Source: Hyalangium minutum | GTDB lineage: Bacteria > Myxococcota > Myxococcia > Myxococcales > Myxococcaceae | Direction of reading: 5' to 3' | DNA length: 64,000 bases | NCBI RefSeq assembly: GCF_000737315.1 | Contig: NZ_JMCB01000021.1 | Location: 1 to 64,000, forward strand | Part shown: positions 1 through 64,000 of the stretch, in pieces | How positions within the stretch are numbered: the first letter of the stretch is position 1 | Layout: each line of letters starts with the position of its first letter | Program-made: the position numbers and the translations under genes | The notes under the pieces: model-generated | Told to the model about the DNA's origin: nothing | The model's database searches: none | Seen by the model: the letters and a program-made list of their open reading frames with translations, nothing else

Positions 1-870
1 GGTACACCTCGACAGGCGCGCCGCCTGCCTGCGTGCCTTGGTTGCATACCACCACCGTCGCCGTGAGCTGCTGACCAGGAGTGGCGCTCACAGGCCCCGT
101 CACCGACGACACGACGAAGTCCGGCTTGTAGCCGATGCCGATGCGCGCGCCCGTCTTGGCGTTGTTGTTCTCGAGCAGCTCGGCCGTGCCGTTGGGCGGA
201 TCCACGTACGCACCCAAGTAGTAAGCACCCTCGGAGGGCACCGAGGCCGGGCCCTGCACCGTCAGCGTCTGGCACTGCCCCGGGTTCAGATACGGCGTGC
301 CGACGTAGCCCACAAAGGAATCCGGCGAAGGCCCTGTGGGACCGTTCGGCGTGATGGTGGTGTCCGCCGACAGGTACACCTCGACGGGCGCGCCGCCTGC
401 CTGCGTGCCTTGGTTGCACACCACCACCGTCGCCGTGAGCTGCTGCCCAGGCGTGGCGCTCACCGGCCCCGTCACCGACGACACCACGAAGTCCGGCTTG
501 TAGCCGATGCCAATGCGCGCGCCCGTCTTGGCGTTGTTGTTCTCGAGCAGCTCGGCCGTGCCGTTGGGCGGATCCACGTACGCACCCAAGTAGTAAGCAC
601 CCTCGGAGGGCACCGAGGCCGGGCCCTGCACCGTCAGCGTCTGGCACTGCCCCGGGTTCAGATACGGCGTGCCGGCGTAGCCCACGAAGGAGTCCGGCGA
701 AGGCCCCGTCGGCCCATTCGGCGTGATGGTGGTGTCCGCCGACAGGTACACCTCGACAGGCGCGCCACCCGCCTGCGTGCCCTGGTTGCACACCACCACC
801 GTCGCCGTGAGCTGCTGCCCGGGCGTGGCGCTCGCGGGCCCTGTTACCGACGACACCACGAAGTCCGGAG
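1..870. repeat. 372-bp intragenic tandem repeat (2 full units plus a partial third in view)
   Basis: ggtacacctcgac recurs at 1, 373 and 745; about 14 mismatches between units 1 and 2. Confidence 0.95.
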
Positions 871-1003
871 CCGAAATCACCGCCTGGCTCGTGGCGCCCA
901 GCACGGCTTCCGAGCCGGGCTCTGCCGAGCCATCACACCCCGCTGCTGCCACCAGGGCCACCACTCCCCAAAGGCTTCCGAACCTGCTGCTGCGTCGATT
1001 CAT
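1..1003 (-). CDS. CARDB/Ig-like tandem-repeat lipoprotein (N-terminal part; runs off window start)
   Basis: Not in the ORF track. Manual translation from ATG at 1003 gives MNRRSSRFGSLWGVVALVAAAGC (lipobox), then 124-aa repeats PDFVVSSVTGP...VCNQG...YYLGAYVDP...ELLENNN, typical of CARDB. Confidence 0.85.
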   Translation of the reverse strand, partial: MNRRSSRFGSLWGVVALVAAAGCDGSAEPGSEAVLGATSQAVISAPDFVVSSVTGPASATPGQQLTATVVVCNQGTQAGGAPVEVYLSADTTITPNGPTGPSPDSFVGYAGTPYLNPGQCQTLTVQGPASVPSEGAYYLGAYVDPPNGTAELLENNNAKTGARIGIGYKPDFVVSSVTGPVSATPGQQLTATVVVCNQGTQAGGAPVEVYLSADTTITPNGPTGPSPDSFVGYVGTPYLNPGQCQTLTVQGPASVPSEGAYYLGAYVDPPNGTAELLENNNAKTGARIGIGYKPDFVVSSVTGPVSATPGQQLTATVVVCNQGTQAGGAPVEVY

Positions 1004-1162
1004 GCGCTTCCTCGGGCGAAAGTTGGAAAAAACGCTCAACCTGCAAAACAGGTGGGAGCAGCGAAATACCAACACGACCCGTGAAGGCGCAAGTGACTTG
1101 AAGGTAAAATTCTTTTCTCAGCGGATGAAAAACCCACTTCCGCCCTCGCTCACCCACCCGTG

Positions 1163-3403
1163 CTACCGCAGGTACTGCCCGGTCAGCGAGCGCTTCGCTT
1201 TCACCAACTCCGCTGGCGTGCCCTCGAAGATCACCTCGCCGCCCTTGCTGCCCCCCTCAGGCCCCAGGTCGATGATCCAATCCGCGCTGCGGATGACGTC
1301 GAGGTTGTGCTCGATCACGATCACCGTGTTCCCGCCGTCGACGAGGCGATCGATGATCCCCATCAGGTGCGTGATATCGGACATGTGCAATCCCGTCGTC
1401 GGCTCGTCCATGACGTAGACGCTGCCGTCCTTATGCAGTTCGCTGGCGAGCTTGATGCGCTGGCACTCCCCGCCGGAAAGGGTGCTCAGCGGCTGGCCGA
1501 GCGTGAGGTACGCGAGCCCCACGTCGTGCATCGCCTGCAGCTTGCGAACGATCTCCTTGCGCTTTTGAAACAACTCCACCGCCTGCGCCACCGTCATCGC
1601 GAGCACATCGCTGATCGACTTCCCGTCGAGCTTGTACGCCAGCACGTCGTCCTTGAAACGGCGGCCCTGGCACACCTCGCACGGTGATTTGAACGCATCG
1701 AGGAACGAGAGATCGGTGTAGACCACTCCCGATCCGTTGCACGCTTCGCACGCGCCTTTCGAGTTGAAGCTGAACAGCCCCGCGTCCACCTTGTTGGCCG
1801 ACGCGAACGCCTTGCGCAGATCATCCATCACGCCGGTGTACGTTGCGGGGTTGCTGCGCGTGGAGGTTCCGACGGCGGACTGATCGATCACGATCGCGTC
1901 GGGATGCTGCACGAGGAACACATCGTTGATGAGCGAGCTCTTTCCTGAGCCCGCGACGCCGGTCACCGCGGTGAGCACGCCCTTGGGGATGTCGACGGAG
2001 ATGCTCTTCAGGTTGTTCGCGCGTGCGTTCTTGATGCGCAGCTGGCCGGTGGGTTTGCGCACATCCTTCTTGATCGGCAGCGCCTGCGTGAGATGGCGGC
2101 CGGTGAGCGTGTCGGATTTGAGAAGCTTTTCGTATGTGCCTTCGAAGACGATCGTCCCGCCGCTGCGGCCCGCGCCCGGCCCCACATCGACGATGTGATC
2201 GGCGGCTTCGATCACAGCGGGGTCGTGCTCGACGACGATCACGGTGTTGCCCTTGTCGCGCAGTTTCCCGAGCAGCTCGTTGAGGCGATGCACGTCGCGC
2301 GGGTGAAGGCCCACGCTCGGCTCGTCAAAGATGTACATCACATCTACGAGGCTGCTGCCGAGGTGCTTCACCATCCGCACGCGCTGCGATTCCCCGCCGG
2401 ACAGCGTGTCAGTCTCTCGGTCGAGGCTCAGGTATTCGAGCCCGATATCGACGATGGCCTGCAGCCGCTCGACGAGCGCATTCACGATCGGCCCGGCCTT
2501 GGGCTCTTTGATCGCGCGCACCACCTTCAACAGCTCGCCGACCTCCATCGACGACAATTCAGCGATGTTGTGGCCGTTGATCTTGCTCGCGAGTGCGGCG
2601 GGGTTCAAGCGCGCGCCCTTGCACGACGGACATTCGCGCGGCTTGAGGTACGGCATCACCGCTTTCTGCGTGCGCTCGCTGAGCGTCTTGATGTCGCGCT
2701 GCACGTACGAGCGTTCGATCTTGGCGATGACGCCGGCGTAGGTGAGGTTGATGGTCTTCCCGCCGAACTGCGCCTTGAACTTGCGATCCTTGCCGTGGAG
2801 CAGCAGCTCCATTTCGTCCTTCGTGAACTTGCTGAGCTTCTTGTCATTGTCGAAGAAGCCGCTCAACGTGTACGCCTGCACGTCCCAGTCGTTGAAGAAC
2901 GGGACCTGTACCGCGCCCTCATTGAGCGACTTGCTCATGTCGAGGAAGTCGTCGGAGACGACACCGACCTTCTTCCCGAGGCCATTGCAGTCGGGACACG
3001 CGCCGCGCGGATCGTTGAACGAATACGCGATCGCCCCGCCCGCCGACGGCTTACCCACGCGCGAGAACAGCAGGCGCAGCACGCCATGGATATCGGTCAC
3101 CGTGCCGACGGTGGAATGCGATCCGCCGCCGAGCCGCTTCTGGTCGACGATCACCGCCATGGTGAGGTTTTCGATCGCGTCGGCGTCGGGCTGCGGGTAC
3201 TTGGGTAGGAAGTTGCGGATGAACAGCGAGAAGTTCTCGTAGAGCTGGCGCTGGGCCTCCGTCGCCAGCGTGTCGAACACGATCGACGATTTCCCCGAGC
3301 CCGAGACGCCGGTGAAGATCGTGAGCTTGCGCTTGGGAATCTGGAGCGTGACGTCCTTGAGGTTGTTTTCGCGCGCGCCGCGGATGGAGATGAACTCGGT
3401 CAT
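1163..3403 (-). CDS. Class II UvrA-like ABC ATPase (DrrC/Ecm16-type), 746 aa
   Basis: Two Walker A motifs ([16 protein letters not shown]), two LSGGE signatures and CxxC zinc motifs; about 200 aa shorter than canonical UvrA. Confidence 0.9.
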
Positions 3404-3587
3404 GGGGGCTTGATACAGGAGAAGGGGGGGGCGCGCGCAATGGTGCGGTGCCAGCCGCCGAACTTCATTCCCACCGGTTATCGTTGGATTCCACGAAGCC
3501 AGTCTCTCGCAGCACTCGCGGGTGCTTGGACACGGGTTCGGCTCCGCGATGGGGTGACGTTAACGACGAAAGGTACGAGCAGAGTGC

Positions 3588-4439
3588 TCAGTGCGCGGCG
3601 CCGGTATGAGCGGTAATGGCATTGGCGATGGTGGGCCAGTCCGTCTCGTGCAGCTCGTGCCCTGCATCCTCGAGCGTGACCAGCTTCGCGCCCGGCACCG
3701 CCCGGCTCAGGGCGATGCCATGCGCGTAAGCAACGACGGGGTCCAGCGCGCCGTGGATGATGAGCAGGGGCGCCTGGAGCTCATGGGTCCGGCCGTACCA
3801 GCGCTCGCCGCCCGTGAGGACCGTATAGTTCATCATGCTCTGGAGGTTGTGCGAGCGACGGAACTCCGCCGCTGCCACGCGGCGCGCCAGGGCCTCATCG
3901 TAAGGCCGGCGCCCGCTGGAGTTCAGGCGCCCCGCCTTCACCATGAACTCGAGAACGGCGGCCTCGTCGCTCCAGTCCAGGGTGGCCGCCGTCCCGAAGT
4001 GTGCGAGCAGCGCCGGTGAGAGGGGCGGGGGCGTGAAGCCCAGATCGCCGAGAAACTCCGCGCTGATCAGTGTGAGGGAGAGGACTCGCTCCGGAGCCTT
4101 CAATGCCACGATTTGCGAGAGCATCCCCCCGAGTGACATCCCCACCAGGTGGGCTCGCGCGAGGCCATAGCCGTCCAGCACGGCGATGACGTCATCCGCG
4201 AGGTCATCGACGGTGTAGCCCGGGGCTCCCGGGGGATACGTTGTGGAGCGGCCCATGTCGCGCTGGTCGTAGCGGACAACAAACCGCCCCGCCGCGACCA
4301 GCATGGCGACCAGCCCATCGGGCCACCACTTCATGGACGACATCGCTCCCATGATCAGGAGGATGGGCGGGTCGTCCGGCGAACCAAAGGACTCCGTGCA
4401 GAGACGGATGCCACGGCTTTCAATCCAGCGCTCGGTCAT
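3588..4439 (-). CDS. Alpha/beta-hydrolase, EstT/EstX-like putative macrolide esterase (283 aa)
   Basis: Start MTERW follows a GGAGGAAGGGG RBS. Triad motifs GMSLGG, HGALD and GHELH. LCTESFG, RYDxRDxGxST, AEFxR and GHELHxxDW match EstT as I recall it. Confidence 0.85.
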   Translation of the reverse strand: MTERWIESRGIRLCTESFGSPDDPPILLIMGAMSSMKWWPDGLVAMLVAAGRFVVRYDQRDMGRSTTYPPGAPGYTVDDLADDVIAVLDGYGLARAHLVGMSLGGMLSQIVALKAPERVLSLTLISAEFLGDLGFTPPPLSPALLAHFGTAATLDWSDEAAVLEFMVKAGRLNSSGRRPYDEALARRVAAAEFRRSHNLQSMMNYTVLTGGERWYGRTHELQAPLLIIHGALDPVVAYAHGIALSRAVPGAKLVTLEDAGHELHETDWPTIANAITAHTGAAH

Positions 4440-4482
4440 GTGAACCCCTTCCTCCGTGCAACGTGTCATTCCGCAGGAAGAA

Positions 4483-4511
4483 TTAATAACCGACACGACG
4501 GTTATAAACAA
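4483..4511 (-). promoter_or_regulatory. Sigma70-type promoter with an MphR-type operator filling the spacer
   Basis: Minus strand reads TTGTTT-ATAACCGTCGTGTCGGT(17)-TATTAA. Inverted repeat ATAACCG-N6-CGGTTAT at 4486-4505. Confidence 0.8.
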
Positions 4512-4555
4512 GTCTGGATGGGGATCTTGGCCTCCGGACAGCATGAAGGGGCGGA

Positions 4556-5134
4556 TCAGCGCTTCGGAAGCTCGAAGGACTCGTGGGGGAACAGCAGACC
4601 GAGCACCCGGCGCACGCGCTCCAGCACATAGCGGGTCAGCGAGGGCTCCCGCTCCACCATCCACTGCATCGTCGCACCTGCGATGACGTCCTGCAGCACG
4701 GCGGCGACTTCATTCCGCTCGGCCATCTTGGGAAGCCGGGCGGCGATGGCATCGCGGACCATCAGGTTCCTTTCGAGGGCCATGCGCCTCAGGGTGGTGT
4801 CTCTCAGGTCCTGCCAAGCGAGGAGCAGGTAGCTGTCGAGTCCCTCCCCCGTGCCCATGCCGGAGATGATCTCCGTCAGGAAGCGCCAGAGTCCCTGTGC
4901 TCCCACTTCCACGGGCATGCTCGCGAGATAGTCGCGCCGCTGCGCACCCGAGCGCTCCATGACACGCCGGTACAGCGTGTCCTTGTTCTTGAAGCGCTGG
5001 ATGAGCGCGGCGCGGGACATTCCCAGCTCGGCGGCCACGTCATTCAAGGTGAACCCGGCCAGCCCGCGACGCAGCAGCACTTCCATGGTGGCATCGAGAA
5101 TGGCTTCGTCGCTGTGCAGCTTGGGCCGGGGCAC
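4556..5134 (-). CDS. mphR: TetR-family repressor, MphR(A) homolog (192 aa; GTG start)
   Basis: MPRPKLHSD..., SRAALIQRF, GAQGLWRFL, VIAGATMQW and LLFP are colinear with MphR(A) as recalled (MPRPKLKSD, SRAALIQRF, GPQGLWEFL, VIAGATMQW). Confidence 0.85.
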   Translation of the reverse strand: MPRPKLHSDEAILDATMEVLLRRGLAGFTLNDVAAELGMSRAALIQRFKNKDTLYRRVMERSGAQRRDYLASMPVEVGAQGLWRFLTEIISGMGTGEGLDSYLLLAWQDLRDTTLRRMALERNLMVRDAIAARLPKMAERNEVAAVLQDVIAGATMQWMVEREPSLTRYVLERVRRVLGLLFPHESFELPKR

Positions 5135-5141
5135 GGCCACG

Positions 5142-5156
5142 GTAACTATCACGTCG
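5142..5156 (-). promoter_or_regulatory. Second, degenerate MphR operator (possible autoregulation)
   Basis: Minus strand CGACGTGATAGTTAC lies just upstream of the GTG at 5134; 13/15 match to the recalled mph(A) operator segment CGACGTGACTGTTAC. Confidence 0.55.
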
Positions 5157-5516
5157 CGGAAGCGAGGAACGCATCCGATCCGGGGCATGGGAGCATCGAG
5201 GGCGCGGTGCGCGCGTGGGGAGCCGCCAGCCCGGAGTCAGGCAAGGTCGTGGCACGGGTCGATCAGACGCGCGAGGGCGCTCGCTAACGGCCAGCGCCTC
5301 GAGCGCCGTGCTGTGGATGCGCTCCAGCCGGGCCTGCAGCAGTACAGCCCGAGTATGGGATTGCGGAGCTCCCTCTGGCGTGGTGACAACCCTCACCAGG
5401 GAGAGGACGGCAGTCACCGGCTCGCAGCCCCTCTCTAGCCCGTGGCGCGCCTCCCTCCTATCCCCAGGCACGCGCAAGCCCTTGGAATCAGGCCGGTCTG
5501 CTCGACCCCAGCTTCG

Positions 5517-5532
5517 TGGCACGAAAGGCGCA
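5517..5532 (+). promoter_or_regulatory. Possible sigma54 (-24/-12) promoter
   Basis: TGGCACG-AAAG-GCGCA versus consensus TGGCACG-N4-TTGCW; GG and GC correctly spaced, TT missing. Confidence 0.4.
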
Positions 5533-5578
5533 ATACCCGACTTCAACGAAACACAAGCCCTTCACTGGAGTCACCACC

Positions 5579-6172
5579 ATGCCCCGCCTCGGCGCCGCCT
5601 CCTTCAAGAGCACCCCGTCCTTCACGTCCTCGCTGCGTCCCTCCGCCAGCACCTCCACTCCCCGGACGTCCTCCCCGCCGCGCTCGCCCTCTCCCTCGGC
5701 CCCGCAGAGCCCCAGCCGCAGAGACAGCTTCGAGACGCGCTCGCCCAAGCAGGAGACGGCGCCCAAGAGCCCCACCCAGCAGGAGGGTGGCGACGGCTGG
5801 GAGACGGTGAGCAGCAAGAAGAAGCCTCGCGTCCAGGGGTCGGCGGATCCGGACCGGCAGTTCAAGCAGAGCCTCCAGCAGGTCCACAACAGCCTCGACG
5901 CGAGCGTGTCCCGCATGAGCCAGCGGGAGTACGGCGAGGTCAAGGTCCCGCGCAATGGGCTGAAGCGGCTCCATGAGGAGCTGACGAAGCAGTACCACCG
6001 GCAGGAGATCCCCGGGACCAACGGCCGGGAGCAGTACTACGTCACCCGCCAGGACTTCTTCAAGAAGGGCGGCGGCTTCAACATCACCGCCCACGACGTC
6101 AGCCGGAACGGCAAGGACATCAGCAAGCAGAACGAGCGGACCTCCTGGCTCAACCTGCACGTCGTTCCCTGA
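5579..6172 (+). CDS. Hypothetical protein with Ser/Pro-rich N-terminus and a ~105-aa C-terminal domain
   Basis: ATG at 5579 with GGAG RBS; strong GC3 bias. Confidence 0.8.
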   Translation: MPRLGAASFKSTPSFTSSLRPSASTSTPRTSSPPRSPSPSAPQSPSRRDSFETRSPKQETAPKSPTQQEGGDGWETVSSKKKPRVQGSADPDRQFKQSLQQVHNSLDASVSRMSQREYGEVKVPRNGLKRLHEELTKQYHRQEIPGTNGREQYYVTRQDFFKKGGGFNITAHDVSRNGKDISKQNERTSWLNLHVVP

Positions 6173-6231
6173 GTGCTCCTGTGCCCGGGTCTTCCACGCG
6201 CACGGCGCGCGGAGGCAAAACAGAAAGTCCC

Positions 6232-6272
6232 GTCCGGCAGCACACAAGGCAGGTACCAGGGTGCTGCCGGAC
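6232..6272 (-). terminator. Intrinsic terminator between convergent genes
   Basis: 12-bp stem GTCCGGCAGCAC/GTGCTGCCGGAC; the minus strand continues with CTTTCTGTTTT. Confidence 0.6.
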
Positions 6273-6284
6273 AGGCACTTGGGA

Positions 6285-9200
6285 CTACCAGGGGCAGTCC
6301 ACCACTTCCACGGTGCGGGTGAGGGGCGCGGCGGCATTGCCTCCACTGTCCGTGACGGCATAACGCAGGGTGTACAGGCCCTCAGCCCAGCCGTTCACAT
6401 CGCCGGTGCGGGAGACGGTAGCGCTCAAGTTCCCGTAACACGCGTCCGTGGCCTCCACTCCTGGATCGACCCACCCGGTGCCGCACGTGTGCACCATGTG
6501 CGCCGGTCCGCGGAGCATGAGCGCCGGTGGCGTCCGGTCATCCACGTGCACCGTGCGGATGGCTCCCACCGTGAGCCCGGTGGAGTCCCACGCCAAGTAC
6601 TGCACGGAGTAGGTGCCCTCGGCCGCGGTGTCCGGTCCCGGCCCGTAAGCATCTTGGCCGGAGTTGTAGCGGTGAACCTCCAGTGGGCTCCCGCATCCGT
6701 CCGCGGCGGTCGCGCCCAGGTCGACATACACGTCCTGCCCGCACTCAAGCGTCAGCTCACTGTCGCCGTTGAGACTCAAGGAGAGCGGACCCGAGTCCTC
6801 CACCACCTGCACCGTGCGGGGTGCGCCCTGAGCCACGTTGCCCGAGGCATCGCGCACCCGGTAGCTCACTGCGTAGGTGCCAGGGACGCTCGGGTTCAGG
6901 CCCACCACCTCCACCCGGTGGGTGAGATCTCCCTGGCACACGTCCGTGGCCACCACACCGGCAGTTGCCGAGCGGCCACAGCCCACCACCAGCGGATCCT
7001 CCCCCACGAGGGTGAGGGTGGGCGCCTGGGTATCCACCACCGAGACCTGCGTGGTGCAGGCCGTGGTGTTGCCGCCCACATCCCTGGCCGAGTACGTCAC
7101 GTCCGTCGTCCCGAGAGGATAGCTGGCCACTCCACCACCGGACTGCTGGGTCAGCTGGCAGCTGTCGGTTGCCACCGCTTGGGGCAGAGAGACGGCCGCG
7201 GCGCCCTGGCTGGAGCACTCGGCTGTCACCGCAGCCGGGCATGCGAGACCAGGTGCTTGCGTATCCACCACGCTCACTGGGAACGCGCAACGGGCCTGGT
7301 TGCCCTGGGCATCCGTCGCCGTGCACGTCACCGCCGTCGTCCCGTGCGCGAAGCGGCTGCCCGAGGTGGGGGTGCAGGTGACACTGGGGCTCGCCCCACA
7401 GTTGTCGGTGGCGCTGGGCGCATAGCTGGCCACAGCCCCGCCCGCGGAGCACTCGAGCGCAGGAGGCTGCGCGCACGTGATCTCGGGAGGCGTCGTGTCC
7501 TGCACGGTCACCATGGCCTGGCACGAGGCGCTCTGGCCATGCGCATCCGTGCACGTCAACGTCACCCGGTTCTGGCCCAGGGCATACGGGCAGTCCGGCG
7601 TCTGCACGCAGGTGACTTCGCCGCCGTCCGGATCATACGAGCCGTCATTCACGGACGCGCACCCAGCGCACGCACTGCTCGCTCCCACTACCTGGTTAAT
7701 GCACCGGGCCACGGGCGGACGGTTGACGCAGGCCGCCTCGCCGCACGAGGGACCATCTGCCGGATCATCCCAGACGAGCTGCTGGAAGCCCGTGGCGGGC
7801 TCGGGCAGCCCCGCGGTGAAGGCATACACCTGCACGGTGTTGCCGCAGGCCTGGAGCTGCACCGGAATGTGGAAGGGGTAGTCGATGCCACAGTTCTCGC
7901 ACAGCGTCACTTCGGGCCCGCCGTTGAGCCGGTACCACACGCGGTCGATCTCGGCCGGACGGCTCTTCACCACGCCCGTCACGATCTGCGAGGGACCGGA
8001 AGCACACGTCGGCTGGGGCGCGATGAGCACTGTCAGGGGAGGCACCAGCTTCATGCGCTGGCCGCAGCCAAGCGTGAACTGGATGGGCTGGAAGGTGGCC
8101 TGGTTGGTGCTGCCGTTGCTGTTGACCAGCATGGCGCCGGGCGTGAGCGTATAAATGCCCTCGGGCAAGGTGAAGCTCACCGAGCCCCGCGTCTGCGCGT
8201 AGGTGATGGCCTCGCTCTGCGGAATCCCCACGGCCGCGGGGATGCCCGAGGCCAGTCCCGTGACGGTGTAGTCCGCGGCGAGCCCCCGCCAGTCTGCCCC
8301 CCGGAAGCTGCCGGAGATGGCCGCTGTCGGGTTGAAGAAGGGCGTGTCTGCCGTGGAGAACTCGACCTGCACCTCGTTGAAGCAGTACTCGTGGTCCACG
8401 CGGTAGCGCTGCCCCGGCTGCAGCGGCGTGCTCGGGGTGTTCTGCTTCTTCTTCAGATCGAGGTACCCGTAGCGGAAGCGCGCCGGATCGTACTGCCCGG
8501 GACGGGTGACGAAGTTGTAGCCCTGGGTCCAGAAGCCCAGCCTCAGCAGATCCTGCCGCCAGGGGTGAGGCTCATCGTAGATATAGGGCAGGAGCTGCTC
8601 GTAGCCGGAGGACAGCTCTCCCGTCGAGGGAGAGAAGGCTCCAGGGAACGAGGTCGCCGCGCTGGCGGAGGATTGCCCCTCGGCCCGCAGCTGCGTGCTG
8701 TACCGAGCCACGGCGTAGAAGTCGGTGTTGTTGGGAATCCCGTCTTGATTCGTGTCGTAATCCGCCTCGAAGTTGAGGGCCTGGAGCGAGCTGTAGGCCC
8801 CCGGATGCGCGGTGACGTAAGGGTCCGCCAACCGGATGGCGCCATGGAAGTACGCCGGGTGCATGACGAACGGGTAGCGCGTCTCACCGTTGATCTGCCG
8901 GGTCAGCGGCACGGCGGGTCCCGCCACGACGCTGGAGGGGCTCGCGTTGCGCGTCTCGAAGAAGCTGAACTCACGCCCCCGGCGCGCGTAGCCCCTGCCG
9001 CGCAAGGAGCTGTAGCTGCCGGGAACCATGTTCGGCAGTGTCCACCAGCGGCTGGGATCCGAGCCGGGGGCTCGCGAGTCCTGAGGGAAGTTCAGGAGGT
9101 GGTAGCGCAAGTTGTTGTCAGGTCCGCCGGAGAGGACGATCTGCCGGTATGTCTGGGACGGCTCGCCCACGATGTCCCAGGGGCCGGTCAGGGCCCCGCG

Positions 9201-10022
9201 CTGTGAGACGCCCGGATCCGGCACGCACACCTGGACGAGCTCGTCACAGCCGACGCTCCAATTCATGTTTTGGAGATAGGAGCGCGTGTCCGTGTATTCG
9301 CTCGTTCCCAGCCGGTAGGTGAGCGTGGAGGCCGTGCCGCTCGAGCCTCCCTTCACGTAGGAGAGATAGGCCCCGCTGGGATGGCGGCGCAGCTGCAGCC
9401 CGTTCCAATTGACCTGATCCACGGGCACAGCCGTGGCGCACGTCGCGTCCGTTCCGAATCGGAATGCGATGGCCCCCAGGCACTCCGAGAAGTCCAGCTC
9501 GGTGGGCAGCGGCTGCTCGCTCCGAGGCCGCACCTGGACGCCCTGGGCCTGAGCGAAGGTATAGAGGCGGTAGTCGTATTGCGCGTTCCACACAAAGCGA
9601 GGCAGGACCTCGTAGGTGACGCCGCCAGCCCCACCGGCTCCCGCCTCCACGGACATCTCGAAGCTGAAGCCGCGCAGGTTGAGCTGGCCCGGCAGCTCCG
9701 TACGCGCCGTGAACCCGGTGGGACTGGTGCTCGTCGCCGTCACCAACCCGATCCGGTTGGTGTCCGTGTTGAGCAACTGGAGGATCGCCGGGTTCTGGTT
9801 GGTGAAGCGCACCTGTCCGCGGATGGTGTTGGGCTCGAGCACCACGCCCCCGGAGCCCTCGTCCAGCATCCCGGACTGCTCCGCCGGAGCCGGTTCCCGG
9901 AACGCTTCGGAGCCCGGGTCACACGCCGTGGTGGCTCCACACAGCCACAGCATCAGGGCCCATCCACGCGTGCTTCGTGTCAGGGTAGGTGGAATAAATG
10001 CTTGTCTATTCCTGGGTGTCAC
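6285..10022 (-). CDS. Large surface lipoprotein with C-terminal HYR and DUF5011-type Ig-like repeats (1245 aa)
   Basis: Signal peptide with ATTAC lipobox; repeated DTxPPxITC/ATDxC/VxVxD motifs; ends VVDCPW. Start uncertain. Confidence 0.85.
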   Translation of the reverse strand: MTPRNRQAFIPPTLTRSTRGWALMLWLCGATTACDPGSEAFREPAPAEQSGMLDEGSGGVVLEPNTIRGQVRFTNQNPAILQLLNTDTNRIGLVTATSTSPTGFTARTELPGQLNLRGFSFEMSVEAGAGGAGGVTYEVLPRFVWNAQYDYRLYTFAQAQGVQVRPRSEQPLPTELDFSECLGAIAFRFGTDATCATAVPVDQVNWNGLQLRRHPSGAYLSYVKGGSSGTASTLTYRLGTSEYTDTRSYLQNMNWSVGCDELVQVCVPDPGVSQRGALTGPWDIVGEPSQTYRQIVLSGGPDNNLRYHLLNFPQDSRAPGSDPSRWWTLPNMVPGSYSSLRGRGYARRGREFSFFETRNASPSSVVAGPAVPLTRQINGETRYPFVMHPAYFHGAIRLADPYVTAHPGAYSSLQALNFEADYDTNQDGIPNNTDFYAVARYSTQLRAEGQSSASAATSFPGAFSPSTGELSSGYEQLLPYIYDEPHPWRQDLLRLGFWTQGYNFVTRPGQYDPARFRYGYLDLKKKQNTPSTPLQPGQRYRVDHEYCFNEVQVEFSTADTPFFNPTAAISGSFRGADWRGLAADYTVTGLASGIPAAVGIPQSEAITYAQTRGSVSFTLPEGIYTLTPGAMLVNSNGSTNQATFQPIQFTLGCGQRMKLVPPLTVLIAPQPTCASGPSQIVTGVVKSRPAEIDRVWYRLNGGPEVTLCENCGIDYPFHIPVQLQACGNTVQVYAFTAGLPEPATGFQQLVWDDPADGPSCGEAACVNRPPVARCINQVVGASSACAGCASVNDGSYDPDGGEVTCVQTPDCPYALGQNRVTLTCTDAHGQSASCQAMVTVQDTTPPEITCAQPPALECSAGGAVASYAPSATDNCGASPSVTCTPTSGSRFAHGTTAVTCTATDAQGNQARCAFPVSVVDTQAPGLACPAAVTAECSSQGAAAVSLPQAVATDSCQLTQQSGGGVASYPLGTTDVTYSARDVGGNTTACTTQVSVVDTQAPTLTLVGEDPLVVGCGRSATAGVVATDVCQGDLTHRVEVVGLNPSVPGTYAVSYRVRDASGNVAQGAPRTVQVVEDSGPLSLSLNGDSELTLECGQDVYVDLGATAADGCGSPLEVHRYNSGQDAYGPGPDTAAEGTYSVQYLAWDSTGLTVGAIRTVHVDDRTPPALMLRGPAHMVHTCGTGWVDPGVEATDACYGNLSATVSRTGDVNGWAEGLYTLRYAVTDSGGNAAAPLTRTVEVVDCPW

Positions 10023-10136
10023 CGTTCCTCCCGTCTGGATTCACAAGGAGTATGCGTTGACAGAGGGAGTTCGCTGCTTTTCGGCAGTCTTTTCTGGAAA
10101 CGATCAGGCAACGCGCGGCGGCGCTATGCTGCATCC

Positions 10137-10427
10137 ATGAGAAACATGCGCCTCGGTGTACTGGGCTTCGCGCTGCTCGCGACGGCTTGCTCTACCCTCA
10201 GCCTGGACTCTCCGGGCCGGCCCAACAGTGTCACGGCCCTGAAGAGCACCCAGCAGGCTCAGCCCAAGGATCCTCACGACTTCGTGAACGATCCCACCAT
10301 TGGCAGCACCCCTCCTCCGCCCAGTCCCGAGAAGCCGCTCTGTCGGCTGCAGTGCGGCCCTGGTACGCACTGCGACGCCTCCGGCCTCGTCGAGCGCTGT
10401 GTGAGCGACGAGAAGCCGAAGCAGTAG
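10137..10427 (+). CDS. Small Cys-containing lipoprotein (96 aa)
   Basis: LLATAC lipobox; C-terminal CxxxCxxGxxC...C motif. Confidence 0.7.
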   Translation: MRNMRLGVLGFALLATACSTLSLDSPGRPNSVTALKSTQQAQPKDPHDFVNDPTIGSTPPPPSPEKPLCRLQCGPGTHCDASGLVERCVSDEKPKQ

Positions 10428-10463
10428 CCACCGCGTGGCGAACGGCCGCATCCCTGGGCGCGC

Positions 10464-10491
10464 TGATAGGGCGCCCCTATCACCTCCATTG
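10464..10491. promoter_or_regulatory. LysR/OxyR-type binding site
   Basis: Palindrome TGATAGGG-CGC-CCCTATCA, read as ATAG-N7-CTAT-N7-ATTG, upstream of the ankyrin gene. Confidence 0.55.
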
Positions 10492-10589
10492 AAACGATGT
10501 GTTGGGCAACTCCACAGCGGATCTCTACCGTGAGCAGTGTCACCGCTCGCCCGAACACCTCGCTCCCACTCTCAATCGGAGGATTCCCC

Positions 10590-11144
10590 ATGAAGACCAT
10601 GACCCAGGACTGGCAGACGCTGGCGACGAACGAGGACGCGCAGGCCCTGACCCGCGTGGCGTTCGAGCACGCGCGGGCGGGGAACACCGGCCGCCTGGCC
10701 TGGCTGCTGGCCGCGGGGCTGCCGGTGAACCTCAGCAACGAGCGAGGAGATACCCTGCTGATGGTGGCGAGCTACCACGGGCACCTGCAGACCACCCGGA
10801 TCCTGCTGGAGAACGAGGCCGATCCGGACCGCGCCAACTGCCATGGACGGATGGCGCTGGCGGGTGCGGCCTTCAAGGGAGATCTGGCCATCGCTCGGCT
10901 CCTGCTGGACCATGGCGCCCGGGTGGACGGCACCGCGCGCGATGGCAGAACGGCCCTCATGTACGCGGCCATGTGCGACCAGCTGGAGCTGCTCGAGCTG
11001 CTGGTGGCGCGAGGCTCGGAGCCGGCCCTGCAGGATGCCACGGGATGCACGGCGCTGGAGCATGCCCGCAGCACGGGGGCCCGGCGGGCCGTGGAGTGGC
11101 TCGAGCAGTTCCCCCAGGCCCACAGCCCTCTGCTGGCGGTGTAG
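10590..11144 (+). CDS. Ankyrin-repeat protein (AnkB-like)
   Basis: GDTLLMVASYHGH, ALAGAAFKG and GRTALMYAA repeats; GGAGG RBS. Confidence 0.9.
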   Translation: MKTMTQDWQTLATNEDAQALTRVAFEHARAGNTGRLAWLLAAGLPVNLSNERGDTLLMVASYHGHLQTTRILLENEADPDRANCHGRMALAGAAFKGDLAIARLLLDHGARVDGTARDGRTALMYAAMCDQLELLELLVARGSEPALQDATGCTALEHARSTGARRAVEWLEQFPQAHSPLLAV

Positions 11145-11145
11145 C

Positions 11146-12579
11146 TCAGCCCTGGCGCAGCACGAGCAGCCGCAGCTCGGTCATGTCCTCGATGGCGTAC
11201 CTCACGCCCTCGCGCCCCAGCCCTGAGCCCTTCACGCCCCCGTAAGGCATCGTGTCGACGCGGAAGCTCGGCACATCCCCCACGACGACGCCTCCCACCT
11301 CCAGCTCGTCCCACGCCTGCATCGCCCGGGTGAGGTCCTGGGTAAAGAGGCCCGCCTGCAGCCCGTAGCGCCCGTCGTTCACCTTCTGGAGCGCCTCCTC
11401 GAACGTCCGGAAGGGCTGGAGCAGCACGACGGGACCGAACGCCTCCTCCGCGCACAGCGGCTCGTCCGCAGGCACTCCCTCCAACACCGTGGCCTCCAGC
11501 AGTGCGCCTCGCCGCCCTCCTCCCGCCAGCACGCGCGCCCCCCGCGCCACTGCGCTCTGGATCCAGCCCTCCAGCCGCCGCGCGGCGGGCTCGTCAATCA
11601 TGGGGCCCAGCGTGGTGGCCTCGTCCCGAGGGTCTCCTGCCCGCAGCGATTGAGCCCGCGCCACGAGCCGCTCGCGCAGTGCTTCGTACAGTTCCTCGTG
11701 CGCGAGCACCCGCTGCACCGAAATGCAGCTCTGTCCCGCTTGGAAGAAGGCGCCATGCGCGATTCGATCCGCAACGAAGTCCAAGCGCTCTCGTTGGTCG
11801 CGGTCCACCACGCAGGCCGCGTTGCCTCCCAGCTCCAGGACCACCTTCTTCCGTCCCGCGCGTGCCTTCAGCTCCCAGCCCACCTTCTCTGAGCCCGTGA
11901 ACGAGAGCAGCTTCAGCCGGTCATCCTCGATGAACGGCTTGATGTCCTCCAGCCGCGTCGTGAGAACCGAGAAGGCTCCCTCGGGGAGGTCCGTCTCCGC
12001 GAGCACCTCGGCCATGAGCGTGGCACTCACCGGCGTACGGTCGGACGGCTTGAGGACGAACGGGCAGCCCGCTGCGATGGCCGGCGCCACCTTGTGCGCC
12101 ACCAGGTTCAACGGGAAGTTGAACGGCGTGATGAACGAGCACGGCCCCACGGGCACGCGCTGGGTGAAACCCCGGTAGCCCGCCGTGCGCCGCGACACCT
12201 CCAGGTTCAGCACCTCGCCCTCGATGCGCACGGCCTCCTCGGCGGCCGCCTTGAACGTCTCGATCAGCCGGGTGACCTCGCCCCGAGCGTCGCGCAGGGG
12301 CTTGCCCGCCTCGATGCAGAGCGCGAGCGCAAACTCCTCGGCCCGCTCGCGGAAGCGGCGCACGCAGTGCTCGAGCACCGCCTGCCGGGCGTACGGTGGC
12401 ATGCGCCGCATCGGGCCCGCCGCGCGCACTGCCGCAGCAATGGCCTCCTCCACGGCGGCCGCGTCCGCGAGCGCCACGTGCGTTACGACTTCGCCCGAGT
12501 ACTTGTTCGTCACGGCCAGCGCCGCGTTCGGCTGCCGCGAACGGTTGGCCAGGTAATAAGGATAGCGTTCAGCCAGCAT
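11146..12579 (-). CDS. Aldehyde dehydrogenase
   Basis: ITPFNFP, SFTGS, LELGGN, GQSCIS and EEAFGPV motifs. Confidence 0.95.
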   Translation of the reverse strand: MLAERYPYYLANRSRQPNAALAVTNKYSGEVVTHVALADAAAVEEAIAAAVRAAGPMRRMPPYARQAVLEHCVRRFRERAEEFALALCIEAGKPLRDARGEVTRLIETFKAAAEEAVRIEGEVLNLEVSRRTAGYRGFTQRVPVGPCSFITPFNFPLNLVAHKVAPAIAAGCPFVLKPSDRTPVSATLMAEVLAETDLPEGAFSVLTTRLEDIKPFIEDDRLKLLSFTGSEKVGWELKARAGRKKVVLELGGNAACVVDRDQRERLDFVADRIAHGAFFQAGQSCISVQRVLAHEELYEALRERLVARAQSLRAGDPRDEATTLGPMIDEPAARRLEGWIQSAVARGARVLAGGGRRGALLEATVLEGVPADEPLCAEEAFGPVVLLQPFRTFEEALQKVNDGRYGLQAGLFTQDLTRAMQAWDELEVGGVVVGDVPSFRVDTMPYGGVKGSGLGREGVRYAIEDMTELRLLVLRQG

Positions 12580-12614
12580 GGTGGTCCTCCCCTTCTCTCT
12601 TCCGTGCTCGAACC

Positions 12615-14252
12615 TCAGTGCGCGGCGCCCTGCTCATCCCCCGCCCCGAGCGCTCGCGAGTTGTCCGAGTAGTCGATGGGCAGATCGATGACGTGCACGC
12701 CTCCCGACTCCAGGCAGCGCGTGAGCATGGAGCCGAACTCGGAGGCGCTCGTGGGGCGGTGGCCTCGCGCACCGTAGGCCTCCGCGTAGCGGACGAAGTC
12801 CGGGTTCCCCAAGGTCATCCCGTAGTCCGGCAGTCCCATCGCCGACTGCTTCCAGCGAATCATCCCATAGCCGTCGTCGCGCACGACAATCACCGTCAGG
12901 TCCAGCTTCAGTCGCACCGCCGTCTCGAGTTCCTGCGAGTTCATCATGAACCCACCGTCTCCGCAGACCGCGATCACCTTGCGCTGCGGGTAGACCAGCT
13001 TGGCCGCGATGGCCGACGGGAGCCCGGCCCCCATCGTCGCGAGCGCGTTGTCGAGCAGCAGCGTGTTGGGCTTCCGGCACCGGTAGTAACGGGCGAACCA
13101 GAGCTTGTACATGCCGTTGTCCAGACAGACGATCCCATCCTCCGGCATGACGCGGCGCACCTCGGACACGAGCCGGACCGGGTGAATCGGGAAGCGCTCA
13201 TCCTCCGTACCGCGCCCGAGCTGGGTGTACAGCTCCGAGCGGATGCGCTCGAAGGGTGCGAAGTCCCAGTGAGTGCGCGGGCCGACGCCCTCGGCAATGC
13301 GCCACACGGCGTTGGCGATGTCTCCGGTCACCTCCACCTGCGGGAAGTACACGGGGTCCACTCCGGCCGACGAGAAGTTCAGGTGGACCACCTTGCGGCG
13401 GTTGTCGCGCATGACGAACGGCGGCTTCTCGATGACGTCATGGCCTACGTTGATGATGCAGTCCGAGGCCTCGATGGCCCGGTGGACGAAGTCACCGTCC
13501 GAGAGCGCCGCCGTCCCCATCCAGAACGGGTGCGTCTCATCCACCACGCCCTTGCCCATCTGGGTGCTGAAGAAAGGCATTCCCACGTGGCTGACGAAGG
13601 CCCGGAGCATGTCCGAGGTCAACTTCCGGTTGGCCCCCGCGCCGATCATCAGCAGCGGCCGCCGGGCCGACGCGATGGCGTCGACCGCCATGGCGATGGA
13701 GGCCTCATCCGCCACGGGGCGGCGATGGGCACTGGGCGCGATGGGCGCGGCCTCGATGGTCTCACGGGCGATGTCCTCGGGCAGCTCCAGGTGGGTGGCA
13801 CCCGGGCGCTCTTCCTCGGCACGGCGGAAGGCCTCGCGCACCGCCGAGGGGATGTGCTCCGCGGAGACGAGCGTGCGGGTGCTCTTGGTGAGCGGCTTCA
13901 TCATTCCCACGACATCGACGATCTGGAAGTGGCCCTGCTTGCTGGCCTTGATGGGCTTCTGCCCGGTCAGCATCACCATGGGCATGGCACCGAGCTGGGC
14001 ATACGCCGCGGCGGTGACGAGGTTGGTCGCCCCCGGCCCGAGCGTCGCCAGACACACGCCCGCACGTCCGGTGAGCCGTCCCGAGGTGGCCGCCATGAAG
14101 CCCGCTGCCTGCTCGTGCCGGGTGACCACGAAGCGGATGCCCGAGGCTCGCAGCGACTCGAGCATGTCCAGGTTCTCCTCACCGGGGAGACCGAAGACAC
14201 AACGCACGCCCTCGGCTTCGAGCGCTTTCACGAACAGATCAGACGCCTTCAT
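12615..14252 (-). CDS. ThDP-dependent enzyme, acetolactate synthase large-subunit family
   Basis: FGLPGEEN, RHEQAAGFMA and GDGGFMMN; likely start MKASD at 14252. Confidence 0.9.
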   Translation of the reverse strand: MKASDLFVKALEAEGVRCVFGLPGEENLDMLESLRASGIRFVVTRHEQAAGFMAATSGRLTGRAGVCLATLGPGATNLVTAAAYAQLGAMPMVMLTGQKPIKASKQGHFQIVDVVGMMKPLTKSTRTLVSAEHIPSAVREAFRRAEEERPGATHLELPEDIARETIEAAPIAPSAHRRPVADEASIAMAVDAIASARRPLLMIGAGANRKLTSDMLRAFVSHVGMPFFSTQMGKGVVDETHPFWMGTAALSDGDFVHRAIEASDCIINVGHDVIEKPPFVMRDNRRKVVHLNFSSAGVDPVYFPQVEVTGDIANAVWRIAEGVGPRTHWDFAPFERIRSELYTQLGRGTEDERFPIHPVRLVSEVRRVMPEDGIVCLDNGMYKLWFARYYRCRKPNTLLLDNALATMGAGLPSAIAAKLVYPQRKVIAVCGDGGFMMNSQELETAVRLKLDLTVIVVRDDGYGMIRWKQSAMGLPDYGMTLGNPDFVRYAEAYGARGHRPTSASEFGSMLTRCLESGGVHVIDLPIDYSDNSRALGAGDEQGAAH

Positions 14253-14334
14253 CGGGATGCCCTCCTCACTCTTGGCTGGAGGAAGATTTACGTTCCGCTG
14301 GCGATTCGTACATTCGTTTGTTCCCATGGACCCG

Positions 14335-14349
14335 ATAGATGGTGCCTAT
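14335..14349. promoter_or_regulatory. LysR box
   Basis: ATAG-N7-CTAT between the divergent ThDP-enzyme and LysR genes. Confidence 0.65.
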
Positions 14350-14359
14350 GATGGCGCGG

Positions 14360-15244
14360 ATGGAGCTTCGCCACCTCCGCTACTTCTCCGCCGTCGCTGA
14401 CACGCTGCACTTCGGCCGCGCAGCGCGGCGCGTCCACGTCTCACAGCCCACGCTGTCACAGCAGATCCGCCAGCTCGAGGAGGAGCTCGGCACCCCGCTC
14501 TTCGAGCGCGCCCGCACCGGCGTGCGGCTGACCCAGGCAGGCGAGCTGTTCCGCACCTATGCCTCACGGGCCCTGGAGGATGTGGACGCGGGCAAGGTCG
14601 CGGTGGGCGCCTTGCGAGGGCTCGCCACGGGAGCGCTGCGGGTAGGCTATCCGCCCAGCATGCGCGGTGTCGTGGTGCCCGCGCTCGCCGCCGTGCTGCG
14701 CAAGCACCCGGGACTCGCGCTGAGCGCCGAAGAGGCCGTGGTGCGGCGGGTGGAGCGGCGGCTCGCGGACGGCAAGCTCGACGTGGGCCTGGCCTATGCC
14801 CCCGCGCGATTGCCGGACCTCGACGCGGAGCCCATCTTCGACAGCCGGCTCGCGCTCGTTGTGGGGCGAGGACATCCGCTGGCGGACACGGAGACCGTGG
14901 GGGCCAGGCAGCTGGCAGACCTGCCGTTTGCCCTGCTCTCGCGTGGGCTGCGAGTACGATTGCGCGTGGATGCGTACTTCGCCGCCTTGCGAATCGCGCC
15001 ACACATCGCGCTCGAGTCGAACGCCGTGGGCACCGTGCTCGCCATCGTGCGCGCGGGGCTCGCTGTCACCGTGCTCCCGGAGCCGCGCCTCGCGGACGCC
15101 GAGCGCTTGCTGGTGAAGCGGCTGTCACCGGCTCCACGCTCTGAGCTCGCGGCGCTCCTGTGGCGCAAGGGCGCACCGCGCACCCCCGCGGCCGAGCTGT
15201 TTGCCGCGGAGGTGCGCGCACGGGCGAAGGAGGATGGGAGCTGA
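14360..15244 (+). CDS. LysR-family regulator (CynR-like)
   Basis: MELRHLRYF...HFGRAA...SQPTLSQQIRQLEEELG HTH motif. Confidence 0.95.
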   Translation: MELRHLRYFSAVADTLHFGRAARRVHVSQPTLSQQIRQLEEELGTPLFERARTGVRLTQAGELFRTYASRALEDVDAGKVAVGALRGLATGALRVGYPPSMRGVVVPALAAVLRKHPGLALSAEEAVVRRVERRLADGKLDVGLAYAPARLPDLDAEPIFDSRLALVVGRGHPLADTETVGARQLADLPFALLSRGLRVRLRVDAYFAALRIAPHIALESNAVGTVLAIVRAGLAVTVLPEPRLADAERLLVKRLSPAPRSELAALLWRKGAPRTPAAELFAAEVRARAKEDGS

Positions 15245-15245
15245 G

Positions 15246-15929
15246 TCAGGGAGCCCCTTCCGCGCCAGCGCGTGTGAGCGTCACGGCCTCGGGCGTGCCT
15301 TCCGGCCAGCGCCAGAGCACCATCCGCTGGCCTGGAGTGTCACAGAGCTCGATGCGCCGGCCTCCCGGATGCCGGAAGTAGAGCGAGCGGGTCCCCTTGA
15401 AGCCCGAGTCCGCCGGTAGCTCCTGGGAGGGGACCACTTCCCGGTCCACCCGCCAGTGCCGCACCACGGGTTTCTCTCGCAAGTGGCGGTGCACCTCCAA
15501 GACCAGGCTGTCCACGCCCACCACGCTCCAGTCGAGCATGAGCTCCTTGCCGAACTGCCGCCGCTCGCTGAGCAGCGGATAGGCACGGCCTCCCACGTAG
15601 GCTGTCGCGTCGACCTTGGCCCCATTCAGGGAGTCGAGGAAGGCCACCTCCATGCGGACGGTCCCTTTCGGCACCTGGAACGCGTACACCATGCGCCCGA
15701 GCTGCCGCTCGTGGGCTCCCCGGTACGTGTCCGGTGGATCCACCTGCGAGAGGAGCGTGGGCTCTCCGGCTCGGAACTGCTCGAGGCCTTCAGGGGCCGC
15801 GAGCGCGGGGGCCTCTGCGGGCAGCTCCACCCGCTTCCACCCCGCGGTCTGATCCGAGGGGACATAGCAAGGGCCCGTAGGCACCGCCGACAGGAGCAGC
15901 GCGCTGGCCAGGGAGATCATCGGTCCCAT
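15246..15929 (-). CDS. Secreted hypothetical protein
   Basis: Hydrophobic N-terminus; GC3-biased ORF starting 1 nt after the upstream stop. Confidence 0.7.
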   Translation of the reverse strand: MGPMISLASALLLSAVPTGPCYVPSDQTAGWKRVELPAEAPALAAPEGLEQFRAGEPTLLSQVDPPDTYRGAHERQLGRMVYAFQVPKGTVRMEVAFLDSLNGAKVDATAYVGGRAYPLLSERRQFGKELMLDWSVVGVDSLVLEVHRHLREKPVVRHWRVDREVVPSQELPADSGFKGTRSLYFRHPGGRRIELCDTPGQRMVLWRWPEGTPEAVTLTRAGAEGAP

Positions 15930-15930
15930 C

Positions 15931-16620
15931 TCAAGCGCTCCGAGCCGCGTTCCGGGCCGAGAGCCACGCGCCGCCCAGCATCAGCATGCCGGCGCCCGCC
16001 AGGCCCGCCACGCGCAAGGTGCCGCTGAGGTGCGTGGTGTCGTAGGCCAGCGCCTTGCCCACCGCGATGGCGATGAACGCAAAGCCCGCGTCACGGATGA
16101 CGCCCTCACCGCGCGCGCGGCCATGCAGCACCAGCGCGACACCCGCGACGAGCCACCCCAGGGTGAGCACCAGTCGGCGGCCCACGTCATCTCCCGCGAA
16201 GCCCATCGTGAGGAAGTGGAAGTAGAAGGCCCACGAAGCGGCGATGGCCGCGGCCGTCAGCCCGTACCAGAGGAGCACGGACTGCACGCGGTCCTTCTCC
16301 CCACCCACGCGCCGCGAACGCCACACGGAGAGCATCGCGGCCACGAGTGTCACCGCCAGGCCGGCGAGCAACAGGCCGGACTTGGTGGCCGCGTACCACG
16401 CGCCTCCCAGCACGGCACAGGTGAGCACCGCGATGGGACCGGCGAGGGGCCGCTCCTGGGGAACTCCCGCCAGCGCCAGCCCCGTGGCCCCCACCGCCAC
16501 GACGGCCAGCAGCATCTCCATGGGGACCTGCAGGTCTCTCCAGAGGAACACCGCCGCCAGCCCCATCAGCCCCACGCCCGCGACAGCCAAGACACGCACA
16601 TCCCACTTCGTTCCGTTCAC
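15931..16620 (-). CDS. Multi-pass membrane protein (DUF2339-like C-terminus)
   Basis: About 7 hydrophobic segments; KALAYDTTHLSGTLRVAG motif; GTG start with GGAGGAG RBS. Confidence 0.75.
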   Translation of the reverse strand: MNGTKWDVRVLAVAGVGLMGLAAVFLWRDLQVPMEMLLAVVAVGATGLALAGVPQERPLAGPIAVLTCAVLGGAWYAATKSGLLLAGLAVTLVAAMLSVWRSRRVGGEKDRVQSVLLWYGLTAAAIAASWAFYFHFLTMGFAGDDVGRRLVLTLGWLVAGVALVLHGRARGEGVIRDAGFAFIAIAVGKALAYDTTHLSGTLRVAGLAGAGMLMLGGAWLSARNAARSA

Positions 16621-16752
16621 TTGGGTTCTCCTCCGTGTGCCAGAGGAGATTGCAGCGAGCGGGCCAGCGGCTGACGCACGGCGGCATGCGGGGTTAGGGG
16701 CGCGGTTGTGCAGACCGGTGTGCAGCGGCGAGCACATCCGGCAGTGCACACG

Positions 16753-17778
16753 TCACTTCGCGGACGCACCCTCCATCCGCAGGAACCGCGCGGCGTTGTT
16801 GTAGAGGATGTCGCGCTTCTGCGCCTCGCTCAGGAACGGCGCCTGCTCGATGAGCTGGAGGGCCTTGGGGACGACACCGGGCCACACCATCTGGTCCGAC
16901 CCGAACATGACCCGGTTCCCGAACCCCGCTTCGACGAGGCGCTGGAGGTACCGGTAGAACTCGGCCTTGGGCAGCGCATAGATGATGACGCCCGTGTCCA
17001 CGTAGACCTGCGGATGCGCCCACATCACCGCGAGCATGTCGTCGAGCATCGGCCAGCCCGCGTGCATGACGTAGATCCGCAGCTTGGGGTGCTTCATGAG
17101 CACCTCCTCGAGCGCCAGCGGCGAGTGCATCCGGGCGCGGTACTTCTCGAACCCCAGGTATGGCGCTCCCGGTGGCCCTGCCCCAATGTGGATGCCCACC
17201 GGCACATCCAGCTCCTCGGCCAGCGCGAGGTAGGGCTCGAAGGCCGGGTCATTGGGTTCGATGCCGCCGTACTGGTTCGTCACCTCGGCGAGCGCCTTGT
17301 AGCGCCCCTCCTTGAACCACTGCCGTACCGTCTCCACCGAAGGATGCTGCGGATCCGCCAGGTTGAAGTACAGCGTGGGCACGATCCGGGTGGGCTCGGC
17401 GGCATGCCACTTCTCCACAAGGCCCTCGGCGCCGCCGCTCGTCAGGGCCGTGATGTTGTAGCGCCGCAGCACCTCGATGCTCTCGCGCATCACTGCCTCG
17501 TCTGTCGTCTGCGACCACACCGGATCACTGCAAGTGGGCTGCTTGAGCCACACGGTGAACGGCTCTGCCCACGGCTTGCGCGGATCCCATACCGGAAGGG
17601 ACTCACCCGACACGCACATGGCGAGCGGGGGAGGGCCCTGCTCCTCCGCTCCCGTGGCGTGGAAGTGCACGTCGATGATGGGCTGCAATGAAGTGTCGCG
17701 CTGGGGCGCGTGTGCGCACGCTCCGAGCAGCAGCCCTCCAGCCATGAAGACGAAGCCAACGAATACCCGCCGGTTCAT
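16753..17778 (-). CDS. Amidohydrolase family 2 lipoprotein
   Basis: LLGAC lipobox; IDVHFH, GIHIG, MHAG and FGSD motifs. Confidence 0.9.
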   Translation of the reverse strand: MNRRVFVGFVFMAGGLLLGACAHAPQRDTSLQPIIDVHFHATGAEEQGPPPLAMCVSGESLPVWDPRKPWAEPFTVWLKQPTCSDPVWSQTTDEAVMRESIEVLRRYNITALTSGGAEGLVEKWHAAEPTRIVPTLYFNLADPQHPSVETVRQWFKEGRYKALAEVTNQYGGIEPNDPAFEPYLALAEELDVPVGIHIGAGPPGAPYLGFEKYRARMHSPLALEEVLMKHPKLRIYVMHAGWPMLDDMLAVMWAHPQVYVDTGVIIYALPKAEFYRYLQRLVEAGFGNRVMFGSDQMVWPGVVPKALQLIEQAPFLSEAQKRDILYNNAARFLRMEGASAK

Positions 17779-18146
17779 GCCGCCGATGCTGCCCGCTTTG
17801 GCCCGGGGTTGCTATGGCCTCCATCGAGGCAGGAGCGCGGGCACCTTGCGGGACCAAGCCGCGAATGCCGCCGGGAAGTGGAGCGCGCGCATCCGGTCCT
17901 CCTCGTGCACGCCTTCTTCTCAGCCGCGGGGTTGTACTCGAGCACCTTCAAGTCCCACGTGCTCCGGCACGTGTCTCAGTCCACGTACTCGCCCACCAGG
18001 TCGAGCGGGATGGCCGGGATGAAGTAGAGCGTGAAGAACCGCCGCACGCGCTTCTGGTGATAGCCCTGCTCCGCGCTGCAGCGCGGGCAGTGAAAACGGC
18101 CCTCGGCGTGGTTGTAGGTGACGCCGCGAGTCCCAAAGATGATCAT
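17775..18146 (-). pseudogene. Zinc-ribbon protein gene with an in-frame TGA at a conserved Cys position (pseudogene or recoded)
   Basis: MIIFGT...FHCPRC...FFTLYFIP...GEYVD[TGA 17976-8]DTCRSTWDLKVLEYNP; codon bias shifts frame after EKK. Confidence 0.6.
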
Positions 18147-18375
18147 GATTCCCCCCCCTGGTGGAAAGGCCGCGCACGCTACACGCTGCCCGTGATTCCA
18201 CCCAATCCCCCCTCCTGAGCGGCGCTGGACGAGCGCCGGAAACACGGGGGGTGTAAACAGACCCGGCCGAGGGGGACCTCGTCCCCCTCGAGTAGGTTGT
18301 CCAGACGCGAGAAGCACGTGATTTGACTACACTCGTGCTTCCTCGATCGTATCCCCTCACGAAGGAGCTCGAGCC

Positions 18376-19728
18376 TTGAACGGAGGACCCTGGGTACTGG
18401 CCAGCCGCCGCGTCGTCACCGACAGCGGTGTGCAGGAAGCCGCAGTGGTGGTGAAGGACGGAAAGGTGGAGGCGGTGGTGCCGCCCCAGAGCGCGCCGCA
18501 GGGCCTGCCAGTGACGGACGTGGGCAACCACGTGGTGATGCCCGGCGTGGTGGACTGCCACGCACACATCAACGAGCCCGGCCGCACCGAGTGGGAGGGT
18601 TTCGAGACGGCCACGCGCGCGGCGGCCGCCGGGGGCATCACCACCGTGGTGGACATGCCCCTCAACTCCATCCCCGCCACCACGTCGCGCGAGGCGCTGC
18701 GCATCAAGGCCGCCTCCGCCGAGGGCCGCTGCGCCATCGACTACGGCTTCTGGGGCGGCGTCATCCCCGGCAACGCGGGCGAGCTGGAGGGCATGGTCGA
18801 CGCCGGAGTGACGGGCTTCAAGTGCTTCCTCATCCAGTCGGGCGTGGACGAGTTCCCCCACGTCACCCGCGAGGACCTGGAGCGCGCCATGCCCATCCTC
18901 GCGCGGCGGGGCGTGCCGCTCATCGTCCACGCGGAGCTCACCGAGCACGAGGCTCCACCCCAGGGCGACACGCGCGCCTACGAGAGCTACCTGAAGTCCC
19001 GCCCCCGCCGCTGGGAGGATGACGCCATCCGGATGATGATCGACCTGTGCCGCAAGCACCGGGGCCGCGTCCACATCGTTCACCTGTCCTCCTCGGATGC
19101 GCTGGCGGACATCTCGGCCGCGAAGAAGGAGGGCCTGCCCTTCACCGTGGAGACGTGCCCCCACTACCTCACCTTCGACGCGGAGCACATTCCGGACGGC
19201 GCCACCCACTTCAAGTGTGCCCCGCCCATCCGCGAGGCGGAGAACCGCGAGAAGCTCTGGGCCGGGCTCGCCCAGGGCGACATCGACATGGTGGTGTCGG
19301 ACCACTCGCCGTGCACCCCGGCCCTCAAGCACCTGGACCGCGGAGACTTCGCGGCGGCGTGGGGCGGCATCGCCTCGCTCCAGTTCAGCCTGCCTGCTGT
19401 GTGGACGGGCATGCGCCAGCGCGGGCATGGAGTGGAGGAGCTCGTCCGGTGGATGTGCCGCAACCCGGCCCGGCTCATCGGCCTGGAGGGCGTGAAGGGC
19501 ACCCTGGCCCCTGGCGCGGACGCGGATCTGCTCGTGTTCGACCCGGAGGCCTCCTTCACCCCGGAGCCCTCGGGCGTGCTGCACCGCCACAAGCTCACGC
19601 CGTACGCGGGGCGCGCACTCCAGGGCGTGGTGGAGCGCTCGTGGGTTCGAGGGGTTCCCGTTTATTCACGAGGTCAACCCTTACCCCGTCCTTCAGGTCA
19701 GTGGGTGCGCCGTCCTGGCGCGGCATGA
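18376..19728 (+). CDS. allB: Allantoinase
   Basis: DCHAHINEPGRTEWEGF, DMPLNS, ETCPHYL and SDHSPC motifs. Confidence 0.95.
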   Translation: MNGGPWVLASRRVVTDSGVQEAAVVVKDGKVEAVVPPQSAPQGLPVTDVGNHVVMPGVVDCHAHINEPGRTEWEGFETATRAAAAGGITTVVDMPLNSIPATTSREALRIKAASAEGRCAIDYGFWGGVIPGNAGELEGMVDAGVTGFKCFLIQSGVDEFPHVTREDLERAMPILARRGVPLIVHAELTEHEAPPQGDTRAYESYLKSRPRRWEDDAIRMMIDLCRKHRGRVHIVHLSSSDALADISAAKKEGLPFTVETCPHYLTFDAEHIPDGATHFKCAPPIREAENREKLWAGLAQGDIDMVVSDHSPCTPALKHLDRGDFAAAWGGIASLQFSLPAVWTGMRQRGHGVEELVRWMCRNPARLIGLEGVKGTLAPGADADLLVFDPEASFTPEPSGVLHRHKLTPYAGRALQGVVERSWVRGVPVYSRGQPLPRPSGQWVRRPGAA

Positions 19729-19764
19729 TCATTCGCGTAAGGTATTGGCAGGAGGAGTTCCCGC

Positions 19765-20781
19765 ATGCAGACCCCCGAGGAAGGCAAGGTGCGCGTCGCC
19801 TTCGCCGAGCTCATTGACTTGGCCGCCGAGAAGGTGGGCGGCAAGGCCCTACTCGCCAATGACGAGTTCTTCGCCCCCAAAGAGAACCTGCTCAAGCCGG
19901 GCCGCGGCGTGTTCATCCCGGACAAGTACACCGAGTTCGGTAAGTGGATGGACGGCTGGGAGACGCGCCGCAAGCGCGTGCCGGGCTACGACTGGTGCAT
20001 CCTCCAGTTGGGCCTGCCGGGCGTCATCCGCGGCGTGAACGTGGACACCCACCATTTCCTCGGCAACTTCCCCGAGTACGCCTCGGTGGACGGGCTGGAG
20101 GTGGAGGGCTCGCCCGACCCTGAGTCGCTCACGGGCGCGGCGTGGACGGAGATCGTCCCGAAGACGAAGCTGGTGGGCGGCACGCAGAACTACCTGCCCG
20201 TGGCCAGCGACCGGCGCTTCACGCACGTGCGCCTCAACATCTTCCCGGACGGCGGCGTGGCCCGCTTCCGCGTGCACGGCGTGGTGAAGCCGGACCTGGC
20301 GAAGCTGCGCTCGGGCGAGTTGGTGGACCTGGCGGCGGCGGAGAACGGCGGCATCGTCATCACCACGAATGACGCGTTCTTCGGGCCCAAGGACAACCTC
20401 ATCCTCCCGGGACGCGCCGTGACGATGGGCGAGGGCTGGGAGACGCGCCGCAAGCGCGTGCCGGGCTTCGACTGGATCGTCGTCAAGCTGGCCGTGCCGG
20501 GCACGGTGCACAAGCTGGAGCTCGACACCAACCACTTCAAGGGCAACTACCCGGACATGGCCTCGGTCGAGGGGTGCTTCCTGAAGGAAGACATCCTCGA
20601 CTTCGCCAACGCGAAGGACATCGCCTGGCAGGAGATCCTCCCTCGCACGAAGCTGCAGGCGCACCACCAGCACTTCTACGAGTCCGAGCTGCGCGCCCAG
20701 GGGCCCTTCACCCACGTGCGCCTGAACATCTTCCCGGACGGCGGCATCAGCCGGCTCCGGGTCCACGGGCGTCCTGCGTGA
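19765..20781 (+). CDS. alc: Allantoicase
   Basis: Two DGWETRRKR / RLNIFPDGG repeats. Confidence 0.97.
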   Translation: MQTPEEGKVRVAFAELIDLAAEKVGGKALLANDEFFAPKENLLKPGRGVFIPDKYTEFGKWMDGWETRRKRVPGYDWCILQLGLPGVIRGVNVDTHHFLGNFPEYASVDGLEVEGSPDPESLTGAAWTEIVPKTKLVGGTQNYLPVASDRRFTHVRLNIFPDGGVARFRVHGVVKPDLAKLRSGELVDLAAAENGGIVITTNDAFFGPKDNLILPGRAVTMGEGWETRRKRVPGFDWIVVKLAVPGTVHKLELDTNHFKGNYPDMASVEGCFLKEDILDFANAKDIAWQEILPRTKLQAHHQHFYESELRAQGPFTHVRLNIFPDGGISRLRVHGRPA

Positions 20782-21290
20782 ACAAGCTCGAGTGGCTCAA
20801 TGGGCTGTCCCTCGAGGACGCCCAGGCGGAGCTCCTGCGGTGCTGCGGCTCGCACCGCTGGGCGGACGCCATGGCGCGGGCGCGTCCCTTCAAGGACGTG
20901 CCCTCCGTGTATGCGGAGGCCGGTTGGCTCTGGTCCCAAACGGGGCCAGAGGACTGGAAGGAAGCCATCTCTCACCACCCGCGCATCGGCGACGTGGAGA
21001 AGCTGCGCGAGCGCTTCAAGGCCTCCGGCGCCTGGTCCGAACAGGAGCAGAAGGGCATGGAGGGCGCCACCGAGGATGTGGTTCAGGCGCTCGCAGACGG
21101 CAACCGCGAGTACGAGGCGCGCTTCGGCTTCACCTTCCTCATCTGCGCCACGGGCAAGAGCGCCCGGGAGATGCTCGAGCACCTGCGCGAGCGCATGACG
21201 AACCCGCCGGCTCTAGAGCTGCGCATCGCAGCCGGCGAGCAGGCGCAAATCACCCGCCTTCGATTGGAGAAGCTCCTCACCTCGCCATGA
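20778..21290 (+). CDS. uraD: OHCU decarboxylase
   Basis: GTGA overlap with alc; HPRIG, SEQEQ and YEARFGFTFLICA motifs. Confidence 0.92.
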   Translation: MNKLEWLNGLSLEDAQAELLRCCGSHRWADAMARARPFKDVPSVYAEAGWLWSQTGPEDWKEAISHHPRIGDVEKLRERFKASGAWSEQEQKGMEGATEDVVQALADGNREYEARFGFTFLICATGKSAREMLEHLRERMTNPPALELRIAAGEQAQITRLRLEKLLTSP

Positions 21291-21631
21291 GCACCCTGTC
21301 CACCCACGTCCTCGACACGCAGTGGGGCCGCCCGGCGGCCGGAGTCCCCATCACCCTGGAGGCCCAGGACGGCACCGGCGGCTGGCGCGAGCTGTCCAAG
21401 GGCACCACCAACTCGGATGGCCGCGTGAAGGACTTCCTGCCCCCGGGCACGAACCTGCAGCCCGGCCTGTACCGGATGACGTTCCACACGGCGGACTACT
21501 TCCGGACGCACTCGGTGCGGGGTTTCTATCCGTACGTCTCCGTGGTGTTCGAGATCCACTCCGCGGGTGAGCACTACCACGTGCCCCTGCTGCTGAGTCC
21601 CTTCGGCTACTCCACGTACCGTGGTAGCTGA
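21287..21631 (+). CDS. uraH: 5-hydroxyisourate hydrolase
   Basis: LSTHVLD start, DGR, and C-terminal YHVPLLLSPFGYSTYRGS. Confidence 0.97.
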   Translation: MSTLSTHVLDTQWGRPAAGVPITLEAQDGTGGWRELSKGTTNSDGRVKDFLPPGTNLQPGLYRMTFHTADYFRTHSVRGFYPYVSVVFEIHSAGEHYHVPLLLSPFGYSTYRGS

Positions 21632-21637
21632 AGGGGG

Positions 21638-23011
21638 ATGACGCCGAAGCTCTCCTCCCGCATCCCGGCCGCGCGTGCGGCGCTGACGAAGTCCAACCAG
21701 GAGTACACCCAGGTGTACCCGGGGGAGTCTCCGAGCCGCCAGCCCGTGCACACGGTGTACGGCGGGGCGCAGCTCTTCAAGGCGGAGACGGCGCGGAAGA
21801 TGGGTCAGCTGGCGCTGGCGGCGCTGCGCGAGCACGCCCCAGATGCGAAGACGTTGGCCACGTGCCTGAGCCTGCCGGAGCACGACGGGTTGGCCACGCG
21901 GGTATACGAGCGCGTGGTGGCCAAGCTCGAGCGCGAGCCGGTGGAGGACCTCCGCATCGACTTCGAGGATGGGTACGGGTACCGGCCGGACGCGGAGGAG
22001 GACGGGCACGCGGTGTCCGCCGCGGAGCAGCTGGCCCGGGGCCTGGCGGAGGGTCTGCTTCCGCCCTTCGTGGGCATCCGCATCAAGTCGCTCACGGAAG
22101 AGCTGTTCGAGCGGGCCTCGCGCACGCTGGAGCTGTTCGTCACCACGCTGCTGGAGCGCACGGGCGGCAAGTTACCGGCGAACTTCGTCGTCACGCTGCC
22201 CAAGGTCCTCTCGCCCGAGCAGGTGACGGCGCTGGTGCGCATGCTGGAGGTGCTGGAGCAGGACAAGGGTCTGGCGCCGGGCACGCTGAAGCTGGAGCTG
22301 ATGGTGGAGACGCCGCAGTCCCTGTTCGACCGGCAGGGACGGCTGGCGCTGCCATCGCTGGTGGCGGCGGCCGAGGGGCGCTGCGTGGGGGCGCACCTGG
22401 GCGTGTATGACTACACGGCCACGCTCAACATCACGGCGGCGTACCAGAGCATGATGCACCCGGCCTGCGACTTCGCGCGCCACGTGGCGCAGGTGTCGCT
22501 GGCGGGGACAGGGGTGGCGCTCTCGGATGGAGCCACCAACGTCATGCCCGTGGGGCCGCACAAGCGCGACGGAGGGCGCGTGCTCACCGAGGCGCAGCAG
22601 CAGGAGAACCGCGAGACGGTGCACCGCGCATGGCGGCTGGCGTACGAGCACACGCGGCACTCGCTGGAGCTGGGCTACTACCAGGGGTGGGACCTGCACC
22701 CGGCGCAGCTGCCGGTGCGCTACGCGGCGGTGTACGCGTTCTTCCTGGAAGGCCTGGATGCGGCCTCGCGCCGGCTCAAGAGCTTCATGGAGAAGGCAGC
22801 CCAGGCGACGCTGCTCGGGGACGTGTTCGACGACGCAGCCACGGGCCAGGGGCTGCTGAACTCATTCCTGCGCGGCATTGCCTGCGGCGCCATCACCGAG
22901 GAAGAGGCCCTGGCGACGGGGCTCTCGCTGGAGGAGCTGCGCAGCCGCTCGTTCCTGAAGATCCTCGAGGGCCGACGCAAAACCGAGTCCACCCGCGCAA
23001 CACACGCTTAG
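21638..23011 (+). CDS. CitE/HpcH-like TIM-barrel lyase (DUF6986-type)
   Basis: RQPVHTVY, IDFEDGYG, LPKV, MVETPQS, DGATNVMP and YQGWDLHPAQL motifs. Confidence 0.75.
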   Translation: MTPKLSSRIPAARAALTKSNQEYTQVYPGESPSRQPVHTVYGGAQLFKAETARKMGQLALAALREHAPDAKTLATCLSLPEHDGLATRVYERVVAKLEREPVEDLRIDFEDGYGYRPDAEEDGHAVSAAEQLARGLAEGLLPPFVGIRIKSLTEELFERASRTLELFVTTLLERTGGKLPANFVVTLPKVLSPEQVTALVRMLEVLEQDKGLAPGTLKLELMVETPQSLFDRQGRLALPSLVAAAEGRCVGAHLGVYDYTATLNITAAYQSMMHPACDFARHVAQVSLAGTGVALSDGATNVMPVGPHKRDGGRVLTEAQQQENRETVHRAWRLAYEHTRHSLELGYYQGWDLHPAQLPVRYAAVYAFFLEGLDAASRRLKSFMEKAAQATLLGDVFDDAATGQGLLNSFLRGIACGAITEEEALATGLSLEELRSRSFLKILEGRRKTESTRATHA

Positions 23012-23103
23012 GCGGGCATGTTGTCCCGAGGGCCCTCCTCCTCTATCGTCCTTTGCCCGCGCCGCGCTCCCGCGCGCTCCGCCGCTCTCCGAGCCGAGAC
23101 CTG

Positions 23104-24645
23104 ATGAACCCCGTCGTCCAGGAATGGCTGAACCTCGTTGTCCGCTGGGCCCACGTGATTGCCGCCATCATGTGGATCGGCGACTCGTTCCTCTTCATGT
23201 GGCTGGACAGCCAGCTGCGCAAGCCCGGCCGCCCCCTCGAGGGTGAGGTCGTCGGCGAGCTGTGGATGGCTCACAGCGGCGGCTTCTACGAGGTCGTCAA
23301 GCGCAAGAGCCTCCAGGCCCTGCCGACCCCGCTCCACTTCTTCAAGTGGGAGTCCTACTCCACCTGGATCACCGGCTTCCTGCTGCTCATCATCGTCTAC
23401 TACATGGGCGACCGCGCGATGCTCACCGACGCGAGCTCGCCCCTGTCTCATGGGCAGGCCGTCCACATCAGCCTCGGCCTCATCATCGCGGGCTTCATCG
23501 TCTACACCGGGCTCTGCCACACGCCCCTCATCCGCGACAACCGCGCGTTCGGCGCCGTGGGCTTCGTCCTCATCACCGCCGCCGCCTACGGCATCACCCA
23601 GGTCTTCACTCCGCGCGCCGCCTTCCTCCAGGTGGGAGCCATGCTCGGCACCATCATGGCCTCCAACGTCTTCCGCATCATCATCCCCGCCCAGCAGGAG
23701 ATGCTGGCCGCCACGCGGGAGGGCCGCCCGGTCGATACCTCGTACGGCGCCCGCGCCAAGCTGCGCTCGACGCACAACCACTACCTGACGCTGCCCGTGC
23801 TGTTCACCATGCTGTCCAACCACTTCCCGGTGCTCTACGGGCACCCGGAGCCGTGGGCCATTCTCGCCCTGCTGTTCCTCGCGGGCGCTGGCGTGAAGTA
23901 CATCATGAACTTCCGCGCCCAGACTCACCCGGTGGTGTTCGCCGGCACGGTGGGCGCCATCGTCACCGTCGCGGCCATCACTGCCCCGAAGTCCGTCGAG
24001 ATCGACTCCGCGCTCGCCGCGGGCCCCAAGGTCTCGTTCGCCACGGCGCAGACCATCGTCCAGACGCGCTGCGTGACGTGCCACGCCGAGAAGCCCACCA
24101 ACCCGTCCTTCACCGCACCGCCCCTGGGCGTGATGCTCGACACCCCCGAGCGCCTGAAGGCCCATGCCCAGCGCATCTTCGTGCGCGCGGTACAGACCCA
24201 TACGATGCCGCTCGGGAACATGACCGCCATGACCGAGGAGGAGCGCAAGCAGCTCGGGGCGTGGGTCGCTCAGGGCTCGGACATCCTGGCTCCCGGTCCG
24301 GCAGCGGTGCCCACCGCCGCGCCTGTGGCCGCCCCCACGTATGCCAGCGCCGCCGAGGAGGCCCGTGTGGCCTTCACCCAGCGGTGCGTCCCCTGCCACG
24401 GTGCCGAGGGCCGCGGCAACGGTCCCTCCGCCGCAGCGCTGAACCCGAAGCCCCGGAACTATCGTGACCCCGAGTGGCAGAAGTCCGTCACGGATGAGCG
24501 CATTGCCCTGACCATCCTCATGGGCGGCGCCGCCATGGGGAAGTCGCCGAGCATGCCGGGCAACCCAGACCTCACCGAGAAGCCCGAGGTCGTCTCCGAG
24601 CTGGTGAAGTTGCTGCGCTCCTTCGGCCAAGAGGGCAATCCCTAG
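23104..24645 (+). CDS. puuD: Membrane urate hydroxylase PuuD with an extra cytochrome c domain
   Basis: RWAHVIAAIMWIG, WMAHSGGFY, FKWESYSTW and RSTHNHYLTLPV; two CxxCH motifs (CVTCH, CVPCH). Confidence 0.9.
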   Translation: MNPVVQEWLNLVVRWAHVIAAIMWIGDSFLFMWLDSQLRKPGRPLEGEVVGELWMAHSGGFYEVVKRKSLQALPTPLHFFKWESYSTWITGFLLLIIVYYMGDRAMLTDASSPLSHGQAVHISLGLIIAGFIVYTGLCHTPLIRDNRAFGAVGFVLITAAAYGITQVFTPRAAFLQVGAMLGTIMASNVFRIIIPAQQEMLAATREGRPVDTSYGARAKLRSTHNHYLTLPVLFTMLSNHFPVLYGHPEPWAILALLFLAGAGVKYIMNFRAQTHPVVFAGTVGAIVTVAAITAPKSVEIDSALAAGPKVSFATAQTIVQTRCVTCHAEKPTNPSFTAPPLGVMLDTPERLKAHAQRIFVRAVQTHTMPLGNMTAMTEEERKQLGAWVAQGSDILAPGPAAVPTAAPVAAPTYASAAEEARVAFTQRCVPCHGAEGRGNGPSAAALNPKPRNYRDPEWQKSVTDERIALTILMGGAAMGKSPSMPGNPDLTEKPEVVSELVKLLRSFGQEGNP

Positions 24646-25544
24646 GTCCGCGAGCCGAGCCTCTTCCGCAGCCGCTCGGCCGCGAACTCTAGGAAGGCCG
24701 CCGCCGCCCGGCTCTGGGGACCGGGCAGGTGCACGAGGTGCACCGGAACCGGCTCTGGCTCGAACAGCTCGAGCACCACGCGAAGCCGCTTGTCCGCGAG
24801 CAGCGAGTCCACCTGATAGGAGAGGACCCGCACCAGCCCCACTCCGGCCAGCGCGGCTTCGATGCCCGCTTGCGCCGTGTTGACGATCAGCCGTGCGTGC
24901 ACGGCGACGCTCCGCTCCCGCTTCCCACCGCTCGGGAAGGACCACCGGTCCGCGATGGGCGTCGTGTTCGTGAACACAATGCACGCGTGGCTGGCCAGCG
25001 CCTCCGGATCCTTCGGCACGCCCGCGCGCTTCAAGTACGCCGGGCTCGCGCAAATGACCGAGCGCACGTGGCCGACGAGGCGGGCCCGCAGCGCCGAGTC
25101 AGGAAGCGCCCCGATCCGCACGCCCAAGTCCATGCCCTCCTCGGCCAGCGAGACCACGCGATCCAGCAGGGTGAGCCTCAGGTCCAGCTGGGGATGGGCC
25201 TCCAGGAACTCGGCCACCACCGGCACGAGGTGGAGCTGTCCGAACAGCACCGACGCCGTCACGGACAGCATGCCGCGCAGCTCGGTCCGAGCGTCCGAGG
25301 GTGCTTCGAGGAGATCGAACTCCCCCAGCGCACGGCGGCTGCGCTCAAGGTAGCGCTCGCCTTCCCCCGTGAGCGAGACAGAGCGAGTGGTCCGGTTCAG
25401 CAAGCGCGTGCCCAGCCGATTCTCCAGCGCGGCGATGGCCCGGGTGACGCTCTGAGGGGAGCGCGAATGGGCACGGGCCGCCTCGATGAAGCTCCCCAAG
25501 CTCGCGACGGACACGAAGAGGCGCCACTCCTCGACTCGATCCAT
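24642..25544 (-). CDS. LysR-family regulator (DmlR-like)
   Basis: MDRVEEWRLF...ALENRLGTRLLNRTTR. Confidence 0.92.
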   Translation of the reverse strand: MDRVEEWRLFVSVASLGSFIEAARAHSRSPQSVTRAIAALENRLGTRLLNRTTRSVSLTGEGERYLERSRRALGEFDLLEAPSDARTELRGMLSVTASVLFGQLHLVPVVAEFLEAHPQLDLRLTLLDRVVSLAEEGMDLGVRIGALPDSALRARLVGHVRSVICASPAYLKRAGVPKDPEALASHACIVFTNTTPIADRWSFPSGGKRERSVAVHARLIVNTAQAGIEAALAGVGLVRVLSYQVDSLLADKRLRVVLELFEPEPVPVHLVHLPGPQSRAAAAFLEFAAERLRKRLGSRT

Positions 25545-25563
25545 TATTCCACTCCCTGGAATA
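25545..25563. promoter_or_regulatory. LysR box
   Basis: TATTCC-N7-GGAATA (T-N11-A) between divergent genes. Confidence 0.65.
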
Positions 25564-25664
25564 CTGTTACCACGGGCGCGCCATTGTTGTCGAAGTGGGA
25601 ACTCCGTACCTTGGTCTCCAGAGCGGACTCCCCCGAGCCGCCGGATACCTGGAGGTTCTTTCCG

Positions 25665-26276
25665 ATGAATCCCCCTTCGAGCGATGTGGCCTTCTCCCCG
25701 GCGGTGAAGCAGGTGCAGAGCGAGCGCGGCTCCCGGGCCGCGTACTCCCGGATGGAGCGCGACGGTGGCTTCGAGACCGAGGTGACGGAGAGCCTGCGCG
25801 CGTTCCTCGCGCAGATAGACACAGGGTTCCTGGCCACCGCGAGCGCCGAGGGGCAGCCGTACATCCAGCACCGAGGCGGTCCCCGAGGCTTCATCCGGGG
25901 GCTCGACAGCCACACGCTCGGGTTCGTCGATTTCGTGGGCAACCGCCAGTACATCTCGACGGGCAACCTGTCCGAGAACAATCGGGTCTGTCTCTTCCTC
26001 ATCGACTACGCGCGCCAGCGCCGCGTCAAGGTCTGGGGCACGGCGCGGACCGTCCCCGCGACGGACGAGCTATTGGCCCAGCTCGCTCCCGCTGAATACC
26101 GGGCGCGCCCCGAGCAGGTGGTCCTCATCACGGTGAGCGCTTGGGACGTGAACTGCCCAAAGCACCTCCCGCAGAAGCTCGATGCCGCCGAGGTGGCGCA
26201 GGCGCTCCAGCGGCTGGAGAATCGCATCGCCGAGCTGGAAGCCGAGAACCGCCGCCTCCGAGGGGCTCGCCCGTAG
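25665..26276 (+). CDS. Pyridoxamine 5'-phosphate oxidase-like FMN-binding protein
   Basis: PYIQHRGGPRGF, GNRQYISTGNL and WDVNCPKH motifs. Confidence 0.9.
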   Translation: MNPPSSDVAFSPAVKQVQSERGSRAAYSRMERDGGFETEVTESLRAFLAQIDTGFLATASAEGQPYIQHRGGPRGFIRGLDSHTLGFVDFVGNRQYISTGNLSENNRVCLFLIDYARQRRVKVWGTARTVPATDELLAQLAPAEYRARPEQVVLITVSAWDVNCPKHLPQKLDAAEVAQALQRLENRIAELEAENRRLRGARP

Positions 26277-26433
26277 CCAGGCGGCCCCACAGGCCTTCTC
26301 TTCCTCGGCGCCACTCGGCCGTCCGCTCGCGCTCGCCGCCATGATGCCCCGCCTGGAGAGCCTCCCGGCTGAACCCCTTGGAGGCCCTGCGGACCGAGTA
26401 GGCCCCACGCGGCCCACCGCTCACGGCCCGCGC

Positions 26434-28047
26434 CTACAGGTACTCCACCGCGCAGCTCTTCCCATCGAACGTGACGACCGTGCGCCGGTCGGGCCTCACC
26501 TTCACGACGCAGCGGGCGGTAGTGCCGCCGCTGATGAAGAACTCGGCCGTGTGCGTCCCCGCTGCCATGCGCTGAATCGAGATCGGCAGCGCCTCACGTC
26601 CGCGGCCCGGCAGCTTCACCTCCACGGCGGTGCCTGTCGTCGCCTTGATGCGGAGGACGCCCTCGCCCGTCAGTACCTCCTCGGGCGCGGGCGCGGGAGT
26701 CTTCGCCGTCACTGAAGGCGTGGGCGCCGAGGCGGGAGACGGACGGCGGGTCTCCCGGCGCGTCCGCTCACGGCCCGGCTTGGGAACAGGCACCACCTCG
26801 TCCTCACTGAGAGACGGCGCGCTGCTTGGCGAGGCCTTCACCTCGGGAGGCACCGAGTCGCGCGGAGCCGCCTCCGCGACCGCCACCTTCGGCGGAGTGC
26901 TCGGTGGAGTGGGAGGCGTCACCTCCGTCACCGGGTGCGGCACCGGCTTGGGGCGCTGCAGCCCCTTCCACACCACCAGCCCTCCTCCCACGAGCGCCAG
27001 CGCCGTCACCACCCCGAGTGCGGCCCTCACCGGCTGCTTCTGCAAGAACGCCGGCTCTCTCGGCCGCGAGGGCGTGTTGGGCACGCCCACCAGCGAGCCG
27101 CGCGGCCGCTTCACCCCCGTGGGGATGACCGAGAACGCGCCGGACTGCTCCTGCACGTACCCCGCGAGCGATGACGGGCCCACGGCCAGCCCCGCTCCAA
27201 GCGCCGCCGCCTCCAGGTCCTCGCGCATGGCGGCCGCGTCGGGGTACCGGTCCTCGGGCTTCACCTGCAGGGAGCGGCCCACGACCGCGTAGAAGCCTCG
27301 CGGCAGACCGGGGCACACGCGCTCCAGCGGCTCCCACTTGCCCTTCACCAGCGCGGAGTGGCGCTCGGTGACGTTGCTGTTCACGTCCAGCGGCGTGGTG
27401 CCCGCAGCCAGCTGGTACAGGGTGATGCCCAGCGAGAACAAGTCACTGCGCCCATCCAGCTTCTTCCCCATGGCCTGCTCGGGAGAGAAGTAGCCCGCCT
27501 TGCCCTTCGTCGTCCCCACCTGCGTCAGGTTGCGGTTGGTGGCCGCCTGCGCAATGCCGAAGTCGATGAGCTTCAGCGTCCCGTTGGGCGCCAGCAGGAT
27601 GTTCTGCGGCGACACATCCCGGTGCACCAGCTCCTGGTGCGCATGCACGGCCTCCAGCGCCGCGCAGGTGAAGATGCCCACCGCCAGCAGTCCCTCATCC
27701 GTGAGCCGCTCGCCGCGCGAGTGCAGCGTCCGCGCCACCGTGGACAACGGCGCGCCCGTCACCAGCTCCATGGCCATGTAGAGCAGGCCGTCCACCTCGC
27801 CGACTTCATAGATGTGGGCGATGTTGGGGTGGTTCAGCGTGCAGGCCGTGCGGGCCTCGTCCAGGAACATCTCCCGGAAGTCCGCCGACTCCGAATACTC
27901 CGGCCGGATGACCTTGAGCGCCACCGGACGGGAGATGCCTCCGGTGAGCGTCTGCTCCGCACGGTACACCTCGGCCATCCCGCCCTGGGCAATCAGGCGA
28001 GCGACGCGGTACCTGCCAACGACAGTGCCAGACGAGAGGGAGGACAA
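26434..28047 (-). CDS. Transmembrane Hanks-type Ser/Thr kinase
   Basis: GGMAEVY, VALK, HRDVSPQN and DFG; one TM helix; Pro-rich linker. Confidence 0.95.
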   Translation of the reverse strand: MSSLSSGTVVGRYRVARLIAQGGMAEVYRAEQTLTGGISRPVALKVIRPEYSESADFREMFLDEARTACTLNHPNIAHIYEVGEVDGLLYMAMELVTGAPLSTVARTLHSRGERLTDEGLLAVGIFTCAALEAVHAHQELVHRDVSPQNILLAPNGTLKLIDFGIAQAATNRNLTQVGTTKGKAGYFSPEQAMGKKLDGRSDLFSLGITLYQLAAGTTPLDVNSNVTERHSALVKGKWEPLERVCPGLPRGFYAVVGRSLQVKPEDRYPDAAAMREDLEAAALGAGLAVGPSSLAGYVQEQSGAFSVIPTGVKRPRGSLVGVPNTPSRPREPAFLQKQPVRAALGVVTALALVGGGLVVWKGLQRPKPVPHPVTEVTPPTPPSTPPKVAVAEAAPRDSVPPEVKASPSSAPSLSEDEVVPVPKPGRERTRRETRRPSPASAPTPSVTAKTPAPAPEEVLTGEGVLRIKATTGTAVEVKLPGRGREALPISIQRMAAGTHTAEFFISGGTTARCVVKVRPDRRTVVTFDGKSCAVEYL

Positions 28048-28107
28048 GATCGGCCCCCAAGCCTAGCAGGGCCCGCGCCGGGCTCGTAGCTGCCCCCGCG
28101 GGTAGGC

Positions 28108-29157
28108 TCACCAGATCATGTCCTGTTCCTCGGTCACTCCGGGCACGTTCGACAGGGTGTACGTGCGGCCCCCCGCCTTCACCGTGCCCTCGAAGAGGCC
28201 CACGGGCTGCGCGAAGTGGCTCACCACCAGCCGCAGGTCCTTCTCATCCCGGTGGACGTAGATGGGCTTGAAGCGCAGGTCCACCGCGCCATCCACCGTC
28301 GTCACCCGCCATGGATCGAGCAGCTCCTTCGGGTCGTACTCGAAGCGCGCGGGCGCCAGCGGGTAGAGCCGATCCCCCACCCAGAAGCCGCTCTCGTTGT
28401 GTCCGTCCTTCTCGTTGAAGCCCTCAGCGAAGTTGAAGCCGGTGGGCGTGCCATCCGCCAGCCGGCCCGCGGCGAAGGCCCACCGCCACGCGGTATGCCG
28501 CGCCAGGTAGCCCTGCGTGTAGTCCAGGCCGCCCACGCCCCCGTCCAGCCGGAAGTGCTTGCCGCCCACCTCCAGGCTCCCCAGCGCCAGCAGCCCGCCG
28601 CGCTTCTGCGTCACGTTCACCAGCCCGTCGCCCTCCACGGGCGCAATCAGCGTGAGCGCCGGAGGCCCACCGGCCACCAGCAGCTCGCCGCGCCACTGGA
28701 AGGTCTGGAGGCTCCCGGTCCTCACGCGGCTCACGTCCACCTCGAGCTGGTAGCGCTCGTCGTCCTCGCCCCGGCGCGCGGACAGCCGGCCTCCCAGCGT
28801 CCGGAAGGAGGCGGTCAGCCCGGCACCTGGCCGGTCGCTCACCTCCACCCATGGGCCGGGTGCGCCCAGGAAGCTCACGTCACAGAGCGGCCGGCGCTCC
28901 TGGAGATCCACCGCGACAGCGAAGGCGCTCGAGGTGTAGCCCAGGTCCACCACGGCGAAGAGGGCCGCAACCTCGGGGGTCGCGGCGAAGGTGTAGAGCC
29001 AGCGCTTGCGCTTGAGCAGGCGGGCGGCCACGGCGAGCGCCCAGCGGCCTCGGAGCCGGCCCAGGTCCACCTCGGGTAGCTCGCCCTGGTACTTCCCAAA
29101 GCACGGCTCACCTTGCGTCGTCGCCACGGACTGCGGCACGGGGGGGAGGAGGGACAT
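28108..29157 (-). CDS. DUF2804-family protein
   Basis: KRWLY, DLGYTSSAF, DYTQGYLARHTAWRWA and QPVGLFEG motifs. Confidence 0.8.
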   Translation of the reverse strand: MSLLPPVPQSVATTQGEPCFGKYQGELPEVDLGRLRGRWALAVAARLLKRKRWLYTFAATPEVAALFAVVDLGYTSSAFAVAVDLQERRPLCDVSFLGAPGPWVEVSDRPGAGLTASFRTLGGRLSARRGEDDERYQLEVDVSRVRTGSLQTFQWRGELLVAGGPPALTLIAPVEGDGLVNVTQKRGGLLALGSLEVGGKHFRLDGGVGGLDYTQGYLARHTAWRWAFAAGRLADGTPTGFNFAEGFNEKDGHNESGFWVGDRLYPLAPARFEYDPKELLDPWRVTTVDGAVDLRFKPIYVHRDEKDLRLVVSHFAQPVGLFEGTVKAGGRTYTLSNVPGVTEEQDMIW

Positions 29158-29260
29158 CTCTCGCTCGGGTCTCATCCCTCGCATTGTGCTGGGTTGGCTC
29201 CGCGCCCGCCACGGAACCCGACCTGCGAGGATCGATCCCGGACAAACCGGCCCCTCGGGG

Positions 29261-29824
29261 CTACCAGGTGATGTGCAGATCGAAACTGATCGGCGACGTC
29301 GGGGCCACGCGGATGACCGGGGTGACGCGCGCCATCCGCAGCGCCTCCTCGAGCAAGCCACAGAGGAAGTAGGGCGACAGGCCCACGCCGGTGCGGAACT
29401 CCATGCGGAACTGGCGCTCGGAGACCTGCACGGCGTTCACGACGATGGGCGAGGAGTCGAACCGCAGGTGCTCCGGAAACTTCTTGAGGAAGCGCGCGGG
29501 CCCCAGCAGCGGCACGCTCACGGACACCACACGGCCCAGCACCGTCTGCCCGAAGCCCTGCACGAACTGCTGCCCGAGCCGCCGCCGCCCCTCCTCCACC
29601 GTGAGCCCCGGGTAGAAGTGCTTGCAGGCGATGTCCAGGCACTGCCGGAACAGCTTCAGCGGGTACTGCGGCAGCAAGTCGTCCCGATCGAAGCCAGCCT
29701 CGCGCATCTCCGCCTCGAAGCGCTCGTTGCGCGGCAGCCCATGCACGAACAATCCCTCGAAGAGGATCGCTCGCGTCATGGGCTCGACGGCCAGGGGAGG
29801 CGGCGTCAACGGGCTCGTCCGCAT
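29261..29824 (-). CDS. DUF2378 (myxobacterial TIGR02265) family protein
   Basis: LFEGLF, GFDRDDLLPQYP, LGQQFVQGF..TVLGR; start uncertain. Confidence 0.85.
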   Translation of the reverse strand: MRTSPLTPPPLAVEPMTRAILFEGLFVHGLPRNERFEAEMREAGFDRDDLLPQYPLKLFRQCLDIACKHFYPGLTVEEGRRRLGQQFVQGFGQTVLGRVVSVSVPLLGPARFLKKFPEHLRFDSSPIVVNAVQVSERQFRMEFRTGVGLSPYFLCGLLEEALRMARVTPVIRVAPTSPISFDLHITW

Positions 29825-29903
29825 ACCGCGCAGACTCACACCATCCGCCGCCAAACGGAAGTCTTCGCCCGCACTCCGCGTCAAATGGACTGAACGCACC
29901 GCG

Positions 29904-31076
29904 TCACGCCCGGCCGAAGATGATGCGCTCTTCGGCCAGGAGGCGCGTGGTGAGCATGAGGCAGCCGGCCGCCGCGGCGGCGCAGCCAACGACTCCCAGG
30001 AGGAACGGGATGGGCCCCACGGCCTGGCCTCGCATCACCTCGCCAATGAGGAGCTGCTGGCCGAAGACGGGGACGATGTACATCCACAGCTGGCTCTGGA
30101 TGGGAGAGACGGCCAGCAGCATGCCGGGGAGCATGGGCAGCAGCAGCAGGAGCTGGATATAGGTCTGCGCTTCCTTGAAGGAGCGAGCGTAGGTGGACAC
30201 CAGCATCTGTCCCGCCGAGGCGAAGAAGGCCAACGGCACCACGGTGGCCAACATGCCCAGCACGGCGGCGGCGTCGAAGCGCGCCTTCACGCCCAGGTCC
30301 TGCAGGGGCACGCTCTTGACGGCGAGGAGGAAGGCCCCGAGGCACACGCCGATGGCCACGCACGCAAGCACCACGGTGGTGAGCCACTTGCCCGTCACCA
30401 CGGCGCCGCGATGCACAGGGTTGAGGAGCAGGGGCTCCAGCGAGCCGCGCTCGCGCTCACCGGCCATGGCGTCGATGGCCACGTTCATCCCGCCCATGAA
30501 GGCGGCGAACACGAGGAAGATGGGGATGATGTTGAGAACGTTCGCGGCCATGCGCTCGGGAGTGGCCAGGTCCACCTCGTCCACGCGGACGGGGGTGGCC
30601 AGCTCGGGGGCCACGCCTCGGGCGAAGAGACGCTCAGCGCCCAACATGCCCGAGTAGCCCTGGAGCAGGCTGGTGAGGCGACGAACGGTGGAGCGGGCCT
30701 GGTTGCGCGAGTTGTCCACCACGAGCTGCACCGAGGCGGTGTGCCCGGAGGAGAAGTCCTTGCCGTAGTCCGAGGGGATGATGAGCACGGCGTCCAGCTT
30801 GCCGGCCTGAATCTGCGCCTCGTAGTCCGCGGGCGCGTCCGCGAGGGTGGCGCCCTGCCTCTGGAGGAAGGCCATGAGGCTGGGAGCGTTCTCGCGGCCG
30901 ATGATGGAGACCTCGAGTGGCTTGCCCTCACGGAACCACGAGGCCATCACCGTGAACATGACGGCGAAGATGACGGGGCCAATGAGGGGGCCGGCGAGCG
31001 CGCTCGTCACCGAGCGCCGATCCCGGAGGTGGTCCTTCATCTCCTTGCGGAAGACGGTGCCGATGAGCTTCCTCAT
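29904..31076 (-). CDS. ABC-2 permease (NatB-like)
   Basis: KEMKDHLRDRR and AGERERGSLEPLL motifs. Confidence 0.92.
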   Translation of the reverse strand: MRKLIGTVFRKEMKDHLRDRRSVTSALAGPLIGPVIFAVMFTVMASWFREGKPLEVSIIGRENAPSLMAFLQRQGATLADAPADYEAQIQAGKLDAVLIIPSDYGKDFSSGHTASVQLVVDNSRNQARSTVRRLTSLLQGYSGMLGAERLFARGVAPELATPVRVDEVDLATPERMAANVLNIIPIFLVFAAFMGGMNVAIDAMAGERERGSLEPLLLNPVHRGAVVTGKWLTTVVLACVAIGVCLGAFLLAVKSVPLQDLGVKARFDAAAVLGMLATVVPLAFFASAGQMLVSTYARSFKEAQTYIQLLLLLPMLPGMLLAVSPIQSQLWMYIVPVFGQQLLIGEVMRGQAVGPIPFLLGVVGCAAAAAGCLMLTTRLLAEERIIFGRA

Positions 31077-31807
31077 TGCATCAACCCCTGGTCAGTTCCG
31101 ATGACGGACACGAAGGCCTCCTCGAGGCTCTCCTTGCCGGTGCGGGCGCGCAGCTCGTCCGGAGTGCCCTCTGCGACCACGCGGCCCCGGGCCACGACGA
31201 CGATGCGGTCACACAGCGCGCCCACCTCCTGCATGACGTGGCTGGAGAAGAGGATGCAGTGGCCCTGCTCCTTGAGGCGGCGGATGAGAGTGCGCACGGC
31301 GCGGGTGCTCATGACGTCGAGCCCGTTGGTGGGCTCGTCCAGCAGCACGTTGCGCGGGTTGTGCACGAGCGCGCGGGCCAGGGCCACCTTCATGCGCTCG
31401 CCCTGGCTGAAGCCCTCGGCGCGCCGGTCGGCGATGTCCTTCATGTCCAGCAGCTCGATCAGCTCGGCCACGCGCTTGTCCAGGAGCGAGCCGGACAGCC
31501 CATGAAGCTCTCCGGCGTAGCGCGCGTGCTCACGGGCCGTGAGGCGCGGGTAGAGGCCGCGGGCGTCCGGCAGCACGCCGATGGCGCGGCGCACCTCCAG
31601 GGGCTTCTCGGCCACGTCCAGGCCGTCGATGCGGGCGGCGCCCCGGTCGGGCCGGACGAGCGTGTAGAGCATGCGAAGCGTCGTCGTCTTCCCGGCGCCA
31701 TTGGGGCCGAGCAGGCCGGTGACGACACCGTCCGCCGCAGAGAAGGACACGTCCTCCACCGCCGTCACCGCGCCGAAGCGCTTGTGCAGGTTGCGCACTT
31801 CAATCAT
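31073..31807 (-). CDS. ABC transporter ATP-binding protein (NatA-like)
   Basis: GPNGAGKT, FSQGE and LLDEPTNGLD. Confidence 0.95.
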   Translation of the reverse strand: MIEVRNLHKRFGAVTAVEDVSFSAADGVVTGLLGPNGAGKTTTLRMLYTLVRPDRGAARIDGLDVAEKPLEVRRAIGVLPDARGLYPRLTAREHARYAGELHGLSGSLLDKRVAELIELLDMKDIADRRAEGFSQGERMKVALARALVHNPRNVLLDEPTNGLDVMSTRAVRTLIRRLKEQGHCILFSSHVMQEVGALCDRIVVVARGRVVAEGTPDELRARTGKESLEEAFVSVIGTDQGLMQ

Positions 31808-31820
31808 TGGAGTGTTCCCA

Positions 31821-33311
31821 TCACGGCACCGGGCCTGCGAAGGACGTGAAGAACGGCGGGCGCGTCAGGTCCGAGGCGCAGGTGGACTTCAGCCCATCCA
31901 CGGTGCCCTGCTTCACGAAGTCCGCCATCAACGACTGCACACAGCCCAGCACCGCCGTGTTGTGCCCCACTCCCGGCACCACCACATGCAGGCTGTGGCT
32001 CAGCGTCTTCTTCGCCTCCTCGCCCCACGAGGGCGGCGTCACCGGATCCAGCTCGCCGGACAGCAACAGCGTGGGCACCGAGGACGTTACGGGATCCCGA
32101 TATCCCTCGGGCACCGTGCCCTTCGGCCATACCTTGCAGGGCTCGAGAATGTTGCGGATCTGCTGCGCACCGAACCACGTGCCCTTTGCCTCACGCACAA
32201 TCGCCTCGTCGGTGATGAAGGGCGCGTCCTCCGCGCAGACCACCGAGAAGAACATGCCGTGGCTGATCGTATCGCTCATCCCGCCTGAGATTCCCTGGCT
32301 CAGCGCGATGAACGGCGCCCAGTCGCCCTTCGTCGCCCGGTCCAGCATCAGCGGCACCAGCGTGGCGATCTCCGGCGAGTAGAGCTGGCCGAACATCATC
32401 TGCAGGAACGCGTGCCGGGACAGAGTGAACTCCTCCGGAACCCCCGTCAGCGGGTGCTTCACCTGCACCTTCTCCGGCGCCTGCGCCATCCGCTCCAGCA
32501 GCGCCTCCACCCGCTTCTTCAGGTCGGGGAACGCCTGGGCGCAGTTCACGTCCTTCTCACAGTGCTCGAAGAGCAAATCCAACGCCCGCTGCCCGTCCCT
32601 CGGCATGTAGAGCGGCAGGTACAGGCTCATGGGCGCCACGCCATCGAGGATCGCCGAGCGCACCCGGTCCGGGTGCTGCCGCATGTACACCAGCGCAGCA
32701 CGCGTCCCGTACGACACCCCCCACAGGTTCAGCTTCTCGTAGCCCAGCGCCTCGCGCACCTCATCCAGGTCCTCCATGGCGATGGGCGTGGTGTAGAGGC
32801 GCGGGTCCGCGTCATAGCCCTTCAGGCACTTCTGGAAGTCCTCCTCGCGGAATGCGTCATCGAACTTCTCCGCAAGCCCGCTGTCCTCGGGATCCGGTGC
32901 GCACTTCAGCGCTCCCGAGCCGCCCGTACCCCGTTGGTCCACCAACAAGATGTCTCGGTTGCGGTGGATGCGGTCCACCATCTGCAAGATCGTCACCTTC
33001 GAGGCCGCCTGCCCCGGGCCTCCCGCCAGCAGCACCAGCGGATCCGGCTCCGCCGAGGCTGCCAGTGCGGGCACTACCACCACGCGCAGAGGAATCTTCC
33101 GCCCCTGCTTCGCCACCCGGTCCTCGAAGACTTCATAGGTGCCGCACAGGGTCTGGTACTCAATGCCCTCGACGCGGCAGGAGCTCAGCGCCACCTTGGG
33201 CGCGGACGGCTCCGATGGACTCCGGCTGCACGCCGCCGCGAACACCCCCACGGACACCAGGAGCAGGACGAGGCGTGGGACAGGGTTGGGGGTTTCGCCA
33301 GGCACGCGCAT
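31821..33311 (-). CDS. Lipoprotein alpha/beta-hydrolase, TAP-like (S33) peptidase
   Basis: FAAAC lipobox; GGPG, DQRGTG, GVSYG, GELDPVTP and GHN motifs. Confidence 0.9.
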   Translation of the reverse strand: MRVPGETPNPVPRLVLLLVSVGVFAAACSRSPSEPSAPKVALSSCRVEGIEYQTLCGTYEVFEDRVAKQGRKIPLRVVVVPALAASAEPDPLVLLAGGPGQAASKVTILQMVDRIHRNRDILLVDQRGTGGSGALKCAPDPEDSGLAEKFDDAFREEDFQKCLKGYDADPRLYTTPIAMEDLDEVREALGYEKLNLWGVSYGTRAALVYMRQHPDRVRSAILDGVAPMSLYLPLYMPRDGQRALDLLFEHCEKDVNCAQAFPDLKKRVEALLERMAQAPEKVQVKHPLTGVPEEFTLSRHAFLQMMFGQLYSPEIATLVPLMLDRATKGDWAPFIALSQGISGGMSDTISHGMFFSVVCAEDAPFITDEAIVREAKGTWFGAQQIRNILEPCKVWPKGTVPEGYRDPVTSSVPTLLLSGELDPVTPPSWGEEAKKTLSHSLHVVVPGVGHNTAVLGCVQSLMADFVKQGTVDGLKSTCASDLTRPPFFTSFAGPVP

Positions 33312-33360
33312 CCTCCATCATTAGCCACCTGGACTTACCACTGCTAAGCCCTGGCCCACC

Positions 33361-34179
33361 ATGAAACGAACGCTCTTCCTGCTCCTGTCCCTGTCGCTCG
33401 TCACCCTCACCGGCTGCGCCACGCTCAAGAAGCTCTTCAAGAAACCCACCGTCACCTTCAAGACCGCGCGCCTGTCCAGCGCCTCGCTCTCGGACGCCAC
33501 CGTGGACGTCGTCTACGAGGTGCGCAACCCCAACACCTTCGGCCTGTCGCTCGCCAAGGTGGACTACGCCTTCTTCGTCGAGGGCAAGCAGGTGGTGGCC
33601 GGCGCCCCTCGCAACGGACTCAACCTCAAGGCGCATGACAGCAGCGAGCTCGTCTTCCCCGCCAACGTGAAGTTCGCGGACATCGTCCCCGTGGTGGAGA
33701 CGTTCCTCAACAAGGACCAGGCCCTCTTCAAGGTTCAGGGCAGCGTGGGCATCAACACCCCCATCGGCGTCCTCTCCTTTCCCCTGGAGAAGGAGGGCAC
33801 CTTCGAGGTCCCCAAGATTCCCAACGTCCAGTTCGAGGCTCCCCGCATCACCAACCTCTCCATCAGCGGAGCCACGGTGGAGTTCCCCCTCAACATCACC
33901 AACCGCAACAGCTTCCCGCTGCCCGTGGCCGGCCTCGCCGGAGACCTCAAGGTGGCCGGCGCCAGCGTGGGCACCCTCTCCACGGGCGACCTGGGCATGC
34001 TCGACGGCGGCGGCACCCGCCAGGTGACGCTCCCGCTGCAGATCAACTTCGCCCGCGCCGCCTCGGCCGCCACCGCGCTGCGCTCGGGCAACGCCCAGGT
34101 CAACCTGAGCGGGCGCCTCACCTCCGGCAGCGGCAACGTCCCGCTCAACATTGGCCAGCTGCTGCAGTTCAAGCGCTGA
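33361..34179 (+). CDS. LEA type 2 (tandem WHy) lipoprotein
   Basis: LTGC lipobox; NPNTFGL and NRNSFPL (NPN-type) motifs. Confidence 0.88.
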   Translation: MKRTLFLLLSLSLVTLTGCATLKKLFKKPTVTFKTARLSSASLSDATVDVVYEVRNPNTFGLSLAKVDYAFFVEGKQVVAGAPRNGLNLKAHDSSELVFPANVKFADIVPVVETFLNKDQALFKVQGSVGINTPIGVLSFPLEKEGTFEVPKIPNVQFEAPRITNLSISGATVEFPLNITNRNSFPLPVAGLAGDLKVAGASVGTLSTGDLGMLDGGGTRQVTLPLQINFARAASAATALRSGNAQVNLSGRLTSGSGNVPLNIGQLLQFKR

Positions 34180-34285
34180 GCTTCTGACGCGACGGGCCTT
34201 GCGCCCTTTACCCTCCGGCTCGCGCTCTGCCATGCTCGGGGCCTCCCCGCGCCATGTGCGGCACGAGCCCTGGAGGGACGACACG

Positions 34286-34726
34286 ATGAAGAGGATGTGG
34301 GTGGTGAGCGGCCTGATGCTCTCGGTGGTGGGCTGCTCTCGCATCGAGACCCGGCCCAACCCTCAGGACGAGGACACGCTCTTCGGCAGCCAGGTCCCCT
34401 ACGTCAAGGCGCCTCCGGTGGACCGCTGCTCCTCCCACAAGAAGTCCGCGGCGGGCGCGAGCTGCGAGGACGCTCGCTACCTGGGCACCGAGTACACCCG
34501 GCGCCTGGCTGTGGGAGATGAGGTGTGCCTGGAGGGCGGTTACGGAGACGACGTGGGGCCGAGTTGCAAGGCCCGCGCGGCCGTCATCGACACGGGCCCC
34601 AACGGGGTGAAGCTGGAGATCCGCAGCGCCAAGCCGGACTCGCGCTGGTTCAACTCGGAGATGCGCCACGCCTGGTACGAGGAAGGCGCCTTGGTGGACC
34701 TGTATCTGGCCGAGCGGGGTTATTAG
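34286..34726 (+). CDS. Hypothetical lipoprotein
   Basis: VVGC lipobox; GGAGG RBS. Confidence 0.8.
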   Translation: MKRMWVVSGLMLSVVGCSRIETRPNPQDEDTLFGSQVPYVKAPPVDRCSSHKKSAAGASCEDARYLGTEYTRRLAVGDEVCLEGGYGDDVGPSCKARAAVIDTGPNGVKLEIRSAKPDSRWFNSEMRHAWYEEGALVDLYLAERGY

Positions 34727-34732
34727 AGAACC

Positions 34733-35362
34733 ATGGCCTTCTACGATGACTTCGTCGAGCGCCTCAGCGCGCTCAAGAGCTTTACTCCCGCCGAGGCGAA
34801 GAAGCTGGCGAGCGCCAAGCTGTCGGACATCGTCCTGCAGGAGATCGCCCGCTCGCGCCAGCGCATCACTGACTTGGAGAAGCGCTTCCCCTCGGCGGGC
34901 CCCAAGGAGCTGGCCCAGCACCTCATCGACGGGAAAAAGGGGCTGGCCAGCATGGCCGGCGGCATCAGCGGCGTGTTCGGCCTCATCTCCGTGCCCGCTG
35001 ACCTCGTCTTCATGTCGTGGCTGCAGATCATCCTCCTGGTGGACGTGGCCACGCTCTACAAGGTGAACCTCAAGAGCGAGCGCACCCGGGGCGAGCTGCT
35101 GGACTTGTTTGGCTACGCCAATGGGCTGGGTCCGATGCAGCGCTCCAGCCCGAAGGTGCTCAGCGGGCTGGCGGCGAAGCTGCTGGTGAAGGGGGGCCTG
35201 CCCACGCTGGGCCGGGCCATGCCTCTGGTGGCCGCGCCCATCACCGCCTACCTCAACAACCAGCACATCCAGTCGGTGGGCGAGCAGGCCGTGCGCTTCT
35301 ACGAGGGCTTCGACAAGGCCCACGCCAAGGCGCGCGGCGCCCGCGAGAAGAAGACGGGCTGA
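34733..35362 (+). CDS. EcsC-family protein
   Basis: GGISGVFGLISVPADL and GRAMPLVAAPI motifs. Confidence 0.75.
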   Translation: MAFYDDFVERLSALKSFTPAEAKKLASAKLSDIVLQEIARSRQRITDLEKRFPSAGPKELAQHLIDGKKGLASMAGGISGVFGLISVPADLVFMSWLQIILLVDVATLYKVNLKSERTRGELLDLFGYANGLGPMQRSSPKVLSGLAAKLLVKGGLPTLGRAMPLVAAPITAYLNNQHIQSVGEQAVRFYEGFDKAHAKARGAREKKTG

Positions 35363-35364
35363 AG

Positions 35365-37023
35365 CTAGGGCGAGACTGGCACGGCCTCGCCTCGCTCCTC
35401 TGATGGCTGGCGGTTCCACCGGGGCTCTTCGTTCGAGGGCGGGCGCGGCTCTGGAGGAAGCACGACGTGGAAGGTGCTCCCCTCCCCCGCCTGCCCGGTG
35501 GACTCCGCCCAGATGCGGCCTCCGTGCCGCTCGACGATGCCCCGGGCGATGCTCAGCCCCAGCCCCAAGCCTCCATAGGAAGTGCCGTGCGCCTGGCTGA
35601 ACCGCTCGAAGACGAGGCGCAGCTTGTCCGGAGGAATCCCCAGGCCTCGATCCCGGACCCACACGTGGAAGAGCGCTCCCTCCTTTCGCGCCTCCACGGT
35701 GATGAGCCCTCCATCGGGTGAGTAGCGCAGGGCATTGGAGATCAGGTTGGTGAAGACCTGCTCCAGCCGCTGGCGATCTCCCGTGAGCACCAGCCCCTCG
35801 GGGACTCGCACCTCGATGCGCCAGCTCCCTTCGAAGGGCTGGAGGTGCTCGGCCACCTCGGTGAGCAGCTCGCGCAGGTCCACCTTGCCCTTCTCCAGGC
35901 TCAGCTCCCCCCGCTGGAGCTTGCTCATGTCGAGCAGGTTCTCCACGAGCCTCGCCATCCGGTCCACGCTGCGGGTCAGCCCCTGGAGCGCCCGCTCCAC
36001 GCCCTCGCCCATGCCGCTGCTCCCCTTGAGCCGCGCCAGGTAGACGAAGCCCCGAGCCGCCTGCAGGGGCGTGCGCAGCTCATGCGCGGCCATGGTGAGG
36101 AAGATGTCCTTCGCCTCGTTGGCCGCCTGCAGGGCCTCGATGGCGCGCCGGCTGTCATCGATGTCCGTGGCGGTGACGATCCACCCCGTGAGCATGCCCT
36201 CCTCCAGCTCCGGGAGCATGCGGCCCATGAACCAGCGATAGGTGCCGTCACGGTTGCGGCGAATCCGGTACTCCACCACCGAGGGCTGCCCCGTCTTGTG
36301 CGAGTGCTCCCAGGCTGCCTGGGCGCGCGGCAGATCCTCCGGGTGGAGGGTGGCGTCGACGGCGTTCCAGCTCCGGCCCTGCTCGGGGGTCAGCCCCGCG
36401 TACTCCAGCCAGCACCGGTTGGTATAGGTGATGGCACCATCCGGGAGCATGGCCCAGACGAACAGCGGCAGCGCGTCCACCAGCGAGCGAAAGCGCTGCT
36501 CGCTCTGCCGGGCCAGCATTCTCCGCTCCAGCTCCCACAGCGCGGCCTCCTGACGCTGGAGCCGCTGTTGCTGGAGGAAGAGCGACACGAACACCTCCAC
36601 CTTCCAGCGCAGCACGTCCGGGTTGAAGGGCTTCACCACGTAGTCCACCGCGCCGTGCTCGTAGCCGTGGACCAGGTCCGACTCTTCGCGGCTGTGCGCG
36701 GTGAGGAAGATGATGGGCGTGTAGCGCGAGCGCTGCCGCTGACGGACCAGGCGCGCCGTCTCGAAGCCGCTGAGGTCCGGCATCTGCACGTCCAGGAGGA
36801 TGACGGCGAAGTCCTCGCGCAGCAGGTGACGCAGCGCCTCCCGGCCCGAGCTCGCACGGACGAGTCGCTGACCCAGCGGCTCCAGGATTGCCTCCAAGGC
36901 GATCAAGTTGGACGGGTGATCGTCCACCAGCAGGATGCTGGTGGTGAGGGGCTCGGACTGAGAGGTGTACTGGGAGGTATTGGTGGAGCCTTCCACGTCC
37001 GTCCTCCTGCGGGTCGCTGGCAT
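35365..37023 (-). CDS. Hybrid sensor kinase REC-PAS-HisKA-HATPase
   Basis: LLVDD/LDVQMP receiver, PAS/PAC, AHELRTPL, NALRYS and GLGLGL. Start uncertain (could extend to 37131). Confidence 0.9.
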   Translation of the reverse strand: MPATRRRTDVEGSTNTSQYTSQSEPLTTSILLVDDHPSNLIALEAILEPLGQRLVRASSGREALRHLLREDFAVILLDVQMPDLSGFETARLVRQRQRSRYTPIIFLTAHSREESDLVHGYEHGAVDYVVKPFNPDVLRWKVEVFVSLFLQQQRLQRQEAALWELERRMLARQSEQRFRSLVDALPLFVWAMLPDGAITYTNRCWLEYAGLTPEQGRSWNAVDATLHPEDLPRAQAAWEHSHKTGQPSVVEYRIRRNRDGTYRWFMGRMLPELEEGMLTGWIVTATDIDDSRRAIEALQAANEAKDIFLTMAAHELRTPLQAARGFVYLARLKGSSGMGEGVERALQGLTRSVDRMARLVENLLDMSKLQRGELSLEKGKVDLRELLTEVAEHLQPFEGSWRIEVRVPEGLVLTGDRQRLEQVFTNLISNALRYSPDGGLITVEARKEGALFHVWVRDRGLGIPPDKLRLVFERFSQAHGTSYGGLGLGLSIARGIVERHGGRIWAESTGQAGEGSTFHVVLPPEPRPPSNEEPRWNRQPSEERGEAVPVSP

Positions 37024-37139
37024 CGTCCTGAGGTCCAACTGGGTAACGCTGGACATGGGCCAGAATTGCTCCGCCCGCCTGACTGCCTCCCAGGCAGACA
37101 CCTGGGACGCTGCCCCGCTGGCAGTGCTCAAGAGGGGGC

Positions 37140-37736
37140 TCAGAGGTGCGCGAGCAGCTCGCCCAGCGCCTCGATGCGCGCATCCCCGTCCAGGCCGAGG
37201 CCCACGAAGCGCACGCCCGCTGCCCCTGCCGCGCCCCGGTCATAGCGGGAGTCACCCACCATCAGCGCCTCGCCAGCCGTGGCTCCGAGCTTCTCCAGCG
37301 CGTAGAGCACCAGATCCGGCGCGGGCTTCGAGCGCGGCACCAGGTCCGCACACGCACTGCATTCGAAACAGTCCGCCAGCTGGGCGGCTTCCAGCAGCGT
37401 GGAGGCCAGCGGTGACACTGTGTTCGTCACCACCGCACGTCCCAGTCCGCGAGTGCCCAGCAGCTCCAACAACCCCCGCGCCTCCGGGTTCACCCAGACG
37501 TGCTCCGCGTAGCGTGGGAAGTGCTCGATGTAGAAACGGTCCAGCTCGGCGGGCGTACAGCGCAGCCCGAACACGCGCACGTCCGCCTCGGTGCCCTGCC
37601 CGAAGGTGGGCTGGAACTCCTCGCGTGTCACGGGGCTGCCGCGGAAGCGCACTCCCGCGGCGGCCACCACATGGGCCCACGCCTCCTCGCTCTTGAGGAG
37701 GACGCCATCCATGTCGAACAGAACCGCGCGAAGCAC
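37140..37736 (-). CDS. HAD-family hydrolase
   Basis: FDMDGVL, KPAPD and MVGDS. Confidence 0.92.
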   Translation of the reverse strand: MLRAVLFDMDGVLLKSEEAWAHVVAAAGVRFRGSPVTREEFQPTFGQGTEADVRVFGLRCTPAELDRFYIEHFPRYAEHVWVNPEARGLLELLGTRGLGRAVVTNTVSPLASTLLEAAQLADCFECSACADLVPRSKPAPDLVLYALEKLGATAGEALMVGDSRYDRGAAGAAGVRFVGLGLDGDARIEALGELLAHL

Positions 37737-37741
37737 GCAGC

Positions 37742-38125
37742 TCAGGCCTTCGGCGTCTCGGCCGAGGCGCGCTGCGCCTCCACCTGCCGGCGCACGTCAT
37801 CCATGTCCAGCTCGCGCACCTTGGAGATCAGCTCCTCGAGCGCCGCCGCGGGCAGCGCCCCGGCCTGCTCGAACAGAAGGATGCCATCCCGGAACACCAT
37901 CAGCGTGGGGATGGAGCGGATCTCGAACGCCCCGGACAGCTCCTGCTCCGCGTCCGTGTCGATCTTCCCGAAGGTGATGTCCGCGTGCTTACCGGACACC
38001 TGCTCATAGATGGGGGCAAAGGCGCGGCAGGGGCCGCACCACGAAGCCCACCAATCCAGCAGGACGATGCCTTGCTTGCCGACGGTGTCCTTGAAGTTGT
38101 TCTTGCTGATTTCGATCGTCGCCAT
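37742..38125 (-). CDS. trxA: Thioredoxin
   Basis: WCGPC and IRSIPTL. Confidence 0.93.
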   Translation of the reverse strand: MATIEISKNNFKDTVGKQGIVLLDWWASWCGPCRAFAPIYEQVSGKHADITFGKIDTDAEQELSGAFEIRSIPTLMVFRDGILLFEQAGALPAAALEELISKVRELDMDDVRRQVEAQRASAETPKA

Positions 38126-38138
38126 TTGTGGCCTCCTC

Positions 38139-38462
38139 CTACCGCACGTCCAGCAGCTCCACCTCGAAGACGAGCGTGGCGTTGGGGGGGATGACCCCTC
38201 CGGCGCCTCGCGCGCCGTAGCCCAGCTCCGGGGGGATGGTGAGCTTGCGCAGCCCGCCCACCTTCATGCCCGCCACGCCTTGATCCCAGCCTTGGATGAC
38301 ATGGCCTGCCCCGAGCGGGAAGGAGAACCCCTGCCCACGGTCCCTGCTGCTGTCGAACGTCTTGCCGTCGGTGAGTGTGCCCACGTAGTGCACCGTCACC
38401 TTCTTGCCCGCGACAGCCTCGGCGCCCGTGCCGACCTTCAGGTCCTCCACCTTCAAGCTCAT
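38139..38462 (-). CDS. FKBP-type peptidyl-prolyl isomerase
   Basis: VTVHYVG, FDSS, VIQGWDQG and IPPNATLVFEVEL. Confidence 0.97.
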   Translation of the reverse strand: MSLKVEDLKVGTGAEAVAGKKVTVHYVGTLTDGKTFDSSRDRGQGFSFPLGAGHVIQGWDQGVAGMKVGGLRKLTIPPELGYGARGAGGVIPPNATLVFEVELLDVR

Positions 38463-38480
38463 CCACAGCCTCCTGGGAAA

Positions 38481-38502
38481 TTAAGGGGGAAGCCCACCTT
38501 AA
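38481..38502. promoter_or_regulatory. Inverted repeat upstream of the FKBP gene
   Basis: TTAAGG-GGGAAGCCCA-CCTTAA. Confidence 0.35.
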
Positions 38503-38530
38503 CGCGCTGGAGCGGCGCGCGCTGCTCTAG

Positions 38531-38575
38531 AAAAGAGACGGCGCGGCACCCTGTTGAGTGGGGGGTGCCGCGCCG
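38531..38575 (-). terminator. Intrinsic terminator of the outer-membrane protein gene
   Basis: 13-bp stem CGGCGCGGCACCC/GGGTGCCGCGCCG, then TCTCTTTT on the minus strand. Confidence 0.8.
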
Positions 38576-38608
38576 CCGGCTCATGTCCTGTATCTCACCT
38601 GGCCTGAG

Positions 38609-39679
38609 CTAGAACGTGCCGCCGATGTTCAGCGTGCCGGAGTACCGGCCGTTCTCGTTGAGGCCCGAGTCCACGCCCACGAAATCCTGGTCGAACAGGA
38701 AGTTGTAGTTGGCGCGCAGGTCCGCGGTGAAGCTGCCGATGTGGGTGCGCAGACCGGCGCCCACGGGCACGTTGCCCACGGTGTCATCGCTGAAGCCCGC
38801 GGCCGCCGCACCGGCGTTGCGGAAGTTGTAGTCGCTGAGGCCGATGCCGCCCAGCACGTACGGCTGCACCGGAGCCGCGCCCAGGCCGAACGTCACCGCC
38901 GCCTGGCCACCGTTGCGGACGAGGTCCGGGCCGCTGCCGCCGATGTCACCCAGGCGCGTGTCCAGGTTGTTCACCGCGCCGCTGTAGCCGAGCTCGATGC
39001 CGAATACCTTGGACGGCTTGATGGCCGCCGTCACACCGTACGCGGGACCCGGATTGATCTCCGGAGCCAGGGCGCCCGTGTAGCCCTCCACACCGCCGCC
39101 CACCATCAGCGTGAGGCCGCGCATGTTCGCGTTGGACTCCTTCTTCATCTCCCTGCCGGTGTCCTCGGTGATCGGGGTGAAGGCGCCGCTGCTGGGCTCC
39201 ACCGGCGTCACAGGAGCGGCCGGAGGCGTCACCTGCGGCTCACGCAGGGGCTCGCTCTGGAAGCCGCTGCCGCCCACGTCGGACGACGGGTAGCTCGAGT
39301 CGAACGAGCCGCTGCCACCCGTGCCCGCCCCACTCTTCTGCACCGGCTGGCAGCGCAGGATCATGTCACCCTGCTGCGTGGACTGGGTGTTGACACCGGC
39401 CTGGCCACTGCCGCCCACGCCGAAGTCATGTTTCACGCCGGACGCCTCGTCCGAGGTGAGGTCCTGCTCCATGCCCACCTGCCCGCTGCCTCCGATGGAG
39501 CTGTCCACGGGCTCGGTCTGCACCGTGGCCATGCTGTCACTGCTCACGCTGGACGAATCCATGCTCGCCTGCGTGTCCTTCTTGTCGTAGCCCGGCGGGC
39601 AGTCCTTACCGTCACCAGCAAACGCCGCGCCGCCAAACAGCAGCGCCGAGACGGCGCCCACGAGAATCTTCGCTTTCAT
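38609..39679 (-). CDS. Outer-membrane beta-barrel protein with a long Ser/Gly-rich N-terminal region
   Basis: Sec signal MKAKILVG...AFA; about 8 amphipathic strands; terminal IGGTF. Confidence 0.85.
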   Translation of the reverse strand: MKAKILVGAVSALLFGGAAFAGDGKDCPPGYDKKDTQASMDSSSVSSDSMATVQTEPVDSSIGGSGQVGMEQDLTSDEASGVKHDFGVGGSGQAGVNTQSTQQGDMILRCQPVQKSGAGTGGSGSFDSSYPSSDVGGSGFQSEPLREPQVTPPAAPVTPVEPSSGAFTPITEDTGREMKKESNANMRGLTLMVGGGVEGYTGALAPEINPGPAYGVTAAIKPSKVFGIELGYSGAVNNLDTRLGDIGGSGPDLVRNGGQAAVTFGLGAAPVQPYVLGGIGLSDYNFRNAGAAAAGFSDDTVGNVPVGAGLRTHIGSFTADLRANYNFLFDQDFVGVDSGLNENGRYSGTLNIGGTF

Positions 39680-39893
39680 CCAACCCTCCGTTGTCGGTTG
39701 ACGGACATGAAGGTTGTTGCCCCCCTCACATCCGGCAAGGCGCGGAGCCTGATCCACGAGCAGGGCCGGAACCCCGTCCGGGGAGCAGCCAGCCAGTCGA
39801 GTCGAGTCGAAACAGCCGCTTGCCAAGAAACGCGGCGCACTCGCGTTTCAAGGCGGCGCGGAGGGGACCTGGGGTACTGTGCATCTGTTCCCT

Positions 39894-40943
39894 ATGGCCT
39901 CTGCTTCTTCTCTGAAGACCGTCATCGCCGCGCTGTCCGGCAATACCCTCGTCACCCTGGTGAAGTTCATCGCGTTCGCGCTCTCGGGCTCGGGCGCCAT
40001 GCTGTCCGAGGCCATCCACTCGGCGGCGGACACGGGCAACCAGGTGCTGCTGTTGCTGGGCCTGAAGCGCGGCAGCCGCGCGGGCGATCAAGAGTTCCAG
40101 TACGGCTACGGCGGGGAGCGCTTCGTCTTCGGCATCCTCTCGGCCTCGGGCATCTTCTTCGTGGGCTGCGGCGTCACCGTCTACCACGGCTTCCAGTCGT
40201 TGCTGCACCCGCACCAGCCGGAGATCGGCGCGAGCACCTTCGCGGTGCTGGGCTTCTCCTTCCTGGTGGAGGGCAGCGTGCTGCTGCTGGCGATCTCCTC
40301 CATGCGGAAGCAGGCGGCGGGCATGCCGTTCTGGCGCTACGTGCGCGAGAAGGCGGATCCGGCGGCCCTGGCCATCCTGCTGGAGGACGGCGCCGCGGTG
40401 CTGGGCCTGGTGCTCGCCACGACGGGCATCCTCTTGGCGTACCTCACGGGCAACCCGGTGTGGGACGCGGCCGCGTCGCTCACGGTGGGCTTGCTGCTGG
40501 GCCTCATCGCCGTGGTGCTGATGGTGGAGAACCGCGGGCTGCTGCTCGGCCGGGCCGTGCCCGCAGAGGTCCAGCAGCGCTTCGTGGAGCGGGTGCGCTC
40601 GCGCGGGAGCATCGCGGAGCTGCACGACGTGAAGACGCGGCAGCTCACGCCGGAGTCCTACCAGTTCAAGGCGGAGATCCGCTTCAGCGAGGACTTCGTC
40701 TCCGCGCGGCTGGCGGAGATCCTCCCCACCCAGGGGGTGCCTGCCTCGGGCGAGGCGCGGGCGCAAGCGCTCCAGGAGGCCGCCCGCCACCTCATCCGGG
40801 CTCTCAGCGAAGAGGTGGACGCCATCGAGGCCGCGGTGCGCGCCGCCATCCCCGAGGCCCAGCACATCGACCTGGAGCTGGAGCACCTGCCCCTGGCATC
40901 CCCCTCGGGGGCTACGCCTTCTTCGTCCACTCCGAGCCGGTGA
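39894..40943 (+). CDS. Cation diffusion facilitator (ZnT9-like)
   Basis: HSAADTGNQ, GYGGERF and LLEDGAA motifs. Confidence 0.9.
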   Translation: MASASSLKTVIAALSGNTLVTLVKFIAFALSGSGAMLSEAIHSAADTGNQVLLLLGLKRGSRAGDQEFQYGYGGERFVFGILSASGIFFVGCGVTVYHGFQSLLHPHQPEIGASTFAVLGFSFLVEGSVLLLAISSMRKQAAGMPFWRYVREKADPAALAILLEDGAAVLGLVLATTGILLAYLTGNPVWDAAASLTVGLLLGLIAVVLMVENRGLLLGRAVPAEVQQRFVERVRSRGSIAELHDVKTRQLTPESYQFKAEIRFSEDFVSARLAEILPTQGVPASGEARAQALQEAARHLIRALSEEVDAIEAAVRAAIPEAQHIDLELEHLPLASPSGATPSSSTPSR

Positions 40944-42804
40944 CGACCGGCAGCTGCATGGCGCGCTCGCGGTCCAGGTCCAGGTTGCCGATGTGCAGCG
41001 ACAGGGGCGACTGCACCCACTTGTAGATGGACTGGAGGAAGAGCCGGACGAACTTGTCCGCGTAGCCCTGGAGCCGCGCGGGCTCGACCTCGGGGAACAT
41101 GGCGGTGAGGGCCTGCACCAGCTCGGCGGGCACCAGCTTCTCGCCCGCGAAGAGGTAGAAGCACGCGTCCAGGATGGGGAAGGGCATCAGCTCCTCCTCA
41201 CCTACCTGGTTGTGCGCGAGCTCAGGACCCGCAGGCTTGGCCAGCACCTTCTTGATGCCCTCGTAGCCTGTTTTCTCCTGCAGGTAGTCCAGCAGGTACA
41301 TGACCACCGTCTTGGGCACGTTGGCGATGACGGCCAGGGCGCCCATCAGGTCTCCGCCGATGGTGGTGTAGCCCACGGACTTCTCGCTCATGTTGCCCGT
41401 CTGCAGGAACAGGCCGCCTGCCGAGTTGGACCAGTTCCACATGCGCTGGGCGCGCAGGCGGGCTTGGACGTTCTGCTCCGTAACCGCCGTGACGGGTTGC
41501 TCCCCGAGCATCTGCTTGGCCACGGCCAGCTCGCGGTCGAAGGCCTCCTCGATGGGGATGACCTGGAACGGGACGCCGAGCTCGCGCGAGATGGTCTCCG
41601 CGGCATCACGGGTGGCATCGCTCGAGTAGCGGCTGGGCATGTAGAAGGCCCGCAGCAGTGAGCCCGGGTTCTCGGGCCGCACCTTCTTCGCGTACCGGTG
41701 GGCAATGAGCAGCGTCAGCAGCGAGTCCCGGCCTCCCGACAGGGCGATGCCGATGACCTTGAAGGCGCGCGTCTTCTCGAAGTAGTCGCCCACGCCCAGC
41801 GCCAGGGCGTCGAGCACGTCCTCGCACAGCGCCTCGCGGGCGGGGCGGCGCTGGTCCGGCCCTGGCAGGAAGAAGCTGCGGTGCGCCGGCACCGGGTAGG
41901 TGAGCTTGTCGCGCTTGCTCTGGAAGACCTTCGTGCAGTCCAGCGCGGGCACCGGCTTGCCGCCACGGGCCACCCACGCCTCGTAGTCGCCGCGCCACGT
42001 GGTGTTCTCCGTGCGCAGGCGCATGGTGCGATCCAGATCCACCACTGCCGCCGAGTAGCCTTCCTGGAAGCGCGGCGTCTCGTGGACGTGGCGGCCGTTC
42101 TGGTTCAGGAAGCCGCCGCCGTCGAAGATGATGCCGTCATTGCTGCCCAGCGCATTGGCGTAGGCGATGGTGCACTGGTGGTCCGCGGCGCGCGTGGCGA
42201 TGAGCTCCCGTCGCGTGTCCACGAAGCCGATGCGGAACGGCGAGGCGGACAGGTTCACCACCAGCTCGCCACCCGAGTACGTGCGCCGGCGCTGCGGCCC
42301 GTCCGCGCTCCAGATGTCCTCGCAGACCTCGGGGGCCAGGGTGCCGAAGTCGAAGCGGAACAGGTAGTCACCCAGCGGCACGTCGCGGTGCACCTCGGCC
42401 ATGCCCGGGTAGCCGCGGGACCAGGTGCGTGCCTCGTAGAAGATGCTGTACGTGGGCAGCTTCTCCTTGGGCACCAGCCCCAGCACCTGGCCGCTGGCCA
42501 CCACCGCCGCGCAGTTGAGGCGCAGTCCCTGGTGGGCCACCGCCACGCCCACCACGAAGACGGTGGACAGGCTGGCCGTCTCCCGTGCGAAGCGCTCCAG
42601 CTCCGGCCACTGGTGGTCGACGAAGCCCTGCCACTGAATGAGATCCTCAGCCGGGTAGCCGCCGATGACTTGCTCCGGGAAGAGGCCCACGGTGACGTCA
42701 TCCGCCGCCATCTTCCGCGCCAGCGTGAGCACCCGCTCCATATTGCGCGTGAAGGCGCCCACGGTGGTGTTGACGCTGGCGATCCCTACCTTGACGAGCC
42801 GCAT
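40912..42804 (-). CDS. nadE: Glutamine-dependent NAD+ synthase
   Basis: Nitrilase domain (FPE, K, CED); SGGRDS, ENVQAR-like NVQAR and GNMSEKSVGYTT. Confidence 0.93.
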   Translation of the reverse strand: MRLVKVGIASVNTTVGAFTRNMERVLTLARKMAADDVTVGLFPEQVIGGYPAEDLIQWQGFVDHQWPELERFARETASLSTVFVVGVAVAHQGLRLNCAAVVASGQVLGLVPKEKLPTYSIFYEARTWSRGYPGMAEVHRDVPLGDYLFRFDFGTLAPEVCEDIWSADGPQRRRTYSGGELVVNLSASPFRIGFVDTRRELIATRAADHQCTIAYANALGSNDGIIFDGGGFLNQNGRHVHETPRFQEGYSAAVVDLDRTMRLRTENTTWRGDYEAWVARGGKPVPALDCTKVFQSKRDKLTYPVPAHRSFFLPGPDQRRPAREALCEDVLDALALGVGDYFEKTRAFKVIGIALSGGRDSLLTLLIAHRYAKKVRPENPGSLLRAFYMPSRYSSDATRDAAETISRELGVPFQVIPIEEAFDRELAVAKQMLGEQPVTAVTEQNVQARLRAQRMWNWSNSAGGLFLQTGNMSEKSVGYTTIGGDLMGALAVIANVPKTVVMYLLDYLQEKTGYEGIKKVLAKPAGPELAHNQVGEEELMPFPILDACFYLFAGEKLVPAELVQALTAMFPEVEPARLQGYADKFVRLFLQSIYKWVQSPLSLHIGNLDLDRERAMQLPVVTGSEWTKKA

Positions 42805-42921
42805 GGCTGCGAGTCCCCTTCGAGCCCGAGGCGCAACCCGCGCATCCCCGGGCCGGTGTCATGTCCTCCCCCAGCAGACGCCCGGGAGGGCGGAGACGCA
42901 AGCCTTTCGGCGTACAGCCGC

Positions 42922-43578
42922 TCAGTTCAGCGGGCCCGTGGGCCGCATCGGCTGCAGGCGGCCCAACAGCTCGCCTACTTCGTCGATGACCGCCTGGAGG
43001 CGCACGCGCACGTCCAGCTCGGAGAGCAGCTCCTGGCGCCGCTCGGGCTCGGGGATGATGGCGGCGGCCACCACGTCTGCCAGGGTGCCGCCGTTGGCCC
43101 GCGCTACCGCCGGCAGCAGTCCCTCGGAGAACGAGGGCGGCACCCGCCCAGCCAGCTCGAGCACGGCCTGACGCAGCTGCTCCTCCTCCGGCCCGTGGTA
43201 CGACGGGTCCGGCAGCAGCTCGACGCGCATCTCGCGGTAGAGCCGCTCCGAGGGCAGCTCGGCCACCATGCGGGCCCGGCAGACGCCCTGGAGCAGCAGG
43301 TTGTAGCGCCCATCCTCCAGCTTCTCGTGCCAGACGATGAGGCCGACGCACATCATCTCCTGGACGGGCGGCCTCCCGGCGTAATGGGTCTCCCAGCCGG
43401 GCTCCAGCTGCGCCAGGGCCATCACCTGGTCCGAGGACAGGGCGTCCCCCACCATGTCCCGGTAGCGCGGCTCGAAGATGTGCAGGGGAATGACCGAGTG
43501 CGGGAAGAGCACCGCCGAGGGCAGCGGGAAGACCTTCAGCGCGTCTGAGGACTGGATGATGCGTTCCGGGACCGTCAT
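42922..43578 (-). CDS. LON substrate-binding (N-terminal) domain protein
   Basis: FPLPSAVLFP and PLHIFEPRY. Confidence 0.92.
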   Translation of the reverse strand: MTVPERIIQSSDALKVFPLPSAVLFPHSVIPLHIFEPRYRDMVGDALSSDQVMALAQLEPGWETHYAGRPPVQEMMCVGLIVWHEKLEDGRYNLLLQGVCRARMVAELPSERLYREMRVELLPDPSYHGPEEEQLRQAVLELAGRVPPSFSEGLLPAVARANGGTLADVVAAAIIPEPERRQELLSELDVRVRLQAVIDEVGELLGRLQPMRPTGPLN

Positions 43579-43706
43579 GGGCTCTCCCTTACCGTTACCT
43601 TTGTTCATAAGTATGGGGTACGCAGGTCGCATCCCAATCAAGCGGGCGCTCCTCGGGCAGCAGGGCGGTGGAAACCGGCTGTGGTTCCGCTAGGGTGCGC
43701 GGCCAC

Positions 43707-44279
43707 ATGTCGGATACGTCCCAAGCCCCGATCGCCACCCAGTCCGAGAAGCTCTCCTGGTACCGCAGGCTCTACCTGCGCGTCGAGGCCCTGTCCTCCT
43801 CGAAGCATGCCCTGGCTGCCATGCTAGGGGTGTCGGTGATTGACGGCTCGGTGTTCCCCATTCCCCCCTTCGCGCTGCTCGTCCCCATGGTGCTGGCCCA
43901 GCCGCGCAGGTGGGTGCGCTATGCGGTGCTGGGCACGGTGGCCAGTCTCTTCGGGGGCCTGATTGGCTACTGGCTGGGCACCCTCATCGCGGCGGGGGCG
44001 GTGGACTTCCTGAACATCGACCTGAACGTGCGGGTGCAGCGCTTTGGCGTGGACGCCACCGTGGGCGAGTTGCTGGGCCAGAACTTCTGGGTGTTGTCGC
44101 TGCTGTGCTCGGTGCTGCCCACGCCCTTCAAGGTGGTGGCCATCGGCAGCGGCATGGTGTCCGTGCCGCTGGACCGGTTCCTGCTCGCGGCCATCATCGG
44201 GCGCACGGTGCGCTTCTTCGCCGTGGCCGGGGTGATGCGCTTCGTGGGGCCCACCGCGCGCAAGTGGCTGCGCGTCTGA
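43707..44279 (+). CDS. YqaA/DedA (VTT) family membrane protein
   Basis: SVFPIPP, PTPFKV and GRTVRFF. Confidence 0.9.
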   Translation: MSDTSQAPIATQSEKLSWYRRLYLRVEALSSSKHALAAMLGVSVIDGSVFPIPPFALLVPMVLAQPRRWVRYAVLGTVASLFGGLIGYWLGTLIAAGAVDFLNIDLNVRVQRFGVDATVGELLGQNFWVLSLLCSVLPTPFKVVAIGSGMVSVPLDRFLLAAIIGRTVRFFAVAGVMRFVGPTARKWLRV

Positions 44280-44291
44280 GACGGGCGGACT

Positions 44292-46733
44292 TCAGGTGCC
44301 TGCGGGAGCGGGTTCCAGGGCCGCGTCGATGGTGGCCAGCAGCACCTCCGGGCGCACGGGCTTCTCCAGTACCTGATTGGGTACGGAGCGGATGAAGGCG
44401 CTCGCGGCCGGAGTGAAGGCCCCGCCGGACATGAAGACCAGCCGCCGAGCCAGCTCCGGAGCCTGCTCACGCAGCCAGTCGTAGATGTCCATGCCCGTGG
44501 TCCCCGGCATCTGCAAATCACACACGACGAGATCAAAGCGCTGCCCCGAGGCGACCCACTCCAGGGCTTCGCTGCCGCGCGTGGTGGTCACCACGTCGTG
44601 GTTGGGCGCCAGCAGCAGGCGCATGGACTGGGCCAGCCGGGGCTCGTCATCCACGATGAGGATGCGCCCGCGCCGCGCGGGGCGTGCTGGGGAGGCGGCC
44701 TGCTCCACCGGGCGGTGCGCGGGCTCGGCGGCGCGAGGAAGCTCCGGGGGTGCCGCAGGGAGCAGGATGGTGAAGACAGAACCCTGGCCAGGCTCGCTGC
44801 GCACGAGAATCTCCCCTCCGTGGGCCCGGACGATCTGCTGGCAGATGGAGAGCCCCAGGCCGGTGCCCTCCTCATGTGACTTGGTGGTGAAGAACGGCTC
44901 GAAGATATGCGGGAGCACCTCGGGGGCGATTCCCCGGCCGGTGTCCGACACCTCGAGCTGGGCCTGGCCATCGGGCGCCGTGAGCGTGCGGATCCGTACC
45001 GTGTGCTGCTCCGCCTGCCCCGGGGGGACGGCCTGCACCGCGTTCACGAGCAGGTTGAGGAGCACCTGGCCCAGCCGGGCCCCGCTCCCCAGGACCGGGG
45101 GAATGGCGCTGTAGTCCTCCACCAGCTTCGCCCGGTCGCGGAGCGCATGCCGCACCATCCGGAGCGCGGGCGCCGCCACCTCACGCAAGTCCACGCGCTC
45201 GCGGCCATCCGAGCCCTCGCGGCTGAACTTCCGCAGATCCTCGACGATGAGCCGGATGCGCTCGGCCCCTTCCTGCGCGTCCAGGAGATGGGAGAGTGCC
45301 TCCGCGGCTCCCGCTCTCCCCTTGCCCAAGCTGCGCGTCGCGCCGGTGAGGTTCAGCTCCAGGTAGGCCAGCGGGTTCTGGATCTCGTGCCCCACTCCCG
45401 CGGCGAGCGTGCCTACCGCGGCCACGCGCTCGGCCGCCATCAGCCGGGCGCTCAGCTCCTGCGTGGCGGAGACGTCGCGGTGAATGGAGACCAGGTGCGT
45501 CACCGCGCCGCCCGCGTCCCGCACGGGAGACACCTGCACCTCGCTGTGGACCCGTGAGCCAGCGCGGTGCTTGAGCAGCACCTGGCCACGGAAGGGTGTG
45601 GCCTCGCGCAGGGCGGCCTCCAGGCGCTGGCGCGTCTCGGGATCCATGTCCCCCATGTGCTCGAGCGGAGAGCGCCTCAGCAGCGCCTCCTGCTCCAGGT
45701 CCACCATGGCGCGGAAGGCCTCGTTGGCGAAGACGACGCGGGGGCCCTCGGGCGTCACCTCGTTGATGACGACCCCCTCATTCAGGCCGCGCACGGCGGT
45801 GGCGAGCAACTCCACCTGCCGGGTGGCATCCCGGCGCCCAGCGCTCACCGCCGCGAGCAGCAGGCCCGTGGTGGCGTTGACGGTGATGGCCAACTGCAAG
45901 AGCAGCAGCGTCCGCACCCGGGCCTCCGCCACGACCGTGGACTCCGAGGAGAGCCCCAGCCCCACCTCCGCGCTCCAGACCGAGCACAAGGTGAAGAGCA
46001 GGATGACGAACGCCACGCCGCGAGGGCTGAAGCGCAGGGCCGCCCAGACCGCCAGGGGGAAGAAGAAGAAGGTCGCCCTGTACCACGAGGCGTCTCCGCC
46101 CAACCCGGCCTGGGAAACCATCAGGCCCCCCAGCAGCGTGCAGCCACCGAGCGCCAAGGCCTCCCAGCGAAACCCCGCCGGCCGCTGTTGCCGGAGCAGC
46201 AGCAGCGCGGGCGTCACGACAGCGATTCCGATCCCATCCCCCAGCCACCACACCTGAATCGTCTTCGCGACGTCCGTCCACTCCAGCCCGCCCCAGAGCA
46301 CGAGGCTGACCGTGGCCGCCGACGCGCCCACCAAGGAGGAGCCCAGCGCCGCGCCCACGCTGAGGGCGACAACGTCTTGGACACGCTCCAGCCGGGCCGA
46401 GAAGCCCCACCGCTTCAGCAAGAGCGCCCCTAGCACGGGCTCCAAGGTGCCGCCCAAGGCGCTCCCCAGGCTGGCGAGCGGTGGGTTGCCCATCCCCAGG
46501 CAGAGCACGAGGCCGCCGAAGAAGATGCCCGGCCAGTAGGACACGCCCAGCATCAGCAGTGCTGCCAAGGCCACGCCCGAGGCGGGCCAGACCGGGCTGA
46601 CGTTGAACGCCCCGATGGAGAAGACCAGCCCTGCCTTGCCGACCAGCCAATACACGACGGCCAGCGCAAGCATCGTCACGATGCCGCGCGCCGTGGCTGC
46701 CCAGGCGATGCGCTCGCGTCCCGGAATGGTCAC
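44292..46733 (-). CDS. MASE1-PAS-HisKA-HATPase-REC hybrid kinase
   Basis: PVWPASGVALA and WWLGDGIG (MASE1); GHEIQNPL, GTGLGL, CDLQMP. Start is inferred. Confidence 0.88.
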   Translation of the reverse strand: MTIPGRERIAWAATARGIVTMLALAVVYWLVGKAGLVFSIGAFNVSPVWPASGVALAALLMLGVSYWPGIFFGGLVLCLGMGNPPLASLGSALGGTLEPVLGALLLKRWGFSARLERVQDVVALSVGAALGSSLVGASAATVSLVLWGGLEWTDVAKTIQVWWLGDGIGIAVVTPALLLLRQQRPAGFRWEALALGGCTLLGGLMVSQAGLGGDASWYRATFFFFPLAVWAALRFSPRGVAFVILLFTLCSVWSAEVGLGLSSESTVVAEARVRTLLLLQLAITVNATTGLLLAAVSAGRRDATRQVELLATAVRGLNEGVVINEVTPEGPRVVFANEAFRAMVDLEQEALLRRSPLEHMGDMDPETRQRLEAALREATPFRGQVLLKHRAGSRVHSEVQVSPVRDAGGAVTHLVSIHRDVSATQELSARLMAAERVAAVGTLAAGVGHEIQNPLAYLELNLTGATRSLGKGRAGAAEALSHLLDAQEGAERIRLIVEDLRKFSREGSDGRERVDLREVAAPALRMVRHALRDRAKLVEDYSAIPPVLGSGARLGQVLLNLLVNAVQAVPPGQAEQHTVRIRTLTAPDGQAQLEVSDTGRGIAPEVLPHIFEPFFTTKSHEEGTGLGLSICQQIVRAHGGEILVRSEPGQGSVFTILLPAAPPELPRAAEPAHRPVEQAASPARPARRGRILIVDDEPRLAQSMRLLLAPNHDVVTTTRGSEALEWVASGQRFDLVVCDLQMPGTTGMDIYDWLREQAPELARRLVFMSGGAFTPAASAFIRSVPNQVLEKPVRPEVLLATIDAALEPAPAGT

Positions 46734-46929
46734 TCCCCCCAACGCCGGTCCCGCTGCTTGGCAAGCGGACGGCTGAGGACCATCGTACCCAGGCAATGGG
46801 TCGAAGCAACCCCCCCGGAATTCCCCAAGAAAATTCACTGCCTGTCCCCCCCTGCACTGGGGGGTGCGCCCGGCGCAATCGCGCGGCGGCCCGTGCGTAG
46901 GACAGGACAACAAGGAGGAAGCCAAGACG

Positions 46930-47151
46930 ATGTCCAGACCTGGTGCCGCCGCTCTGTTGTCGTTCCTCATCCCCGGAGTGGGACAGCTCTACAACGGGGA
47001 CATCCTGCGCGGGGTCTTCTGGCTCATCATCACGCCGGGCTTCTGGATTGGCACCGGCGGCCTGCTGGGCTGGGTGTGCCACTTCATCGCTGCGGCCACG
47101 GCGCACAGCCGCGCGGAGGAGAAGGAACTGCGCCGCCTCCCGGCCTGGTAG
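46930..47151 (+). CDS. Small membrane protein (TM2/DUF5683-like)
   Basis: ALLSFLIPGVGQLYNG motif; AAGGAGG RBS. Confidence 0.85.
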   Translation: MSRPGAAALLSFLIPGVGQLYNGDILRGVFWLIITPGFWIGTGGLLGWVCHFIAAATAHSRAEEKELRRLPAW

Positions 47152-47152
47152 C

Positions 47153-47821
47153 TCAGGCCCCCGAGGCCCTCGCCGCTCTCAGCACCGCCAGCAGCTCCTC
47201 GGCGGTGGTGGCAAGCGCGCGAGCCCCATGGGACCGCAGCTCCTCGGCGCTGCGGAAGCCCCACGTGACACCGACGGCGTACATGCCGGCATTGCGCGCG
47301 GTGTTCATGTCCACCGCCGTGTCGCCCACGAAGGCGCAGCCCGCGGGCGCCACGCCGAGCTCCGCGGCCACTCCGAGCGCGGCCGTCGGATCCGGCTTGC
47401 GAGGCACCCCCGCCCGCTCGCCGTAGATGGACGTGAAGGGCACGCCGGGGAAGAAGCCGTCCACGAGCCGCCGGGTGAAGACATCCGCCTTGTTGCTCAG
47501 CACCGCCAGCCGGACGTTCTCGGCGGCAAGCTGCGCGAGCACTGCGGGGATGCCCGGAAACACGTGCGTCTGATCAAAGAGGTGCTCCTCGTAGTACGCG
47601 CGGTAGGCCGCGAGCACCGAAGCGGCCAGGTCCTCGCGGTCCGGAGGAAGGGCCTTGCGCACGAGCACCATCACGCCCTCGCCCACGAAGTGACGGTACT
47701 CGTCAACGGAGTGGAGCGGCAGACCGTGCTGGGTGAGCGAGTGGTTCATCGCGGTGGCGATGTCCGCCAGCGAGTCCACCAGCGTCCCGTCGAGATCGAA
47801 GATGGCGGCGCGCAGGTGCAT
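47153..47821 (-). CDS. HAD phosphatase (phosphoglycolate-phosphatase-like)
   Basis: FDLDGTLVDS, KPDP and VGDT. Confidence 0.92.
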   Translation of the reverse strand: MHLRAAIFDLDGTLVDSLADIATAMNHSLTQHGLPLHSVDEYRHFVGEGVMVLVRKALPPDREDLAASVLAAYRAYYEEHLFDQTHVFPGIPAVLAQLAAENVRLAVLSNKADVFTRRLVDGFFPGVPFTSIYGERAGVPRKPDPTAALGVAAELGVAPAGCAFVGDTAVDMNTARNAGMYAVGVTWGFRSAEELRSHGARALATTAEELLAVLRAARASGA

Positions 47822-47909
47822 GCCCCACCTCAAACACGAACGCCCCGGCCAGACAAGGCCGAGGCGCTCGGGCAACTTCAGAATCTCCGAAGAAGCTCCG
47901 GAGGGAGGT

Positions 47910-48488
47910 TTAGTGCGCGCCCTCCGCGGAGGCCACCGGGTTGTCGCCACCCTTGGTGAGCACCGCGAAGTTGATGTTGTTGTAGCCCGCGGTGGCGCAG
48001 CTGAACATCACCCGCTTGATGATCTTGAACTCCACTTCCTTGTGGGCCTGGATGTTCACGTCACCCTTGAAGGCGTTGTCCTCGCCGCCCGCCATGGCGT
48101 GCAGGTCCTCGAACTGCTTCTTCATGTCCCGCAGCTTCTCCTCCAGCGCGGGGATGTTGAGGTACTCGTCCTTCACCAGGTCCTCGGTCCGGCCGACGAT
48201 GGTGCCGGAGATGGAGACCTGATCATTGGAGACCATCACCACCGGATGCATCTCCACTTCCTTGACGTTGACGGCCTCGGGCAGCTCGATGTCCTTGGTC
48301 ATCATCAGCACCTCGCCCGTCGCGGAGAAGTTCGCGATGAGGAAGAGCACGATGATCACGAACATGTCCACGAGCGGGGTGATGAGCAGGTCGGCGAAGG
48401 TGCCTTTCTTGCCGTGTGCTCCGTGCCCGAACACCTTGGAGTGCTCGAGCCGCTTGCCGTACCGCTTGCCGGGAACCTTGATGGCCAT
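47910..48488 (-). CDS. aglS: Gliding motor subunit AglS (ExbD/TolR family)
   Basis: TM segment ITPLVDMF with the Asp at residue 41, matching AglS D41 as recalled. Confidence 0.88.
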   Translation of the reverse strand: MAIKVPGKRYGKRLEHSKVFGHGAHGKKGTFADLLITPLVDMFVIIVLFLIANFSATGEVLMMTKDIELPEAVNVKEVEMHPVVMVSNDQVSISGTIVGRTEDLVKDEYLNIPALEEKLRDMKKQFEDLHAMAGGEDNAFKGDVNIQAHKEVEFKIIKRVMFSCATAGYNNINFAVLTKGGDNPVASAEGAH

Positions 48489-48531
48489 GGCTTTGCTTTG
48501 ACCTCGAATCCTTCCGTGGGTGGGGTGAGCG

Positions 48532-49020
48532 TTAGCCCGCCGCCATCACCGATACCTGCGGGAGTTGGTTGCCCAGACACTCGTCGATGATGCGCACCAG
48601 CACGTCGTAGCGGACCTTGTCGTCCGTCTGCAGCGTGATGGCCGACTGGTCCGGGAACTTCTCCTTGATCTCCTTGAAACGCTCCGTCAGCTTGCTCAGG
48701 TCGATCTTGCCGGTGTTCGTGTCCCGAACGATGGGAATCGGATCGAACGCGGCCTGATCGGCGGAGAGCACCAGCTGCTCGGGAGTGACGGCCAGCGTGA
48801 GCTGCACCGTCTTCGTCTGCTCGGCAGGCGGCTCCTCCGCCGAAGAGGGACCTCCCGCCTGGGACACCTGGAGGCGCCCGATCTGCGTCCACACGGCCGT
48901 CATGATCAGAAAGCTGATCGTCACGGCCATCAGGTCGATGAAGGGGACCAGGTTCACGGCCATATCGAGCGCCTTCTTGCCGCCCTTGCCGCCACTCCCC
49001 AGGTCCATTCCGCCGGCCAT
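48532..49020 (-). CDS. aglQ: Gliding motor subunit AglQ (ExbD/TolR family)
   Basis: NLVPFIDL with the channel Asp at residue 29 (AglQ D28 equivalent). Confidence 0.88.
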   Translation of the reverse strand: MAGGMDLGSGGKGGKKALDMAVNLVPFIDLMAVTISFLIMTAVWTQIGRLQVSQAGGPSSAEEPPAEQTKTVQLTLAVTPEQLVLSADQAAFDPIPIVRDTNTGKIDLSKLTERFKEIKEKFPDQSAITLQTDDKVRYDVLVRIIDECLGNQLPQVSVMAAG

Positions 49021-49108
49021 GGCAACCTCCTCACTCAATCCTGCAGCGGCCCGTGCCGCTGCAATCGTTCAACGTGACAGACACCAACGCTTCGCTCAGG
49101 TTCCCGGA

Positions 49109-49852
49109 CTACTCCTCACCGTGGCCGTGGGCCGAGGTGGGGATGTTCAGGTTCTTGAACTTGTCGCGGTTGGTGACGATGAGGTTGAGGACGGAGACGC
49201 TGGTCTCGTTGATGTCGTTGATGATGCTCTGGGTGCGGCCCTGGAGCACGGAGAAGGCGATCAGCGCCGGGATGGCCGTCAGCAGACCGAAGCCCGTGCA
49301 GTTCATGGCTTCAGAAATACCGTTGGCGAGAATCGTCGCCTTGTCGGCCGGGTTCACGTTCGCCACGGCCTCGAAGCAGCTGATCAGACCGGACACCGTT
49401 CCGAGCAGACCGGCGAGCATCGCCGCATTGCCGAGCATCGCGAGGTAACCGGTGCGCGCCTCGATCTTCGGCGTCTCACGCAGCGAGGCCTCGTCCAGCG
49501 CGGCCTGGACCTCGTCCTGGCCCTTCGGAACGTTCATCAGGCCCGCCTTGATGACGGCGGTCAGCGGGGTGTTCTTCTGGCCCGCCACGTAGTTGATGGC
49601 CTTGTCCAGATCACCCGCGTAGATGTGCTTCTTGAGGCCGCGGAGGAAGCCCTCCTTGTTGATGGAGGACTTGACGAACAGAACGATGACGCGCTCCACG
49701 ATGATTGCCAGCGCGATGACGGCGCAGGTGGCGATGGGGTACATACCCCACTGACCCGCCTCCCAGCGGCGAGCGATCTCTTCGAACAGCGAGCGCTCGG
49801 CTCCGCCAGTGTTGGCAAGGACGGTCAGATTCGTCAGAAACCCCAGGTTCAT
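49109..49852 (-). CDS. aglR: Gliding motor subunit AglR (MotA/TolQ/ExbB family)
   Basis: GLLGTVSGLI and GISEAMNCTGFGL; followed by two TolR-like genes. Confidence 0.9.
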   Translation of the reverse strand: MNLGFLTNLTVLANTGGAERSLFEEIARRWEAGQWGMYPIATCAVIALAIIVERVIVLFVKSSINKEGFLRGLKKHIYAGDLDKAINYVAGQKNTPLTAVIKAGLMNVPKGQDEVQAALDEASLRETPKIEARTGYLAMLGNAAMLAGLLGTVSGLISCFEAVANVNPADKATILANGISEAMNCTGFGLLTAIPALIAFSVLQGRTQSIINDINETSVSVLNLIVTNRDKFKNLNIPTSAHGHGEE

Positions 49853-49971
49853 CGCGTGTTGCCTCCGATAGGCGGCCCGGGTTAAGCGGGCCTTCCAGAT
49901 TTGCGTTCCCTGGCTGAGCGGTGCGTTGCCCCGGCAAGAACTCAATCTTGGATGTTGAAAACGTGAGCGCG

Positions 49972-50000
49972 ACTTTAGGAACGCCCCCCTGGTGTGTCAA
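49972..50000 (-). promoter_or_regulatory. Sigma70-type promoter for aglRQS
   Basis: Minus strand TTGACA-N17-TAAAGT, 120 nt upstream of the aglR ATG. Confidence 0.7.
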
Positions 50001-50150
50001 GGCGACCACCCGGCGTTAGCTATTGAAATCTCACAGGAAATTTCGTCATTTTGAGTTGGCTGAGGGGCTGCAATGGAGGCGGGGGGGCACCAGATGTGGT
50101 GCCTGGTCGGGTGCTTGGGTCCCCCCCTGGGTCGTGGTAAGCGCGCCCGC

Positions 50151-51029
50151 ATGTCGAGGAAGCGGATAGGCGAGATTCTCCTGGAGCGGGGCGCGATCAC
50201 GACGGCCCAGCTCGATGCGGGGCTCAAGGCGCAGCGGCAGACCCAGCAGCGGTTGGGGGCGACGCTGGTGAGCATGGGTGCGATCACGGAGCCCATGCTG
50301 GTGCAGGCGCTCAGTGAGGCCCTGGAGATCCCCGTGGTGGATCTGCGGACGGTGACGGTGGACTGGGCGGCGGTGCACCTGGTGCGCGCGCGGTTCTGCG
50401 AGAAGCACGAGGTGTTCCCCTATGTCATGGAGAGCGTAGGAGGCCGCCGGCAGCTGGTGGTGGCCATGACGGACCCGCTCAACCAGTCGGCCATCGAGGA
50501 GATCGAGTTCACCACCGGACTGAAGGTGAGCCCGCGCGTGGCGGCGCTGTCCGGGGTGCGCGGGGCGATCATGCGCTACTACCACAAGACCACTCCGGGG
50601 GCGGCGGCCAGCCCAGCCCGGTCCACGCCTTCCGCGCTCCCGAGTGCGGCCCGTGGCACCGGTCAGCGCCCCGCAGTTTCGGCTCCCCCTCCTCGCGCGG
50701 GGGATGACGACGACGAAGAGGTCATCGTCGGCGAGGAGGTGGGACCAGGCGAGAAGACGGAACGCACCTCCCTGGCAGAGCTGATCCAGCAGCGCGAGAA
50801 GCAGCGGCGCCAGAAGCGGGGCCAGGGCGAGAGCAAGGGCAAGAGCCGCCCGGCGGGCAACTCGGACGTGCTGGATGACCTGGACTCCCTGCTCGGCGGC
50901 CTGCGCGAGGAGCCGGACCGGGTGGAGGAGCTGGAGCGCAAGTTCTGGGCGCTCATGCGCATCATGGCGCGCAAGGGCCTGCTCACGAAGGAGGAGTTCA
51001 CCCGCGAGCTGGACGACGACAAGGCGTGA
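50151..51029 (+). CDS. MshEN / T2SSE_N domain protein without an ATPase domain
   Basis: RIGEILLERGAIT..QL..GL..Q and RLGATLVSMGAIT tandem motif; VAMTDPLN; no Walker A. Confidence 0.88.
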   Translation: MSRKRIGEILLERGAITTAQLDAGLKAQRQTQQRLGATLVSMGAITEPMLVQALSEALEIPVVDLRTVTVDWAAVHLVRARFCEKHEVFPYVMESVGGRRQLVVAMTDPLNQSAIEEIEFTTGLKVSPRVAALSGVRGAIMRYYHKTTPGAAASPARSTPSALPSAARGTGQRPAVSAPPPRAGDDDDEEVIVGEEVGPGEKTERTSLAELIQQREKQRRQKRGQGESKGKSRPAGNSDVLDDLDSLLGGLREEPDRVEELERKFWALMRIMARKGLLTKEEFTRELDDDKA

Positions 51030-51050
51030 GGCTCTCCCTCACTCCCTGGA

Positions 51051-52982
51051 TCAGCGGCCCCCCGTGCCAGCCAGGGGCAGCCGCAGGGTGAACGTGGTGC
51101 CCTGGCCGAGCGCGCTGTCCACGCTGATGCGGCCACCGTGGCTCTCGACGATGCCCTGGACGATGGAGAGCCCCAGGCCCGTGCCTTTCCCCTCCTCCTT
51201 GGTGGTGAAGAAGGGATCGAAGATGCGCCGCAGGTTCTTCGGGTCGATGCCCGTGCCCGTGTCGCGCACCTCGGCCACGGCATCCTGGCCCTCGCGGCGG
51301 GTGGTGAGCGTCACCTGGCCGCCGGGGGACATGGCGTGGCACGCGTTGGTGATGAGGTTGACGAAGACCTGCGCCAGGTTGGCACGGACAGCGGAGATGG
51401 GCGGCAGCTCGGTGTACTCGCGGCGCACGCTCACCTTGGCCTGCGTCACCACGTGCTCGCAGTAGCCCACCGCCTGATCCAAGACGGCGGTGAGCAGCAC
51501 CTTCTCCGGCTTGTCCTTGGCCGGGCGCGCGTAGGACACGAGGTCCTTGGTGAAGCGGAGGATGCGCTGGCTGCTCTCCTGGATCTTCCGCAGCTTCTCC
51601 AGGTCCGCCGGGTTGGAGTCCGGGCGCAGCCGGGCGTTCATCAGCAGGGACTCGCTGTAGGCGGCCACCGCCGTCATGGGGTTGTTGATCTCGTGCACCA
51701 CGCTGGCGGCGAGTTGGCCAATGGTGGCCAGCTTCTCCGCGTGGACGATGCGGCGCTCCAGCTCCCGGAGCACGGTGAGATCCTGCCCGATGGCGATGAC
51801 GCCCTCCACCTCGCCCTGAGGCGTGAGCATGGTGGAGGTGGCGAAGGCCACACGCACCTCGCCGTTGCTCGAGCGCAACCGCGTCTCGAACGTGTTCGCC
51901 GACTCGCCCTGCATGGCCGCCGAGAAGATGGCGCCGACGCGCATGTGCTCGCTCTCAGGGATGAAGGAGAGCGCGTCCTTGCCCAGCACCTCGTCCTTGG
52001 TGAAGCCGGTGAGCGCGGTGAGGGCCCGGTTGAAGACCACCACCCGCTTGTCCTGGTTGACCACCAGGATGAGGGCGTTGGCCTTCTCCAGCAGGTCCTC
52101 CAGGTACTTGCGCACGAACGTCAGCTCGTCGATGAGCTTCGCGTTGCGCACCGCCACGGCGACCTGGTTGGCCAGCTGCAAGAGCACCCGCTCGTCATGG
52201 GCCACATCCGCCTCGAGGCCCTCGGGGTACTCCATGTTGATGGCGCCGACGAGCTGGCCGCTGGCGACCAGCGGAGCGCTCACGCCATGGGCGCAGCCCT
52301 GGAACAACAGCGGCACCTCGCGGCTCACCACCACGCGATCGGCGGGCAGCACCTTCACGTCCAGGTGCGTCTTCTTCACCGCGCTCTGCTTGAGGACCAG
52401 CGGCTCGTGCGCGCCCTCCTTGAGCCGCCCCTCGGCGTAGAGCGAGGTGAGACCGCCGGTGCGGGCGTCGACGATGCGGATGCAGAAGGCGCGAGAGGGG
52501 AAAAGCTCCTTTACGCCGCGCGCCACGGCCGCGACGAGCTCCTCCTCGCCCCCGGCCTCCGCCACGCTGCGGCTGAGGTCCAGCAGCACACCCTCGGTGC
52601 GAGCCTGCTCCAGCAGGGCGCGCTCGGCCACCATGAGCCGGACGGGCTCGGGCTGGCCGCGCACCAGCACCGTGGAGCCCCGGCGCGTCAGCTTCACCCG
52701 GACCGGACGGGAGCCCTGGAGTGCCAGCTCGACCTCACAGGTGTCTCCCTCCTCGGGCACCCGGCTGCGGATCCGGGCCAGCGTCTCCAGCACGGCGGAG
52801 ACCACCCCCTCGGGCGTGCTGGCGTGGGAGGTGCTGAAGCGCTCGAAGCAGGGGTTGGCCGTGAGCAGCTTCAGCGCCGGATCGCACAAGGCGAGGGGCT
52901 CATCGAGCAGCTCGAAGAGGTCCTGGTAGATCTCCGGCAACGCGCCGCCGGACATGCGCAGCACGCGGGAGTCACTCTTCAT
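51051..52982 (-). CDS. PAS-GAF-PAS histidine kinase
   Basis: VHEINNPM, NLITNA, DPFFTTK and GTGLGL. Start is 52982 or 52955. Confidence 0.9.
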   Translation of the reverse strand: MKSDSRVLRMSGGALPEIYQDLFELLDEPLALCDPALKLLTANPCFERFSTSHASTPEGVVSAVLETLARIRSRVPEEGDTCEVELALQGSRPVRVKLTRRGSTVLVRGQPEPVRLMVAERALLEQARTEGVLLDLSRSVAEAGGEEELVAAVARGVKELFPSRAFCIRIVDARTGGLTSLYAEGRLKEGAHEPLVLKQSAVKKTHLDVKVLPADRVVVSREVPLLFQGCAHGVSAPLVASGQLVGAINMEYPEGLEADVAHDERVLLQLANQVAVAVRNAKLIDELTFVRKYLEDLLEKANALILVVNQDKRVVVFNRALTALTGFTKDEVLGKDALSFIPESEHMRVGAIFSAAMQGESANTFETRLRSSNGEVRVAFATSTMLTPQGEVEGVIAIGQDLTVLRELERRIVHAEKLATIGQLAASVVHEINNPMTAVAAYSESLLMNARLRPDSNPADLEKLRKIQESSQRILRFTKDLVSYARPAKDKPEKVLLTAVLDQAVGYCEHVVTQAKVSVRREYTELPPISAVRANLAQVFVNLITNACHAMSPGGQVTLTTRREGQDAVAEVRDTGTGIDPKNLRRIFDPFFTTKEEGKGTGLGLSIVQGIVESHGGRISVDSALGQGTTFTLRLPLAGTGGR

Positions 52983-54945
52983 GGGAGGTGGCCTTGTCCA
53001 GGTCAAGGATGCGCTGCGTCCCGACGTATGCCTTGGTCTCGTAGCGGGTGATCTTTCCGATCTTCCGGACGATCTCCGCCATGCGCTCGGCTTCGCGGTA
53101 GATGATGTCCACGGGCCTATAGGCAAAGTCCTCGGGCTTGAGCCTGCGCTTGAGCAGCTCGGCGTAGCCCATCACCGAGGTGAGCGGCTGGTTGAGCTCG
53201 TGGGCGGCGGTGCCGGCCAGCGCGACGATGACGGCGCTCTTCTCACTCTCCTCCAGGCGCGTCTCCACGTCCGACAGCTTGCGCTCCAGCTGCATGCGGT
53301 CGCGGAGGTCCGTGAAGATGCCCACGGTGGCCACCTCGCGGCCGCCCTCGTAGAGGATGGAGGCCGTCATGTTCACCGGGACGAGCTCGCCCGAGCGGTT
53401 GATCAGATCCTGGCGGCACATGGAGAGCCGGCCGCGACCGCCAAAGTCCGGGCTGCGCAGCTGGGCCATGATGCGCTCGGGAACGCCCTTGGGGTAGATC
53501 TGCCGGGTGGTCATCCCCGCGAGGACCTCGTGGGAGGAGTAGCCGAGCACGGCCTCGGCGCCCTTGTTGAAGAGGATGACGCGGCCCTGCATGTCCGCCG
53601 CGATGATGGCGTCCACCGACGAGTCGATGAGCCGCTCCAGGAAGTCCTTGGTGTGGCGCAGCTCGTCGGCCAGCTTGCGCGCGAGCGTCACGTCGCGGAA
53701 CGAGAGGATGGTGGCGGCGCTGCCGTCCTTCAGCGGCGCTGCCGCCATGGAGAGCGTCAGGTACCTGCCGCTCAGGGTCTGCACCTGCACGTCCAGGTTG
53801 GAGCGCGTCTCTCCGCGGCTGGCGGCGCTGACCATCTCCATCAGCACTCCGTCATCCACCGTCTGGGCGAGTTGGAGCAGGTGGCGCCCGCGGGCCTGCT
53901 CGGCCGAGGTGTCCAGCAAGGACTCGGCGGCGGGGTTGAGGCTGAGCACGCTCGCCTTGTCGTCGAGGATGGCCACGCCATCGCCCACATTGGCGAAGAA
54001 GAGGCGGTAGGTGCGCAGCGCGGCGGCCTGCTCCTCGGCGGCGATGCGCGCGGACTTCTCACGCTCCGTCTGTCCGCGCACGGTCTCGAGCACCGAGGCG
54101 TTGCGCAGCGCAATGGCGGTGGCGTGCGACACGGTGGTGAGGAAGTCGATTTCACGGGCGGCGAAGGTGCGCCGGCGGCCCGAGGCCCGGAGCAGGAGCA
54201 CACCACGCACCTGGCCGCGGATGGGCAGGGGCAGCGCGGCGATGGCGTGGATGCCCTGGGCGGCCACGGCGCTGTGCACGCCCTCCAGCAGGGGATGGTT
54301 GGGGGCGTTCTCCACCACCACGGGGCGGGCGGTGCGGACCACCTCGCGGATCTCCGGATAGCGCGCCAGCTCGATGCGCCGGTCCTTCAGTGCCGGATCA
54401 TCGCTGGAGGCGACGATGACCCCCTCCTGCGAGTCCGGATCCAACATCACCAGCGAGGCGCGGGAGATGTCCATCTGGAGGGCCAGGCGGCGCGTCACGT
54501 CGTGGAGCAGGGCCTCCACGTCGAGGCTCTCGGCGTAGTCGGCTGTCAGCTCGAGGAGGAGTGAGAGGTCCTTCTGAAGCTGGGACTGCTCCTCACGCTC
54601 CCGGTAGCGCTCTGCCAGGCGCTGGAGGCGGTAGGCGAGCTCATGGGGCACGGCGCTGGTGATGACATCCGCGGGCTTGAGCGGCTCCAGGGAGGCGAAG
54701 GCGTCCTCACCGGGGTCCACCAGGGCCAGCAGCAGGGCGCGGGAGGACTCACCCGTATCGAGCAGGGCAGCGAGCGCCGGGCCGCTGCCTGCGGCGGTGA
54801 GGTCCACGAGGATGACGGCGGCCCCCTTGGGCTGCTCGGCCACCCGCAGCCCTACTCGGGCGGCGGCACGGACGAGGGGCTCACGGGCGGAGGAGTCCGC
54901 GGGAACCAAGGCGACGGAGAGGGCGGTTTCTGGGGGCGACACCAA
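52972..54945 (-). CDS. Degenerate REC-GAF-PAS-PAS-HisKA protein lacking HATPase_c
   Basis: AHELNQPL H-box, then the protein ends about 60 aa later with no N/G1/G2 boxes. Confidence 0.88.
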   Translation of the reverse strand: MVSPPETALSVALVPADSSAREPLVRAAARVGLRVAEQPKGAAVILVDLTAAGSGPALAALLDTGESSRALLLALVDPGEDAFASLEPLKPADVITSAVPHELAYRLQRLAERYREREEQSQLQKDLSLLLELTADYAESLDVEALLHDVTRRLALQMDISRASLVMLDPDSQEGVIVASSDDPALKDRRIELARYPEIREVVRTARPVVVENAPNHPLLEGVHSAVAAQGIHAIAALPLPIRGQVRGVLLLRASGRRRTFAAREIDFLTTVSHATAIALRNASVLETVRGQTEREKSARIAAEEQAAALRTYRLFFANVGDGVAILDDKASVLSLNPAAESLLDTSAEQARGRHLLQLAQTVDDGVLMEMVSAASRGETRSNLDVQVQTLSGRYLTLSMAAAPLKDGSAATILSFRDVTLARKLADELRHTKDFLERLIDSSVDAIIAADMQGRVILFNKGAEAVLGYSSHEVLAGMTTRQIYPKGVPERIMAQLRSPDFGGRGRLSMCRQDLINRSGELVPVNMTASILYEGGREVATVGIFTDLRDRMQLERKLSDVETRLEESEKSAVIVALAGTAAHELNQPLTSVMGYAELLKRRLKPEDFAYRPVDIIYREAERMAEIVRKIGKITRYETKAYVGTQRILDLDKATSHEE

Positions 54946-55179
54946 GGAGCGGGCTCCAGGAGGCGGGCTCGGAAGCCCGAGTCTACACGCGGCGGTGCCT
55001 CAGGGGCAGCCCGACGCCCCAGGGAGGCCAAGCCGCCAGGGCAAGCTGGCGGATCAGCCCGTTCCGTGGAAAAGGGCGGCTGGGGTAGAAGCGCCGTACA
55101 GGAAAATGGATGCGCCCCGCGTAGTCATGTGTAAGAGCAAGGGTTCGCGTGCGTCGTGCCCGCAGCACCAGGAGTCTTC

Positions 55180-55578
55180 GTGGAGATCTTCAAGGAGTTC
55201 ACCTTCGAGGCCGCCCACCGGCTGCCCCATGTCCCGGCCGGCCACAAGTGCAGCCGCTTGCATGGTCACAGCTATCGCGTGGAGCTCCACGTGCGAGGGC
55301 CCGTGGGTGCGCACTCCGGCTGGATCATGGACTTCTCGGACATCAAGGAGGCCTTCGCGCCGCTGCATGCCCGGCTCGACCACTACTACCTGAACGAGGT
55401 GGAGGGGCTGGAGAACCCGACGAGCGAGAACCTGGCGCGGTGGCTCTGGCAGCGGCTGCGCCCCGCCCTGCCGCAGCTGAGCCGCGTGGTGGTGCGCGAG
55501 ACGTGCACCAGCGGCTGCATCTACGCGGGTGAGGACGAGCCCGGCTCTCCCGGCGCGGCGGCCTCCTCCGGCGGGTAG
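55180..55578 (+). CDS. queD: 6-carboxy-5,6,7,8-tetrahydropterin synthase
   Basis: [16 protein letters not shown] (CxxxHGH), LDHYYLNE and NPTSEN; GTG start with GGAG RBS. Confidence 0.93.
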
Positions 55579-56357
55579 TAGGAGCGGCCCTCCTGCGGCT
55601 GGAGCGCCTCGGTGGGGACGGCGGTCTCCACCTCATCCGAGGGAATGAAGCGAGGACGGTCCACGCAGAGGACAGTCTGCATGCCGGGGCTCGGGTTGTC
55701 GTAGCGGTGTGCGAAGCCTCGCGGCCAGCGGAAGGCCATACCCCGCGCCACGGGCTTGCCCTGCAGTTGGAGACCCGCGCCCAGCACCAGCTCGCTCTCC
55801 TCCATCATCTGGTGGACGTGAGGGGAGATGGAGCCACCGGGCCGGATGCACAGGCGGTAGATACCGTAACCCTCGCTCTCCTGGATGATTTCCACACGGC
55901 CGAAGGGCTTGTCCTCCACCGTGTAGTGCATCTCGTCCGCGGTGCGGTGCACCTGCAGAGAGGGAATCGCCCGCCCACCGAGCGCCTGAGGCTTGGTGAC
56001 GCGCACGGTGGCCGCGTGGACCTGAGCCCGGTGCGAGTCTTCGGTCGGAGGTGCCAGCAAATAGCGGCACACGGCCTCGGTGGCGGACTCCAGCAACTCG
56101 AAGCGGCAGGACTCGAGCAGGAAGCGCAGCTCTCCCTCGAGGCGCCCGTAGTGGACGGTACGGGCCAGCTTGCCGCCATGGGCCGCCTCGCGCGTGTCGA
56201 GGAAGAGGGCTACGTCCAACTGTAGGGGCTGAACCACCACCCGCTCGCGGCGGTAGACCCCCACGATGCAGTCCACCGTGAGGCCTCGCACCTCGATGAC
56301 GTCCAAGGGGCGGCCCCGTACATCCGTGACCGAAGGCCATCGCAGAGGCTCGCTCAC
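55521..56357 (-). CDS. folB: Dihydroneopterin aldolase fused to a C-terminal cupin-like domain
   Basis: IVGVY..ER, TVHYG, FELLE and VTKP; the C-terminus has SPHVH..MEESE and HRYDN. Confidence 0.85.
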
Positions 56358-57079
56358 AGCTGCGCGCTCCTTCCTCCATCCACCGCCACCACCTGACCGG
56401 TGATGTAGGGCGCCTCGCGGGCGAGGAACACCACCACGCGGGCGATGTCCTCCACGCTGCCCTCGCGGCCCATGGGGACGCGTTGGAGGAACTCCTCGCG
56501 AGCGGCGGCGTCATAGTGCTCGGGGAAGGCCACCACGCCTGGGGACACCGCGTTGATGCGCACGTGCGGGGCCAGCTCCACGGCCAACGCCCGCGTGAGC
56601 ATGAGCAGCGCCGCCTTGCTCACCGAGTAGTGCGCGTAGTGGCTCACCGCGCGCTCTCCGCCAATGTCCGTGACATGCACCACCAGCGGCTGCGGAGCAG
56701 CGCGCAGGCTCGGCAGCAGGGCCTGGGTGAGGAAGAAGGGCGCGTCCACGTTCACCGCGAGCATCGTCCGGTACTGCTCGCGGGTAATGGCCTCGAAGGC
56801 CACGCGCTCGTACAGGCCCGCATTGTGGACCACCACATCGAGCACCGGGTGGGCCTCGCGGAGCTGGGCTCCCAGCGCGTCCACGCCGCGCGGGTCGGAG
56901 AGATCCGCCGAGTAGAGCGACACCTTCCGGCCGAGGGCTTGAAGCTCCGAGGCCAGGGCCTCCAGGGGCTTCAGCGAGCGATGGGCATGCAGCGCCAGAT
57001 CATAGCCGGCCTGCCCGAGGGCCCGCGCGACGGCGCTGCCAATGCGAACCCCTGCTCCAGAAACAAAAGCGGTCGCCAT
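56354..57079 (-). CDS. Pteridine reductase-type SDR (FolM/PTR1-like)
   Basis: SGAGVRIG, HNAG, YSVSK, LAVELAPHVRIN and VDGGR. Confidence 0.88.
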   Translation of the reverse strand: MATAFVSGAGVRIGSAVARALGQAGYDLALHAHRSLKPLEALASELQALGRKVSLYSADLSDPRGVDALGAQLREAHPVLDVVVHNAGLYERVAFEAITREQYRTMLAVNVDAPFFLTQALLPSLRAAPQPLVVHVTDIGGERAVSHYAHYSVSKAALLMLTRALAVELAPHVRINAVSPGVVAFPEHYDAAAREEFLQRVPMGREGSVEDIARVVVFLAREAPYITGQVVAVDGGRSAQL

Positions 57080-57174
57080 GCCAGGTGATCCCTAGCAGGG
57101 CGCCGCTCAAAAGACACTTGGGAGTGTAACTCACCGGTCCGCCGGGAGACGAAGGCTCCCGGCGTCACCGCGGA

Positions 57175-57675
57175 CTACTGGTAGTAGTAGTTCACCGGGG
57201 TGCCCCACTCGGGGCCAGTGCCGCGGTTCCAGTGGTGGGGGACCCACACCCACTGCTCCGCCACCTGGTAGTAACCCTCGACCCAGCGCTGATCGTAGTA
57301 GCCGCCGCGGCACTGCGTCGTTCCCCGGCGCGGCTTGTAGTGGCAATCCTGCGGCACCCACACCTGCTCGTAGCGGCCGGGCACCCACTGCTGCACCTGC
57401 CTCAGTTCATACCGGCCCTGCTGGTTCTGCGGAGACGTCGGCTGCGCGCCGTGGCGGCAGGCGCTGCTGTGCACGTGGCCATAGACGGGGCGGCCATACT
57501 GGCGGTCTTGGTCGTTCCAGCGGTCATCCCGGCGGTCATCCCGGCGATGGCCGCCGCGGAAGCCCTGGTCATCCCTGTGGTGCTGGGCTTGAAACTGGTT
57601 GTCGTCCGCCATCGCCGAGGTGCTGAGGAGCAGCGCGCCGAGAGCCAGGGAGAAGATGCCGGTCTTGAGGGCCAT
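57175..57675 (-). CDS. Secreted protein with WVP/WVEG repeats
   Basis: Signal peptide ending AMA; QWVPGRYEQVWVP, RWVEGYY and QWVWVP. Confidence 0.82.
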   Translation of the reverse strand: MALKTGIFSLALGALLLSTSAMADDNQFQAQHHRDDQGFRGGHRRDDRRDDRWNDQDRQYGRPVYGHVHSSACRHGAQPTSPQNQQGRYELRQVQQWVPGRYEQVWVPQDCHYKPRRGTTQCRGGYYDQRWVEGYYQVAEQWVWVPHHWNRGTGPEWGTPVNYYYQ

Positions 57676-57861
57676 TTTCGATTTCCTCCGTCGTATCGCC
57701 TTGTGCCCCTTCTGACGGAGGCCCCCCCGAAGTATTCAACCCCACCCAACCGGCCGGGCCCCAGACGCACGAACGCCGCGGGCGGGGGCTCCCACCCACG
57801 GCGTCTTGCTGGCGGAGAAGACACCCGGGCCCCACAGGGCCGGGCTCACCCGCATGCCCAC

Positions 57862-58266
57862 TCAGAAGTTGGAGTACGCCGAGCCGTTGTAGATGGACAG
57901 GCTGTAGCAGGCGCCGTTGGCGTCCCAGTTGATGTAGAAACGCCCCTGGTTCGCGAGCGCCGAGCTCCACAAGGCCGACACCGCCGCGTCCGGAGTGCAG
58001 CTATAGGTGCTGGGGGCAGTCGCGCCGGACACTGTGTAGCGCGCGTAGAAGCCGCGGCCGCCGGAGTCGTTCTCCCAGAAGTACGTGTAGGCCGTGCTCT
58101 GGGCATGCGCGCGCCAGCCGCGGAGGTTGCCGTAGCAGTAGCCCGAGCCGTCCGTGTACTGGTAGCAGTACCCGCTGTTGTAGCTGTAGCCAGCGCTCGC
58201 CACCGAAGCAACACCGAGAGCAGCCAGGGACACCACGGGGGCCAGCTTCTTCATGAACCGGTTCAT
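57862..58266 (-). CDS. Secreted 4-Cys beta-rich protein (paralog A)
   Basis: 25-aa signal ending ASA plus a 109-aa mature chain; AGGAG RBS 7 nt upstream. Confidence 0.88.
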   Translation of the reverse strand: MNRFMKKLAPVVSLAALGVASVASAGYSYNSGYCYQYTDGSGYCYGNLRGWRAHAQSTAYTYFWENDSGGRGFYARYTVSGATAPSTYSCTPDAAVSALWSSALANQGRFYINWDANGACYSLSIYNGSAYSNF

Positions 58267-58426
58267 TGCCATTCTCCTGCGGGTGAGCGGGCTTGCCGCC
58301 TCACCCCATTCATCGAGGGGTTGATGGAACTGCTGTGTCACCTGAACCACCAGGAGCGCGACGTCCGTCTCCCGGCGTGAAACCTTCGGGCGGGATTACC
58401 TCCGCCCGTCCGGCGCCTCCGAGTCA

Positions 58427-59008
58427 CTACGGCAGACCCTCGGGGCTCTCGGGGGGAACCAGCTGGTTCTTGTTGATGGCAACCATGATGCGCCGCCGCA
58501 CCTCGTCCGCCTCCGCGCGAGACCGCAGCTGAGCCAGCTCTCGCCGGATCTCCTGCGAGTCCTCCATCGTCAGCTTCCCCGTGGCCAGCACCCGGTCCAC
58601 CAAGCTGTTGGCTCGCGCCAGGGCCTGCTGCTGCTCCGGCTTGAGGGGTGGCGGTGCCGGGGGCGCCTGAGGCTCACGCTGGGAGGAATCGGAGGACTCG
58701 AAGGCTCCGGACTGCTGGAGCTGCGTCACCATCCGCGCGGCGATGGCGTCGAGATCCGCCGGAGCCAGCCGGGCCTCTCCGGACTGGATGGCCGGAGGAA
58801 GGCCTGCCGCCACCCCGCCCTGAACCGGCATGGGGGCCGGGGGCCGGGCCATGACGGCCTTGCGCAGCGAGGACAGCTCCTCGGCCACCTGCTCCAGACG
58901 CTGCTTCTGGGCCTCCTGACCATGGCTCACGGCGAGGTAGCTCCCCACGCCGCTGCCCACGGCCAGCGCCAGCCCCAGCATCCATCCACGAAGAGAAGAG
59001 GCGGACAT
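58427..59008 (-). CDS. Membrane-anchored hypothetical protein (TM, coil, Pro-rich linker, helical domain)
   Basis: One N-terminal hydrophobic helix; starts 10 nt after the paralog A' stop. Confidence 0.82.
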   Translation of the reverse strand: MSASSLRGWMLGLALAVGSGVGSYLAVSHGQEAQKQRLEQVAEELSSLRKAVMARPPAPMPVQGGVAAGLPPAIQSGEARLAPADLDAIAARMVTQLQQSGAFESSDSSQREPQAPPAPPPLKPEQQQALARANSLVDRVLATGKLTMEDSQEIRRELAQLRSRAEADEVRRRIMVAINKNQLVPPESPEGLP

Positions 59009-59018
59009 GGCGCTCGGC

Positions 59019-59423
59019 TCAGAAGTTGGAGTACTGGGAGCCGTTGTTCAGGTACAGATAGGTGCAGGTGCCGGTCGCGTCCCACTGGATGTTGAAGTAG
59101 CCCGAGAGTGTGAGCGCCTTGCTCCAGAGCGCCCCGGTGGCGGCGTCCGGCGTGCAGCTCCCCGTGGTGGTCACGCCCGTCGAGGTATTGGTGTACGCGC
59201 CGTAGAAGCTCTTGCTACCGCTGTCGTGCCGGTAGAAGTACGCCTGGGTGCTGCTGCCCGCGTGGTTCTGGAATCCAAGGAAAGAGCCGTAGCAGCCACC
59301 CGAACCATCCGTGTTCTTGTAGCAGTACGCCGACTCCGAGGTGTAACCGGCATATGCCAGCGAAGCCCCACCCAGAACGGCAACGGACAGCACCGGGACC
59401 ATCTTCTTCGCGAAACGGGTCAT
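59019..59423 (-). CDS. Secreted 4-Cys beta-rich protein (paralog A')
   Basis: 25-aa signal ending AYA plus a 109-aa mature chain; 57/109 identical to paralog A. Confidence 0.9.
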   Translation of the reverse strand: MTRFAKKMVPVLSVAVLGGASLAYAGYTSESAYCYKNTDGSGGCYGSFLGFQNHAGSSTQAYFYRHDSGSKSFYGAYTNTSTGVTTTGSCTPDAATGALWSKALTLSGYFNIQWDATGTCTYLYLNNGSQYSNF

Positions 59424-59635
59424 TACACGTTCTCCTGGCTTAAGCGGACCAATCGGTTTTTCCTCCGAAGCCCGATGAACAGGATAAGTACAGAAATCGC
59501 TCTATCCTTGAAATTAGGGAGAACCCTCAAAACAAGTTTTGCCCGCATTCCGCCCAAGCCCTGGCAGGTACCAATGCCACTGAGTTGCAAGAGGAGAGAG
59601 CCTGTCGGGAATCCGCTACGGGAAAACCCTAGAAC

Positions 59636-60760
59636 TCAGCGAGGCACCACTTCGTTGCAGGTGAGACCCTCGTCCGGAGCGCAGTTCTGCCCGATGAGGC
59701 AGCCGCCCACCCCGCGAAGATCCACGCAGCGCACGGGCCGGCAGTCTCCATCCGTCACGCACGGCTTGCGGCTCAGCGTGCACGAGCCCTGGCTGCAGGT
59801 GCCCTGCGCGCAGTCCGTGTCCAGCAGGCACGAGCAGTAGCCCAGCACATCGCCCTCGGCCACGTCACAGCGGCCCGCGCATGCGCCCACCTGCTCTCCC
59901 AAGCCCTTCACACACCCTCCACCGTGAGGGCAGTCCCCGTCCTCGTGGCAGGGCAGTGATGGATCCGGCGAGCACTCGGCGTCGGTGCGGCAGCGCGAGC
60001 GGCTGTAAGCCACCACCACGTCCGCGCATTGATAGCCATTGGGACAAACCTGCCCCCCGGAGCAATCCACGCCGCAGAAGGAGCCCCCTCCAGGCGCTGT
60101 CTCCACGAGGCAATAGTTGGCGCCCCGCCCGCACACCTGGATGCCACCGCCATAGTTGCAGCTGGCGCAGTAGGGACGGCGAAGCGGATCCGCGTCGCTG
60201 TAGCAACGCGCTCGGGACTCACCAGCCGGAGTGCCGCAGCGCTCGCCGAAGGCACAGTCGCGCTCGGACGCGCAGAAGGCTGCGTCACAGACACCTACCG
60301 CACAGGCGGCGCGCCCCGCTTCATCCACCGCATCACAGACACAAGCGGCGTCTCCACAGCGGCACGCCGTGCCTGGACAGTCGCCCGCGCTCCTGCAGCC
60401 CTCCTCGCACGCCGCACGCGAGGCGTCACAGACTTCGCCGGCCTCGCAGTGCAGATCCGTAGTGCAGCGCCCTCGCGCGAGACAGGTGCCGGTCGAGGTG
60501 TCACAGAAGAAGGCTGGGTCCGTGCAGTCCGCGTTCTTCTCGCAGCCCGCGCGCGGCTGGCAGAAGCCCGCAGGGTTGCACAGCTCGCCTGGGGCACACG
60601 CCGCGTCCGTGCGGCAGAGACACGCTCTGGAATCCGCATCGCAGCGATAGGCCTCCGCTGGCGCCCCACAATCCGAGGGCTCTCGGCAGGCCGCGCCGCC
60701 CTGGGTATCAGAGCAGGCAGCGAGCAGCAGCAGCAGGGCGAGAGGGCCGAAGCGGTTCAC
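59636..60760 (-). CDS. Very Cys-rich lipoprotein (55 Cys in 374 aa)
   Basis: GTG start overlaps the upstream stop; LLAAC lipobox; CxxDxDC-type repeats. Confidence 0.88.
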   Translation of the reverse strand: MNRFGPLALLLLLAACSDTQGGAACREPSDCGAPAEAYRCDADSRACLCRTDAACAPGELCNPAGFCQPRAGCEKNADCTDPAFFCDTSTGTCLARGRCTTDLHCEAGEVCDASRAACEEGCRSAGDCPGTACRCGDAACVCDAVDEAGRAACAVGVCDAAFCASERDCAFGERCGTPAGESRARCYSDADPLRRPYCASCNYGGGIQVCGRGANYCLVETAPGGGSFCGVDCSGGQVCPNGYQCADVVVAYSRSRCRTDAECSPDPSLPCHEDGDCPHGGGCVKGLGEQVGACAGRCDVAEGDVLGYCSCLLDTDCAQGTCSQGSCTLSRKPCVTDGDCRPVRCVDLRGVGGCLIGQNCAPDEGLTCNEVVPR

Positions 60761-63700
60761 GGGCGGATCTGTTCCTGGCGGGCCAGCGCATACGCGGTCC
60801 ACGAGATGGGGGACAGCGTGTCATAGGTCCAGCGGTCATATTGGAAGCGCGGCACGCGGCTGGTGGTCAGCTCCGCACGGAGCACGGCTCCCTGCGGGAG
60901 CGTGGCGCGCAGCACTTCCAAGGCCGGGGCAGGCATCGTCACCTGGGCCATCCCGCCTGGCATGATCACCGTCCATCGTGGGCCTCCGGTGGTTCCCAGC
61001 TCCGCGAGGACGAGCTGCTGTACATCCGGCGTCGCGCTGCCCTCCGCACGCCATGCCAGCTGACCTTCGAAGCGACCGCCCTGAGCGGGTGTGGTGAAGG
61101 TGGGAAGTGGCAACACGGGTCCCAACGTCACCCCTTGGGACAGAGCACCTGACTGCCGGTGGTAGAGCAGGCTCTGCGGGTATGCGGTGGTGCCTCGAAG
61201 CAAGTCGAGGAAGAGAAAGCTCGACCCATCGAGCCGAGGGAAGAACGGGAACGTGAGCTGCGGCCCGGAGCCTGTCACAGCCGAGGAGAGCCGCGTCCCC
61301 GTGCCCCAATTGGACGGGTGCGGGACGAACCCTTCCGAGCCCAGCTCCAGCCATGCGTAGACCTCATGCAGCGCGGGAACTCCGCCCACGCGCACAGGGC
61401 CCTCGGCGGTGAGTGGCGCGGTGACATCCAGGTGCATGTCGAGCACCACGTCCCTGCCTTCCGCCACCCGGGTGCTGGAGGCAGCAATGCCTCGGTGGAT
61501 GCCCAGCAGATATGGCTCGAACTCCGTGTCCCTCACCACTCCCAGCACCGCGTAGACGGCTCGCAGCCCTGGCTGGGCGTGGACTCGGAAGGCGCCGCCA
61601 TCCACGCGCAGCTTCCACGTGTCCTGGGTCCGGTCTCCCACGCCTCCGAAGGGTGGGCCTCCTGCGGGGCTCGACTGGGCAACGAAGACGCGCGCTTCCA
61701 GTTCCTCGTCGGACCCGAGTGGCCGGGGAGGCTTGAACCCACGCACCCGTCCTGTGATGACCGCCGAGGGAGGAAGCGGCGGATCGCCGGGGTTGGCTTC
61801 GCTCCCGATGCGGCGGAGGAAGACCGTCAGGTTCTCCGCTCGAATGTCAGTGACGGTGACGGCGTCGTAGCCCTCCTTATAGGCCGTCACCATCTGCGCT
61901 CCAGCGAGCCGCGTGTCCGAGAACGTCAGCTGTCCCCGCGCGTCCGTGCTTCCTTGAAAGGGTGTCGCCGAATCCGTGCCGAGCATCACCTTCGCCCCAG
62001 ACACCGGTGCACCATAGGAGCCAAACGAGGAGTTCAGCACCGTGACGTTGAGCGTCCCGGTGAATGGCGCACCCGACAGTCCACCAGGGCCACGCGGGTC
62101 GAAGAAGGTGAAGCCCTGGGGCAGTGCGGCCCGAGAGCTTCCTCGCATCACGGCGACTTCCACGGAACCCAGGCTCGCAGGCGGCGTGCGGCAGGTGAGT
62201 GTGTGGGCATCCACCCGCTGCACGTCTCGCGCGGGCTCGCCTCCAAAGGTGACCGTGGTGCCCTCCTCCAGGCCGTCGCCTCGGAGTGTGACGAGGGTGC
62301 CCCCCGCGATGGCTCCTTGCGCAGGCTCGACCTGGCCGAGCAGGAGCGGAGCCTCGTAACGGAAGACCTCGGGCAGCACGGCCTCGTTCTCTGGGTCACT
62401 CGCGGCTTGGACATGGAGGTCATTTGCAGGACCACTTGCCCCTGGAGGGGTAGTGAAGTGGAGCCGAGACTCACCCTCGACAGAGGTGGACAGAGCCGCC
62501 TGCGCGCTGACCGATACCCTGGCATCAGAGGGAAGTTGAGCCCCTTCGAGGAGCACGTCTGTCCCGCCTGCGAGCGGTCCGATCGAGGGGACCACAGAGG
62601 TCAAGGCGAGCTTGAAGGTGTACCCATCTTGGAGGCTCGCGCTCGCTGTGCCCTGGGCTGCGGTCACCGTCACGATGCGCGGCAGAGTTCCTCGTACGGG
62701 GACAGTGACCCCAACGGTGGTGAAGTTCACGGCACCGGGGACCCCGGCTACGGGCTGGCCACCGAAGCTCACAGACAGTCCTGGTGCATCCAGCCCCTGC
62801 CCCGTCAACGTCACCGTGCCATCCGGCCGCGCGCCTACGTGCGGAAAGACTCCATAGAGCGCGAAGGGCCCAGCGGCATCGACATAGGTGAAGCCACTGC
62901 GAGCTGACCAAGAATCTCTCGGTGTGACGATGCGCACCTCTACTGCACCTAACGTCGTGCCAGGAGGCGTGGTGGCTGTGATGCGCGTCGGACTCTCCAC
63001 GGTAAAGGCGGCGGCGGGAACACCTCCGAAGAGCACGTCCGTGGCCCCGCCGAATCCCTGACCCGAGAGCACCACCGAGGTCCCTCCTGCGAGAGGTCCC
63101 GTCAGTGGAGCCACATCCGTGATGCGCAGATCCTCGCTGTAGCGATAGGCCCGGCGCAGGGCGCCTCCTTCACCTCCTCCGAAGATGCGGACCTCCACGC
63201 TGTCCGCTGCGCGGCCCCTCGGGACCACGGCGCGCAGCTCCGTGGAAGAGAGGCGCGTCACCGTGGGACTCGTAAAGACACCGAAGAGCACCCGTGTCTC
63301 ATCCGTAAAGCCGGAGCCCATCAACGTGACGGTGTTGCCTCCCGCCAGTGGCCCGCTCTCGGGAGAGACCGTGCGCAAGGTGAGTGGCTCGAACCACGTG
63401 AAGCAGCCATCGCAGACCGCAAGCCCTCGGGGATTCTCCAAGGTGATGCCCGCGGACCCTGCTGGACCGGGAGGTGTGCGCAGCTCGAGCAAGGTGTCGT
63501 CGATGATCTGGAAGTCCCGCACCGGAACTCCACCGACCTTGAGCACCGTGCGCTTCGCGGCTTCCGTGGTGCTGCTCGCCACTCCGAGCAGGTACCCACT
63601 GCCCCTTACCGTGATCCACGTCCCTCCGCCGCTCTCTCCGCGCGCAGGCAGAGCTCCGAGGATTCGAGGCGGAGGCGGCACTCCCGCATCCGTTCCTCCA

Positions 63701-63852
63701 TCCGTGGGCCCCGCGTCCGGCCGACCTGCATCCGCAGGCCCAGGAGTCCCTGCGTCGTCGGAAACTCCGCCATCCACACTCGGCCGGCGCTCTCCACCGC
63801 AGGCGGCGAGCAGGCACAAGAGCACGACGCTCAGGCGTGCACGTCCGCTCAT
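60757..63852 (-). CDS. IPT/TIG-repeat surface lipoprotein (1031 aa)
   Basis: LLAAC lipobox; repeated PxxGPxAGGTxVxxxG...TPP motifs; then a beta-sandwich region. Confidence 0.9.
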   Translation of the reverse strand: MSGRARLSVVLLCLLAACGGERRPSVDGGVSDDAGTPGPADAGRPDAGPTDGGTDAGVPPPPRILGALPARGESGGGTWITVRGSGYLLGVASSTTEAAKRTVLKVGGVPVRDFQIIDDTLLELRTPPGPAGSAGITLENPRGLAVCDGCFTWFEPLTLRTVSPESGPLAGGNTVTLMGSGFTDETRVLFGVFTSPTVTRLSSTELRAVVPRGRAADSVEVRIFGGGEGGALRRAYRYSEDLRITDVAPLTGPLAGGTSVVLSGQGFGGATDVLFGGVPAAAFTVESPTRITATTPPGTTLGAVEVRIVTPRDSWSARSGFTYVDAAGPFALYGVFPHVGARPDGTVTLTGQGLDAPGLSVSFGGQPVAGVPGAVNFTTVGVTVPVRGTLPRIVTVTAAQGTASASLQDGYTFKLALTSVVPSIGPLAGGTDVLLEGAQLPSDARVSVSAQAALSTSVEGESRLHFTTPPGASGPANDLHVQAASDPENEAVLPEVFRYEAPLLLGQVEPAQGAIAGGTLVTLRGDGLEEGTTVTFGGEPARDVQRVDAHTLTCRTPPASLGSVEVAVMRGSSRAALPQGFTFFDPRGPGGLSGAPFTGTLNVTVLNSSFGSYGAPVSGAKVMLGTDSATPFQGSTDARGQLTFSDTRLAGAQMVTAYKEGYDAVTVTDIRAENLTVFLRRIGSEANPGDPPLPPSAVITGRVRGFKPPRPLGSDEELEARVFVAQSSPAGGPPFGGVGDRTQDTWKLRVDGGAFRVHAQPGLRAVYAVLGVVRDTEFEPYLLGIHRGIAASSTRVAEGRDVVLDMHLDVTAPLTAEGPVRVGGVPALHEVYAWLELGSEGFVPHPSNWGTGTRLSSAVTGSGPQLTFPFFPRLDGSSFLFLDLLRGTTAYPQSLLYHRQSGALSQGVTLGPVLPLPTFTTPAQGGRFEGQLAWRAEGSATPDVQQLVLAELGTTGGPRWTVIMPGGMAQVTMPAPALEVLRATLPQGAVLRAELTTSRVPRFQYDRWTYDTLSPISWTAYALARQEQIRP

Positions 63853-64000
63853 GGGAACTCCACCTGGAAGGTGTAGCCGTTCGTCGCGCGGGCATCGTCT
63901 CCCGAGACTCGGGCGGTGAGGGTCTTGCCTCCCACGGCCCCCGCCGGAAGTGCGACGACTGCACCCGATGGGTCCTCCGAGCAGCCCAGCTCCGTGGAGC
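63849..64000 (-). CDS. C-terminus of an upstream coupled gene (possibly PPC-like beta-sandwich)
   Basis: Open frame ...VSGDDARATNGYTFQVEFP* whose TGA overlaps the ATG at 63852. Confidence 0.65.
   Translation of the reverse strand, partial: STELGCSEDPSGAVVALPAGAVGGKTLTARVSGDDARATNGYTFQVEFP

Follow-up and report, generated by a model that had tools for sequence, protein, structure and literature searches.

The DNA analyzed here (the window) is a 64-kb stretch of the Hyalangium minutum contig NZ_JMCB01000021.1. On its minus strand, a gene for a TetR-family regulator (4556-5134) comes first and is followed, after an intergenic gap of 116 bp (4440-4555), by a co-oriented gene for an alpha/beta-hydrolase (3588-4439). 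A first-pass annotation had described this gene order and orientation, and both genes are present where it put them; of the span that it gave, 3588 to 5160, the location stands, and the end at 5160 falls between two possible TetR starts at 5134 and 5188. The features of the locus are as follows.

4556..5134, minus strand: mphR-like TetR-family repressor gene, 192 aa from GTG at 5134 (Pfam TetR_N, PDB match to MphR(A), AF2 model)
4486..4505, no strand assigned: operator palindrome ATAACCG-TCGTGT-CGGTTAT (palindrome search, alignment with the mph(A) promoter region)
4483..4511, minus strand: putative esterase promoter, with −35 TTGTTT (4506-4511), a 17-nt spacer formed by the operator, and −10 TATTAA (4483-4488) (alignment)
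3588..4439, minus strand: Est-type alpha/beta-hydrolase, candidate macrolide esterase, 283 aa (NCBIfam, PDB, AF2 model)

To place the regulator within its family, its start, its homology and its predicted structure were considered together. The ORF extends from an ATG over 4556..5188, and gene callers have used starts at 5188 (210 aa) and 5140 (194 aa); nonetheless, the alignments with MphR(A) and with every relative begin at GTG 5134, and the likely gene is therefore 4556..5134, encoding 192 aa whose N-terminus reads V-PRPKLHSD against MPRPKLKSD in MphR(A). The protein carries a TetR_N domain (Pfam, 2.1e-12). In the search of solved structures, residues 19-207 aligned with residues 2-190 (of 195) of MphR(A) (PDB 3frq; E 3.1e-44), while the second-best solved TetR scored only 3.5e-07 and the other solved TetRs aligned at the helix-turn-helix only. 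A tblastn comparison with plasmid mphR(A) gave 45.8% identity over 98% of the length. The end-to-end alignment with MphR(A) that had been proposed from the sequence is thus real and lies far above the generic family level. Moreover, the helix-turn-helix stretch SRAALIQRF, which we read as the recognition helix, is the same in 17 of 17 aligned family members, MphR(A) included. The AF2 model (pLDDT 92.5) has MphR(A) bound to erythromycin (3frq) as its top PDB match, with TM scores of 0.91/0.95 and an rmsd of 1.5 A, compared to ≤0.69 for the next TetR. Full-length homology, a predicted ligand-binding-domain fold of the same type and a cognate palindrome on the promoter of the regulated gene (see below) are all found, and we assign the TetR to the MphR(A) family.

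The mechanical ORF of the hydrolase covers 3588..4664; its real start is the ATG at 4439 (MTERWIESRG...), which gives 283 aa with no signal peptide and is preceded by the ribosome-binding site GGAGGAAGGGG at 4445-4455. The protein aligns with EstX (PDB 11tv) over residues 2-279 without gaps (E 2e-91, 51.6% identity) and with EstT at 43.2% identity (PDB E 1.3e-77). EstX scores 310 bits, and the next non-macrolide hydrolases reach 127 and 121 bits. These values go well past generic motifs and uphold the earlier suggestion of a likeness to EstX and EstT. With EstX numbering taken from PMC13389593, the catalytic triad Ser102-Asp233-His261, which had been recognized as intact in the first-pass annotation, is conserved, as are the oxyanion-hole residues Ala32 and Leu103. 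The AF2 model (pLDDT 93.2) superimposes on the EstX-tylosin complex 11tv with TM scores of 0.95/0.96 and an rmsd of 1.5 A, and on the EstX and EstT structures with TM scores of 0.95-0.96 over 280-281 columns, whereas RdmC and ORF17 need 299 columns. Since its alignment with EstX is gap free, the Hyalangium protein (283 residues) is without the ~15 extra residues of RdmC and ORF17 (298 and 297). In PMC13389593, the cap elements of RdmC and ORF17 are said to block the 5-pocket, and the Est-type fold is defined by a four-helix cap and an open 5-pocket. From the gap-free alignment and the fit of the model, the esterase is predicted to have the four-helix cap, to lack such blocking elements and to have an open 5-pocket. 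Thus, the hydrolase belongs to the Est-type (EstX/EstT) family.

Within that family, the NCBIfam equivalog models are not reached: the bit scores and cut-offs were 357.7 against 420 for macro_16_ester (NF052610), 317.7 against 600 for EstX (NF033124) and 293.6 against 450 for EstT (NF041759). The same holds for the other MphR-coupled esterases, at 290-350 bits, so the coupled esterases together span 290-358 bits against the cut-off of 420, compared to 437 for EstX itself. The 14-pocket is a mosaic in which Trp38 is EstX-like, Glu192 is EstT-like, and Met166 and Gly170 resemble neither. According to PMC13389593, substrate range is not predictable from sequence, the four characterized macrolide esterases share 44-66% mutual identity and all hydrolyze tylosin, and Est enzymes do not hydrolyze 14- and 15-membered macrolides.

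The 116-bp spacer contains the perfect palindrome ATAACCG-N6-CGGTTAT, the sole perfect match in the window, whose arms reach 10 nt (4483-4508) with one mismatch. The only further site at ≤3 mismatches in the window, at 32197, was rejected as an operator: it has 3 mismatches and falls within a coding ORF, and chance alone would yield ~0.4 matches of this quality. On an E. coli plasmid, the promoter region of mph(A) reads ATAACCGACGTGACTGTTAC; the palindrome aligns with it, with 20 of 25 bases identical when the −35-like hexamer is counted in. Around the operator, TTGTTT and TATTAA are placed as TTGAAT and TACATT are upstream of mph(A). We take the site upstream of mph(A) to be the MphR(A) footprint (Noguchi et al. 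2000). A consensus promoter scan called no sigma-70-like site at the putative esterase promoter, whose hexamers are weak, and the −35 and −10 elements are proposed solely from the alignment with the mph(A) upstream region. In the region upstream of the TetR gene (5100-5620), no second operator was found even at 5 mismatches, so there is no evidence for autoregulation of this gene. A terminator scan flagged the palindrome, with only 3 G-C pairs, as terminator-like on the minus strand; we rejected this call in favor of an operator because the same palindrome stands before mph(A), at a place with no preceding gene to terminate. Separately, a hairpin in the esterase leader (4448-4480) that pairs with the ribosome-binding site was rejected as an attenuator: it folds at −14.1 kcal/mol (z = −1.42), 21 of 200 shuffled sequences fold equally well, and it is not kept in orthologues.

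We surveyed 80 representative MphR-like loci. At ≤1 mismatch, the palindrome occurs 59 times in 826 kb of these loci, in 53 of the 80, compared to 0.08 in shuffled sequences, and it always lies just upstream of a cargo gene (50-130 bp), whatever the gene order. The cargo is an RlmN/Cfr-like methyltransferase at 43 loci, an Mph kinase at ~24 and an Est esterase at 8, and one locus combines a kinase with an MFS transporter and an Ere-type esterase behind the operator. All cargo genes that could be identified are homologous to known genes for resistance to macrolides or other drugs that target the ribosome. In 11 Est-type loci, conservation within the spacer is confined to the two promoter hexamers (−35 and −10) and the operator. 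Because this family palindrome, placed on the esterase promoter, is the sole conserved block of the spacer, the sequence comparison supports the view that the TetR and the esterase are functionally wired and not merely adjacent. In a neighbor-joining tree without support values, the regulators cluster by cargo type, and the Est-coupled myxobacterial and alphaproteobacterial groups are not sisters. Some MphR-linked methyltransferase copies are nearly identical between unrelated genera.

The pair recurs with unrelated flanks in Myxococcus, in Pyxidicoccus, in two alphaproteobacterial genomes and on one metagenome contig. The Myxococcus xanthus copy occupies 3323-4873 of locus L166 (CP017174.1). 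Synteny in other genomes had been put forward as a check on the proposed pairing, and in Myxococcus and Pyxidicoccus the two genes stay side by side with different flanks at both ends. TetR genes are very commonly found beside hydrolase genes, and among the metagenomic Est loci with enough upstream sequence the sensor is present at 1 of 50 and missing at the other 49, as would be expected if the Hyalangium TetR controlled something else and the esterase were expressed independently. We consider such a chance adjacency very unlikely, given that the operator sits exactly on the upstream region of the esterase and nowhere else near the TetR gene, that the pair outlasts its surroundings, and that the same architecture is shared with distant lineages (loci L043, L055 and L155).

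The flanks also bear on whether the pair could belong to a macrolide biosynthetic gene cluster of H. minutum, as a module for self-resistance or tailoring. Myxobacteria produce many macrolactones, and esterases and TetR regulators are known from such clusters. Yet the window holds no megasynthase-sized ORF, the longest (1245 aa) encoding an HYR-domain surface protein; the genes next to the pair encode a UvrA paralogue, a surface protein and a product of unknown function, and its flanks are wholly different between species. This explanation is therefore very unlikely. Cotranscription with the downstream UvrA-like gene is likewise unsupported, as none of the orthologous loci contains that gene and it differs in composition and ancestry.

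Compared to the mph(A)-mrx(A)-mphR(A) operon of enterobacterial plasmids (MphR(A), PDB 3frq/3g56), the Hyalangium locus shares the repressor family (46% identity; TM 0.91-0.95 for the model), the recognition-helix sequence, the palindrome and its placement relative to the −35-like and −10-like hexamers, and, as predicted here, the logic of a sensor that controls a drug-inactivating enzyme. The cargo differs, being a predicted lactone-opening esterase here and a 2′-phosphotransferase plus an MFS protein there. Furthermore, the plasmid operon ends with mphR(A), whereas the Hyalangium repressor gene lies upstream of the operator, outside the regulated unit, and is thus probably not autoregulated. 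The Hyalangium locus is also chromosomal, with no IS26 or IS6100 nearby, unlike the clinical mph(A) operon. With EstX, which comes from an integron cassette, and EstT, known from Sphingobacterium, Bacillus and plasmids (PNAS 2023 and 2026), the esterase has in common its length, a modeled fold at TM 0.95, the triad and the oxyanion hole, and with EstX also the gap-free alignment and the cytoplasmic form; it departs from them in its score below the curated equivalog cut-off and its mosaic 14-pocket. The clinical estX and estT examples that we inspected are unregulated cassettes adjoining integron or ISVsa3 genes, with no regulator beside them, whereas the Hyalangium esterase has a dedicated sensor. 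The other MphR-family regulons (RlmN/Cfr-like; Mph kinase; kinase plus MFS plus Ere-type) resemble the locus in their repressor family and in an operator directly upstream of the cargo, but differ in resistance mechanism.

Est-type macrolide esterases were recognized as late as 2023. Our literature search found no paper joining MphR to Est-type esterases and none describing a regulator for an Est-type esterase, in agreement with the first-pass annotation, which knew of no described MphR-esterase pairing. Both parts and the regulatory logic are already known; the combination alone is new. The first-pass annotation had also raised the locus as a possible environmental reservoir of both clinical components, a claim that is not supported. 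The protein families and the operator are indeed the same, but identities of just 46% to MphR(A), 52% to EstX and 43% to EstT set the locus apart, the first two being too low for a recent source. Other environmental genomes come much closer to the clinical mph(A)-mrx-mphR(A) operon (MphR 81-83%, Mph 73-77%, Mrx 72-76%), and the estX and estT cassettes inspected came without a sensor. It is thus very unlikely that clinical mphR(A) and estX/estT originated from this environmental locus or that it recently served as their reservoir.

Altogether, the locus is probably a self-contained, two-gene inducible drug-inactivation cassette, in which macrolides would relieve repression of a cytoplasmic lactone-opening esterase. 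In the mechanism that we propose, synthesis of the MphR-type TetR dimer is probably constitutive, as its gene has no operator upstream of it. The dimer would sit on ATAACCG-N6-CGGTTAT, and since this palindrome fills the spacer of the putative esterase promoter and overlaps its −10 element, binding would block transcription. A macrolide in the cytoplasm would enter the C-terminal pocket of the repressor and release it from DNA, as erythromycin does with MphR(A). The cytoplasmic Ser-His-Asp esterase would then be made and would open the macrolactone ester bond, likely substrates being, by analogy with EstX and EstT, 16-membered macrolides of the tylosin or leucomycin type. Ring opening would eliminate the antibiotic, presumably together with the inducer, and the circuit would thereby switch itself off. 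We infer DNA binding by the TetR and this feedback loop, as well as macrolides as both inducer and substrate, the latter from homology and from the other cargo genes of the family. MphR(A) is best known as a sensor of 14- and 15-membered macrolides and is widely used in biosensing, and its ligand-contact residues named in reviews are V66 and V126. As the Hyalangium repressor is only 46% identical to it, its ligand range may differ, and the specificities of sensor and enzyme may or may not match.

The wiring could also be as proposed while the chemistry is different, with sensor and esterase acting on another ester or lactone natural product rather than on classical macrolide antibiotics, such as a nonribosomal macrolactone or a polyketide methyl ester from soil competitors, from prey or from the myxobacterium itself. 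The distance of the sensor from MphR(A) and the score of the esterase below the curated macrolide-esterase cut-off fit this explanation, and RdmC, an anthracycline methylesterase, is among its closest relatives outside the macrolide enzymes. Est homologues, moreover, abound, with more than 2132 clusters at E<1e-30, and many have unknown roles according to PMC13389593. Nevertheless, the identifiable cargo behind the operator is all homologous to resistance genes for macrolides or ribosome-targeting drugs; EstX is more similar to the esterase (51.6%) than to EstT (44.8%), and EstX and EstT both hydrolyze tylosin; and the gap-free EstX alignment leaves no room for the extra length of RdmC and ORF17. 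We therefore regard a different chemistry as unlikely, though much less so than a chance adjacency.

Beyond macrolide-relieved esterase expression at this locus, the survey may tentatively be read as showing MphR-family repressors to be a portable macrolide-sensing switch, with recognition helix and operator unchanged, that has been repeatedly rewired to at least four unrelated mechanisms (phosphorylation, Est-type and Ere-type ring opening, and RlmN/Cfr-like rRNA methylation), the myxobacterial version being tuned to 16-membered macrolides. If this is true, the Hyalangium pair would include the first Est-type esterase under natural regulation and could serve directly as a biosensor whose specificity differs from that of MphR(A), and it would provide context-based evidence that a large sub-threshold Est branch consists of true macrolide esterases. 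Annotation pipelines leave this branch unnamed, and a macrolide-type sensor before an Est homologue is independent evidence that the branch deals with macrolides. Relatives of MphR(A) may differ in ligand range and thus offer new biosensor candidates. Furthermore, as a single repressor-operator combination is used for kinases, for esterases of two kinds and for RlmN/Cfr-like rRNA methyltransferases, the operator motif could be a search handle for unrecognized resistance genes against macrolides or other ribosome-targeting drugs. The same TetR-esterase pair is present in Myxococcus xanthus, where induction and resistance are genetically testable.

The pair comprises two minus-strand genes separated by a spacer of 116 bp, with the following extents.

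4556–5188, minus strand: TetR-family open reading frame from the ORF scan
4556–5134, minus strand: likeliest extent of the TetR gene (192 aa), GTG start at 5134
3588–4439, minus strand: alpha/beta-hydrolase gene (283 aa), ATG start with GGAGGAAGGGG before it

The shorter TetR extent is the most likely one because all relatives align only from the GTG at 5134 onward (V-PRPKLHSD). The adjacent, co-oriented arrangement that the first-pass annotation had described is thus present, both genes lying on the minus strand 116 bp apart. A longer mechanical hydrolase ORF reaching 4664 was rejected as an artefact of high G+C content.

The TetR protein matched only the generic TetR_N domain in Pfam, and NCBIfam held no specific model for it. 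Among solved structures, its top match was MphR(A), the macrolide-sensing repressor of the mph(A) operon (E, 3.1e-44; residues 2–190 of 195 aligned), and the remaining TetR proteins in the PDB aligned to the HTH alone, at E values of 3.5e-07 or worse. By tblastn against plasmids, the window protein was 45.8% identical to plasmid mphR(A) over 98% of its length, with 2773 records matched at a coverage of at least 80%. Furthermore, its AlphaFold2 model (pLDDT, 92.5) superposed on MphR(A) with erythromycin (3frq) with TM-scores of 0.91/0.95 and an rmsd of 1.5 Å, the next TetR scoring 0.69. These data bear out the proposed end-to-end likeness to MphR(A). The stretch S40–F48 (SRAALIQRF), invariant across an alignment of 17 family members, MphR(A) among them, is read as the putative recognition helix. 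Some of these MphR-like regulators carry the automatic JGI label "macrolide resistance operon repressor."

The spacer contains a perfect palindrome, ATAACCG-TCGTGT-CGGTTAT (4486–4505), the sole perfect match within the 64-kb window. In an E. coli plasmid (L001), the corresponding segment ahead of mph(A) reads TTGAAT-ATAACCGACGTGACTGTTAC-ATT, and its window counterpart reads TTGTTT-ATAACCGTCGTGTCGGTTAT-TAA; the two align in register at the palindrome and at both the −35-like and the −10-like hexamer, with 20 of 25 bases identical. An MphR(A)-protected operator was reportedly described by Noguchi et al. in 2000, and we take the plasmid segment to be this operator, known from the E.REX system as the ETR element. 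The comparative case for the predicted operator stands without this identification. Alignment of 11 Est-type spacers with the sequence preceding mph(A) showed a single conserved block, made up of the −35 hexamer, the operator, and TATnAAT; the rest of the spacer, including its length, varied among the Est-type loci. A lone half-site, ATAACCG (minus strand, 3474–3480), is located past the esterase stop codon and ahead of the UvrA-like gene start and, having no partner, is probably due to chance.

In a repressor-side survey, a profile of 17 MphR-like proteins yielded 80 loci from representative genomes. Allowing at most one mismatch, the palindrome occurred 59 times in 826 kb and at 53 of these loci, compared to 0.08 occurrences expected from shuffles; with two mismatches allowed, about 72 of the 80 loci had it. 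It always lay 50 to 130 bp upstream of a cargo gene (the gene directly behind the operator), which was located downstream of, upstream of, or divergently from the repressor gene.

Cargo genes at the 80 MphR-like loci
RlmN/Cfr-family radical-SAM methyltransferase: 43/80 (L008–L012, L014, L016, L018–L020, L022–L042, L045–L051, L068, L072, L079)
Mph macrolide phosphotransferase: about 24/80
Est-type esterase: 8/80

The eight Est loci belong to six Myxococcus/Pyxidicoccus genomes (L002–L007), with regulators 71 to 91% and esterases 59 to 88% identical to those of the window, and to two MAGs, one of Phenylobacterium (L043) and one alphaproteobacterial (L055). In a neighbor-joining tree without support values, the regulators clustered by cargo type, and the Est-coupled regulators of myxobacteria and alphaproteobacteria were not sister groups, which suggests, but does not prove, more than one recruitment. 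One of the six, L005 (BNCN01000002.1, a 969-kb contig recorded as "Comamonas sp. KCTC 72670"), bears the myxobacterial pair at 81 to 83% identity to the window, as do the Myxococcus loci; this probably reflects a mislabelled assembly or an organism that is in truth Myxococcus-like. The pair is present in M. xanthus CP017174.1 as well, where another alpha/beta-hydrolase gene, of only 252 aa (L165/L166:2529–3287), lies directly upstream of the MphR-like gene in the same orientation; the window has no counterpart of it.

The best NCBIfam matches of the window hydrolase were Est-type macrolide esterase models, each under its curated cutoff.

macro_16_ester: 357.7 bits (cutoff, 420)
EstX: 317.7 bits (cutoff, 600)
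EstT: 293.6 bits (cutoff, 450)

The MphR-coupled esterases, at 290 to 358 bits, are all under the NCBI equivalog cutoff, whereas EstX itself scored 437; gene context supplies functional evidence precisely where the curated Est models end. The hydrolase aligned to EstX in the PDB without gaps over residues 2–279 (E, 2e-91) and matched three EstT structures with E values of 1e-77 to 4e-66, the closest other enzymes being lipase ORF17 (127 bits) and aclacinomycin methylesterase RdmC (121 bits). As proposed, it resembles both proteins, sharing 51.6% identity with EstX and 43.2% with plasmid EstT. In our alignment EstX and EstT share 44.8% identity, and the window protein is therefore nearer to EstX than EstT is; the four characterized Est enzymes are only 44 to 66% identical to one another (PMC13389593). 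The Ser-Asp-His triad noted in the first-pass annotation is intact (Ser102, Asp233, and His261), and Ala32 and Leu103 are also kept. The 14-pocket is a mosaic, in which Trp38 matches EstX, Glu192 matches EstT, and Met166 and Gly170 match neither. The hydrolase model (pLDDT, 93.2) compared to the EstX-tylosin complex gave TM-scores of 0.95/0.96. No signal peptide was found in the hydrolase, which is therefore cytoplasmic, like EstX. Est homologues are abundant, with >2132 clusters at E<1e-30.

Classical TetR-type derepression of the esterase is the best-supported reading of these sequence features. The repressor would occupy the palindrome, which fills the 17-nt spacer of the putative promoter and overlaps the −10 element; the drug would free the repressor, and the cytoplasmic esterase would then open the lactone. 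Hydrolysis should also clear the inducer, which would give negative feedback. Because the repressor gene is upstream of the operator and a palindrome search found no second operator preceding it, sensor expression is probably constitutive, unlike that of mphR(A), which closes the operon it regulates. A ring-size tension remains: MphR(A) serves as a sensor mainly for 14- and 15-membered macrolides, with josamycin also reported, while Est enzymes act on 16-membered rings only, all four characterized members hydrolyzing tylosin and tylvalosin and none hydrolyzing erythromycin or tulathromycin (PMC13389593). Since the window sensor is only 46% identical to MphR(A), its ligand range may well differ.

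In the literature searched, no MphR and Est-type esterase combination was described, as the first-pass annotation had supposed, and that on Est-type esterases referred neither to MphR nor to any repressor or inducibility. What is new is the combination; its two components and its mode of regulation were known already. On the esterase side, we surveyed 80 metagenomic Est loci, 50 of them with at least 700 bp of upstream sequence, and an MphR-like gene with the operator was present in 1 of these 50 (L155). The clinical estX example adjoins aadA1 as a cassette and the clinical estT example adjoins ISVsa3 and tet(X4); no regulator lay beside either (one example of each inspected) or beside a rhizobial plasmid Est homologue. 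Thus, the MphR-Est pairing is a minority but recurrent architecture.

Complete mph-mrx-mphR operons were found at seven loci (L067, L070, L071, L074–L076, and L078), with identities to the clinical mph(A) operon of 73 to 77% for Mph, 72 to 76% for Mrx, and 70 to 83% for MphR. They have a more perfect operator, and their MAG labels are Polyangiaceae, Kofleriaceae, Gemmatimonadaceae, and Brocadiaceae, although MAG binning of such elements is unreliable. By sequence, these operons are far closer to the clinical operon than the window genes are. The proposal that the window locus is an environmental reservoir of both clinical components therefore fails: its genes are 43 to 52% identical to the clinical ones, and other environmental genomes hold MphR at 81 to 83% and Mph at 73 to 77%.

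The methyltransferase cargo, an rRNA methyltransferase by family, is about 350 aa long (e.g., L022:6664–7734) and scored 275 bits with the RlmN model (cutoff, 290) and about 200 with Cfr models. Copies are 96 to 100% identical across unrelated genera and MAGs (Allorhizobium, Paracoccus, Brevundimonas, Kaistia, and Parapusillimonas; Nitrospira and Hyphomicrobium MAGs), and many have a relaxase-like gene upstream; these features suggest a mobile determinant of ribosome methylation under the control of a macrolide sensor. The literature searched did not link MphR with RlmN or Cfr. An uncultured Myxococcales MAG (L021:5998–10022) adds a fourth cargo type: its MphR-like gene has an operator at the gene's start, and behind it come genes for an APH-like kinase, an MFS transporter, and an Ere-type erythromycin esterase (168 bits with the EreA model).

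We compared the window flank genes (UvrA paralogue, 197-aa ORF, HYR-domain protein, ankyrin-repeat-like ORF at 10497–11144, and aldehyde dehydrogenase) with L002–L007, and none was found within 6 kb of the pair there. Among named organisms, Pyxidicoccus and Myxococcus have the best relatives of the pair (82 to 91%); unlike the pair, the housekeeping-type aldehyde dehydrogenase is closest to Cystobacter, being at least 90% identical to C. fuscus and C. ferrugineus proteins, which places the host among the myxobacteria of the Cystobacter/Archangium group. These differences fit joint transfer of both genes between myxobacteria, but are only suggestive because no mobility genes were seen adjoining the pair.

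The UvrA paralogue (746 aa; 1163–3403, minus strand) is of class II, DrrC/UvrA2-like, and lacks UvrA profile positions ~120–268, including the UvrB-binding region; related proteins confer protection from natural products that bind DNA. Proteins at least 90% identical to it occur in Bryobacteraceae (Acidobacteriota) MAGs and in many metagenomes, its region has a G+C content of 0.62 versus 0.66 to 0.70, it is absent from loci orthologous to the pair, and it looks recently transferred. The 197-aa gene (5579–6172, plus strand), divergent from the TetR gene, has a Ser/Pro-rich N-terminal half and no Pfam match and is located within a stretch of unusually high AT skew (0.18 to 0.22). The window opens inside a CARDB-domain protein gene (1–1003, minus strand); the translated antisense ORF at 38–1084 contains three near-identical ~110-aa repeats, and the CARDB-domain gene therefore has tandem domain repeats of ~330 bp.

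Follow-up and report, generated by a model that had tools for sequence, protein, structure and literature searches.

Results

Genes and features of the locus

The window, i.e. the whole stretch of 64,000 nucleotides (64 kb) that was analyzed, carries on its minus strand a gene for a TetR-family repressor, followed in tandem by a gene for an alpha/beta-hydrolase. A short intergenic region with a palindrome separates them, and the individual features are as follows.

5135 to 5153, minus strand: conserved island CGTGATAG(T/G)TAC(C/G)GTGGCC, directly ahead of the repressor GTG start
4556 to 5134, minus strand: mphR-like TetR-family repressor gene (phmmer, tblastn, Pfam, alignment)
4440 to 4555, minus strand: intergenic region from the repressor gene to the esterase gene, 116 bp (direct reading)
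4506 to 4511, minus strand: -35-like hexamer TTGTTT (TTG conserved across the family promoters and the myxobacterial orthologues)
4505 to 4489, minus strand: 17-nt spacer ATAACCGTCGTGTCGGT (direct reading)
4486 to 4505, no strand: predicted MphR-type operator ATAACCGTCGTGTCGGTTAT, a 20-bp palindrome with perfect 7-bp arms and a 6-bp centre (uniqueness, mph(A) register, family matrix)
4482 to 4488, minus strand: -10-like TATTAAT, with the hexamer TATTAA at 4488 to 4483 (position of TATwwAT in the family)
4445 to 4455, minus strand: Shine-Dalgarno-like GGAGGAAGGGG, with 5 nt between its end and the esterase ATG (direct reading)
3588 to 4439, minus strand: EstX/EstT-like alpha/beta-hydrolase, putative macrolide esterase, 283 aa, ATG at 4439 (phmmer, Pfam, NCBIfam)

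The repressor gene starts with GTG at 5134 (MPRPKLHSDE..., 192 aa) and ends with TGA at 4558-4556; an alternative GTG at 5140 would give a protein of 194 aa beginning with MAVPRPKL. A phmmer search returned MphR(A) (PDB 3frq/3g56) with an E value of 6.3e-43, residues 1-187 aligning on residues 4-190 of 3frq, and tblastn gave 45% identity to mphR(A) of E. coli plasmids. Pfam TetR_N was matched with an E value of 1.7e-12 (47.3 bits, cut-off 24), and the closest named homologues of the regulator were found in Pyxidicoccus and Myxococcus. When 19 members, MphR(A) among them, were aligned, no or almost no variation was seen in the N-terminal RPKL and in the recognition helix SRAALIQRF (G-SRAALIQRF). 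As the DNA-reading residues are common to the family, the same DNA specificity as for MphR(A) is expected. The identity of the ligand pocket to that of MphR(A) is put at only about 45%, so that the inducer could be another macrolide class or another molecule.

For the esterase, the best phmmer matches among solved structures were EstX (PDB 11tv, E value 2e-91) and EstT (E value 1.3e-77), both of which aligned end to end. The protein is 51.6% identical to the product of plasmid-borne estX, matches Pfam Abhydrolase_1 (E value 1.1e-26) and shares fold and length with EstX and EstT; its GxSxG nucleophile motif (GMSLGG) and the C-terminal GHELH with the catalytic histidine align with both enzymes. 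It scored below every curated NCBIfam cut-off (macro_16_ester 357.7 versus 420, estX 317.7 versus 600, EstT 293.6 versus 450), and consequently we name it EstX/EstT-like rather than a curated member, with a substrate that is not certain. The flanking genes that the first-pass annotation had assumed, an MphR(A) homologue (E 6e-43, PDB 3frq) and an EstX/EstT-like esterase (E 2e-91, PDB 11tv), are thereby confirmed. EstX and EstT were characterized between 2023 and 2026 (PMC9974460, PMC11214618, PMC13389593; PDB 11tv, 11tu), and the EstX/EstT papers searched name neither MphR nor another dedicated regulator. The listed plasmid estX genes are annotated beside aminoglycoside-resistance genes (aadA, aac), whereas the gene of the window is predicted to have a dedicated repressor and operator.

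Two neighbours of the gene pair were also inspected. Starting 185 bp past the esterase and on the same strand, a gene at 1163-3403 (minus strand) codes for a UvrA-like ABC ATPase of 746 aa with ABC_tran and UvrA DNA-binding domains; as it is shorter than canonical UvrA, a UvrA paralogue is possible. The scan revealed no operator-like site ahead of this gene. Upstream of the pair, an ORF of 1245 aa at 6285-10022 (minus strand) contains HYR and bacterial surface Ig-like domains and appears unrelated.

The predicted operator-promoter sequence

Direct reading of 4300-4700 on the minus strand gives, from 4511 to 4483, TTGTTT, the spacer ATAACCGTCGTGTCGGT and TATTAA, preceded by ...CCAGAC and followed by TTCTTCC.... 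This is letter for letter, and at the same coordinates, the arrangement that the first-pass annotation had described together with the inverted repeat ATAACCG-N6-CGGTTAT. The repeat at 4486-4505 has no arm mismatch, and its arms lengthen to 10 nt (4483-4492 and 4499-4508) at 90% complementarity. It begins 50 nt past the repressor stop codon and lies 46 nt ahead of the esterase ATG. The first three bases of the -10-like element are the last three of the operator, and depending on whether TATTAA or ATTAAT is taken as the -10 hexamer the spacer comprises 17 or 18 bp.

The exact pattern ATAACCG-N6-CGGTTAT occurs a single time in the 64-kb window and in none of 100 dinucleotide-preserving shuffles, and with up to three mismatches one extra, unrelated match appears in the window. 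The GC content falls to 0.565 at 4401-4600 compared with 0.65-0.70 in the flanks, in agreement with the AT-rich patch in GC-rich DNA that had been noted before. A further near-match, TAACCGCCGTGACGGGTT at 41481-41498, was dismissed, as it carries 4 mismatches in 14 positions, lies within long ORFs and belongs to a class whose frequency is within chance expectation.

Comparison with the E. coli mph(A) promoter

In the mph(A) system a dimer of MphR(A) on the palindrome in the mph(A) promoter blocks RNA polymerase, which is the known mechanism of this repressor. Noguchi et al. (2000, J Bacteriol 182:5052) reportedly described this repressor along with the promoter-operator region of E. coli mph(A)-mrx-mphR(A). 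On the E. coli plasmid NZ_CP075720 (locus L001, carrying mph(A)-mrx(A)-mphR(A)) the promoter reads GGATTGAATATAACCGACGTGACTGTTACATTTAGG, and the sequence given in the first-pass annotation is identical to it. The mph(A) ATG follows 40 nt beyond the operator-like 20-mer. An ungapped comparison with the window yielded 4/6 identical positions in the -35, 14/17 in the spacer and 2/6 in the -10, in total 20/29, which reproduces the spacer identity claimed earlier. The claimed equal placement of the operator between -35 and -10 holds as well: the dyad axis falls at the same step, between CG and TG, in both sequences.

Both systems share a TetR-family repressor with homology over its full length (45% identity, recognition helix identical), ATAACCG half-sites around a 6-bp centre nCGTGn in equal dyad register, and an operator, predicted in the window, between a TTGnnT -35-like hexamer and a -10-like hexamer starting with TA. 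Furthermore, in both the operator stands 40-46 nt ahead of the start codon of a gene for a macrolide-inactivating enzyme, putative in the window. They differ in the target, which is an alpha/beta-hydrolase esterase in the window but a phosphotransferase together with the Mrx transporter in the mph(A) operon, and in the gene order, the regulator gene being located upstream of the operator in the window but as the last gene of the regulated operon in the mph(A) system. The arms are perfect in the window, whereas the right arm of mph(A) is degenerate (CTGTTAC), and a chromosomal myxobacterial locus of about 67% GC stands against an enterobacterial plasmid or IS26 context. The MphR(A)/mph(A) module itself is already known; the window differs from it in the enzyme, the gene order and the near-consensus symmetric operator.

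The logic predicted for the window is also that of the tetR/tetA paradigm, in which a helix-turn-helix repressor binds as a homodimer to a palindrome that overlaps the promoter and is released by the drug. The two tet genes, however, are transcribed divergently and have tandem operators in common, with tetR under its own control, whereas the window shows tandem genes and a single predicted operator. The tet operator is unrelated to that of the window in sequence and spacing.

Survey of MphR-family loci

Via the family alignment, 80 MphR-family loci from other genomes were collected from contigs of one genome per species (593 kb) and scanned for the palindrome (14 specified bases, up to 2 mismatches), the expectation being derived from shuffles. 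In 73 of the 80 loci the palindrome was found beside the regulator gene, with 81 sites compared with 0.6 expected. The combination of palindrome and MphR-family repressor occurs in Myxococcota, Alpha-, Beta- and Gammaproteobacteria, Verrucomicrobia and other groups. In a locus of Allorhizobium (L023) the regulator is only 48% identical and the target is a radical-SAM gene, and yet 26 nt (TTGTTTATAACCGTCGTGTCGGTTAT) are identical to the window.

The family consensus ATAACCGACGCGTCGGTTAT is itself a perfect 20-bp palindrome. Scored with the family matrix, the site of the window reached 33.6 bits, the consensus 35.6 bits and the E. coli mph(A) site 26.8 bits; by this measure the E. coli site is a degenerate outlier and the predicted operator of the window is close to the family consensus. 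The first-pass annotation had suggested that the site could be a new, more symmetric operator for MphR biosensors. Its symmetry was confirmed by the perfect arms, yet it is not special to the window, as perfect arms were present in 20 of the 80 related loci. The idea of a better biosensor operator is therefore reasonable but not specific to the window, because many natural loci offer perfect palindromes.

The sites are located 2-70 nt upstream of the target gene, adjoining the regulator gene. Nine loci have an EstX-like esterase as target: that of the window, those of six myxobacteria and those of two alphaproteobacterial MAGs. The target is a Mph(A)-like phosphotransferase in 22 loci and a radical-SAM methyltransferase of the RlmN/Cfr family (~357 aa) in 35, and in 13 cases the site lies ahead of the regulator gene itself. 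Hence, three target mechanisms, phosphotransferase, esterase and RlmN/Cfr-like rRNA methyltransferase, appear behind one palindrome.

Of 51 distinct target promoters, 41 have TTG at a distance of exactly 3 nt upstream of the operator; counted singly, T, T and G occupy positions -6 to -4 in 48, 45 and 44 of the 51, respectively. Behind the operator, positions +1 to +4 read W-W-A-T; 43 of the 51 promoters have the A and 38 the T. Counted from operator position 17, TATwwAT follows in all 9 esterase-linked and in 22 of 30 rSAM-linked loci. The resulting family layout is cTTGwwT-ATAACCGaCGcGtCGGTTAT-wwAT, in which, as in mph(A), the operator is enclosed by a -35 TTG and a -10-like TATwwAT, with some overlap. 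The fixed distances of TTG and TATwwAT across the family support the presence of a promoter. The first-pass annotation had called the DNA evidence, namely the mph(A)-like promoter architecture, independent of the protein similarity. This applies to the functional support that it lends, but not to its evolutionary origin, because regulator and operator are inherited together.

The radical-SAM targets (loci L008-L012, L017, L020-L040, L044-L051, L068, L071 and L080; e.g. L023:4591-5737) belong to the RlmN/Cfr family of 23S rRNA A2503 methyltransferases, with 275 bits against the RlmN model (cut-off 290) and about 200 bits against the Cfr models. Near-identical copies (96-99%) were found in different genera and on two plasmids of Rhodobacter xanthinilyticus (99.4%, annotated as rlmN), suggesting a mobile, macrolide-inducible ribosome-modification gene. 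A literature search found no paper naming MphR together with cfr. A second side observation concerns loci L015, L016, L031, L036 and L041 (Devosia and relatives), which carry a perfect palindrome 8-10 nt before the regulator start (e.g. L015:3979-3998) and lack the TTG flank; most of them have a second, weaker copy ahead of a downstream radical-SAM gene. Palindromes at the regulator start point to autoregulation and a two-operator layout in these loci, unlike in the window.

Myxobacterial orthologues

The segment between regulator and esterase was aligned for the window, six myxobacterial and two alphaproteobacterial loci. Between the regulator stop codon and the esterase ATG of these nine loci only CTTGTTTATAACCGnCGyGTCGGTTATnAAT is conserved as a block, the remainder being unalignable, and in L007 the -35 reads TTGAAT as in mph(A). 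A purine-rich AGGAG-like block before the esterase is also present in the orthologues. Most myxobacterial orthologues retain the esterase start ATGACCGAGCG; in L004 and in L007 a single base just past the ATG differs. The mphR-esterase pair (3588-5134) is the only part common to the window and loci L002-L007, and none of the flanking genes of the window recurs in the other myxobacterial loci, which indicates that the cassette occupies variable, non-syntenic contexts. One of these loci, L005 (BNCN01000002.1), is titled Comamonas sp. KCTC 72670, although its mphR-est cassette is 81-83% identical to that of the window, like the myxobacterial loci; its regulator protein (P0014) bears the source name 'macrolide 2'-phosphotransferase' despite belonging to the TetR family. 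A taxonomic mislabel combined with a misannotation is probable for this record.

Upstream of the repressor gene, the island at 5135-5153 is the sole conserved block in the otherwise unalignable regions of seven myxobacterial loci. L007 has a 2-nt gap in it, so that the block is non-coding. The island is not an MphR-type operator and may be the core promoter of the repressor gene, a -10 or ribosome-binding element, or the mark of a near-leaderless start. A second operator ahead of the repressor gene was considered at ~5141-5158 (CGACGTGATAGTTAC), a stretch similar to the mph(A) operator in its right half, and was rejected, as the left half-site is missing. The full operator pattern gave no match upstream of the repressor with up to 4 mismatches. 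Among the orthologues only CGTGATAGgTAC..GTGGCC is conserved in this stretch, which is more likely a promoter or ribosome-binding element.

Alternative explanations of the palindrome

It has to be considered whether the esterase has a promoter of its own at all. Repressor and esterase gene lie on the same strand and 116 bp apart, and the repeat reaches into its flanks with arms of 10 nt, as would fit a roadblock: the MphR-like repressor would bind the palindrome and thereby halt transcription within a bicistronic mphR-est unit, the esterase would lack a promoter of its own, and what look like -35 and -10 elements would be the TTG and TAT-rich margins of an extended binding site. A scan for sigma-70 consensus promoters likewise reported none at 4483-4511. 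This negative result can be traced to TATTAA, which lacks a T at position 6, and to TTGTTT, which matches the consensus in only 3 of 6 positions; as the scanner equally missed the known mph(A) promoter, its result is uninformative and carries little weight. Against a roadblock, the identical layout precedes the first operon gene in mph(A)-type loci, where a promoter is required. Moreover, TTG at -6 to -4 and WWAT at +1 to +4 are not palindromic partners (AAACAA would be needed on the right) and yet are conserved in 44-48 and 38-43 of the 51 promoters, respectively, and the TTGnnn-17-TATnnn spacing agrees with the geometry of sigma-70 promoters. We therefore judge a roadblock without an esterase promoter to be unlikely.

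An inverted repeat some 50 nt past a stop codon could also be the intrinsic terminator of the mphR-like gene, acting as an RNA hairpin with a T-rich tail, and a terminator scan indeed flagged a 7-bp stem with a 6-nt loop and the tail TAATTCTTCC on the minus strand. The stem, however, contains only 3 G-C pairs, the fold energy is ordinary (z = -1.2, with 18 of 200 shuffles folding as well), and the T-rich tail is not kept in the orthologues. At least one arm pair is broken in 34 of the 48 distinct sites compared, and a compensatory double change was seen in just 2, while the arm sequence itself is conserved; such asymmetric variation of the arms without compensation points to a protein-binding site and not to an RNA hairpin. 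The same sequence is furthermore found before first genes of operons, as in mph(A), and before the regulator gene itself, positions in which a terminator makes no sense, so that this function is very improbable. For a palindrome that arose by chance or serves an unrelated factor, its likeness to mph(A) being coincidental, nothing speaks beyond the general frequency of short intergenic palindromes. With the pattern absent from all 100 shuffles and the sites of the 80 loci (81 versus 0.6 expected) always beside an MphR-family gene, this explanation is effectively refuted.

Discussion

Taking the evidence together, we are confident that 4486-4505 is the operator of the MphR-like repressor, embedded in the promoter of the esterase gene. 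The operator would fill the spacer between -35 and -10 and overlap the -10 element, with transcription presumably starting near 4476. With the inducer absent, a dimer of the repressor would occupy the palindrome and so keep RNA polymerase from the esterase promoter; a macrolide bound in the C-terminal pocket of the repressor would cause its release from the DNA, and the esterase would be made. The repressor gene, being located upstream of the regulated promoter, would have its own promoter without an operator and would not be autoregulated through 4486-4505, and it is probably expressed constitutively. As far as can be deduced from the sequence, the locus very likely represents a known type of macrolide-inducible resistance switch in which a different enzyme has come under control.

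A broader interpretation can be put forward tentatively, and we give it slightly less than an even chance: ATAACCGaCGcGtCGGTTAT together with an MphR-family repressor may form a portable macrolide-sensing cassette that crosses phyla and has been placed before three kinds of resistance genes, the pair in the window being tuned to the substrates of its esterase. If so, the pair in the window would sense esterase substrates, probably 16-membered macrolides, and macrolide biosensors would gain from it a symmetric operator of high affinity that already exists in nature, along with a new ligand specificity. The mph(A) promoter is in use in working biosensors (PMC13500785), whose MphR(A) operator is a degenerate copy of the perfect palindrome found across the family. 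Candidates for tighter or differently specific sensors are to be found among the natural symmetric operators and among the dozens of MphR homologues whose partner enzymes differ. A limited literature search found no paper on operators of MphR homologues, an absence that is no proof of such work being unpublished, and the biosensor papers searched contain no operator analysis of MphR homologues; a text search of the Snowprint paper (PMC10858194) listed no occurrence of 'MphR'.

With respect to the biology of these bacteria, the regulatory context is evidence for a putative macrolide-responsive EstX/EstT-like hydrolase in soil myxobacteria. As the esterase scores below the curated cut-offs, the operator context helps to annotate a poorly characterized branch of esterases. 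Finally, one sensor-operator module that stands before three kinds of enzymes may serve as a marker for inducible macrolide resistance genes in environmental genomes.
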